This document shows, piece after piece, positions 1 through 33,169 of a DNA stretch of 33,169 nt (positions are counted from its first letter, which is position 1; every line of letters begins with the position of its first letter). The position numbers and the translations under genes were made by a program. Source of the stretch: a bacterium (lineage in GTDB: Bacteria > Patescibacteriota > Minisyncoccia > Phycocordibacterales > UBA5272). The notes under the pieces were generated by a model. That model did not search any database. It saw nothing but the letters and a program-made list of their open reading frames with translations, and was not told the origin of the DNA. The stretch spans positions 1 to 33,169 of the forward strand of contig JAYVAE010000001.1 of the NCBI GenBank assembly GCA_043751115.1, given 5' to 3'.

Positions 1-11
1 TTGTTCCCGTG

Positions 12-270
12 TTAGATCACTGGGGTATTTTTTAAGCATAGATTACTACGTAACCTTGATAGTAAAGGGGCTACTGTGCTTTTAGTGTAGTACTGGGTGT
101 GGAGAAAAGATAGTGGATGGGTTATAAGTCTCCTATATTCAAGTTTAATGAAAGCAATGAAGGAAGCGAAGATATGATTTCTTTGTGAGGTGGCACATGT
201 TGAGTAGTATTTTTCAATACCCGTTGTTTGCATGAATGTTGTGTGGTGAGAGTGTGCGTAGGTCCTAATT
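12..270 (-). pseudogene. Possible C-terminal remnant of a DDE transposase (IS4/IS701-like tail)
   Basis: The minus-strand frame reads ...HSHHTTFMQTTGIEKYYSTCATSQRNHIFASFIAFIKLE... This resembles the H-x3-K-x3-G-I-E-K ... Q-x-N-H tail of IS4/IS701-type transposases. No catalytic N-terminal part can exist because the SPFH gene ends at 274. Recognised by eye only. Confidence 0.25.
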
Positions 271-273
271 AAT

Positions 274-1035
274 TTATTTCTTATCTAAATGTGATGATAG
301 ACTTCTAATTCCTTCAAGCACCTCAACTGGCAAAGCAAAGATAACTGTTTTTGATGGGTCGCCATTTATTTTTTCTATTGTCTGCAAGGTTCTCATTGAA
401 AGACCGCCCGGAGTGGAACTAAGGATTTTAGCTGCTTGCGCTAAACGTTCGGAAGCTTGAAATTCTCCTTCGGCTCTAATAATGATTGCTCGTCGTTCTC
501 TTTCAGATTCAGCCTGCTTTGCCATAACGCGTTTCATATCAGCAGGCAATTCGATGTCCTGTATTTTTATGTCAGTAACTAATAAACCCCAAGATTGTGT
601 AGCGTTCACAACAATTTTCTGAATTGCTTCTGCTGTTTGTTCTCTTTCTGAAAGTAGCGAGTCAAGCTCAATTCCACCAATGACATCACGGAGAGCGGCT
701 TGAGCATATTGAGAAACGGCAAGTGTATAATCTTTAATATTCAAAATCGCGTTTTCTGCGGATGTTACTTGAAAATATACAACTGCATTGATACCTACAG
801 GAACATTATCTTTTGTAATAACTTCCTGTTGGGGGATATCGGTAGTAGTAATACGCATATCAATCTTTGTCATTTTCTGAAAAACAATAAGAATCCAAGT
901 TAATCCTGGTTGTCTTGTACTTGTATATTTTCCAAGCGTTAATACGACACCACGTTCATATTGATTAATGACTCTCAGACCAAATAGAATAATCAAAACC
1001 ACTATTACGAATAGCCCAATTAAAAGTATTTCCAT
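274..1035 (-). CDS. SPFH/band-7 (stomatin/prohibitin-like) membrane protein
   Basis: 253-aa ORF with an N-terminal TM helix (ILLIGLFVIVVLIILFGL). It continues RVINQYERGVVLTLGK... and ...IQDIELPADMKRVMAKQAESERERRAIIIRAEGE, typical of an SPFH domain plus coiled-coil tail. Confidence 0.9.
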   Translation of the reverse strand: MEILLIGLFVIVVLIILFGLRVINQYERGVVLTLGKYTSTRQPGLTWILIVFQKMTKIDMRITTTDIPQQEVITKDNVPVGINAVVYFQVTSAENAILNIKDYTLAVSQYAQAALRDVIGGIELDSLLSEREQTAEAIQKIVVNATQSWGLLVTDIKIQDIELPADMKRVMAKQAESERERRAIIIRAEGEFQASERLAQAAKILSSTPGGLSMRTLQTIEKINGDPSKTVIFALPVEVLEGIRSLSSHLDKK

Positions 1036-1235
1036 AGTTTTAGTATATCAGTACAAGTGTTGACAACACAATGGGACATCCCTGAATTCAACATTCTAAC
1101 GCAAGACCTGTACGTTCATAGAATACCTCATATGCGAGACTGTAAAACTCCTTGTGTAAAGGATGGGTTGTTCGTAATTACAAGTCTTAGAAAGCAAGAA
1201 ATTCATTGAAATATCGCTGTTTCTAGCTACTTTGC

Positions 1236-1264
1236 TTGACTTTTACAGTGAAATGTGCTATGAT
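1236..1264 (+). promoter_or_regulatory. Candidate sigma-70 promoter for the DGR target gene
   Basis: TTGACT (1236-1241), a 17-nt spacer, then TATGAT (1259-1264) preceded by TGC (extended -10-like). It sits about 170 nt upstream of the target gene start. Confidence 0.4.
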
Positions 1265-1293
1265 ACAAGGTAGTTCTTTGATATTCTAACTTG

Positions 1294-1351
1294 CATATGG
1301 TCATAGCGAAAAGTTGCTTACAAATAAGCCATTTCTCGCTATGACCATATG
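1294..1351. promoter_or_regulatory. Perfect 16-bp inverted repeat (26-nt spacer) in the target-gene leader
   Basis: CATATGGTCATAGCGA (1294-1309) is the exact reverse complement of TCGCTATGACCATATG (1336-1351). It lies between the candidate promoter and the RBS. Function is unknown (operator or RNA stem). Confidence 0.5.
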
Positions 1352-1432
1352 GTTAATAGTTCCTCCTCGGATTAGAGGATTTCATGTCTAGCAGACATGA
1401 ATCAATCGGCTATCAGCCGGAAGGAGTATTTC

Positions 1433-2050
1433 ATGGCCAAGTACAATCTCTACGTCGAAGACGTGAGTGTCGAGGCGATTTTCAACAAGCTCGGCGGAAT
1501 GGAAGGTGCTCGTCGCTTTCTGCGTGACGAACTGACGCTTTCCGAAGTCGTCCGTTCTTGGCGCGAAGAAGATGGCATCATCCGCTTCTCGGTCACGTCC
1601 GACGGCACCTCTGGTGCCAGCTGGATCGAATGCTTGGAACACGACGGTTACAACGTCGGCAGCTACGCCAAGCAAATCCTCCTGTCTCCCGACTTCAAGC
1701 CGACCAAGGGTGTCGTAACCGAGATCGTCGTCATGAAGGGCTCGCTCTTCTCGAATGACGAACGCATCACACGAAACATCCGTGCGGAAGCAACCAAGCG
1801 GAAGTACGTCGCTCCCAACCCCGAAGTCGCCTGTCTCATCCGTGTCATGTTCACCGACAAGGAGATTGAAGACATGGGTCTCTGGGGTATCGTCACGATG
1901 CACGAGCCCATCAAGGACTCCGATGGCGATCCGAGCTTGCTCTACGCGAGCCGTGACGACAAGGGTCGCTGGCTGTACGCGTATCACGTCAACCCTGCCT
2001 TCAGGTGGTTCGATGTCAACGGGTTCGCGTTTGCCGTTCTCGCAAGTTAG
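1433..2050 (+). CDS. DGR variable (target) protein; C-terminal 42 aa encoded by the VR
   Basis: The ORF runs 1397-2050. The ATG at 1433 has a strong SD (GGAAGGAG, 1419-1426, 6-nt spacer), so 1433 is preferred. The C-terminus DSDGDPSLLYASRDDKGRWLYAYHVNPAFRWFDVNGFAFAVLAS is encoded by the VR. The gene is markedly more GC-rich than its surroundings. No signal peptide or TM segment is visible. Confidence 0.85.
   Translation: MAKYNLYVEDVSVEAIFNKLGGMEGARRFLRDELTLSEVVRSWREEDGIIRFSVTSDGTSGASWIECLEHDGYNVGSYAKQILLSPDFKPTKGVVTEIVVMKGSLFSNDERITRNIRAEATKRKYVAPNPEVACLIRVMFTDKEIEDMGLWGIVTMHEPIKDSDGDPSLLYASRDDKGRWLYAYHVNPAFRWFDVNGFAFAVLAS
1919..2045 (+). repeat. DGR variable repeat (VR)
   Basis: 127-nt match to 2425-2551 (offset 506) with 13 differences. 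Twelve fall where the TR has A (VR positions 1935, 1950, 1955, 1976, 1985, 1989, 1998, 2000, 2001, 2009, 2010, 2016). One is a synonymous T/C at 1984. The last 29 nt are identical. Confidence 0.92.
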
Positions 2051-2112
2051 AACTTAGATTTTGGTCACTTTGGTCTCAATTAGCACTTGGACCCTTTGAC
2101 CTTAGTCCTTGT

Positions 2113-2148
2113 CCCGCACGGTACTCCGTGCGGGGCTTTTTCATTTTT
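2113..2148 (+). terminator. GC-rich hairpin plus T-tract downstream of the target gene
   Basis: CCCGCACGG (2113-2121), loop TACT, CCGTGCGGG (2126-2134), followed by GCTTTTTCATTTTT. This is intrinsic-terminator geometry. It may also act as a DGR target-site hairpin. Confidence 0.6.
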
Positions 2149-2424
2149 ATATTTTCGTAATGTTACAATTATGAGTGAGAGTAGGTGAATATGTGAGTGA
2201 TCACGGTTGATCGCTACCGAAATTAGTATCCATACATTCTGAGTATCTTAGATTACGGTTTAAGGTAGAGTGGTGTATGTGCAGATTTATTTACGTCCAA
2301 GATGTGAATCTGCTGATTCAAAAATGAAGATACTTGGTATAGAGTGCTAGGGCATTGTCATGCCGAATACGATACAACCTTAAGAGCATTCAAGGGGTGG
2401 TGGAATGGAAGGCACTCTATACAA

Positions 2425-2551
2425 TCCGATGGCGATCCGAACTTGCTCTACGCGAACCGTAACGACAAGGGTCGCTGGCTGAACGCGTACAACGACAACC
2501 CTGACAACAGGTGGAACGATGACAACGGGTTCGCGTTTGCCGTTCTCGCAA
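2425..2551 (+). repeat. DGR template repeat (TR), non-coding
   Basis: Adenine-rich counterpart of the VR. It contains 32 A by hand count, many within AAC/GAC triplets in the VR reading frame (...NLLYANRNDKGRWLNAYNDNPDNRWNDDNGF...). It lies between the target gene and avd/RT. Confidence 0.92.
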
Positions 2552-2564
2552 CTATCTCATTTCT

Positions 2565-2600
2565 AAAAGCCGATACATATCGGCTTTTAGTTTTTCTTTT
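2565..2600. terminator. Bidirectional hairpin terminator after the TR and after avd
   Basis: AAAAGCCGAT (2565-2574), loop ACAT, ATCGGCTTTT (2579-2588), then T-rich TAGTTTTTCTTTT. The A-tract on the other side serves the convergent avd, whose stop is at 2599-2601. Confidence 0.55.
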
Positions 2601-2934
2601 ACTTATGCTCTCTTGTTAGTTGTCCATGCCATCCACCAAGCATTCTACCTACTTCATCAAATGGCACAGAAATTGCAATGTACTTTTTGTCATCAATTGA
2701 TTTGCTCTCCCATAGTATGAGTAGCAACACTTTTGCGGTATCCATCTTTCGTATTGCAATACGCACATACGGATGCTTCTCATCTTTAGACAAAAAGCTG
2801 GCTTGGGCTATGGCTTCTATCGTTTCAATCAGAAGTTGATCAATTTTCTGGCCAAGTGTGTATCTATGATACTTGGGGAGTATTTGGTACAGCTGTATCC
2901 ACTCCATGTAGCCACTTTTTAGCTTTTCAAGCAC
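2599..2934 (-). CDS. avd: Avd-like accessory variability determinant (four-helix-bundle, 23S rRNA-IVS protein family)
   Basis: 111-aa ORF: ...WIQLYQILPKYHRYTLGQKIDQLLIETIEAIAQA...LLLILWESKSIDDKKY...EVGRMLGGW... This matches the Avd/four-helix-bundle pattern (P-K-x-x-R/K-Y-x-L-G-x-Q/K-I ... G-x-M-L-G-G-W). The start at 2934 is GTG; an alternative ATG is at 2907. It is on the strand opposite to the TR and RT. Confidence 0.8.
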   Translation of the reverse strand: MLEKLKSGYMEWIQLYQILPKYHRYTLGQKIDQLLIETIEAIAQASFLSKDEKHPYVRIAIRKMDTAKVLLLILWESKSIDDKKYIAISVPFDEVGRMLGGWHGQLTREHK

Positions 2935-2969
2935 TGGTAGTAATTGCGGGGGGGGGTAGACTTCACAGG

Positions 2970-3962
2970 ATGAGAATTACTTTTAATCATTCATATAATG
3001 ATACCATTTCAATCGAGAATTTACTCTTGGCATGGAAGGAATTTGAGAAGGGCAAAAAGTCACGTATCGATGTGCAGATATTTGAAAGGAATCTCATGAG
3101 TAATATCTTATCACTCCATCAAGATCTCGTTTCCAAAGTCTACAAGCATGGAGCGTATTTTGCCTTCAATATCTCTGACCCAAAGCCACGAAATATTCAC
3201 AAAGCATCCGTGCGTGACAGGCTACTTCATCACGCTATTTATCGTATCCTATACCCATTTTTCGACAAGACGTTTATTGCAGACTCATACTCATGCAGAG
3301 TAAAGAAATGAACACACAGAGCTCTCAGGAGATTTGAATATTTCGTAAGAAAGGTGTCGAAGAATCATACGAAGACGTGCTGGGTGCTCAAGTGTGATAT
3401 ACGAAAGTTCTTTGCTTCAATTGATCAGAAAATACTGCTTGATATTTTAGATGGTTATATTAGTGACAAGGATATTGTGCAATTACTCGCCACCGTCATC
3501 GAGAGCTTTCACTCCACAGATGTCGGCAAAGGTCTACCACTCGGTAATCTCACCTCACAACTCTTTGTGAATATTTACATGAATGAGTTTGATCAGTTTG
3601 TGAAGCACAGGCTGAAAGCGAAACACTATATACGCTATGCAGATGATTTTGTGGTTCTTTCGACTGATAGAAATGAGCTAGAAATGCTCCGTCAAAAGGT
3701 GGGAGACTTTTTGACGACGCGACTTCATCTCTCACTTCATCCAAACAAAGTATCCATCGAGACCTTTGCTTCAGGTATAGATTTCTTGGGATGGGTGCAT
3801 TTTCCAAAACACAGAGTACTGAGGACTGCGACCAAGAGAAAAATGATTGCAAGGGTGAGTGAGAAAAACGTCACATTATATCTTGGTCTACTCTCGCATG
3901 GAAATACGCATGAGCTGAGAGAAGAATTGAAAAAGTATTTGACTAATGTGTCAGGAGCCTAA
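2970..3962 (+). CDS. DGR reverse transcriptase, one reading frame interrupted by a single in-frame TGA (3309-3311)
   Basis: The ATG at 2970 opens MRITFNHSYNDTISIENLLLAWKEFEKGKK... The motifs SYSCRVKK*THRAL, VLKCDIRKFFASIDQ, LPLGNLTSQLFVNIYMNEFD (the DGR-clade signature as I recall it) and IRYADDFVVL (YxDD) are present. The two track ORFs (2856-3311 and 3354-3962) are in the same frame. Confidence 0.85.
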
Positions 3963-4014
3963 ATAACGCATACCACGCTTAGTGGGAGGGGTTGCGCATG
4001 CTACACTATTTCTC

Positions 4015-4944
4015 ATGAAAATGCTGAAAGTATTTGTTCCTTTTCTCTTCGTCACATCATTTCTCGTTTTTTATTATTTCCATATACAAAAGTACGGCGG
4101 GGGAATGATAGATCCAGCTGGCATTATCGCAGTAGCAGAGAAAAATCTCATGCTCACCGCCTTTGGTCTCATGATGATTGTGGTGGTGCCTGTCTTTATC
4201 ATGCTTTTTGCTTTTGCTTGGAGGTATAGAGCAGGGAATAAGCATGCGAAATATAGTCCAGACTTTCATGAGAGCAAAACTCTGGAAATAATTTGGTGGA
4301 TTGTGCCTGGTTTCATTGTTTTTCTGCTCGCTATTATCACTTGGAAAAGCACTCATGAGCTTGACCCTTATAAGCCACTAGTCAGTGATAAAAAGCCCAT
4401 TACAATACAAGTTGTTGCTCTCGACTGGAAGTGGCTCTTTATTTATCCCGATGAACAAATAGCAACAGTAAACCTTCTTCAAATTCCGAAAGATGTTCCT
4501 ATAAACTTTCGCATAACAGCAGACGCCCCTATGAATAGTTTTTGGATACCACAGCTTGGCGGGCAAGTATATGCTATGGGTGGCATGACGACACAGCTTC
4601 ACCTTATGGGAAGCAAAGAGGGTGATTACAAGGGCCTTTCAGCTAATTTTAGTGGAGACGGCTTTGGCGGTATGAAATTTATTGCTCGCGTAAGCTCAGT
4701 TTCTTCATATGAGGACTGGCTTAAAGAAGTAAGAAATTCCCCTTATGCGCTCACAGAGTCTGAATACGAAATGTTGAGGAAGCCTACAAGTTATGATGGT
4801 ATATCCTACTATGCCTTTTCTCAGCCTGGACTATTTCAAAAAATTGTTGATAGGTACATGCTTCCTGAAAACTCTTTTTCTCCAGATGGGACTCAGTATA
4901 AAGTGAAGTCTCACAGGCATGATAAACATGATAAATTGGAGTAA
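4015..4944 (+). CDS. cyoA: Cytochrome bo3-type ubiquinol oxidase subunit II
   Basis: LTAFGLMMIVVVPVFIMLFAFAWRYRAGNKHAKYSPDFHESKTLEIIWW... and ...MNSFWIPQLGGQVYAMGGMTTQLHLMG...GLSANFSGDGFGGMKF closely follow the CyoA pattern. No CuA Cys/His ligands are present, so it is a quinol oxidase type. The track ORF starts at GTG 3982; ATG 4015 is preferred. Confidence 0.88.
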   Translation: MKMLKVFVPFLFVTSFLVFYYFHIQKYGGGMIDPAGIIAVAEKNLMLTAFGLMMIVVVPVFIMLFAFAWRYRAGNKHAKYSPDFHESKTLEIIWWIVPGFIVFLLAIITWKSTHELDPYKPLVSDKKPITIQVVALDWKWLFIYPDEQIATVNLLQIPKDVPINFRITADAPMNSFWIPQLGGQVYAMGGMTTQLHLMGSKEGDYKGLSANFSGDGFGGMKFIARVSSVSSYEDWLKEVRNSPYALTESEYEMLRKPTSYDGISYYAFSQPGLFQKIVDRYMLPENSFSPDGTQYKVKSHRHDKHDKLE

Positions 4945-4965
4945 TACATAGTATACTTTCACCAT

Positions 4966-6939
4966 ATGTTTGGTAAATTAACTTTAGACGCATTTCCTAA
5001 CGATGTTATCGTGATTGTGGCATCACTTCTAATGGTTGTGGTGGCGTCGCTCGTAATCGGATTACTGTTTTATTTTAAAAAATGGAAATGGCTTTGGAAT
5101 GAGTGGATAACGACAGTCGATCACAAAAAGATTGGCATCATGTACATCTTACTCTCTACCGTTATGTTTATTCGAGGTTTTACGGACGCTATGCTCATGC
5201 GTACTCAGCAGGCAGTATCTGTGGGAGAGTCGTATGGATTTTTACCACCGGACCATTATGATCAGATATTTACGGCACACGGCGTTATCATGATTTTCTT
5301 TGTGGCAATGCCGCTCATGTTTGGACTCATCAACTTTGTGCTTCCATTACAAATTGGTGCGCGTGACGTTGCCTTCCCTTTTCTCAATTCTCTTTCGTTT
5401 TGGCTTACTTTTTTTGCTGCCATGCTGGTGAACGCTTCACTTGCTATCGGAGACTTCGCAGCGACAGGGTGGCTCGCATATCCGCCACTCTCTGGCATAC
5501 AGTTTAGTCCGGGAGTGGGAGTGGATTATTATATTTGGGCGCTACAAATTGGAGGTGTAGGAACACTTCTTTCTGCCATAAACTTTTTTGTGACAGTGCT
5601 CATGATGAGAGCGCCTGGAATGACCCTCATGCGTATGCCGGTATTTACCTGGACAAGTTTTTGCTCAATGATACTGGTTATCGTTTCTTTTCCAATATTA
5701 ACTGCGACGCTCTTCATGCTGTCCCTCGATAGATATTTTGGCATGCACTTCTTCACCATGGATGGCGGAGGTAACCCAATGATGTATATAAATCTCATAT
5801 GGGCATGGGGTCATCCAGAAGTATATATACTTATGCTTCCAGCTTTTGGTATTTTTTCAGAAATAGTTTCAACGTTTGCAAAGAAGAGGCTTTTTGGTTA
5901 CACAACGATGATATACGCCACGATTGCAATAACAGTGCTCTCTTTCCTTGTTTGGGTGCATCACTTCTTTACCATGGGATCAGGGGCGAGCGTGAATGCC
6001 TTCTTCGGTATTATGACAATGATTATCGCAATACCGACTGGAGTAAAGATATTTAACTGGCTCTTTACTATGTATAGAGGGCGTATTACTTTTGCGAGCC
6101 CCATGCTGTGGATGATCGGTTTTATCGCGACTTTTACTTTTGGTGGTATGACGGGAGTACTCCTGTCGCTTCCTGCTGTCGACTTTCAATTACATAATAG
6201 TTTATTTCTTGTCGCTCATTTCCATAATACGATTATTGGAGGAGTCCTCTTTGGATACTTTGCTGGGGTCGCTTATTGGTTTCCGAAGATATTTGGTTTT
6301 TCTCTTAACGAAAAGTTGGGGAAGCTTGCATTTTGGCACTGGATACTTGGGTTTTTTGTTGCGTTCACACCGCTTTACATACTTGGACTTCTCGGCATGA
6401 CACGAAGGCTTCAGCATATAGAAGGCGGAAATGGTTGGCAGACATTACTGATTATCTCGCTTTGTGGGGCTGTCATTATCGGCATCGGTATAGTGATACA
6501 GTTAGTACAGATAGTCGTGAGCTTTCTCCAAAGAAAAAAGAATCTGGACACAACGGGCGATCCATGGGATGGAAGGAATCTTGAGTGGTCAACATCTTCT
6601 CCTCCACCCCATTATAACTTTGCTCATATTCCTACTGTTTATGGACGTCAAGCATTTTGGGATATGAAATATGGTAATGAGTATCAAAACCTCCACCACC
6701 ACTTTGAAGATATAACAATGCCAAAAAATACTCCAGCAGGCTTCTTCATCGCAGGACTTAGCTTTGTACTCGGCTTTTCACTCGTGTGGCATATATGGTG
6801 GCTTGTCGTCATATCGTTTCTTGCAATACTCTTTGTTGTCATAATGCGCTCTTTCGAAGAAGATACTGAGTATATAATTCCGAAAGAAACTATTGCACTT
6901 CATGAGGCAAGTCGGCATCATTATCTTAAAGCACTATGA
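4966..6939 (+). CDS. cyoB: Cytochrome bo3-type ubiquinol oxidase subunit I (heme-copper oxidase)
   Basis: 657-aa polytopic protein with hallmark heme-copper motifs ([24 protein letters not shown]...). Its stop overlaps the cyoC start (ATGA). Confidence 0.93.
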
Positions 6940-7550
6940 AAGAAAACTTTAAAGAAAACATGATACAAAAGAAAGAGGGAGAAATAGAGAAAGGCGGGAG
7001 CAAAAGTATATTCGGAGTTTGGATATATTTAATGAGTGACTGTTTGCTATTTGCTAGTCTTTTTGCAACTTTTGTCATACTTCGCCACGCGACTAATGGC
7101 GGTCCATCTGGAGCAGAGATTTTTGACCTCCATTTTGTTTTCGCTGAAACAGTATTACTACTCGCGAGTAGTTTTACTCTTGGTATTGCAACTCTGTACG
7201 CCCATCATGAAGGTAGCAAAAAGAAAGCGCTCCGATTTATTGCTATTACTTTTATTTTGGGTCTTGCCTTCCTTTTCATGGAGACCTATGAATTTATGAA
7301 GCTGATAGGAGAAGGTCATGGACCTGACAAAAGCGCTTTCCTCTCCGCTTTCTTTACACTTCTTGGAGTGCATGGGCTACATGTACTTTTTGGACTAGTG
7401 TGGATGGCAGTGCTGTACATACAAATCGCGAAGAGGGGCCTCCAGCATGCTCTCATTGACCGTCTCTCTGCGCTTTCTCTTTTCTGGCATTTTATTGATA
7501 TCATTTGGATATTTATATTTACCATTGTCTATTTAATGGCTTTTGTATAA
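6936..7550 (+). CDS. cyoC: Cytochrome o ubiquinol oxidase subunit III
   Basis: 204-aa membrane protein (...[18 protein letters not shown]) immediately after cyoB in the canonical operon position. Confidence 0.85.
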
Positions 7551-7556
7551 TTTTTT

Positions 7557-7934
7557 ATGATAAAAACATTTGAAGTATTAGATGAAAATTTTGAAAGCTC
7601 AAAGAGAGCCTTCACATCGTATGTTGTTGGTTTCTTACTGTCACTCGCTCTCTCCTTTATGTCCTTTTTTATTATTGTAAAAGGGATTGTCTCTTCCTAT
7701 CTTGCACTTTTAACCATTATCATTCTTGGTGTTATTCAGCTCCTTGTTCAGGTTTTCTTTTTCCTACACCTCCCCATTAAAAGGAAGCCATATTGGAATG
7801 TGCTGGTGTTTTTCTTCACGCTTATCATTGTGTCTTTCCTTGTCATTGGTTCTTTGTGGATTATGTATCATCTTAATATGAATATGATGGGAATGCCCCC
7901 TTTCAATTCAAATGAGGGTCGTATACCACAGTAA
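7557..7934 (+). CDS. cyoD: Cytochrome o ubiquinol oxidase subunit IV
   Basis: 125-aa three-TM protein in the cyoD position (YVVGFLLSLALSFMSFF..., VQVFFFLHL). Confidence 0.75.
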   Translation: MIKTFEVLDENFESSKRAFTSYVVGFLLSLALSFMSFFIIVKGIVSSYLALLTIIILGVIQLLVQVFFFLHLPIKRKPYWNVLVFFFTLIIVSFLVIGSLWIMYHLNMNMMGMPPFNSNEGRIPQ

Positions 7935-7936
7935 AT

Positions 7937-8815
7937 ATGAAGAGGTGTAGAGAGTACTTTAAGCTTACCAAACCGGGTATTATTTACGGTAATGCCCTTA
8001 CACTCGTCGCTGGCTTCATGCTCGCGTCACACAATGCTCAAACCACTTTAGAGCAGGTAGAGTTCATCCTTTTACTTGCAACACTCATCGGTCTTTCTTT
8101 AGTGATAGCGGCGGGCTGTGTTTTTAATAATTATTTTGATAGAGATATTGACGCCCTTATGGAGAGGACGAGGAAGCGAGCGCTCGTTACTGGCGTGATA
8201 TCACCAAAAAATGCTCTCATTTTTGGCTACGCTCTTTTTACCCTAGGAGTGCTCATATTATATTTTTTTACAAACACACTCGCTTTCATTTTATCGCTTG
8301 TTGGTTTTTTTGTGTATGTCTTCTGGTATACAATGGCGCTCAAAAGACATTCAACGCACAGCACTCTTTTGGGGGGTATCGCAGGAGCTATGCCCCCGGT
8401 GGTTGGATACGTTTCTGTACTAGGAGCTATTGATGCAGGAGCAGTACTCCTTTTTCTCTTACTCACTATTTGGCAAATGCCTCACTCTTTTGGCATAGCT
8501 CTGTATCGACTAAGTGATTATAAAAAAGCAAATGTACCCGTACTTCCACTTCGAAAAGGCATTCTCGCCACAAAAATTCAAATTGGAGTCTACATCTTTC
8601 TCTTTTTAATTATAGCTACTTCATTTTATTTTTTTAAGCTTGCTCACGAAGTTTATATAGTAATTATTTCTCTACTCTCACTGTGGTGGCTTGCTCTCTC
8701 CCTAAAAGGTTTTCGTTTAAAGGAGGGGGAAGAAAAAATGTGGGCAAAATCTATCTTTAAATTCTCAATTATTATTTTGTCGGTGTTTTGCTTCCTTCTT
8801 ATTCTTGGCCTGTAA
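7937..8815 (+). CDS. cyoE: Protoheme IX farnesyltransferase (heme O synthase)
   Basis: UbiA-family polytopic protein with NNYFDRDIDALMERTRKRAL (the Asp-rich prenyltransferase motif). It is the last gene of the cyo operon. Confidence 0.88.
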   Translation: MKRCREYFKLTKPGIIYGNALTLVAGFMLASHNAQTTLEQVEFILLLATLIGLSLVIAAGCVFNNYFDRDIDALMERTRKRALVTGVISPKNALIFGYALFTLGVLILYFFTNTLAFILSLVGFFVYVFWYTMALKRHSTHSTLLGGIAGAMPPVVGYVSVLGAIDAGAVLLFLLLTIWQMPHSFGIALYRLSDYKKANVPVLPLRKGILATKIQIGVYIFLFLIIATSFYFFKLAHEVYIVIISLLSLWWLALSLKGFRLKEGEEKMWAKSIFKFSIIILSVFCFLLILGL

Positions 8816-8876
8816 GAATAGCGATCAATTTTTTATTCCTACAGATTTTATTTTACTTTTATAGTAGTATGGCGTA

Positions 8877-10142
8877 ATGAATATAGATGAAGAAAAGCTC
8901 TATGATGTTATTGTGATTGGCGGCGGAGCGTCCGGTATGATGGCGGCCGCGCGTGCTGGCGCTCGTGGACTCTCCGTACTTTTACTTGAGAAAAACAAGA
9001 GACTTGGAGAAAAGCTCCGCATTTCAGGAGGGGGAAGATGTAATATTTTAAATGTCGAAGAAGACGAAAGGGTACTTCTTGCTAAATATGGTGACGCAGA
9101 AAAATTTCTCTATAGTCTCTTTGCAAAGTTTGGAATGAAAGACACTTTTTCTTATTTTGAAGAGAAAGGACTACCGCTTCATGTTGAAGGATTAAAGAGA
9201 GCTTTTCCGAAAAGTAATAAGGCGGAAGATGTGGTAAATCTTCTTGAGGAAGAATTAAAAAAGGACAAGGTAGAGATAAAGCGTGCCGTCACCATTAAAA
9301 ACTTAGAGGTTAAAGACGGAGCTATACTCTTTGTGCAAGCAGGAGATATAAAGTATTATGCAAAAGAATACATACTCGCCACAGGAGGACTTTCTCACAA
9401 AGAGACGGGCTCAACAGGTGATGGCTTTTTATGGCTTTCAAAGCTTGGTCACAATGTGGTCAGTCCTACACCAGAACTTGTGCCACTCGTATCATGTTCA
9501 GCATGGGTTAAAGCTCTATCAGGAACCTCACTTTCTGATACCGCAGTTAGTTTCTATGTCGATGACAAGAAAGCATTTACCGTAAAAGGAAGAGTTCTTT
9601 TCACCCACTTCGGACTCTCAGGGCCACTTATTTTAAATAACTCTGGAAAAGTGGCAGACCTTTTACATACAGGTATGGTCACTGCCAGGATAGATCTTTT
9701 TTATAAAGTCGACCATGGCACTCTTGATAAACTGGTAGTAGACATTTTTGATCAGAATAAAAATAAAGAGCTCAAAAACATTTTGAAAGAGTTACTGCCC
9801 GAGGGCATGAGTAAGGGAGTTTCCCTTCTCTTGGCAGAGTTTTTTGATATTGAGAAAAAAGTGCATTCCATTTTAAAAGAAGAAAGAAAAGAGCTGGTAC
9901 ATCTCTTAAAAAGTATGCCGGCAACTATCGAGGGACTAATGGGTTTTGACAAAGCAATTGTTGCAGATGGCGGTACTCCGCCTGAGGAGATAGATTTTAA
10001 GACTATGAGATCAAAGAAATGCCTTAATCTTTTTGTAACGGGGGACCTCCTTCACATAAATCGTCCTTCAGGTGGGTACTCTCTACAGCTTTGCTGGTCT
10101 ACCGGCTATGTGGCAGGGTCTTCTGTTGGAGAAATATCTTAG
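8877..10142 (+). CDS. NAD(P)/FAD-dependent oxidoreductase, HI0933/BaiN-like flavoprotein
   Basis: YDVIVIGGGASGMMAAARAGARGLSVLLLEKNKRLGEKLRISGGGRCN is the family N-terminal dinucleotide-binding signature. The length (421 aa) fits. Confidence 0.85.
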   Translation: MNIDEEKLYDVIVIGGGASGMMAAARAGARGLSVLLLEKNKRLGEKLRISGGGRCNILNVEEDERVLLAKYGDAEKFLYSLFAKFGMKDTFSYFEEKGLPLHVEGLKRAFPKSNKAEDVVNLLEEELKKDKVEIKRAVTIKNLEVKDGAILFVQAGDIKYYAKEYILATGGLSHKETGSTGDGFLWLSKLGHNVVSPTPELVPLVSCSAWVKALSGTSLSDTAVSFYVDDKKAFTVKGRVLFTHFGLSGPLILNNSGKVADLLHTGMVTARIDLFYKVDHGTLDKLVVDIFDQNKNKELKNILKELLPEGMSKGVSLLLAEFFDIEKKVHSILKEERKELVHLLKSMPATIEGLMGFDKAIVADGGTPPEEIDFKTMRSKKCLNLFVTGDLLHINRPSGGYSLQLCWSTGYVAGSSVGEIS

Positions 10143-10150
10143 TTTTGCTT

Positions 10151-10759
10151 TTAGTTTTTCTTGAAAAGTCCGATCGTGTTATATCTGTAGCGTATATTTT
10201 TTTCTAAATGAAAAGTTCTCGCATAATGGACGAGTATGTCTTTCTCTGCTCCGACATTAATAAAAATCTCCCCATCCGCTTCCAGAATCACCTTAAGAGC
10301 GTTCAGAAAATCTGTAGTGATTAGTCTTGGCTCTACTGTACCGCCCGTGAAAAGATCTATGACAATAAGATCATAACGAGTAGGCAAGTCTACTATTTTC
10401 TCCACAGCGTCTCCGATAAGCATGACTACACCTTCAGTCTTGAAAAGTTTAAGATGCTTTATGACTTCGGTCATTGTCTCGTCCCATTCGATTGCGGTAA
10501 TTATTGAACCAGTATATCTTTTCTGAAGCAATCCGATGACATTTCCGGCACCAAGTCCGAGAACGAGAATAGCAGGGCTAGGTTTTATAAGAACGCTGAA
10601 GAAAAAAACTTCTTTCCACATAGAGGCAATATAGGTTCCCGCGCTTCCAGATTGTTGTACATGATCGATAGTCAGCCGTGTCATGCCGAGTAGTGTTTCA
10701 ATCCGAACTGCCTTATTTTTTTGTGACACGAAGTTAACTTTTTCGTAAAAAAATTTCAT
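10151..10759 (-). CDS. Spermidine-synthase-like class I SAM-dependent methyltransferase-fold protein
   Basis: ILVLGLGAGNVIGLL (G-x-G-x-G), ...AIEWDETM..., ...YDLIVIDLFTG. This is Rossmann-fold MTase / spermine-spermidine synthase-like organisation. Confidence 0.6.
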   Translation of the reverse strand: MKFFYEKVNFVSQKNKAVRIETLLGMTRLTIDHVQQSGSAGTYIASMWKEVFFFSVLIKPSPAILVLGLGAGNVIGLLQKRYTGSIITAIEWDETMTEVIKHLKLFKTEGVVMLIGDAVEKIVDLPTRYDLIVIDLFTGGTVEPRLITTDFLNALKVILEADGEIFINVGAEKDILVHYARTFHLEKNIRYRYNTIGLFKKN

Positions 10760-10864
10760 AGTTTAGGGAGATTAACAGGAGTATAGCAAGTTAAAAGATA
10801 AGGAAAAAGATTTTTAAAGAATGTATTTCCTTATGCTATAATCGTCCTAATTGCCTTTAACTTT

Positions 10865-12220
10865 ATGAGACATATTCTTATTATTATTCTTTTTGCTCTG
10901 ACACTTCTTTTGGCTGGAACCTCTTCATATTATTACTTGCCAAATAGTAGAGAGTTTTCCGCATATAACCTCGATCTTGATGGCATAGTAAATGATACTA
11001 GTACAAATAAACTGTCCTATGGTCCAAGTCCAAGTTTATCAAATGCTGATTTTTTCGAGGAAGTAAAAAAGAAATTTATTGATACCGGCGAGAACTTTAT
11101 TGAGGCAGATCTTTCCAAGATGAAACTTACTGTGTATCAAGCGGGGGTCCCCGTGAAGGAAGTAACAATACTGACGAAAGGAAAAGAGGGTCTTTGGTGG
11201 CAAACGCCTGCTGGACTTTACAAAATTGAGAGTAAGGCAAAATCACATTTCTCATCATTCGGGCAAGTCTATCAACCCTTTAGCATGGCCTTTCAAGGCA
11301 ATTTCTTTATACATGGTTGGCCACATTACAAGGATGGAAAAAAGGTTGCGACACAGTTTTCGGGTGGTTGTATAAGGCTTTCTGATGAAGATGCTGAGGT
11401 AGTGTATAACCTCGCCACTATTGGCTACCCGGTACTTGTTTTTGAGAAGGGATTTATTCCAGATGGTTTTACGTACGAGACAAAGCCACTCAAGCTTACT
11501 GCAGAAAGTTATTTAGCAGCCGACCTTAAAAATAATTTTTTGTTTACGAGCAAAGAGGCGACCACGACAAGATCTGTGGCTTCACTTACGAAACTCGTTA
11601 CTGCCCTTGTAGCTTCTGAATATATCAACTTAGATAAAGGCGTTATTATTAAGGAGAGCAGTCTGGCAACCACCTCTATAAAAAGGCTGAAAGTCGGAGA
11701 GTCTGTCTCTGCCTACTCACTACTTTTTCCCCTTTTAGAAGAGTCATCAAATGAGGCTGGAGAGGCTCTTGCGTCGGTGCTCGGGAGAGGTTACTTTATT
11801 TCACTCATGAATAAAAAAGCTAAAGCTATCGGTATGACGGATACAACTTTTACTGATCCATCGGGCAGGGAGTCTTACAATGTCTCTACACCAGAAGACA
11901 TGTTTCTTCTTGCGAAGTATATTTATTTAAACAGAAGATTTATTTTTAATATAACTTCTGAGCGTGTAGAAGGGTCAGCTTACGAGAATACTTTCACAGA
12001 TCTTCAAAATTTTAATTTGTACAAAGGTGACCCAGAGTTCGTCGGAGGGAAAACAGGTAAATCAACCAGCGCAAAGGAAGCGTATGTAGGTGTTTTTGAG
12101 ATGGAGTTTAAGGGTGAGGTGAGACCTATAGTTATCGTGATGCTTGGGTCTTTGGATATAAAAGAAGATGTGGAGAAAATGCGAAAACACATAAAAGAGA
12201 CATATAAAGAGACACCATGA
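10865..12220 (+). CDS. Fusion protein: L,D-transpeptidase (YkuD) domain + serine DD-carboxypeptidase (peptidase S11/PBP5-like) domain
   Basis: It has an N-terminal signal/anchor. The YkuD catalytic motif is HGWPH...SGGCIRLSDEDAEVVY. The penicillin-binding motifs follow: S-L-T-K (VASLTKLV), S-S-N (ESSNEA) and K-T-G (GGKTGKS). Confidence 0.85.
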   Translation: MRHILIIILFALTLLLAGTSSYYYLPNSREFSAYNLDLDGIVNDTSTNKLSYGPSPSLSNADFFEEVKKKFIDTGENFIEADLSKMKLTVYQAGVPVKEVTILTKGKEGLWWQTPAGLYKIESKAKSHFSSFGQVYQPFSMAFQGNFFIHGWPHYKDGKKVATQFSGGCIRLSDEDAEVVYNLATIGYPVLVFEKGFIPDGFTYETKPLKLTAESYLAADLKNNFLFTSKEATTTRSVASLTKLVTALVASEYINLDKGVIIKESSLATTSIKRLKVGESVSAYSLLFPLLEESSNEAGEALASVLGRGYFISLMNKKAKAIGMTDTTFTDPSGRESYNVSTPEDMFLLAKYIYLNRRFIFNITSERVEGSAYENTFTDLQNFNLYKGDPEFVGGKTGKSTSAKEAYVGVFEMEFKGEVRPIVIVMLGSLDIKEDVEKMRKHIKETYKETP

Positions 12221-12966
12221 AAACTGATGTAGCTCACAAGGAACAGATAGTTATTTCACAATTGCATAAGACATACAAGAATGCAAAGAAAGAGACGCTC
12301 AGTGGCATAAATCTCGCCATAAAAAAAGGAGAATTTATTGGACTGCTCGGTCCCAATGGCGCAGGTAAAACTACTCTCATCAACTGCCTTACTGGGGTCA
12401 CGAGTCAGACGAGCGGGAAGGTTACTCTCTTTGGTATGGATACGATAAAAGAGTATAGAGAGGCAAGAAAACTTGTTGGAGTGTCGCCACAAGAATTTAA
12501 TATAGACATTTTTGATAATGTTGACAACATCCTTGACTATCAAGCAGGGTATTTTGGAATTGTTGGTAAAGAGATGAAAAAAAGAAGAGAAGAGCTTATC
12601 TCACAGTTTGAGCTACAAGAACATAGAGAGAAACGTTTTCAATTTCTCTCCGGCGGACTTAAGCGACGCGTTGTTTTAGCGAAGGCGCTCATGCATGACC
12701 CAGAAATCCTCATACTTGATGAGCCAACCGCAGGGGTAGACGTAGAGACGAGGCAGACACTGTGGACTTACTTACAAGAGCTTCATAAAAAAGGGAAAAC
12801 TATCATATTGACGTCCCATTACTTAGAAGAAGTGCAAATGCTCTGTACCCGCGTAGCGATGATTAAAGATGGAAAAATCGTCCTTGATGGAGACATGAAA
12901 GAGACCACAAAAAATAAAACACTCGAAGCAATCTACTTAGAAAAAGTGGGTAAACAAAATATATGA
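12217..12966 (+). CDS. ABC transporter ATP-binding protein (ABC-2 exporter type)
   Basis: Walker A GPNGAGKTT, signature LSGGLKRR, Walker B ILILDEP. The start overlaps the upstream stop (ATGA). Confidence 0.9.
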   Translation: MKTDVAHKEQIVISQLHKTYKNAKKETLSGINLAIKKGEFIGLLGPNGAGKTTLINCLTGVTSQTSGKVTLFGMDTIKEYREARKLVGVSPQEFNIDIFDNVDNILDYQAGYFGIVGKEMKKRREELISQFELQEHREKRFQFLSGGLKRRVVLAKALMHDPEILILDEPTAGVDVETRQTLWTYLQELHKKGKTIILTSHYLEEVQMLCTRVAMIKDGKIVLDGDMKETTKNKTLEAIYLEKVGKQNI

Positions 12967-13733
12967 TATATAACTGGACTGGATTTTTTACGCTTATACG
13001 ACGTGAACTTGGGAGGGCAAGAAGAGTTATTGGTCAAGCACTTATCGCCCCACTTGTGACGGCAGTGCTCTATATTTTTGTTTTCGGCTATGTTGTTGGA
13101 AGTAAAATAGAGATAATAGAAGGGATAAAGTATATTAGCTTCGTATTCCCCGGTATCTTTGCAATGAATCTCATCATGGCAGTCTTCTCGGCGACATCAG
13201 CTTCTATATACTTCATGAAATTTCAGAGGACTATAGAGGACATGCTCACACTTCCGCTTTCCTATGTAGAAATAGTCGCATCTCTGCTTGTTTCTGGACT
13301 CGTGAGGGCTTTTGCTATCACAGTAGCCCTTTCTTTCGTCGCTATTATGTTTGGCATCAATACTCTCGCCCACCCATTTTATCTACTACTTTTTGTTTTA
13401 CTGATTAGCATTCTTTTTGGGCTACTCGGCATCATTGCTGGCATATGGGCGGATAATAGTTTTGAAAAATTTGGTATTATTACCAACTTTATTCTGACAC
13501 CGCTTACTTTTCTAGGTGGCGCATTCTACTCAGTGAATATGCTACCAGAGAAATTTATATTTCTCATCCACGCAAACCCTGTTTTTTATGCGGTAGACAG
13601 CCTCCGTTTCGCCCTTACGGGGTATCATGAAAGTAATTTAGCTGTGTCGGTTGCTGTGCTTGGAGGGCTTTCTCTTCTTGCCCTCGCAACCTGCATCTAT
13701 ATATTCAAAACAGGGTGGAAACTTAGGTCGTAA
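12963..13733 (+). CDS. ABC-2 type transporter permease
   Basis: 256-aa six-TM-like protein translationally coupled (ATGA overlap) to the ATPase. Confidence 0.8.
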   Translation: MIYNWTGFFTLIRRELGRARRVIGQALIAPLVTAVLYIFVFGYVVGSKIEIIEGIKYISFVFPGIFAMNLIMAVFSATSASIYFMKFQRTIEDMLTLPLSYVEIVASLLVSGLVRAFAITVALSFVAIMFGINTLAHPFYLLLFVLLISILFGLLGIIAGIWADNSFEKFGIITNFILTPLTFLGGAFYSVNMLPEKFIFLIHANPVFYAVDSLRFALTGYHESNLAVSVAVLGGLSLLALATCIYIFKTGWKLRS

Positions 13734-14085
13734 TAGAGGTTAAGCGAAGCTTTCGTACATTTTAGGCTTAATAGACATTAATGGTGCTTAGCACCCAAGT
13801 ATCTCTTTTACAACTTTTATCCTTCTTTCCGTTGTTAATCCTCTGTGCACATTCACCATCATTTTTAATACACTAAAGTATCCGTCGAGGGGTCACTAAA
13901 TCAAAAGAATCAAATTTTCTGTTGATAATGCACGAACATATTTTTGTGTTTCAGAAATAATTATGAAGGTGTTTTCAATAATCTAACACAACTAACTCCG
14001 AGAAGACCGTAACTGGATATCTCCAGTGATGAAAAAGTGCATTCGGGCGCTTTTTTCTTTTCCTTAAAAATGTTAGTCTTTTAAC

Positions 14086-14664
14086 ATGTTTAAGATACCG
14101 TCAGCTCTTACAGCTCTTAGCAAAGAACAAAAAATAGTTACCTATTTTCTCCTCTTCTCTCTGCTTCTTTATGGTGTACTTTTCTTTACCTCTTCTTACG
14201 TTACTAAGCCCGTAGCAGAAGTCAAAAAAAGTATCATTGTGCCGACCAAAGACACCCCTCTGTACGATATGAAAGGTGAGGCAACACAAGAAAAAACTCG
14301 AAGCACTTTGAATTATTCTCTTAAATTTCCCTCCACCCTAATAAGAGAGGTTAAAAATGAGGGTGAATCTGTTTTATTCTATTATGATGGGGCCGTCGTC
14401 GCTAAACTTACTTTTGTGTATGAAGGAAAGAATGGATTAAGTAAAGAAAAGTATGTTAGAGATGTACTCGGGCAAAGGCTCCCTCTTGCCATAGAGTCTG
14501 GATTAACAACCTTTGGTAAATATGATTATATGACTGCGGCAGCAGAAAACTCTTACTTTAGGGTTTCTTCTTTCAAAAAGGGGGAGTGGCTCGGAGCTCT
14601 TGAAATACTTCCAGAAAATCAGGAGGTAGAGAAAATTATTCTTGGCAGTCTTGAAATAAAGTAA
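14086..14664 (+). CDS. Hypothetical N-terminally anchored protein
   Basis: 192-aa ORF with one TM helix (IVTYFLLFSLLLYGVLFF). I recognise no family. Confidence 0.5.
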   Translation: MFKIPSALTALSKEQKIVTYFLLFSLLLYGVLFFTSSYVTKPVAEVKKSIIVPTKDTPLYDMKGEATQEKTRSTLNYSLKFPSTLIREVKNEGESVLFYYDGAVVAKLTFVYEGKNGLSKEKYVRDVLGQRLPLAIESGLTTFGKYDYMTAAAENSYFRVSSFKKGEWLGALEILPENQEVEKIILGSLEIK

Positions 14665-14724
14665 AAAGGACTGGAAAGAAAGACTTTTTTCTGCTATACT
14701 CAGTCGTTAGCATCATATACTTCT

Positions 14725-17370
14725 ATGTCAGAAAAACAAAAAGAAACAAAGAAAGAGAGAGAAAAGATAGAGTCTATTATTGTGCGTGGAGCAAGAACGC
14801 ATAATCTCAAAAATGTTACGGTCGAGATGCCAAGGCATAAAATGATAGTCTTTACTGGACTTTCTGGATCAGGAAAGTCTTCACTGGCTTTTGATACTAT
14901 CTTTGCCGAAGGACAGCGACGTTATGTCGAGTCACTTTCAGCGTACGCGAGACAGTTTCTTAATCAGATGCAAAAGCCTGACGTAGATGAAATAGTCGGG
15001 CTGTCACCTGCAATTTCTATAGATCAAAAATCAGCAGGGCGTAACCCCCGTTCAACGGTCGCGACTATCACCGAGATATACGACTATCTTCGAGTTCTTT
15101 ACGCTCGTATCGGTAAGCCATATTGCACCGAGTGTGGAACAAAAATACAGAAGCTTTCTAATGAGGAAATACTTTCTTTCATTGTAGAGAAAGTGAAAAA
15201 AGTTGATTATAAAAAAGTTGAAAAAGAGATAATGGGGGTGCAATTTTCTCATGCTGAAGTACACATCTTAGCCCCAGTTGTGCGTGGGAGAAAAGGTGAG
15301 TATTATCAGCTCCTTTATGACATGCTCGGCAAGGGTTTTACTGAGGCTCTGGTCGATGGAGAAAGGAAAAGTTTGCGTGAACAAATAATTCTTTCAAAAA
15401 CAAAAAAGCATGAAATTTCTTTTGTAGTAGACTCGATCGCTATTGATGATTTCAAGAAAAAGGGTACTGAGAAAGATTCAATGATGCGACTTTCCGAAAG
15501 TGTTGAGAGGGCGATTCACGAGGCAGAAGGCTTGGTTGAAATAGAGATACTTGGCGAAAGATTTATTATGAGTTCCAAATTTGCATGCGCGAATTGTGGC
15601 TTTTCTTTTCCAGAAATAGAGCCAAGGCTTTTTTCTTTTAACTCTCCCTATGGAGCATGCGCTACTTGTAATGGGCTAGGAACAAAATATTTAGGAGGAC
15701 TTGATGCCTGTGACGATTGTGGCGGAAAAAGACTGAGAAAAGAGGCATTGTCCGTCTTCTTAGATGACAAAGAAAAGATAAATATCGTTGATATAACCAC
15801 GCTTTCAATACAAGACGCAGATGCGTACTTTAAAAAATTACCACTCACTCCAAAAGAGCAAGAAATCGCTAAGGTTATTATCAAAGAGATTGAATCGAGA
15901 CTTGAGTTTATGTTAAATGTCGGACTAAATTATCTATCGCTCTCGAGAAAGGCAGACACTCTTTCAGGAGGTGAGGCGCAGCGCATCAGGCTTGCTAGTC
16001 AGCTAGGAAGTCAGCTCGTTGGGGCGCTGTACGTCCTCGATGAGCCAACTATTGGCCTTCATCAAAGGGATAATGATAAGCTTATCAAAACATTGCTACA
16101 TCTCCGTGATATAGGAAACACCATCATCATTGTTGAGCATGATGAAGACACTATTTATGCGTCAGACTATCTCGTAGATATTGGACCGCTTGCTGGAGTG
16201 CATGGCGGAGAAATAGTGGTATCAGGATATCTAGATGATCTTCTCACCGCCCCAAAAAATAAATCAGGTAGCGTTACTTTATCGTATCTTCGTGGAGAAA
16301 AAGAAATTCCTCTTCCTACAAAGAGGCGTGACCAAGATAAGGGATCCCTTAAGGTAGTCGGCGGAGATGTTTTTAATATACACAATATGAATGCAACGCT
16401 CCCGCTCGGCCGTATGTCTGTGATTACCGGAGTATCAGGCTCTGGAAAGAGTTCCTTTCTTTATGAAATAGTGTATAGAAATCTCCTCACTCGTTTAGAA
16501 AGAAAACATAGGTCAGCAAAGACACATAATTGTACTTCCTTCTCTGGCTCGGAGTATTTGTCACGCGTTGTTCTGATCGACCAATCTCCGATTGGGAGAA
16601 CCCCGAGAAGTAATCCCGCAACGTACACCGGTGCGTGGACACATGTGAGAGACTTATTTGCCACAAGTGAAGAGGCAAGACTTCGTGGTTGGAAGCCGTC
16701 CCGCTTTTCATTTAATGTGAAGGGAGGCAGATGTGAAGTGTGCCAAGGTAATGGGCAAATAGCCGTTGAAATGCATTTCCTTCCAACAGTGTATGTTGAG
16801 TGTGACGTTTGCACTGGCAAGCGCTTTATGAAAGAGACACTCGAGGTGAAGTATAAGGGTAAAAGTATTTACGATGTACTTCGTATGACGGTAGAAGAGG
16901 CTCTCATTTTTTTTCAAGACATACCTGCTGTTTATGACAGGGTTAAGACGCTTGACGATGTCGGCCTTTCTTATCTTGAGCTTGGACAAAGCGCGACGAC
17001 ACTTTCTGGCGGTGAAGCGCAGAGAGTCAAGATTTCAAGCGAGCTTTATAGACCTCATGTTGAGAAAACTATTTATTTACTCGATGAGCCATCTATCGGG
17101 CTTCATTACGAAGACATAGCGAGACTCATTGATATATTAAATAAGCTCGTGGATAAAGGTAATACTGTTGTCCTTATTGAACATAATTTAGATATAGTAA
17201 AATCTTGCGATTATATACTTGATATTGGCCCTGAGGGAGGTGTAGGGGGCGGCAAAGTAGTAGCTTCAGGCACGCCAGAGCAAGTGGCGAGCAATGAAAA
17301 CTCTCATACCGGATACTATTTGAAAAAGGTGCTAAAAAAACATAGAGAGAGGGAGAAAGAGAGGAAGTAA
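14725..17370 (+). CDS. uvrA: Excinuclease ABC subunit A
   Basis: Duplicated ABC ATPase modules (GLSGSGKSS / GVSGSGKSS; LSGGEAQR twice). Zinc-finger Cys clusters are present (CTECG, CANCG...[14 protein letters not shown]...CDVCTG). Confidence 0.95.
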
Positions 17371-17404
17371 CATCTAGTGAGCACCAATATGTGTGTGAGA
17401 AGTC

Positions 17405-17431
17405 AAAAAGCAACCCAACAGGTTGCTTTTT
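17405..17431. terminator. Bidirectional intrinsic terminator between uvrA and the convergent 126-aa ORF
   Basis: AAAAAGCAACC, loop CAACA, GGTTGCTTTTT. Confidence 0.65.
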
Positions 17432-17461
17432 GTGAAGCAGGCTGAGCCACTTCACGTTACT

Positions 17462-17842
17462 TCATTTTGCTTCATCCAAGAATAACCGTAGTGTTTTTCT
17501 CAGCGCCTTCACTTGGTATGCACTCTCAAAAGAAAGCGTCACCCATAGGCTTGACTCGCGATTGACTAGCTTCCTCACCTCTTCGGCCTTCATCTGGTAC
17601 TCACTTACTCGTGTTCTTGTTCCACCGTTTTTAAAGACGACGTAACTTTTCTCACTCGTAAGATTCCAAACTTCAGACTGCCCCGCGCTAATGACTGAAA
17701 GGTACCACTTGCGCTCCTTTAAGGGAGGAGCTTCTGTAAGCAGCTTTAGAGCGTGAGCGCAGATGCTCGGTGAGCAGAAGTGCTCGGGTAGTCCTAGCCG
17801 TATGCGTGAAGCCTGTTCAAGCTCTTGGGAGCGAATTTTCAC
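17462..17842 (-). CDS. Hypothetical protein (GC-rich insert, distal ORF)
   Basis: 126-aa ORF with a GTG start that overlaps the stop of the upstream 62-aa ORF (GTGA). I recognise no family. Local G+C is clearly above its neighbours. Confidence 0.4.
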   Translation of the reverse strand: MKIRSQELEQASRIRLGLPEHFCSPSICAHALKLLTEAPPLKERKWYLSVISAGQSEVWNLTSEKSYVVFKNGGTRTRVSEYQMKAEEVRKLVNRESSLWVTLSFESAYQVKALRKTLRLFLDEAK

Positions 17843-18027
17843 AGGAGCCCCCTGTCCAAACTTTCATGACCTGCGACAGCGCCTGGCTGTTCACAATGAT
17901 CAAGCATGGAGATCTGCAGCTCCACTTCCACCTCCGCGTCCCTTTCTCGCACTCTCGTGAGCCCGAGAAGGGATATTACAATGGCAAATGCTCCAATGAG
18001 CACTTGTCTCCACCTCTTTTTTTCCAT
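17839..18027 (-). CDS. Hypothetical small membrane-anchored protein (GC-rich insert, proximal ORF)
   Basis: 62-aa ORF with one TM helix (WRQVLIGAFAIVISLLGL), translationally coupled to the next ORF. Confidence 0.35.
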   Translation of the reverse strand: MEKKRWRQVLIGAFAIVISLLGLTRVRERDAEVEVELQISMLDHCEQPGAVAGHESLDRGLL

Positions 18028-18110
18028 TTTTTATCCTTTTTATCCTAATCGCAACACCACCCCACTATGGCGCAGTTGCCTAATTGCAATCGGGAAGTAT
18101 TTACTATACA

Positions 18111-19346
18111 ATGAATTTCGTGAAAAAGCAAGACCTCGTAGAATGTGGATTACCGGACACTCCTGGCGTTTATTTTTTCAGAGATGAAGAGGGGGCTGTT
18201 TTATATATTGGAAAAGCCACCTCCCTTTCAGATAGGGTAAAAAGCTATTTTAACCCTGACTTAGTTGTAACAAGGGGTCTTAAGCTCGTTAACATGATTA
18301 TCGCTGCTAAAACGGTGACTTTTGAAGAAACAGGGAGTGTTCTTGAAGCACTTCTTCGAGAAAGCGTGCTTATCAAAAAGCATCAACCCACCTTTAATAG
18401 TAAAGAAAAAGATGATAAAAGCTTTTACTCAGTAGTTATCACCAAGGAAGATTTCCCGAGAGTTCTTATGGTGCGTTCACGAGACTTAGAAAAAAAATTT
18501 ACAAAAAAGGAAGTGGGGAGCGTTTATGGCCCTTTTACTTCTTCGCAACAATTAAAAGAAGCGCTCAAAATAGTAAGAAAAATTTTTCCATTTCGTGACA
18601 CTTGTGTAGTGGGGGACAGTAAAGAGAAACCCTGCTTTAATGCTCAGATAGGACTCTGTCCTGGGTCTTGTTGTGGGCTAGTTCAAAGTAGAGACTATAA
18701 CAAGACAATAAAAAATATTGAAAGTTTTTTTACGGGAGAAAAAGAGACTATTAAAAAGTCTTTGATAAAAGACATGGAGATATATGCAAAAAGACAAGAA
18801 TTCGAAAAAGCAGGCCAGCTTCGAAATGCCCTCTTTGCCATAGACCATATAAAAGACACGAGTCTCATTAAGGACGATTTGATAAATGAGTATAAAGATA
18901 GACGTTTTCGCATAGAAGCTTTTGATATAGCGCACATTTCTGGAACAAGTAGAGTTGGAGTTATGACCGTTATTGAAGGCGGAGAAAAAGACAAAAGTTC
19001 GTATAGAAAGTTCTTGCTAGAGGAAGGAGTCAATGACGATTATGGAGGACTTAGCACAGTGCTTAAAAGACGCTTTAATCATACGGAGTGGAGAATGCCT
19101 GATCTCGTTGTTATCGATGGTGGAGACGTACATCGCGCTCTTGCTGAAAAGCTTGTGGCAGACCTCTCGCTTCATATTCCAGTTGTGGCTGTTGTAAAGG
19201 ACAAGTCTCATAAACCAAAGGACATACTAGGAAATAAAGTACATGTGAATAACCATAAAAAGGATATACTTTTAGCCAATGCTGAAGCGCATAGATTTGC
19301 TGTCTCTTTCCATAAGAAGAAGCGTAGTAAGGCATTCCTCAAATAG
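18111..19346 (+). CDS. uvrC: Excinuclease ABC subunit C, compact form
   Basis: GIY-YIG motif (GVYFFRDEEGAVLYIGKATSLSDRVKSYF) and UVR domain (QEFEKAGQLRNALFAIDHI). The RNase-H-like endonuclease region is present (RIEAFDIAHISGTSRVGVMTV...YRKF, PDLVVIDGGDV, AEAHRFAVSFHKKKRSK). The ATG at 18111 is preferred over the track TTG at 18084. Confidence 0.9.
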   Translation: MNFVKKQDLVECGLPDTPGVYFFRDEEGAVLYIGKATSLSDRVKSYFNPDLVVTRGLKLVNMIIAAKTVTFEETGSVLEALLRESVLIKKHQPTFNSKEKDDKSFYSVVITKEDFPRVLMVRSRDLEKKFTKKEVGSVYGPFTSSQQLKEALKIVRKIFPFRDTCVVGDSKEKPCFNAQIGLCPGSCCGLVQSRDYNKTIKNIESFFTGEKETIKKSLIKDMEIYAKRQEFEKAGQLRNALFAIDHIKDTSLIKDDLINEYKDRRFRIEAFDIAHISGTSRVGVMTVIEGGEKDKSSYRKFLLEEGVNDDYGGLSTVLKRRFNHTEWRMPDLVVIDGGDVHRALAEKLVADLSLHIPVVAVVKDKSHKPKDILGNKVHVNNHKKDILLANAEAHRFAVSFHKKKRSKAFLK

Positions 19347-19558
19347 AAGTAATACTACTGTCAATCTTCTCCCTTGACGCATATTTTCGCGTACGGCAGT
19401 GAGTCTTTTAGCTTTTTTGCTTTACACTACTAAGTACGGCAAAGCTGTCGTCAAGACTACGTTAAAATTATAAGCGTTCTCATTCGTTCCACGTCAGATC
19501 ATTACTTACTAAGTCAAACTGTAAAGAGGTAGAGCATTACCTCTCATTTCCTGTCCTT

Positions 19559-22522
19559 ATGTCATTACTTACTGTTATTAAAAAAAGAAACGGCAGTACC
19601 GTTTCCTTTGAGCTCCCTAAAATTGAAGAAGCAATCAGAAAGGCTTTTCTCGCAATCACAAGAGAAGAAAAGCCCCAAGTCGCTAAGCATATATCTCTTC
19701 TTGTTGAGAAGGAGCTTGAGCTTGAATCACTCACCAGGGAAGGTTATTTGCCAACGGTAGAACATACGCAAGATCTTGTTGAAAAGCATTTAATGTCAGC
19801 TGGATTCTTCGACGTAGCAAAAGCGTATATTATTTATCGCTATGAGCGAAATAAGGACAGAGTTGAGAAAAAAAAGGAAGACCTTGAAAAATTGGAGGAA
19901 AATGCTCTCCTTATAGTGAAAAGAAGTGGGAAGAAAGAAGCTTTTTCCCAGAGGAAAGTTGAAAAGTCACTCTCATACGTCATCTCCGGTTATGAGAAAG
20001 ATGTGAATGTGAATCAAATACTTGAGCAGCTTAAAATCGAGGTTTTTGAAGGAATGTCAACGAAGGAAATAAATAAAGCTCTCGTTATGATAGTGAGGGC
20101 AATGATAGAACAAGATGTGGCTTATTCATATGTGGCGTCTAGACTACTCATTAGAGATATCAACGAAGATACCATTGGAAAGAGTGTTGATTATAAAAAT
20201 ATCGACACTCTTTACAAGGATGTTTTCAAGAAAGGTATAGCATTTGGTCTTGAAAAGGGTATTTTTGATAAAAGAATGGCAAACTTTAACATTGAAAAAT
20301 TAACAAAAGTGCTCGTTCGTGAGCGTGATGAACTTTTCATGTTTCTCGGCACTCAAACAGTGTATGAGAGATATCTCGTGAGAGATAATGCGGGTCATGG
20401 TGGCATCATTGAAAATATACAAGGTTTCTGGATGCGTATTGCGATGGGAGTAGCTTTGTTTGAGAAAAAAGAGGTGATGAATGAGAAGGCTATAGAATTT
20501 TATGAGGCTATGTCGACGCTACGCTTTGTCCCGTCATCGCCAACTCTTTTCCACGCAGGAACAATGCATCCACAGCTTTCGTCATGTTACTTAAATACTG
20601 TCGGAGACTCACTTGAGAGTATTTTTAAGGTATATGCTGATAATGCACAGCTTTCAAAATGGGCGGGAGGTATCGGCACCAATTGGACTTCAGTCAGAGC
20701 TTCCGGCTCTCTTGTGAAAAAGAGTGGTATCAAGTCAAACGGCATTGTGCCATTTCTTAAAATCGCAAATGATGTAACGGTCGCCATTAACCGCTCTGGA
20801 AGAAGACGCGGCGCTACTTGTGCCTATCTCGAAAACTGGCATTACGATATTGATGAATTTCTTGAGCTTCGTAAAAATACTGGTGATGATAGAAGGAGAA
20901 CGCATGATATGGATACCGCGCTTTGGATTTCTGATCTCTTTATGAAGCGCGCAAATGAAGATGACTCTTGGACACTCTTTACGCCAGACGAGACAGGAGA
21001 CCTTTCTGAACTGTATGGTAAGGCGTTCGAGGAGAGATATGCATTTTATGAAGCCGAAGCTAAAGCAGGCAGAATAAAACTTTTTAAGGAAATAAAAGCG
21101 AGAGACCTTTGGAGAAAGATGATAACTATGCTTTATGAGACTGGGCATCCATGGATAACATGGAAAGATCCTTCTAATATAAGATCACCACAGGATCATG
21201 TTGGTGTGGTACATAATTCAAATCTCTGCACCGAAATTACCCTTAACAACTCACTTGAGGAAACTGCAGTTTGTAACTTAGGGTCACTCAACTATCAGCG
21301 TCTTGTGCGAAATGGAAAATTCGATGTTGATCTTGTTGCTGCGACAACACGCACGGCGATGCGTATGCTGGACAATGTTATCGATGTTAATTATTATCCG
21401 ACTGTTGAGGCAAAGACGAGTAATTTTCGTCACCGTCCCGTCGGGCTTGGACTCATGGGCTTCCACGACGCCCTCTATATGCTCGATATCAACTTTGACA
21501 CAGAAGAGGCGGTGCGTTTCGCTGACGAGTCTATGGAGCTTATTTCCTATCATGCGATTCTTTCATCTTCAATGCTCGCTAAAGAGCGCGGAACCTATGA
21601 AAGCTATAAAGGGAGTAAATGGGATAGAGGTATTTTCCCAGTAGATACACTCGCACTTCTTGAGAAAGAACGCGGTCAAAGTATCAACATAGATACGAAA
21701 GGGAAACTTGATTGGAAGCCTGTACGTCAGTCCGTGAAGCAATTCGGTATGAGAAATTCTAATTGTATGGCAATGGCACCAACGGCAACTATTTCCAATA
21801 TTGTTGGTTCAGTGCCGACCATAGAGCCTCAATATAAAAATATCTTTGTGAAAAGTAATATGAATGGAGATTTCATTATGATCAATCCATATCTTATAAC
21901 TGATCTCAAAAAGCTCGGCCTGTGGGATTTTGAAATGATTGGTAAGTTAAAATATAACGACGGATCGGTTAAAAATATACATGAGATTCCTGCACATTTG
22001 AGAGATAAATATAAGGAGGTTTTTGAAATATCTCCAGAATGGCTGATACGTTCTGCCGCGCAAAGAGCAAAGTGGGTGGATCAGTCCCAGTCGCTCAATA
22101 TTTATTTCGCCGGAACTTCCGGCAAGGAGCTTGCAAGTATTTATGAATACGCGTGGAGTCTCGGTCTTAAAACAACGTATTATCTAAGAACCCTTGGCGC
22201 TTCGCAAGTAGAAAAAAGTACTGTGAGTACTGCAGAGTTTGGAGTAACTCACAAAAGAGGGAATACTGGAGAAGGTGTGAAAGGGTTGAGTAAAGCGGAT
22301 ACCGCAAGTGTGAGCATAGAATCTTTAGTCCCGCCTGCCGCAGTTGTAGCGACAGCGAGTGCAAGTACAGAGAAAGATTTATCAAAAGAACAGCAGAAAG
22401 AAAGTATTTCACCAGAAACGAAAGCAGAAACGAGAACAGGAATGGAAAAGAAAAATCTATCACCTAAAACAACTTATAATATTACAAAAATGCCTGAAGC
22501 AACCTGCGAAGGATGCCAGTAG
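19559..22522 (+). CDS. nrdA: Class Ia ribonucleoside-diphosphate reductase alpha subunit with two N-terminal ATP-cones
   Basis: ATP-cone 1 is VIKKRNGSTVSFELPKIEEAI and ATP-cone 2 is LIVKRSGKKEAFSQRKVEKSL. The catalytic core includes ...NLCTEITL... and the TTYYLRT tail motif. A terminal Cys pair is present (CEGCQ). Confidence 0.93.
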   Translation: MSLLTVIKKRNGSTVSFELPKIEEAIRKAFLAITREEKPQVAKHISLLVEKELELESLTREGYLPTVEHTQDLVEKHLMSAGFFDVAKAYIIYRYERNKDRVEKKKEDLEKLEENALLIVKRSGKKEAFSQRKVEKSLSYVISGYEKDVNVNQILEQLKIEVFEGMSTKEINKALVMIVRAMIEQDVAYSYVASRLLIRDINEDTIGKSVDYKNIDTLYKDVFKKGIAFGLEKGIFDKRMANFNIEKLTKVLVRERDELFMFLGTQTVYERYLVRDNAGHGGIIENIQGFWMRIAMGVALFEKKEVMNEKAIEFYEAMSTLRFVPSSPTLFHAGTMHPQLSSCYLNTVGDSLESIFKVYADNAQLSKWAGGIGTNWTSVRASGSLVKKSGIKSNGIVPFLKIANDVTVAINRSGRRRGATCAYLENWHYDIDEFLELRKNTGDDRRRTHDMDTALWISDLFMKRANEDDSWTLFTPDETGDLSELYGKAFEERYAFYEAEAKAGRIKLFKEIKARDLWRKMITMLYETGHPWITWKDPSNIRSPQDHVGVVHNSNLCTEITLNNSLEETAVCNLGSLNYQRLVRNGKFDVDLVAATTRTAMRMLDNVIDVNYYPTVEAKTSNFRHRPVGLGLMGFHDALYMLDINFDTEEAVRFADESMELISYHAILSSSMLAKERGTYESYKGSKWDRGIFPVDTLALLEKERGQSINIDTKGKLDWKPVRQSVKQFGMRNSNCMAMAPTATISNIVGSVPTIEPQYKNIFVKSNMNGDFIMINPYLITDLKKLGLWDFEMIGKLKYNDGSVKNIHEIPAHLRDKYKEVFEISPEWLIRSAAQRAKWVDQSQSLNIYFAGTSGKELASIYEYAWSLGLKTTYYLRTLGASQVEKSTVSTAEFGVTHKRGNTGEGVKGLSKADTASVSIESLVPPAAVVATASASTEKDLSKEQQKESISPETKAETRTGMEKKNLSPKTTYNITKMPEATCEGCQ

Positions 22523-22574
22523 GTTGTCAGTAAACTACCAGCAAGCTTTCAGCACATTAAATAAGAAAAACAGA

Positions 22575-23633
22575 ATGATAAAAACAGAAATAAGCACACC
22601 GCTCATAGTGCGAAATGCAGCAAGAGTTGACATCAATCAACGGAAGATAATCAATGGTAGAGATGCGGACGTCATACAACTTTATCCGATGAAGCATACC
22701 TTTGCTTGGGATGCGTATAACACTGGTAACGCTAATCACTGGCTTCCAACAGAAATAAGTATGCAGCTGGACATTGAGCAGTGGAAAAGCCAAACCTTTC
22801 TTTCCTCAGATGAAAGAAAGGCGTTTGAGACGGTACTTGGATTCTTCACAACAGCAGACTCTATAGCTGCAAATAATATAGTGCTCGGTATGTATAAGCA
22901 TATTACCTCCCCGGAAGTCAGACTTTACCTTCTTCGTCAAGGTTATGAGGAAGCGGTGCATACGCAGGCATATCAATATATTGTAGAGTCTCTCGGCCTT
23001 GATGGGTCCAAGATATTTAATATGTATCGCGAGGTGGATGCGATTTACAATAAAGAAGAGTTTATACTTTCTTTTAACGAAGGAATTTTTAATTCAGAAT
23101 TCAAAACAGGAACCTTCGAAAATGATCAAAAGTTTCTTGAAAATTGGATAGTCTTCTCTGTCATTTTAGAGGGCATCTTCTTCTACTCTTCTTTTGCCGT
23201 CATGTTCGGATTTCAAAGGCTGCATAAGCTTACAGGTTCTGCAGAACAGATACAGTACATCATGCGTGATGAGTCAGCCCATCTTAATTTTGGTATTGAT
23301 GTTATAAACGCGATAAAAGAAGAGCAACCAGAGCTCTGGACAAAAGACTTTGTTGAAAGAATAAAGGCGCTTGTTAGAAAAGCCGTCACATTAGAATACA
23401 CTTTCGCGCATGAGGTTTTCCCGAAGGGTATTTTCGGTCTTAATGCGGAGGGTTTCAAGCAGTATATTGAGTATATTGCAGATAGGCGTCTCACGAGAAT
23501 TGGCATTGACTCTATGTACAATGTGCAGAACCCTTTCCCATGGATGAGTGAAGCGGTAGATCTTTCAAAGGAAAAAAACTTTTTCGAGACACGTGTTACC
23601 GAGTATAAAGTTGGCGGCACCCTCTCCTGGTAG
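22575..23633 (+). CDS. nrdB: Ribonucleotide reductase beta subunit (di-iron/tyrosyl radical type)
   Basis: E-x-x-H-x-x-x-Y in YEEAVHTQAYQYI and a second E-x-x-H in RDESAHLNFG. The ATG at 22575 (MIKTEIS...) is preferred; the track ORF start at 22359 overlaps nrdA. Confidence 0.9.
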   Translation: MIKTEISTPLIVRNAARVDINQRKIINGRDADVIQLYPMKHTFAWDAYNTGNANHWLPTEISMQLDIEQWKSQTFLSSDERKAFETVLGFFTTADSIAANNIVLGMYKHITSPEVRLYLLRQGYEEAVHTQAYQYIVESLGLDGSKIFNMYREVDAIYNKEEFILSFNEGIFNSEFKTGTFENDQKFLENWIVFSVILEGIFFYSSFAVMFGFQRLHKLTGSAEQIQYIMRDESAHLNFGIDVINAIKEEQPELWTKDFVERIKALVRKAVTLEYTFAHEVFPKGIFGLNAEGFKQYIEYIADRRLTRIGIDSMYNVQNPFPWMSEAVDLSKEKNFFETRVTEYKVGGTLSW

Positions 23634-23848
23634 TCCGCTTCCATTTTTGGCGAATTTCTTTGTAATCTTCGCTCGCTCGCACTATCACCGTACCTTTAAG
23701 TACGACTCTGTGTTCGCGAGCTTGACGCCTCGAACTTCATCCAAAAATGAAAGCTTAAAATTTTGGACAGAGATAATCCTTGACAGTTTAGCTCTCTATG
23801 ATATAGTGAATTCGAATCAACTATGGCTCCTTCATAAGGGGAGAGATA

Positions 23849-24088
23849 ATGAAAAATTTAGCACTGTATCTTTACTCGATTTGCTGGGTAGTCTGCTACA
23901 TCTTTGCAATTGCAACCATCTGTCTTCGGGTGTGGCAAACTGGAATGGCGCCTCCACACTTAAGTGACTTTGAGGTACTTGGGCTCGCCGTACTTCTCAT
24001 GACTTTCCTCTTGCCAGCTTTCTTGATTGCTCCAGGCCTAGCCTCATATGGCGCGGTGTACGCGCCATATGAGGCTGATGCGGAATGA
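23849..24088 (+). CDS. Hypothetical small membrane protein
   Basis: 79-aa ORF with two predicted TM helices, followed by two tandem hairpins. Confidence 0.45.
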   Translation: MKNLALYLYSICWVVCYIFAIATICLRVWQTGMAPPHLSDFEVLGLAVLLMTFLLPAFLIAPGLASYGAVYAPYEADAE

Positions 24089-24140
24089 TTTTTCATACAT
24101 TCCGCACCAAAGTCCCCATGAGGGGACTTTGTCATTTTTA
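24080..24140 (+). terminator. Tandem hairpins / intrinsic terminator
   Basis: GCGGAATG (24080-24087) pairs with CATTCCGC (24098-24105). Then CAAAGTCCCC, loop ATGA, GGGGACTTTG (24108-24131), followed by TCATTTTT. Confidence 0.6.
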
Positions 24141-24328
24141 AGACTAAGTAGTATAGAAAGTTTTAAATATATTGACCGAGCTTAGCACTTAATAAGTATC
24201 CTGAATTACTATCAGCCATCAGCTATGAGCTATCTGCTATTTCTAACTGCTGTCAGCTACCTTTAGTGACTAATAACGAGTCTTTCACCTTTCTCATCCC
24301 TGTACTATACTAAAACGATATCAATTCC

Positions 24329-25294
24329 ATGAGCATACGACCTAAAATTTTAGTATTGCGTGGCGGGTCCAAAAATCACGCGCTTTCCATCATGACAGGC
24401 GCACATATAGTCGGGTCACTACATCTTTACGGAGGAGAAGCGGTGGATGTGTATATAGACCAAGAAGGAGCATGGTATAAAAATGGATTACTGGTAGACC
24501 CACTTCACGTGTTCTCAAATGTCGACGCGTATATTGATACTGTAAATCAATCAATCGCTCAAAAGTATCACCATTTAGCCGAACGGCTCGGTGTCCTCCG
24601 CTTACTTCATAGCAGAGAATTCCCGTTTTCTTTAAGTAGAGAGATGCTCTTTAGGGTGCTCAGACAGCATGACATACTGACTCTTGAGACAGTAGTATTT
24701 CGAAAAGGGGAGGAAATTACTTTGGAAAAAACGAGAGATATTTTCACAAGAATATTAGCGCCGTATATTTTGCGCTCCTTACATGGAGTAGTAGCAGGAA
24801 TAATAGTACATACGCATAAAGAACTTGTAGAGAAATTACAAGAAATGGTAGTAGTAAGTGATGTAGAAGTAACACATTATCGTGATGCAAAAACAAGAAG
24901 TATTGTTGCTATGCCGAGCTACAGAGACGAAGAGCTGTATATGACTCTCCCGCTTGAGGCTCAGGTAATGAAATATGAAAAGCCAAGTAAAGATACCAGG
25001 CTACTTCCCTTGTCTTATCTTTCTTCAGACGACAAGAAAAGCATACAAGATTTTGTACGGCGTATTTATGAAGCGCTTGAACCCGAGTCACTTTTCTTAG
25101 TTGATTTTATAACCACAAAAAAGGGTCACTTGGTCACAGGTATCACATCTTCCCCAAATATCTTAAGTGGCGGGCGATTTCTTGAGTCACTTGCGACCAC
25201 GGGCACAGATATTGCGCATTATGCTCTTCATTATTATGTAAAAAAGCAGAAAAATTCTGCGTATGGCTTTGTGAAAGACAAAGACCAAAACTAA
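24329..25294 (+). CDS. D-Ala-D-Ala ligase-like (ATP-grasp fold) protein, divergent
   Basis: The N-terminus KILVLRGGSKNHALSIMTGAHIVGSL resembles the Ddl GGxSxEHxVSLxS region. The C-terminus LVDFITTKKGHLVTGITSSPNILSGG aligns by eye with Ddl RvDFf...g.l.l.EiNT.PG.t..S, but the E-x-N residues are replaced. Confidence 0.4.
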   Translation: MSIRPKILVLRGGSKNHALSIMTGAHIVGSLHLYGGEAVDVYIDQEGAWYKNGLLVDPLHVFSNVDAYIDTVNQSIAQKYHHLAERLGVLRLLHSREFPFSLSREMLFRVLRQHDILTLETVVFRKGEEITLEKTRDIFTRILAPYILRSLHGVVAGIIVHTHKELVEKLQEMVVVSDVEVTHYRDAKTRSIVAMPSYRDEELYMTLPLEAQVMKYEKPSKDTRLLPLSYLSSDDKKSIQDFVRRIYEALEPESLFLVDFITTKKGHLVTGITSSPNILSGGRFLESLATTGTDIAHYALHYYVKKQKNSAYGFVKDKDQN

Positions 25295-25316
25295 GCTTAA
25301 TGCTATACTAAAGAAT

Positions 25317-25997
25317 ATGCTCTACTTCGATAAAGTTTATAAAGAATATCAAGATGGAAAGTCCGTTATAGACGACGTTTCCTTTGCCATCAGTAAAGGC
25401 GAGCTTGTTTCCATTGTTGGACATTCAGGAGCAGGTAAAACAACTATCATCAAGTTGCTTTTAGCTGAAGAGACGCCTAGTAGAGGTGTAGTATCCTTTC
25501 ATTCAACCGATATTCACGATTTAACTGGTGATAAAATGACAAAATACAGAAGGAAAATAGGTGTTGTCTTTCAAGACTTTAGACTCATTCCCTATAAAAC
25601 AGCATATGAAAACGTCGCTTTTGCCATGGAGGTTTCTGGTAAACATGACGGAGACATTATCAGTGACGTCCCCCATGTTTTTGATTTGGTAGACATGAAA
25701 GATAAAATGCATCACTTCCCGCATCAGCTCTCAGGTGGTGAGCAACAGAGAGTAGCGATAGCCCGCGCCATCGTCAATAGGCCTGAAATTATTATTGCTG
25801 ATGAGCCGACAGGGAATCTTGATCCGGTTAACACTTACGACATAGTGCAAATCCTTAAGAAAATAAATGATCTCGGTACGACGGTCATACTTACAACACA
25901 TAATAAAGGAATAGTTGATTCGCTTGGTAAGCGCGTCATTGTTATGGAAGCAGGAAAAATTATTAAAGACACCAAGTCGGGCAAATATACAATATAA
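25317..25997 (+). CDS. ftsE: Cell division ATP-binding protein FtsE
   Basis: Walker [10 protein letters not shown], signature LSGGEQQR, Walker [13 protein letters not shown]. It is followed directly by ftsX. Confidence 0.9.
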
Positions 25998-26001
25998 GAT
26001 T

Positions 26002-26928
26002 ATGAAAATGACACTTTTACGGAGAATACTCGCTGCGGGCTTTAGTGGCTTTTATCGTAATCGCACTGTCTCTCTTTCGTCTATACTTATACTCACCATT
26101 ACACTTTGTATTATAACGGCTTTTTATTTCTTTCGAGCAGTGTTTGATTACACTTTAGCCGAGGTAAGAACTAAAGTAGATGTTCGTATATATTTTACTG
26201 GAGACGCAAGTGAGGAACAGGTTTCTGACATACGAGCTCGTATCTTGGGTCTTCCACAAGTGAGCTCAGTAACGTATACCTCTAAAGAGCTTGCGCTGGA
26301 GCAATTCAAGGAAAGTCATAGTGGGGATCAGCTCACATTACAAGCGCTTGAGGAGCTCGGGGAAAACCCTTTTGGCGCATCACTTTCTGTGCTCGCTAAG
26401 GATCCATCAATGTATGAAGAAATCGCAAAACAGCTACAAACAGGCTCTTCTGTTTTGGGTGGCAAAGAAGAATATGTTGATAAAATAAATTATTATCAGC
26501 TCAAAGATAGTATTACTCACCTTAATTCTATTATTAGTTGGGTAAACACAGTAGGTTTTTGGATATCACTTATCTTCGTTTTTATGAGCTGTATGATTGT
26601 TTATAACACGGTGAGGCTTGCTATTTTCGTTTTTCGAGATGAAATTGCTGTTATGAAATTAGTCGGAGCATCGAACATGTATATAAGAGGGCCATTTATT
26701 GTTGAGGCAACACTTTACGCGCTCGTAGCAACCGCTATTACACTCGCCATCTTCTATGTGGCAACCATTTGGGTAACCAAAAAGACAGTAGTCTTCTTCG
26801 AAGGAATGAATTTCTTTGTTTATTATAAACAAAATTTCTTTGAGCTAGCCCTTCTGCTTCTTTGCTCTGGTGCCCTCCTTGCAGTTATCTCTTCCATTCT
26901 TGCGGTTAGGAAGTATTTGAAAGTTTAG
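26002..26928 (+). CDS. ftsX: Cell division permease-like protein FtsX
   Basis: It has an N-terminal TM helix, a periplasmic-type domain (VSSVTYTSKELALEQFKE) and three C-terminal TM helices with EIAVMKLVGASNMYIRGPF. The ATG at 26002 is preferred over the track start inside ftsE. Confidence 0.88.
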   Translation: MKMTLLRRILAAGFSGFYRNRTVSLSSILILTITLCIITAFYFFRAVFDYTLAEVRTKVDVRIYFTGDASEEQVSDIRARILGLPQVSSVTYTSKELALEQFKESHSGDQLTLQALEELGENPFGASLSVLAKDPSMYEEIAKQLQTGSSVLGGKEEYVDKINYYQLKDSITHLNSIISWVNTVGFWISLIFVFMSCMIVYNTVRLAIFVFRDEIAVMKLVGASNMYIRGPFIVEATLYALVATAITLAIFYVATIWVTKKTVVFFEGMNFFVYYKQNFFELALLLLCSGALLAVISSILAVRKYLKV

Positions 26929-27027
26929 GAGATAGTTATAAGTTATATGTATTAAGTTCTAAGTTAGGTACTAGATTAAGTACTAGCTGTCGTTAGTATT
27001 CCTATTCACAAGTTTATAAAACAAAAA

Positions 27028-27068
27028 AGTCGCCAGCCACAGCAAACTTTTTGCCGAGACTGGCGACT
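27028..27068. terminator. Long hairpin, terminator for the minus-strand small ORF (and possibly ftsX)
   Basis: AGTCGCCAG (27028-27036) pairs with CTGGCGACT (27060-27068), with an inner GCAAA/TTTGC stem. On the minus strand it is followed by TTTTTTGTTTT. Confidence 0.55.
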
Positions 27069-27276
27069 AGCGACTCACTTTTTGATATGCTTCGCATCTT
27101 GCGAGAGGTAGTAAGTATCCTCGTAGTTGTAGCGTGGGGTCAGCACCCCTATTTTTTATTTCATCCTCAAATTGTAAATGGGATGCGTCTGGGTTGTGCT
27201 TTAGGAAAATATCTTTGTGATGCTCTTTCCTAAACCCACAGCATGTGCACCGCATATTTTTCTTAACTTTTCGCAA
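27067..27276 (-). CDS. Hypothetical small basic Cys-containing protein
   Basis: 69-aa ORF with a TTG start. A perfect SD GGAAGGAG (complement of 27284-27291) lies 7 nt upstream, and the hairpin terminator follows directly. I recognise no family. Confidence 0.45.
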   Translation of the reverse strand: MRKVKKNMRCTCCGFRKEHHKDIFLKHNPDASHLQFEDEIKNRGADPTLQLRGYLLPLARCEAYQKVSR

Positions 27277-27361
27277 AATCTTACTCCTTCCAAGTTAGGT
27301 TTATTTGATACTACCTTTTTTCAAGAATAAAACAAAACATTTTAAATGCTATACTTCTTTT

Positions 27362-29032
27362 ATGACCCAAAAAGAGGCTCTTTCTATTTTAAAACTAGGG
27401 CACACAACTTTTCTCACTGGTGCTGCCGGAGCAGGTAAGAGTTACGTTCTTCGCGAATATTTACTTTATCTTCGCTCTCATAAAGTACCGTTTGCAGTGA
27501 CAGCGTCTACTGGTATCGCATCAACGCATGTCGGAGGGCAGACAATACATTCTTGGAGTGGTCTTGGAATAAGGGATACTCTCTCTTTTTACGATTGTGA
27601 AAGCTTCCTAGAGAAACAACCTCTCTACAAAAAATGGACCAGTATTTCTGTACTCATCATCGACGAAGTCTCTATGCTCTCGGCACAATTCTTAGATATG
27701 CTGGACACACTTGGTAAGTCGATGAGAAGAAGTGAGCTTCCTTTCGGAGGCTTGCAAGTTATTTTTTCGGGAGATTTCTTTCAGCTTCCACCTATTTCAA
27801 AAAGGGGAGAGACGCCTGCGCTCTATGCATATCATGCAAAAGGCTGGAAAGAATCGAAGCCAGTTATATGTTATTTAACAGAACAACATAGACAAGAAGA
27901 TGATAGTTTAACGAGCATACTTAAAGAAATACGGACGCAAGATGTCACTGAATATACCTACGACCTTCTGCGTGAGCGAAGTGAAGTTATGGCTGTGACA
28001 TCGGTTACAAAACTTTATACACATAATGTTGATGTCGACAGCATCAATGCTAAAGAATATGAAAAAGTAGAAGGGGAGCAAAGGTTGTATAAAATGGTAA
28101 CGAAAGGGAGCGCTAAAAATGTGGAAATGCTCAAAAATAACTGTTTGGCTGAGGATAACCTCGCACTTAAAATTGGAACAAAAGTGATGTGCATTAAAAA
28201 CGATTTGGAAAGACGTTTTGTGAACGGATCACTAGGAAAGGTAATTGGTTTTGAAAATGATGATACACCGATAGTGAGTCTCGCAAGTGGCAAAAAAGTG
28301 ACAGTTAAGGCTGATTCTTGGCGCCTCGAAGAAGAAGGAAAGGTGAAGGCGGAAATATCACAAATTCCCCTTAAACTCGCTTGGGCTATCACGGTGCATA
28401 AGTCGCAAGGCATGACACTTGATGAGGCAGAAATTGACCTCTCTAAAGCATTTGCTCCAGGTATGGGATATGTTGCCCTTTCGCGCCTCAAGAGCCTGAG
28501 CGGTCTCTATTTAAAAGGCTTAGGTCATAGCGCGCTTTATCTTTCAGAGGAAGTGCGGGAGATGGATGATCTTTTCCAGAAAAAAAGTGAAATGGCTGCT
28601 CTGGCATTGGTAAAGTATAAAGAAGAAGATCTTACAGAAAAATATCACCTTTTCTTGGAAAAGAGCGGCGGTACTAAAGAGGTCTCAGTCATTAAAGATC
28701 AGGATGAAATAGAGGAAAGAGTGAATACTTTTGAAGAAACAAAAAGTTTACTTGCAAAGAAATTTCTTCTTTCAGAAATAGCAGAAAAAAGAAGTCTCAC
28801 TGTAGATACAATTATCGGTCATATAGAAAAACTTGTAGAAAGAGATGAAGAGGTTTCATTCGAACATTTGCTTCCAAAGAAGAAAGATAAAGAGAAAATA
28901 ACCGCGATATTTATACAAGTGAAAGCAAAAGAGGGTATGTACAAGTTAACTCCGACTTTTGAAGCTCTTAAAAGCGTCTATGATTATCACACTCTTCGTC
29001 TCGTCCGGGCTGATCTTCTCAAAACAAAGTAG
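27362..29032 (+). CDS. Pif1/RecD-like SF1 helicase with C-terminal winged-helix/HTH-like tail
   Basis: Walker A LTGAAGAGKSYV, Walker B LIIDEVSML, FSGDFFQLPP, and late motifs ITVHKSQGMT and YVALSR. The ATG at 27362 is preferred over the track TTG at 27305. Confidence 0.85.
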   Translation: MTQKEALSILKLGHTTFLTGAAGAGKSYVLREYLLYLRSHKVPFAVTASTGIASTHVGGQTIHSWSGLGIRDTLSFYDCESFLEKQPLYKKWTSISVLIIDEVSMLSAQFLDMLDTLGKSMRRSELPFGGLQVIFSGDFFQLPPISKRGETPALYAYHAKGWKESKPVICYLTEQHRQEDDSLTSILKEIRTQDVTEYTYDLLRERSEVMAVTSVTKLYTHNVDVDSINAKEYEKVEGEQRLYKMVTKGSAKNVEMLKNNCLAEDNLALKIGTKVMCIKNDLERRFVNGSLGKVIGFENDDTPIVSLASGKKVTVKADSWRLEEEGKVKAEISQIPLKLAWAITVHKSQGMTLDEAEIDLSKAFAPGMGYVALSRLKSLSGLYLKGLGHSALYLSEEVREMDDLFQKKSEMAALALVKYKEEDLTEKYHLFLEKSGGTKEVSVIKDQDEIEERVNTFEETKSLLAKKFLLSEIAEKRSLTVDTIIGHIEKLVERDEEVSFEHLLPKKKDKEKITAIFIQVKAKEGMYKLTPTFEALKSVYDYHTLRLVRADLLKTK

Positions 29033-29104
29033 TGAGGTTTTTTCAGAGCACTTTTTTGGTAAGATGAAAGCAATTTGAACGTAGGAAAGATTTTACTGTG
29101 CGAC

Positions 29105-29488
29105 TTATTCAGGCAAAGCACCTTCTGCCTGCAAAGAGGACTGACCTGCCTGTGCCTTCTGTAATTCTTCAACCAAGCCACCCATATTTGCATAAGCGTT
29201 AAAGCTCTCAAGGCTTATACCACTAGCACTTAGTGATTTAAAGAGAAGAACACCCATCACAACTGAAATCACAAGCGGGAGCACAAAGAAAATAATAGTA
29301 ATCCACATCGAGCGTATCGAAGCTCTTCTCATCCTCTCTGAGTTTTCTAATATGATGTTTATCTTTGCCTCTTGATTATTTAAGACTTCGATAATAGTAT
29401 CAAGGGTGGCCGTTGTTAATGTCGCGTGTGACATGCCTGCCGCTTCAGGAATTTTTGTTCCTTCTGCCTGTAATGTTCCTGTTTCCAT
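29105..29488 (-). CDS. Hypothetical membrane protein
   Basis: 127-aa ORF with one central TM helix (MWITIIFFVLPLVISVVMGVLLF). I recognise no family. Confidence 0.45.
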   Translation of the reverse strand: METGTLQAEGTKIPEAAGMSHATLTTATLDTIIEVLNNQEAKINIILENSERMRRASIRSMWITIIFFVLPLVISVVMGVLLFKSLSASGISLESFNAYANMGGLVEELQKAQAGQSSLQAEGALPE

Positions 29489-29663
29489 GTGTTTTAAAGT
29501 ATGGCAAAAAATAATCTTTTTGTGAAGTGGGTATCTTGAATAACAGCTACTTTTGTGGTACTATTTTGAAGTTTAGTTATGTTCACGGCTCACTATTGTA
29601 ATATAGTTATATCTTCTCCCAAATTTAACTAATTACGAATAACTATTAACGTATAACTAGTCT

Positions 29664-29737
29664 TGGGGAATCGTCTAATGGTAGGACACATCCCTCTGGA
29701 GGATGGTATTGGGGTTCGAGTCCCTGTTCCCCAGCCA
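29664..29737 (+). tRNA. tRNA-Gln (anticodon CUG), CCA encoded
   Basis: Hand-folded cloverleaf. The acceptor TGGGGAA pairs with TTCCCCA, and the D arm CGTC pairs with GGAC. The anticodon stem CATCC/GGATG carries loop CT-CTG-GA. The T arm is TGGGG-TTCGAGT-CCCTG, the discriminator is G, and CCA follows. Confidence 0.85.
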
Positions 29738-29742
29738 AGTTT

Positions 29743-29868
29743 CAGAATTCGTTTTTTCGCCAAAATTCGGAGCGTCGCAAAGCGACGCGACGGGGGTTTC
29801 CGCCAGAATTCGCCAAGGGTTTTTGAAATCCAAAAGAAGCGAGCGGGACGCGAGACGGGGGTTCGAGC
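29743..29868 (+). repeat. Two degenerate tandem units (about 61-65 nt) next to the tRNA 3' end, each ending in a T-arm-like GACGGGGGTT motif
   Basis: CAGAATTCG starts each unit (29743 and 29804). ACGCGA(G)ACGGGGGTT recurs near each unit end. The second reads GGGGGTTCGAGCC, like a tRNA T arm. The units could be decayed tRNA or att fragments. Confidence 0.45.
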
Positions 29869-29971
29869 CAATCTTTTTAAGAAAATCTCTTTTAGCTTCG
29901 AGATTTTCTTCGGAAGCGATAATTAAGGCTTGGTTACTGTCTAAAATGAATTGTTTAGAAAATAATTATAA

Positions 29972-30307
29972 TCAACTCTCTGTACTACGCCTGGGGCAAA
30001 AAAACGTAACGGCTCTATTAAGCTGGCTGGTACCAAAGCAACAACTCCACCCGAACGGACGAACTACCGGCTTCAACCAGAGTCTTGAATCTGCTACATC
30101 GCTAGGTCCTTCAGGAGTGCGGTAGTGATAGGGATGAACAAAACTCGGGAGAAAAGCCAAGACGGCATCGGCTACGCTTGCGACATCCATTGTGTACGGG
30201 AGATTCATCGGGATTAAGGCGTGGTCAATACCGGTAAGCGCTCGCATTTCGAGAATATCAGCGCTATCGCCAGCTATGTGAATCTTTGTTTCCCATAGTG
30301 TAACGAA
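29972..30307 (-). pseudogene. Possible C-terminal fragment of a HAD-superfamily hydrolase
   Basis: The minus frame, bounded upstream by TAA, reads FVTLWETKIHIAGDSADILEMRALTGIDHALIPMN... This resembles HAD motif IV (GDxxNDxxM...aG). No N-terminal DxD motif region is present. Confidence 0.3.
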
Positions 30308-30459
30308 TTAGCCCTTCCCTTTCTTCCCTTTACATGCTGACTATCATCACTCTCGGGCAATTTACAGGGGAACTGCTTCAATCTCTAGGCCGGCCTTGAG
30401 TGTGCTATCAACATTAGTAAATCATAAATGATTGCGCTTAAAGTGCTAGAGTAAAATAC

Positions 30460-31647
30460 CTAGCGATCGGCGCCGGAATTTGCTAAACACGACAGGAGTG
30501 CAGGTGTCTCGTTCCAACCACATTGCCCGCTACTTTGTCGTTTGCATGTAGCCGTTGCGTAACAGGCGTACTCGGGACGATATTCGCAGTTTGCGATGAG
30601 ATCCGGCTCGTCAGGCTCGTCAGTACAGAGTTGACCCGAACAACCACTTGGGCGGCAAGCCCCCGCTTTGGGGGGAGCAGGGACAGTAATGGGCGGTTCT
30701 TCAGTAACTGACAAGGCTTTGGTTACACTAAATGTAAACCTGTAATCTTGATCAGAAATAGCTTGTTTGGAAGACGACTGCGGACTGACTGTAGTCAAAG
30801 CGACCTTTCGTCCAAAGGCTTCCACCCCCTCAATTGAAGATATCTCAAGAACTTTTGCAGCACCGTCTTCAACTACCTCGATTATAAGTCTCACCTGTCC
30901 AGCTTGAATACACTGCACGTCAGCCGGACAGCGACTATCTTCTTCAATACTAAGCGGACGAATCAAAACGCCAGAAAATTCACCAACCGCTCTGAGAGCC
31001 ACTCCGCCAGCGTCAGGTACTGGTGTATTAGGCGTCACTGTCGTAAATTTGCGAGCGGCTAGATTAAATTTCAAAACCAAACTCTTACCCACCGATGGTG
31101 TTACAGCAAAAGAATCTCCCGCGGCTCGATCAACGTAATTGACCACAATCGTTCCATTCGCGCCGGCCGTAATTGACTGCGGCGCAATCCGATCACCTAC
31201 AAACACAGCCTCACTACCGACGATTCCGGTCTCGGTTGTAAGTGCGGCTACCACATAGAAGAAGGTAGCACTGCCGCCGGTTTCCTGCGTGAGGAAAAAT
31301 ACTTGGTCGGCTCGTCCATCAGCGTCGACATCAACACTCTGTTCGTTACCGAAGTAGTCGGTCATACCGCTAGCACTTTGGGCTTCACCATTTACGAGTC
31401 GAACTTTTTCACCTTCTATGGTGTATTCCGCATTTTTGGCCGATTGACTCGTCGTGGCTGGAGGAATAGGTTCAATTACCACAGTGCCAAGGCCATCTTG
31501 TTTCAACATATAATTCACTACAGTCGGTACCCAGAATTTCTGCGTAGCCAATAGACCGATCCCCACCATGATTAAAAATAGTAAAACGGCCTGAATAATG
31601 CGCAAGGTTGGTTTGGACAATGACCAAGCATTTGATGGTACATTCAT
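30460..31647 (-). CDS. Membrane-anchored secreted protein with C-terminal eight-cysteine-cluster domain
   Basis: 395-aa ORF with an N-terminal TM anchor (IIQAVLLFLIMVGIGLLA). The C-terminus CRPSGCSGQLCTDEPDEPDLIANCEYRPEYACYATATCKRQSSGQCGWNETPALLSC contains exactly 8 Cys. The gene is GC-rich relative to the window. Confidence 0.75.
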   Translation of the reverse strand: MNVPSNAWSLSKPTLRIIQAVLLFLIMVGIGLLATQKFWVPTVVNYMLKQDGLGTVVIEPIPPATTSQSAKNAEYTIEGEKVRLVNGEAQSASGMTDYFGNEQSVDVDADGRADQVFFLTQETGGSATFFYVVAALTTETGIVGSEAVFVGDRIAPQSITAGANGTIVVNYVDRAAGDSFAVTPSVGKSLVLKFNLAARKFTTVTPNTPVPDAGGVALRAVGEFSGVLIRPLSIEEDSRCPADVQCIQAGQVRLIIEVVEDGAAKVLEISSIEGVEAFGRKVALTTVSPQSSSKQAISDQDYRFTFSVTKALSVTEEPPITVPAPPKAGACRPSGCSGQLCTDEPDEPDLIANCEYRPEYACYATATCKRQSSGQCGWNETPALLSCLANSGADR

Positions 31648-31711
31648 AAATTAAATTATACCACAAAACACAGCCTCCCTTGATTCAAACCCGTTACCAA
31701 GTATATAAGCA

Positions 31712-31741
31712 GTATACGCCCTGGAATTCCAGGGCGTATAC
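31712..31741. promoter_or_regulatory. Perfect 30-nt palindrome in a divergent intergenic region
   Basis: GTATACGCCCTGGAATTCCAGGGCGTATAC is exactly self-complementary. It lies 65 nt upstream of the 395-aa gene start. Confidence 0.5.
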
Positions 31742-31984
31742 GTATTTCAGTTCACTTAAACAAGGCTTTTAGCCACGCACGAGCTTGACGAGAAAGAGTA
31801 GAGCTACCGCAACCTGAATTCTCTTTTGAATTAGAATGAGTTAGAGTTAAAGTATGAAAAGAAAAAAACAAAAAATTCCCCCAGTTTTCAAGTAGTGAAC
31901 GAAATGAAACATATTTGAGGCTTATTTTATAAGGCTCGTATCGATAGGGGAATTATAATCCGAACTTTTGGTATACTGATTCAT

Positions 31985-32611
31985 ATGAAACTCTACTTAT
32001 CTTCAATTGGTATTAAGTCACCACAAGATTTTTATGATTTAGTTGGCAAAAATTTAAACATAAAAACTGCATTAATTACCAATGCTTTTGATTATAAAAA
32101 TTCAGAGGATAGAAAAATAAAATATGATCTCGTCATGCAAGAACTTACTAAAGTAGGTTTGGTGTTACATGATATAAATCTTCGAGATTATAATGACGAA
32201 CCCGAGAGACTTAAGTCAGACTTGATTAATTTTGACGTGATTTGGATTTGTGGTGGAAACGTTTTTCTCCTTAGGCAGTACCTTAAACATAGTGGCCTAG
32301 ATAAAGTTTTAAAAGAAATTCTCGATACTGGAGTTGTGTATGGTGGGGATAGTGCGGGTGCCGTCGTCGTTGGGCCATCTCTTGAAGGTTTTGACCGTGC
32401 AGATCATACAGATCAGTTACAGGATGTAATTTTTGAAGGTCTACGGTTGGTGGATTTCGTAGTGGTACCTCATAATGGCAATCCAAAATTTCAACCTCTG
32501 CTGGAAGAAATCATTAGAGATTTGTCACAAAAGAAACAGTCTTATGAGATAATTAACGATAATCAGGCTGTGGTGGTTGACCAAAATAAAAGTAAAATCG
32601 TTGGTTTTTAG
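31985..32611 (+). CDS. Peptidase S51 (dipeptidase E-like) / type 1 glutamine amidotransferase-like protein
   Basis: IWICGGNVFLLRQYLKHSGLDKVLKEILDTGVVYGGDSAGAVVVGP matches the S51 nucleophile-elbow region (GGN...Y.G.SAGA). Confidence 0.8.
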   Translation: MKLYLSSIGIKSPQDFYDLVGKNLNIKTALITNAFDYKNSEDRKIKYDLVMQELTKVGLVLHDINLRDYNDEPERLKSDLINFDVIWICGGNVFLLRQYLKHSGLDKVLKEILDTGVVYGGDSAGAVVVGPSLEGFDRADHTDQLQDVIFEGLRLVDFVVVPHNGNPKFQPLLEEIIRDLSQKKQSYEIINDNQAVVVDQNKSKIVGF

Positions 32612-32683
32612 AGATATTTGTTCTAATATCGTCCCAGACGGCCAGCAAATTCAATTCTGATCTACTTATAGGTAGATAAACTA

Positions 32684-32815
32684 AAAGCCCTGGCGGGCTA
32701 ATTGTGAGACATGTTTTTGCAATACTGGATACTTCCAAGTTATAGACTTCCAGTTCCAGCGATTTGCTTAGCAAAAAGCAAATCGGGGAAACAAACTTGA
32801 TGGTGGTGCGGAGTG
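32684..32815 (+). repeat. Decayed copy A of the repeat that in copy B encodes a transposase OrfA fragment
   Basis: AAAAGCCCTGGCGGGCTAATTGTGAGACATGTTTTTGCAATAC... parallels AAAAGCCCCAGAGGGCTAAATGGTAGACATATTTTTGTAATAC at 32968. Downstream, ...CTTAGCAAAAAGCAAATCGGGGAAACAAAC... parallels ...CTTAGCCAAAGCTTCCTCGGTATTTGAAACAAAT... Copy A has multiple stops. Confidence 0.5.
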
Positions 32816-33008
32816 CTAGTTCCATGAATCTGCCCTGGGAAGGGGCAGATTCTCGGCAGGCCACATATACTAGCTTCTCCCTGTGGGGTCGAAACTATTA
32901 TTGTGTCTGCATAAGTAAAGCATAGTTGTAGCTTCGCTACTCGTTGTTTTACTCAAACAAAGTAAACAAAAAGCCCCAGAGGGCTAAATGGTAGACATAT
33001 TTTTGTAA

Positions 33009-33169
33009 TACAGTCTCGTATACAAGTGGAGAGATGAGTTCTTAGCCAAAGCTTCCTCGGTATTTGAAACAAATAAGACTGAATCGGAGCAGGATAAAAA
33101 AGTGAAACATTATGAGTACATAATAACCAAGTTGACTACTCAGAACGATTTTTTAGAGAAAGTCTTGGC
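33009..33169 (+). pseudogene. IS3-family-like transposase OrfA fragment (helix-turn-helix tail plus leucine-zipper region), lacks an N-terminus and runs off the window
   Basis: The frame reads YSLVYKWRDEFLAKASSVFETNKTESEQDKKVKHYEYIITKLTTQNDFLEKVLA. This resembles the ...QW+KQFLEGAxxxF....E...L...IGxLxxENDFLKK pattern of IS3-type OrfA. A TAA lies immediately upstream and no start codon is present. Confidence 0.4.

Follow-up and report, generated by a model that had tools for sequence, protein, structure and literature searches.

A compact DGR cassette of Patescibacteria with a structured template RNA and a candidate phase-variation switch in avd, probably inactive in the genome copy analysed

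Introduction

When the two copies of a direct repeat differ almost only at the adenines of one of them, do they mark a diversity-generating retroelement (DGR), and is such an element still able to work? The question is raised by a 33,169-nt stretch of bacterial DNA (hereafter the window; GenBank assembly GCA_043751115.1, contig JAYVAE010000001.1, positions 1 to 33,169), in which an earlier note, made from the letters alone, had pointed out a variable repeat (VR) and a template repeat (TR). To our knowledge, prokaryotes have no natural machinery for targeted hypermutation of proteins other than DGRs, which are particularly frequent in the Patescibacteria, a group of ultra-small and uncultivated bacteria. 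The reading regarded here as very probable is that of a complete and compact cassette, of a lineage restricted to Patescibacteria, which carries a TR RNA and a switch in avd (accessory variability determinant), and whose copy in this genome is off. The features of the cassette, which extends from about 1231 to 3965, are collected in Table 1.

Table 1. Features of the cassette, with positions in the window
Feature	Position	Strand	Basis or remarks
Target gene promoter, sigma-70-like (TTGACT-17-TATGAT with TG)	1236..1264	+	promoter scan, 10/12 matches; left cassette edge
Long hairpin in target 5' UTR, 27-nt arms	1294..1351	+	inverted repeat; smaller hairpins follow
Smaller 5' UTR hairpins	about 1364-1379, 1382-1402, 1408-1420	+	upstream of Shine-Dalgarno and ATG
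Target (variable-protein) gene	1433..2050	+	205 aa from ATG 1433; AGGAG 7 nt upstream
Variable repeat (VR)	1919..2045	+	encodes C-terminal 42 residues of target
Adenine-free GC-rich 3' segment of VR	2020..2043	+	mirrored at 2526-2549 in TR; then terminal AA
Target intrinsic terminator, GC-rich hairpin (11 bp, 4-nt loop) and T-run	2111..2146	+	terminator scan
Putative TR-RNA promoter, -10 box (TACAAT)	2164..2169	+	aligns with conserved TATAAT in relatives
Structured 5' domain of TR RNA	2177..2422	+	nucleotide conservation, covariation
P1	2177-2200/2207-2224	+	5' domain helix
P2	2231-2238/2272-2279, inner helix 2244-2254/2257-2267	+	5' domain helix
Variable insert of 5' domain	2286-2318	+	
Single-stranded A-rich segment and GAAGAUACUUGG	2319-2336	+	5' domain
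P3	2337-2348/2411-2422	+	encloses P4 and P5
P4	2352-2355/2360-2363	+	inside P3
P5	2377-2385/2390-2398	+	inside P3
Template repeat (TR)	2425..2551	+	32 adenines, mostly in AAC/GAC codons of VR frame
Conserved 3' tail, consensus CUCUCUUCAUUU	2552..2562	+	2554-2562 pairs with leader 2322-2330 (AAAUGAAGA)
TR-RNA intrinsic terminator, 12-bp hairpin with tetraloop (stem-loop 2563-2590) and U-run	2563..2600	+	terminator scan
avd	2599..2990	-	ATG 2990-2988, stop 2601-2599; Pfam/NCBIfam matches
Poly-G repeat (poly-C on avd strand)	2948..2956		inside avd 5' coding region
DGR reverse transcriptase (RT) gene, 330 codons	2970..3962	+	LGNLTSQ, YADD; interrupted by in-frame stop
TGA nonsense codon, RT codon 114	3309..3311	+	replaces invariant Gly of KGTH(R/K)A motif

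The repeat pair and its adenine bias

A repeat search and a base-by-base comparison agreed with the earlier note on an ungapped direct repeat of 127 nt, with a spacing of 506 and 90% identity between VR and TR. Recounting gave the same 13 mismatches that the note had described, 12 of them at adenines of the TR (A to G three times, A to T seven times and A to C twice), which holds 32 adenines in its 127 nt; the sole exception, C2490 in the TR against T1984 in the VR, is indeed synonymous (TAC/TAT). The mismatches thus cluster on TR adenines, with a hypergeometric p of 1.1e-7 for at least 12 of 13 falling on 32 adenines. The ten residue changes that had been listed (N to S, S, D, Y, H, F and F; D to V, A and V) are correct in the frame of the ORF that begins at 1397 or 1433 and ends at 2050. 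Furthermore, the companions expected from reading the AAC-rich template as part of a DGR, namely an Avd, an RVT_1 reverse transcriptase and a VR located at the C-terminus of an ORF, were all found.

Comparison with related genomes, which the note had proposed as a check, extends this picture. A sister cassette from another sample (L001/L002) is 98.7% identical to the window over 2.2 kb, with the same RNA leader and avd body and, in both L001 and L002, an identical TR. The VR does differ: 19 differences were counted, 18 of them at TR-adenine sites, as against 5 substitutions in the other ~2,060 nt, a substitution frequency about 60-fold above that of the rest of the cassette. Such turnover of the VR between near-identical cassettes supports recent DGR activity in the lineage, as judged from sequence. 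Over 40 VR/TR pairs from related loci, 632 of 691 mismatches (91%) lie at TR adenines, and in more distant target homologues the aligned protein residues vary exactly at the AAC/GAC codons of the TR. An ordinary duplication of the 3' end of a gene, diverged by normal mutation and biased towards adenines by chance, is hardly conceivable, since nothing beyond the existence of a direct repeat speaks for it, whereas the adenine bias of the window's own pair and of the 40 related ones, the adjoining RT and Avd genes and the 60-fold excess of VR substitutions between sister copies all speak against it. The repeat pair is confirmed, on these comparisons, as a genuine DGR, which would rewrite the C-terminal tip of one small protein.

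The earlier note had also likened the invariant 3' end of the pair to an IMH-type homing region. The identity of the last 29 nt (2017-2045 in the VR, 2523-2551 in the TR), with divergence right after CGCAA, was verified base by base, but in a single pair it is uninformative because 24 of the 29 nt (2020-2043) contain no adenine; in fact, A2018, inside the 29-mer, is substituted in L001. What holds is the boundary itself, which is backed by the family profile. Among 37 VR/TR pairs, substitution affects roughly one in two adenines that lie 26-127 nt from the 3' end, positions 11-25 hold practically no A, and the terminal adenines are never substituted (0/46 at positions 1-2 from the end, 0/20 at positions 4-5). 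The adenine-free GC-rich segment, together with the unsubstituted terminal AA, is a putative IMH-like 3' boundary of information transfer. An IMH/IMH* mismatch pattern of the BPP-1 type is not visible, since VR and TR are identical until they diverge completely. The 3' 25-mer of the TR has two sites in the window, the VR and the TR; a second target in the window was rejected, the search allowing up to 3 mismatches and returning these two sites only.

Layout, lineage and literature

The order target(+), TR(+), avd(-), RT(+) is found in the window and in 25 related loci in which Avd and RT could be scored, and the TR lies downstream of the target in 40 related loci. Homology to L001/L002 and to a further relative, L003, begins at ~1220-1236, the flanks upstream being unrelated, which places the left edge of the cassette. 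Degraded RTs and truncated cassettes are also present among the related loci, and a metagenome scan for further copies of this cassette clade gave one extra contig, L108.

Architecture B3 accounts for 90% of CPR DGRs (Wu et al. 2018, PMC5758913), and 'clade 2' DGRs are restricted to Patescibacteria (Roux et al. 2021, PMC8144416). With these the element shares a chromosomal, cell-encoded location (uvrA, uvrC, class I ribonucleotide reductase, ftsX and cyoAB form its cellular context in the window), the inverted-avd layout target - TR - avd - RT, in which avd and TR depart from BPP-1 in order and orientation, a target without recognisable transmembrane or conserved domain, a VR class without known fold, and relatives, MAGs or SAGs, named Parcubacteria, Uhrbacteria, Vogelbacteria, Niyogibacteria and similar. 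Since no feature of the element itself sets it apart, it is considered a member of this group. The lineage and its inverted-avd layout are known. In Roux 2021, Wu 2018 and the other literature searched, to which the founding paper on CPR DGRs (Paul et al. 2017) did not belong, no description was found of four features that the related loci examined have in common, namely the 245-nt 5' RNA domain, the repeat inside avd, the structured 5' UTR of the target and the excess of G+C at its synonymous sites.

The target gene and its leader

The target appears to be a cytoplasmic protein of no recognised family, 205 aa long. Started from an alternative ATG further upstream, at 1397, the protein would be 217 aa long; most homologues begin at the MAK/MSK position. 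The 641 homologues are annotated at most as 'hypothetical', and those carrying organism names are Patescibacteria. On inspection of the sequence, neither a signal peptide nor a hydrophobic segment is apparent; no family in Pfam or NCBIfam matched, PDB sequences searched with a profile yielded no match, and an exact-sequence look-up retrieved no record. When the AF2 model (mean pLDDT 84.3, pTM 0.74) was compared by Foldseek with PDB and BFVD, no match reached E<0.1. Several of its top matches, all insignificant, are C-type-lectin chains (best E=0.12, probability 0.14), and the C-type-lectin fold expected of a VR domain was not confirmed.

Upstream of the coding sequence, the multi-hairpin leader folds likewise in nearly all related loci, the inner stem of the long hairpin showing compensatory pairs (e.g. 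GC in 14, CG in 10 and UA in 2) and the outer stem being invariant. At E<=1, this 5' UTR matched no Rfam family, whether taken from the window or from three relatives. In the window and in related loci, the synonymous sites of the target gene show a strong, host-independent enrichment in G+C, mainly in C. At four-fold sites A is the most depleted base (0.08-0.10), T being depleted too. Adenine avoidance was discarded as the cause of this excess, given the depletion of T and given that no mechanism ties adenine mutagenesis to sequence outside the VR. By analogy with BPP-1, the terminator hairpin of the target could also act as the homing-assisting hairpin or cruciform downstream of the VR.

The TR RNA

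Between the terminator of the target and that of the TR lies a block whose nucleotide conservation, in its 5' domain, far exceeds that of the proteins. The profile of its leader matches every TR-bearing locus, and the window once, from 2180 onwards; in the alignment of the relatives the conserved part of the RNA begins 7-10 nt past the -10 box. At the other end, every related locus has a hairpin followed by UUUUGUUUU, with differing stem sequences, and the terminator lies ~45-55 nt past the TR in all loci. For the 5' domain, RNAalifold found 48 of 76 pairs to be compensatory. The structure of the TR RNA is 95.3% paired, compared with 40-50% in slid controls, and 47 of its 63 pairs have compensatory double changes, values reached by 0 of 500 shuffles. 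Conserved G-U pairs fix the strand as plus. Moreover, the helix between leader and 3' tail closes a loop that holds P3-P5 and the TR; with 88% of cells paired and changes on both sides in 6 of 9 pairs, it has moderate support.

A different role for the conserved 245 nt, acting as DNA (promoter, regulator sites or recombination site) or encoding a small protein, is very unlikely. Some promoter must indeed lie in the region, and an ORF at 2344-2619 (91 aa), predicted by one gene caller, runs from the 3' portion of the leader through the TR. Nevertheless, the conservation lacks 3-nt periodicity, compensatory pairs greatly exceed those of the shuffled and slid controls, and the conserved G-U pairs, which the other strand would turn into A-C mismatches, are meaningless for duplex DNA; the block, in addition, is bounded by a conserved -10 box just before its start and by an intrinsic terminator at its end. 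It is thus strongly supported, by comparative sequence evidence, that the TR lies in a discrete RNA of ~415 nt with its own -10 box, terminator and 245-nt structured 5' domain.

No Rfam family, RT motifs included, matched the leader of this RNA or the rest of the cassette in the window and three relatives at E<=1. In the whole window, one match alone reached gathering level, a tRNA at 29664-29734. As regards protein binding, the stem-loop at 2563-2590 has the position of the 'Avd-binding stem-loop just downstream of TR' of other DGRs (Handa et al. 2024), and is by that analogy a putative site of Avd binding.

The avd gene and its simple-sequence repeat

Avd was identified by matches to PF22296 bAvd (E=3.8e-9; 37.4 bits against a cut-off of 40) and to NF033474 DivGenRetAVD (E=8.2e-14; 51.8 bits against a cut-off of 80), both of which are significant and below the curated threshold. 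Its start codon is antisense to codon His7 of the RT. Between this ATG, the only one available, and the conserved Avd body, whose ORF is intact in the window, lies the poly-G tract. As the translations show, avd with the present 9 G is out of frame and yields a product of 23 aa, and with 10 G it encodes an Avd of 130 aa. A start at the GTG at 2934, which would leave the repeat intergenic, was rejected: codon 2934-2932 is a conserved internal Val of Avd, the homologous codon is GTA or GTT in most loci, and there is no start past the repeat.

The 9-G tract is the only G/C run of at least 7 nt in the window, and 22 of the 25 G/C runs of at least 8 nt in 786 kb of related loci are located at avd starts. 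The same position in relatives holds a poly-G of 8-13 or a (TTGG)n, (TTGA)n or (GGCT)n repeat. Within the window's clade the poly-G lengths are 9, 9, 10, 10, 11, 12 and 13; the sister cassettes L002 and L001 have 10 and 11, and the independent relative L108 also has 9. Over 2,897 nt, L084 and L085 differ in nothing but 13 as against 12 G, L067 and L070 have 8 and 9 G, and the (TTGA)10 tract of another cassette is invariant in five assemblies. Long homopolymers (9-13 nt) are prone to sequencing error, in short-read assemblies, and to polymerase slippage.

Across loci, avd is in frame in 10 and out of frame in 16 (10 needing -1 and 6 needing +1). These counts were rejected as evidence of a switch, since a near-uniform spread fits a switch and random frames equally; the coding-frame argument rests on the start codon that most loci lack downstream of the repeat. 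The same near-uniform spread agrees with an explanation held to be unlikely, namely that the repeat is a neutral or mutational homopolymer, or a spacer between divergent avd and RT promoters, with the frameshifted copies being decaying pseudogenes; the degraded RTs and truncated cassettes among the relatives, and the want of a clear Shine-Dalgarno sequence before the upstream avd ATG, go the same way. Against this explanation, the avd bodies remain intact ORFs, whose identity to the Avd of the window is 47-100% (51-71% in loci that are not of its clade), and the flanking [LI]LP-V motif is conserved as protein while its codons vary synonymously. Some repeat, of one of the four kinds, occupies this position in 25 of 26 loci examined, the (TTGA)n repeats are open on the avd strand only, and in L025, which alone has no repeat, avd is in frame. 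The concentration of long G/C runs at avd starts, the missing downstream start codons and the two 2.9-kb assemblies that differ in this tract alone (L084/L085) further oppose it. The avd repeat is accordingly regarded as a candidate phase-variation switch; that it switches reversibly is what we infer from its position in the frame and its length polymorphism.

The reverse transcriptase and the state of this copy

The RT gene was recognised by RVT_1 (E=3e-24) and by the LGNLTSQ and YADD motifs read in its translation; in NCBIfam, which has no DGR-RT model, its best match is a group II intron RT (144.7 bits against a 300-bit cut-off). An intact homologue in L003 is 87% identical. In the window an intact, expressible RT gene is absent, as codon 114 is an in-frame TGA at an invariant Gly, a fact that bears on current activity and not on the identity of the element. 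The codon is GGA in L001 and L002, and Gly is encoded in L003, L108 and all other relatives examined. The long genes of the window have no in-frame TGA, so TGA is taken as a true stop in this genome. Its reading as Gly (code 25, Gracilibacteria/SR1) was rejected on the same ground, and also because the sister cassette has GGA there.

With avd out of frame and the RT interrupted, the element is probably inactive in this genome copy, and its 12 adenine-site VR substitutions are most likely a frozen record of earlier retrohoming. It is rather unlikely that the DGR is active here, with the TGA and the 9 G being artefacts, minority alleles taken into the consensus, or lesions bypassed by read-through of the stop codon or by slippage, transcriptional or ribosomal, on the homopolymer, with RT and Avd still being made. 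A single non-adenine difference between VR and TR would point to very recent homing, TR, RNA leader and avd body match the sister cassette, the avd body is open, and a tract of this length is, in general, open to error and slippage. The TGA, nevertheless, is a clean G-to-T substitution at an invariant Gly and not a homopolymer error, TGA serves as a stop throughout the window, L108 has 9 G as well, and two independent lesions would have to be explained in one copy. As to the inactive state itself, TGA and 9 G could represent the assembly consensus of a mixed population.

Proposed mechanism and significance

In the mechanism proposed, transcription from the promoter with the -10 box would give the discrete non-coding RNA of ~415 nt, composed of the 5' domain, the TR, a tail pairing back to the 5' domain, and the terminal hairpin with its U-run. 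RT and Avd, the latter encoded on the opposite strand, would copy the TR into cDNA, misincorporating opposite adenines, and this cDNA would replace the VR at the C-terminus of the target, the adenine-free segment serving as a fixed 3' anchor. Translation of avd would have to cross the hypermutable poly-G, so that one repeat unit gained or lost (one G) would switch Avd, and therefore mutagenesis, on or off. The synthesis of cDNA, its homing, the binding of RT and Avd to the 5' domain and the priming site are placed in this scheme by inference.

A wider combination, in which the avd repeat is a stochastic mutator switch, the TR RNA is autonomous with docking and priming in its 5' part, and the GC content and 5' UTR of the target are co-adaptations, is put forward tentatively, its chances being judged a little short of even. 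If it is true, mutagenesis would be toggled in subpopulations by a repeat that is prone to slippage and lies within the first ~20 codons of avd, a contingency locus thereby governing a diversity generator; docking of RT and Avd, as well as priming, would sit in the 245-nt domain 5' of the template, replacing a 3' spacer of the BPP-1 style; and the G+C enrichment and structured 5' UTR of the target would act, for instance, on the stability of the mRNA or on how expression of the diversified protein is controlled.

Taken alone, the VR/TR pair would be one more member of a known lineage, to which comparative analysis adds three testable leads. The first is a secondary structure, supported by covariation, that covers the lineage's entire TR RNA and can test the generality of the BPP-1 priming model because its layout differs from that of the only DGR RNA with known structure. 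The second is a plausible genetic on/off switch of the mutator, bearing on how cells limit the cost of hypermutation. The third is a well-defined, widespread and apparently cytoplasmic target family of unusual codon composition, a good candidate for structural and functional work.

Comparison with known systems

The BPP-1 DGR (mtd-avd-TR-brt) shares with this element the adenine-specific pattern of transfer from TR to VR, the placing of the VR at the target's C-terminus, a GC-rich 3' end that stays fixed, the pair of Avd and RT, and a tetraloop stem-loop just 3' of the TR. Its essential RNA includes ~20 nt of avd upstream and a 140-nt spacer (Sp) downstream of the TR, the spacer holding the priming adenosine and RT-binding elements (Handa et al. 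2024, bioRxiv 10.1101/2023.10.23.563531). In contrast to that long 3' spacer, the RNA described here ends soon after the TR and has its large conserved structure on the 5' side; avd cannot form part of it, unlike in BPP-1, because it lies on the opposite strand. The pairing of leader and tail resembles the 'cPRT Stop' duplex of BPP-1, but its upstream strand is ~95 nt before the TR instead of adjacent to it. The Rfam RT-10 motif of BPP-1, like other RT motifs, has no match here (E<=1), and the target is not a phage tail fibre.

With the contingency loci of Neisseria, Haemophilus and Campylobacter, whose phase variation comes about by slipped-strand mispairing (PMC3315296, PMC4965091), the avd repeat shares a G/C tract of 8-13 nt or tetranucleotide units near the 5' end of a coding sequence, a frame shifted by a change of one unit, and a tract length that differs between otherwise identical sequences. 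Such loci mostly control surface structures or restriction-modification systems (e.g. PMC3315296, PMC4965091). Here, on the other hand, the hosts are uncultivated Patescibacteria, the gene concerned provides the accessory protein for a machine of targeted hypermutation, and the switch is a candidate drawn from sequence comparison.

Finally, retron msr-msd RNAs are compact, structured non-coding RNAs that carry a template together with elements recognised by a dedicated RT, a description that also fits the TR RNA, whose RT-recognised elements are putative. Sequence or Rfam similarity between the two is lacking. Moreover, the retron RT is carried on the same transcript as its RNA, whereas the TR RNA appears to have a promoter and a terminator of its own, and the product expected here is an integrated cDNA rather than msDNA, made from a template that encodes part of a protein.

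Adenine-biased repeats and their turnover

The reading of the two repeats as the variable (VR) and template (TR) repeats of a diversity-generating retroelement (DGR), proposed in an earlier note, is correct, and base-by-base comparison bore out the adenine-biased pair, the AAC-rich template and the residue changes in every detail. VR and TR differ at 13 positions, 12 of them TR adenines (hypergeometric p=1.1e-7 for at least 12 of 13), which are changed to G three times, to T seven times and to C twice; the sole non-adenine difference, C/T at 2490/1984, is synonymous. The VR forms the final 42 codons of the ORF 1397/1433-2050, the target gene, and in its frame the TR carries many AAC and GAC codons, with ten residues differing between the two copies.

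For the target protein 641 homologues were found, every one unnamed or 'hypothetical', the named ones being from Patescibacteria. Two contigs from other samples, L001 and L002 (related loci and contigs are numbered L001-L108), hold the same cassette, with 98.7% identity across window positions 1220-3410. TR and RNA leader are identical in the window and in both, whereas the VR shows 19 differences, 18 of them at TR-adenine sites. Outside the VR there are five substitutions in ~2,060 nt and a change in length of a G tract, so that change in the VR exceeds that in the remaining cassette ~60-fold. Moreover, in more distant target homologues the variation affects precisely these codons, and 632 of the 691 VR/TR mismatches in the 40 related loci with a TR fall on TR adenines. 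Mismatches on all four template bases, or an invariant VR in relatives, had been named as observations that would speak against a DGR; both points are therefore answered in its favour.

Features of the DGR region in the window
Feature	Position	Strand	Remarks
Target 5' UTR multi-hairpin leader	1271-1432		Hairpins 1294-1351, 1364-1379, about 1382-1402 and 1408-1420; conserved in nearly all related loci
VR	1919-2045	+	127-nt direct repeat with TR, without gaps, 506 nt apart
-10 box TACAAT	2164-2169	+	Conserved TATAAT in relatives, 7-10 nt 5' of the conserved block
TR RNA leader	2177-2422		~245-nt structured 5' domain
TR	2425-2551	+	Downstream copy of the 127-nt repeat; 32 adenines in 127 nt
avd ORF	2599-2934	-	Accessory variability determinant
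Poly-G tract	2948-2956		9 G, inside avd 5' coding region; homologous site in L001-L003, L008, L014-L079, L084/85 and L108
RT gene	2970-3962	+	DGR reverse transcriptase
TGA nonsense codon, RT codon 114	3309-3311	+	G to T at 3309; invariant Gly of KGTH(R/K)A lost

The 3' boundary of the variable repeat

VR and TR are identical over their 3' 29 nt and diverge directly afterwards, which had been likened to the IMH, the fixed GC-rich 3' end of VRs in DGRs. For a single VR/TR pair this argument is weak, because 24 of the 29 nt (the adenine-free stretch 2020-2043) have no adenine that could mutate; within the identical 29-mer, A2018 is in fact substituted in L001. Nevertheless, a boundary does emerge from the substitution profile of 37 VR/TR pairs of the family. 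Adenines 26-127 nt away from the 3' end are replaced in roughly half of cases and non-adenines almost never, positions 11-25 are essentially adenine-free, and the terminal adenines are substituted in 0/46 and 0/20 cases. Therefore, information transfer probably halts inside the GC-rich, adenine-free block, in the fashion of an IMH. The VR and TR 3' ends show no IMH/IMH* mismatch pattern.

Companion genes and genomic context

Matches of the avd ORF to Pfam bAvd (E=3.8e-9) and to NCBIfam DivGenRetAVD (E=8e-14) fell short of the curated cut-offs in score, while the RT matched RVT_1 (E=3e-24) and bears the DGR-type LGNLTSQ motif together with YADD. The arrangement target(+) - TR(+) - avd(-) - RT(+) is found again in 25 of those related loci in which Avd and RT are both scorable, and the TR lies ~300-450 nt 3' of the target in 40 related loci. 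The cassette limits fall at ~1230, exactly the -35 box of the target, and at ~3930-3965, near the RT stop. Since near-identical cassettes with these shared ends stand between unrelated flanks in three genomes, those of the window, L001/L002 and L003 (L001:1-612, L003:1-3405 and 6097-6396), the 2.7-kb cassette seems to travel, or to undergo rearrangement, as one unit. Two cassettes lie side by side in L056 (4321-5700 and 6690-8431), and in L014 (2984-4715) the RNA leader, avd and RT of the cassette are found upstream of a second target paralogue.

The remainder of the window is ordinary chromosome, with genes for an SPFH protein, cyoA/B, uvrA, uvrC, class I ribonucleotide reductase, ftsX, a PIF1 helicase and one tRNA. 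The cyoA, cyoB operon (cytochrome bo3-type ubiquinol oxidase, 3982-6939) lies directly downstream of the DGR; Patescibacteria are mostly devoid of respiratory chains, which would make the operon remarkable should the organism truly belong to this group. The segment 29663-29961, which holds the tRNA (29664-29734), is 91% identical over 299 nt to L026:542-840, a Candidatus Nomurabacteria contig, the conservation reaching ~230 nt past the tRNA. At 30460-31650 (-), a 397-aa ORF with overlapping plus-strand ORFs is locally GC-rich (0.49-0.51 against 0.41 for the window); it gave no Pfam match at E<=1e-5, and nothing in it resembles the 3' end of the TR.

The template repeat within a structured RNA

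In related loci the target-TR spacer is nearly constant in length, mostly 320-380 nt, and its final ~250 nt (window 2175-2424) show nucleotide conservation far above that of the proteins, with no codon periodicity. RNAalifold folded the leader into five helices, with compensatory changes in 48 of 76 pairs. Directly 3' of the TR there is a conserved tail (consensus CUCUCUUCAUUU), complementary to the single-stranded leader segment 2322-2330; this long-range duplex is 88% paired and six of its nine pairs are changed on both sides, which is moderate covariation support. When leader helices and duplex are taken together, 95.3% of cells are paired as against 40-50% with slid partners, 47 of 63 pairs are changed on both sides (16-22 when slid, 26.7 +/- 2.6 when shuffled), and the covariation score is 0.456 compared with 0.10-0.13; none of 500 shuffles attained a single one of the observed values. 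As several G-U pairs are conserved, the plus strand is the functional one.

After the tail, every locus has a stable hairpin, its stem varying in sequence, followed by UUUUGUUUU, and the TR RNA ends ~45-55 nt 3' of the TR. From these features the TR is predicted to be part of a larger autonomous structured RNA, with a transcript of ~415 nt (~2177-2595). A profile of the leader found a single match in the window (E=7e-52) and matched every TR-bearing locus, including both L056 cassettes. Rfam 15, with the RT-associated motifs of Weinberg et al. included, gave no match at E<=1 in the window or in three relatives. The 5' domain may serve to dock RT/Avd and to position the primer.

A candidate phase-variation switch in avd

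Near the avd/RT junction most relatives have a poly-G of 8-13 nt, and elsewhere (TTGG)n, (TTGA)n or (GGCT)n stands at the same position. An intergenic tract, with avd starting at GTG 2934-2932, was considered and rejected on three grounds: most loci have GTA or GTT for this codon, a conserved [LI]LP motif stands just before it, and in most loci the first 40 codons past the repeat contain no ATG. The avd frame is open through the repeat, poly-C being read as PPP and (CCAA)n as TNQP, up to an ATG usually ~34-37 nt beyond it and antisense to RT codon His7; therefore, the repeat lies inside the avd coding sequence.

Among 26 loci, avd is in frame in 10, needs the loss of one nucleotide in 10 and the gain of one in six; the single repeat-less locus is in frame. 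Because uniform frames alone would also fit chance, the argument for a switch rests on the absent alternative start together with an Avd body that is intact in every locus. Changes in tract length are seen over the shortest time span open to observation. The lengths, taken from assemblies and thus error-prone for homopolymers in short-read ones, are 9 G in the window, 10 in L002 and 11 in L001, 8 versus 9 in L067/L070, and 13 versus 12 in L084 and L085, which are otherwise identical over 2,897 nt, VR included. The (TTGA)10 tract of another cassette is invariant in five assemblies. Besides the avd tract, no G/C run in the 33-kb window reaches 7 nt, and of the 25 G/C runs of at least 8 nt found across 786 kb of related loci, 22 lie at avd starts. 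Taken at the level of sequence, the repeat is probably a contingency (phase-variation) switch on the accessory gene of the mutator. No report of repeat-controlled DGR machinery was found in the searchable literature.

State of the element in the window

With its nine G, the window's avd ORF from the upstream ATG stops after 23 codons, and with one G more it would encode a 130-aa Avd, the same protein as in L002. RT codon 114, TGA in the window, is GGA in the sister cassette and encodes Gly in L001, L002, L003, L108 and all other relatives examined. A sense reading of TGA was ruled out, none occurring in frame in the window's long genes; since TGA is absent from genes of 902 and 1,019 codons, it is a stop in this genome, and the RT is truncated at codon 114. 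The sister cassette agrees with the TR at the lone non-adenine VR/TR difference. Most parsimoniously, the DGR was active until recently and has since been turned off, at avd in a reversible way and in the RT through a point mutation. Alternatively, the avd and RT lesions would be consensus artefacts or be bypassed, which we consider rather unlikely; the avd 'off' state might leak if RNA polymerase or ribosomes slip.

The target gene and its relatives

A confident AlphaFold2 model of the target built with 58 homologues (pLDDT 84, pTM 0.74) matched no structure in PDB or BFVD significantly; among the best insignificant hits there are repeatedly chains with the C-type-lectin fold, the one expected here, and the sequence profile had no match in PDB. 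The composition of the gene is distinctive. Its G+C exceeds that of its flanks in 83 of 83 loci, by a mean of 14 points, and across related loci its GC3 is 0.69 compared with 0.44 for RT and 0.43 for avd, the excess lying at synonymous sites. Target GC3 hardly correlates with host GC (r=0.14, against 0.63 for RT and 0.55 for avd); the target's enrichment in G+C, specifically C, holds in all 83 related loci whatever the host GC, whereas the composition of RT and avd in the same cassettes follows the host. At conserved four-fold sites of the target the third base is C in 0.48-0.50 and A in 0.08-0.10, while the RT of the same loci is flat. In the window, the target outside the VR (1433-1918) has GC3 0.73 and C3 0.50, versus 0.36-0.43 and 0.14-0.20 in neighbouring genes.

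In the target 5' UTR, the long hairpin (1294-1351) shows compensatory changes in its inner stem, its outer stem, GGUCAUAGC/GCUAUGACC, being invariant. No Rfam family matches this leader, which might act as a regulatory RNA or as a palindromic operator.

Roughly one in two target homologues is an orphan, without an adjoining DGR. Five of them that lack RT and Avd (L004, L027, L046, L076 and L078) retain a truncated piece of the TR-RNA leader downstream, and are therefore decayed cassettes that lost the retroelement part. Another orphan, P0037 (L088-L097), is an identical protein on 15 contigs from many samples, forming a 90% cluster with a single member; its gene lies between those of a YchF-type GTPase and a DUF5671 protein, with no DGR nearby. 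As the contigs were looked up by exact sequence, this is only suggestive of a VR that no longer varies.

Comparison with known retroelements

The comparative work around this DGR brings out a 5' RNA domain that is apparently undescribed, a probable contingency switch in avd and an unexplained signature in the codon composition of the target. All three are common to the related loci examined, statistically solid as sequence features and directly testable; the functions ascribed to them are inferred.

In the ribonucleoprotein of the Bordetella phage BPP-1 DGR (Handa et al. 2024, 10.1101/2023.10.23.563531), a stem-loop 3' of the TR has a counterpart here, and a duplex between upstream and downstream segments has a possible one, whose upstream strand lies ~95 nt before the TR instead of next to it. 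In contrast, the 140-nt 3' spacer of BPP-1, with its priming site, has none, and the large structure sits 5' of the TR. The survey of other DGRs by the same authors (Handa et al. 2024, 10.1101/2023.10.23.563531) covered only the 40 nt before and the 100 nt after the TR, so a 5' domain would have escaped notice, and the one found here is apparently undescribed.

As regards gene order, the element corresponds to architecture B3, which accounts for 90% of CPR DGRs (Wu et al., PMC5758913), and to clade 2 of Roux et al. (PMC8144416), which comprises Patescibacteria-restricted, cell-encoded DGRs whose targets have no recognisable domains. It is thus a new member of a known Patescibacteria DGR lineage.

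Follow-up and report, generated by a model that had tools for sequence, protein, structure and literature searches.

Organization of the DGR cassette

The window, i.e. the whole stretch of 33,169 nt that was analysed, carries at positions 1397–3962 a complete DGR cassette composed of a target gene with its variable region (VR), a template repeat (TR), a divergently oriented avd gene (accessory variability determinant) and a gene for a DGR reverse transcriptase (RT). The target gene (1397–2050, + strand) is an ORF for a variable protein of 217 aa, for which a Pfam search returned no match. The VR (1919–2045, + strand, 127 nt) is located at the 3′ end of this coding sequence, ends 5 nt before the stop codon and represents the C-terminal end of the protein, i.e. 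the last 44 codons. The TR (2425–2551, + strand) is likewise 127 nt long, contains 32 adenines and reads as AAC-rich codons in the frame of the target gene. The VR differs from it by 13 mismatches, and a second VR partner for the TR was not found in the window. A strong terminator-like hairpin with 11 pairs, nine of which are G-C, follows the target gene (2111–2136, + strand), and a second terminator-like hairpin with 12 pairs and a subsequent T run (2563–2590, + strand) is situated between the TR and the 3′ end of avd. Public gene calls of the locus and of its sister contigs contain an antisense ORF (1388–1987, − strand) of 199 or 207 aa in place of the target ORF; the target protein is missing from the protein collection because these gene calls choose the antisense ORF over the target gene on the + strand.

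The avd gene (2599–2934, − strand) encodes 111 aa when read from the GTG at 2934, although this start is uncertain. Its product matches the Pfam family bAvd (PF22296) with an E-value of 3.8e-9 and 37.4 bits, slightly under the 40-bit cut-off. A 122-aa version of the protein in a precomputed gene call is likewise listed as bAvd, and the avd homologues residing beside the RT gene in four other contigs (L001, L002, L084 and L088) are recorded as PF22296 bAvd, too. An Avd-like accessory protein adjoining the RT is one of the features by which a DGR is recognized.

The RT gene (2970–3962, + strand) comprises 330 codons and is interrupted by an in-frame stop codon; as argued below, it is very probably a pseudogene in the strain of the window. 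When a glycine is put at the position of the stop, the protein matches Pfam RVT_1 (E = 3e-24), and its best match among solved structures is the Bordetella phage BPP-1 RT, bRT (PDB 8ub7, E = 3.4e-44), with homology extending over residues 14–294. Downstream of the stop, the LTSQL sequence (residues 194–198) and the catalytic YADD motif (3636–3647, + strand, residues 223–226) are intact. The RVT_1 match, the YxDD motif and the 'SQ' dipeptide in motif 4, the latter being a criterion for DGR RTs (PMC3521204), place the enzyme in the DGR clade of RTs. Comparison with the BPP-1 system reveals that both share the R-x-x-K-G-T-H element, LTSQLF with the DGR 'SQ' signature and YxDD in the RT, an Avd-like protein and an adenine-specific TR/VR pair. 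The two differ in that avd of the window is transcribed divergently between TR and RT, in that the cassette is chromosomal, in an uncultured Patescibacteria bacterium, instead of residing in a phage, and in that the window strain has a stop codon at the glycine equivalent to that of 'DKG' in bRT. As is typical of a DGR, the mismatches between TR and VR fall on adenines of the TR (12 of 13 in the window and 13 of 13 in a sister strain, see below). An uninterrupted RT frame, which an active DGR needs, is lacking in the window. By ancestry and anatomy the cassette is a DGR, yet probably an inactive one.

The in-frame TGA and the intact allele of a sister strain

Translation of 2970–3962 yields one frame of 330 codons whose sole internal stop (SYSCRVKK-stop-THRAL) is the TGA at 3309–3311 (+ strand), without any frameshift. 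An earlier note on this DNA had described the two RT fragments as halves of one frame separated by this TGA, which the translation confirms, and had placed a conserved glycine at this position. In the alignment with bRT (8ub7), the stop is placed on the G of 'ACRPDKGTH' with LTSQLF and YADD aligned downstream, and it coincides with the glycine of the R-x-x-K-G-T-H element (Gly114). The 26 closest homologues all have a glycine in column 114, as do 119 of a set of 120 homologues. Related genomic loci (n = 83, from GTDB species genomes and other assemblies, with L001 and L004 being the same contig) contain 84 full-length matches, in which the residue is a glycine in 83 cases and an alanine in one. 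The codons used at this position are GGA (44), GGG (19), GGC (10), GGT (10) and GCA (1), and not one of the 84 matches has TGA there. In three of the closest relatives, compared at the DNA level, the codons are AAA GGA ACA, as opposed to AAA TGA ACA in the window, and the remaining 12 glycine codons of the window RT are all GGN. The conserved glycine of the earlier note was hence correctly placed, and also correct were its statements that a single substitution leads from GGA to TGA and that the catalytic motifs downstream of the stop are preserved. A scan of JGI metagenomes with a 35-nt region around the codon, in which the variable base was given as N, produced 0 matches. Restart or translational coupling at the ATG overlapping the stop (A-ATG-A, 3308) was considered and dismissed, as inspection by eye showed that this ATG opens only a 9-codon out-of-frame ORF.

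The earlier note had suggested examining orthologous cassettes in relatives, and this comparison was decisive for the direction of the change. Searching for exact copies of the cyoC product, we identified a 31.6-kb contig of a sister strain (L088; ENA ERZ28573545, SAMN19433712), which aligns to window positions 1220–14550 with 99.7% identity over 13.3 kb, including 36 mismatches and two one-base gaps. The chromosomal context of both cassettes is the same, with avd, TR and the cyo neighbours in common; avd shows 0 differences between the strains and the TR is identical. At codon 114, L088 possesses GGA, with a G at the position of T3309 in the window, and its RT is intact with 330 aa. Since GGA is present in the same context of a nearly identical strain, the TGA arose in place via a G>T transversion.

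Outside the cassette, synteny with L088 (positions 1–1284 of that contig) breaks upstream of the target gene at window positions 1–1220. Beyond the break, the window carries an SPFH/Band-7 gene (274–1035, − strand) and L088 a Fic-domain gene. Just inside the region common to both strains, two arms of 27 nt (1294–1320 and 1325–1351) form a palindrome. Strain differences are few outside the VR and the RT; one of them is found at position 2135, a G in the window versus an A in L088, in the 3′ arm of the hairpin at 2111–2136.

A single-base difference in a metagenome-assembled contig could in principle result from a sequencing or assembly error, the true sequence being GGA. We regard such an error as extremely unlikely, given how the two alleles are distributed. 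The TGA allele, giving rise to split products of 113 aa and 192 aa, is present in two contigs, namely the 33,169-nt NCBI contig and the Logan contig L084 (SRR23617151). The latter was built independently and has 0 mismatches to the window over 7,974 nt, with one extra G in a homopolymer as the sole deviation; it is possible that both assemblies go back to one sequencing run or one set of reads. The intact RT product is found in four to five contigs from NCBI and ENA, of which four have one antisense-ORF product in common and may be re-assemblies of the same data. Moreover, the TGA belongs to a haplotype with further specific differences in the RT, cyoA, cyoB and the VR, and no other interrupted gene was detected in the 33-kb window. 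The occurrence of TGA in two assemblies and of GGA in four to five contigs together with the linked haplotype differences argues for a real polymorphism and against an assembler artefact. In the protein collection, the 192-aa RT fragment is the representative of a 90%-identity cluster of which the intact allele is a member, and among the cluster representatives shown the best match has 88% identity.

Genetic code of the host and signals for recoding

The relatives of the window strain are Patescibacteria MAGs, many of them labelled Saccharibacteria, and the host is an uncultured, Saccharibacteria-like Patescibacteria bacterium. The cyoABCDE operon adjoining the RT is in keeping with this group. 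We inspected 26 host genes of the window, which contain 8,843 codons including 614 glycine codons, all of them GGN, and 0 internal TGA codons. These genes terminate with TAA (13), TAG (9) or TGA (4), three of the four TGA stops being ATGA overlaps with the start of the next gene. The claim that host genes use TGA as a stop and lack it internally is borne out by these counts. Since internal TGA codons are missing, TGA serves as a terminator and the relatives belong to the taxa named above, we conclude that the host uses the standard code. A tRNA-Gly with the anticodon UCA is not encoded in the window, the sole tRNA there being a tRNA-Gln(CTG), and prfB is absent from the 33-kb window as well. 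The tRNA-Gln(CTG) gene (29664–29737) and a listed ORF of 140 aa (29703–30125) overlap at the start of the latter, which for this reason is probably not a gene.

These data bear directly on the proposal that the RT stems from, or is expressed in, a background with UGA as a glycine codon (code 25), such as Gracilibacteria, Absconditabacteria or their phages, in which case the TGA would be a sense codon for glycine. The stop is placed exactly on the conserved glycine, and code-25 lineages belong to the superphylum of the host. The position of the TGA is, however, the single trait that the locus shares with code 25. Neither in-frame TGA codons at glycine positions across many genes nor a lack of TGA terminators, both hallmarks of this code, were observed among the 26 host genes, 4 of which end in TGA. 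The relatives and the sister strain encode the residue by GGN, the latter by GGA in the same gene and at the same chromosomal site, and the 0 of 84 count for TGA at this position as well as the GGN usage at the other 12 RT glycines and at all 614 host glycines likewise contradict a sense UGA. This evidence refutes the proposal that the RT originates from a UGA = Gly background or a phage, and we assign it virtually no probability. In practical terms, an in-frame TGA on a conserved glycine in Patescibacteria should be checked against neighbouring genes and sister strains before code 25 is called.

A different role for the stop codon had been envisaged in the earlier note by suggesting leaky read-through of the UGA or programmed recoding, through which little full-length RT would be made and diversification throttled instead of abolished. 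UGA is generally the leakiest stop codon, and UGA followed by an A, as present here, terminates translation rather weakly in E. coli. The rest of the RT ORF is devoid of stops and frameshifts, and a 106-nt segment comprising the stop and its downstream sequence shows a somewhat stronger fold than shuffled sequences (z = −2.4). The same pairing potential is, however, apparent in relatives that carry GGA, with one compensatory pair out of 22 and almost no covariation, and the folding potential therefore reflects conserved coding sequence. Searching the whole window against Rfam at gathering thresholds identified the tRNA-Gln and no SECIS or recoding element, and a search of positions 2000–4100 with E-values up to 5 returned nothing relevant. 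A conserved RNA element 3′ of the UGA, as expected for selenocysteine insertion or programmed recoding, was thus not found. The UGA itself is conserved neither in any of the 84 matches nor in L088, and the plain GGA of the sister strain argues against conserved recoding. Near-cognate read-through of UGA would normally insert tryptophan and not glycine, at a column with glycine in nearly all homologues. In addition, the TGA lineage has lost the near-invariant S303 and has gained a non-adenine mutation in the VR (see below). Read-through or recoding as the explanation of the TGA is, on these grounds, very unlikely. The weak UGA-A context may permit trace read-through and with it traces of full-length RT. 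That such low-level read-through strongly slows the DGR and thereby maintains a 'throttle' allele beside a full-activity allele in the population is, in our estimate, very improbable indeed.

Derived changes and probable inactivation of the RT

The RT alleles of the window and L088 differ at six nucleotides (+ strand), five of which affect the amino acid sequence. These are K26E at 3045 (AAG>GAG), with a lysine in the 13 closest homologues and in L088; N112K at 3305 (AAC>AAG), two codons before the stop; the G114stop at 3309 (GGA>TGA); E184D at 3521 (GAG>GAT); and S303L at 3877 (TCA>TTA), in a column that is serine in 119 of 120 homologues. The sixth difference, at 3959, is synonymous. L088 exhibits the state of the closest homologues at all five replacement sites, so the changes are derived in the lineage of the window (5 to 0, one-sided P = 0.03). 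A share of five non-synonymous changes out of six is not expected under the long-term dN/dS of the family of about 0.09 (P = 0.004) and is compatible with neutral evolution. The substitution density of the RT in the TGA lineage is nine times as high as in the flanking sequence taken as a whole (P = 6e-5), whereas the excess over the adjacent cyoA/cyoB segment (3963–5369) is not significant (P = 0.15), nor do RT and flanks differ significantly in their ratio of non-synonymous to synonymous changes (Fisher P = 0.55). The extra RT changes are few (four replacements) and lie inside a locally more divergent tract: 11 strain differences are clustered within the 2.3 kb of 3045–5369, which comprise the RT, cyoA and the start of cyoB, compared to two within the 9.2 kb of 5370–14550. 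Judged from the alignment, this clustering suggests a recombination tract covering the RT.

Measured against more distant relatives, the window RT is inconspicuous. It deviates at two conserved columns compared to a mean of 1.8 for the other RTs, and its pairwise dN/dS to relatives at 86–88% identity is 0.08–0.10, equal to that of intact genes, both tests being insensitive. The lack of any excess in either measure points to an inactivation that is young in comparison to species divergence, yet not entirely new.

The VR provides a second record of the history of the cassette. Among the 13 mismatches between VR and TR in the window, 12 are located at TR adenines and one at a TR cytosine (VR T1984 versus TR C2490), the latter resulting in a synonymous TAC>TAT change. 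The C>T change at 1984 is derived, because VR and TR of the sister strain both have a C. In L088, VR and TR likewise differ at 13 positions, all 13 at adenines. The clean adenine-specific difference between VR and TR that had been reported for the window therefore applies to all mismatches but the one at the cytosine, and a non-adenine change of this type is one that a working DGR would overwrite. The VRs of both strains differ from each other at 19 positions, 18 of which are adenine sites, so homing took place after the strain split in at least one lineage.

We consider it very probable, by comparison of the available sequences, that the locus harbors a recently pseudogenised DGR RT, in which a G>T mutation knocked out the codon for Gly114, and that the TGA is an ordinary inactivating mutation and not an oddity of the genetic code. 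A single transversion turned the codon of the near-invariant Gly114 from GGA into TGA, and under the standard code translation ends after 113 residues, before motifs 3–7 and YADD. A product of this length would not be a functional RT; mutagenic retrohoming would cease, and the VR would be frozen in the TGA strain. The G>T mutation and its polarity, the intact allele in a near-identical strain and the additional derived changes in RT and VR are directly observed. The four RT replacements and the non-adenine VR change suggest decay in the TGA lineage. An objection to an inactivation of the DGR is that another RT, encoded at a different place in the genome, might act in trans. Of the options raised in the earlier note, an inactivating nonsense mutation is the one supported by the intact, GGA-encoded RT of L088 and the extra derived changes; its description as 'very recent' needs to be qualified, since the TGA allele is old enough to have acquired further changes in RT and VR.

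Two further nonsense alleles were found among the 83 related loci, each with one stop codon at an invariant residue and an otherwise intact RT. In L027 (about 82–1053), TCA>TAA affects S108 within 'SY-stop-CR', and in L060 (4001–4957), CAG>TAG affects Q197 within 'LTS-stop-L'. The single-stop alleles including that of the window make use of all three stop codons, which argues against a UGA-specific cause. Within the Patescibacteria DGR family as sampled here, single-stop RT alleles are not rare.

The recurrence of such alleles raises the question of whether the nonsense allele is selected, since loss of the RT might lock a useful VR variant or remove the cost of a mutagenic enzyme and in this way act as an adaptive off-switch at the population level. 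This idea refines the pseudogene explanation and is not exclusive of it. The two near-identical strains, which differ in their RT states and at the 19 VR positions, coexist in related samples; three RTs, when the window is counted with the 83 loci, each have one nonsense codon, which hits an invariant residue of an otherwise intact frame; and the nine-fold RT substitution density in the TGA lineage would also be in line with selection. About three nonsense RTs in 84, however, lie inside ordinary bacterial pseudogene rates, and the disappearance of the density excess against 3963–5369 is better explained by a recombination tract than by targeted selection. We hold selection for the nonsense allele to be rather unlikely.

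Relation to other truncated DGRs and to the Patescibacteria RT clade

Pseudogenisation of the RT agrees with what has been described for other DGRs. Schillinger et al. (2012, BMC Genomics 13:430; PMC3521204) reported DGR RTs truncated by nonsense mutations, frameshifts or insertion-sequence events, the VR/TR pairs of which still differed at adenines only, which the authors interpreted as recent inactivation. In Ruminococcus gnavus ATCC 29149, for instance, the DGR RT is inactivated by a nonsense mutation (PMC3521204). DGRs of this type resemble that of the window in the premature RT stop, in the retention of TR, VR and accessory gene, and in VR/TR mismatches that are located (almost) exclusively at adenines. 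They differ from it in that the window has a near-isogenic intact strain, which fixes the polarity of the mutation and reveals additional decay changes, i.e. S303L and the non-adenine change in the VR. A nonsense-truncated DGR RT beside a still-clean VR/TR pair is a situation known since 2012, and the case is accordingly of little weight for biology at large. Its use lies in the near-isogenic pair itself, with an intact versus a nonsense RT, identical TR and avd, and different VRs, which offers a ready on/off control, provided by nature, when DGR activity is to be measured from metagenomic reads.

DGR RTs of the CPR (Patescibacteria) reportedly form a common cluster (PMC11661182). The closest homologues of the window RT, found in MAGs labelled Saccharibacteria, Paceibacterota, Azambacteria and similar, have 63–88% identity and share the avd-RT arrangement, and the window RT differs from this clade in the stop codon only. 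The contig L001, which carries the DGR of the closest GTDB relative, contains a second, partial RT-like match (12339–12665) with 50% identity to residues 188–298, about 5 kb downstream of its DGR RT.

A further feature of the family resides in the 35-nt gap between the divergent starts of avd and RT, in which the window possesses a poly-G tract of nine G (2946–2954, + strand). We know of no description of such a tract at this spot in the family. The homopolymer, which is conserved and variable in length, could be a phase-variation tract or else a conserved RNA or promoter element. The tract comprises 10 G in contigs L084 and L088, and a G-run of at least eight (8–14) is present within 100 nt upstream of the RT start in 66 of the 84 family matches, usually about 20–30 nt upstream of the start. 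Among these 66, the run is 8 G long in 13 cases, 9 in 17, 10 in 22, 11 in 12, and 13 and 14 in one case each.
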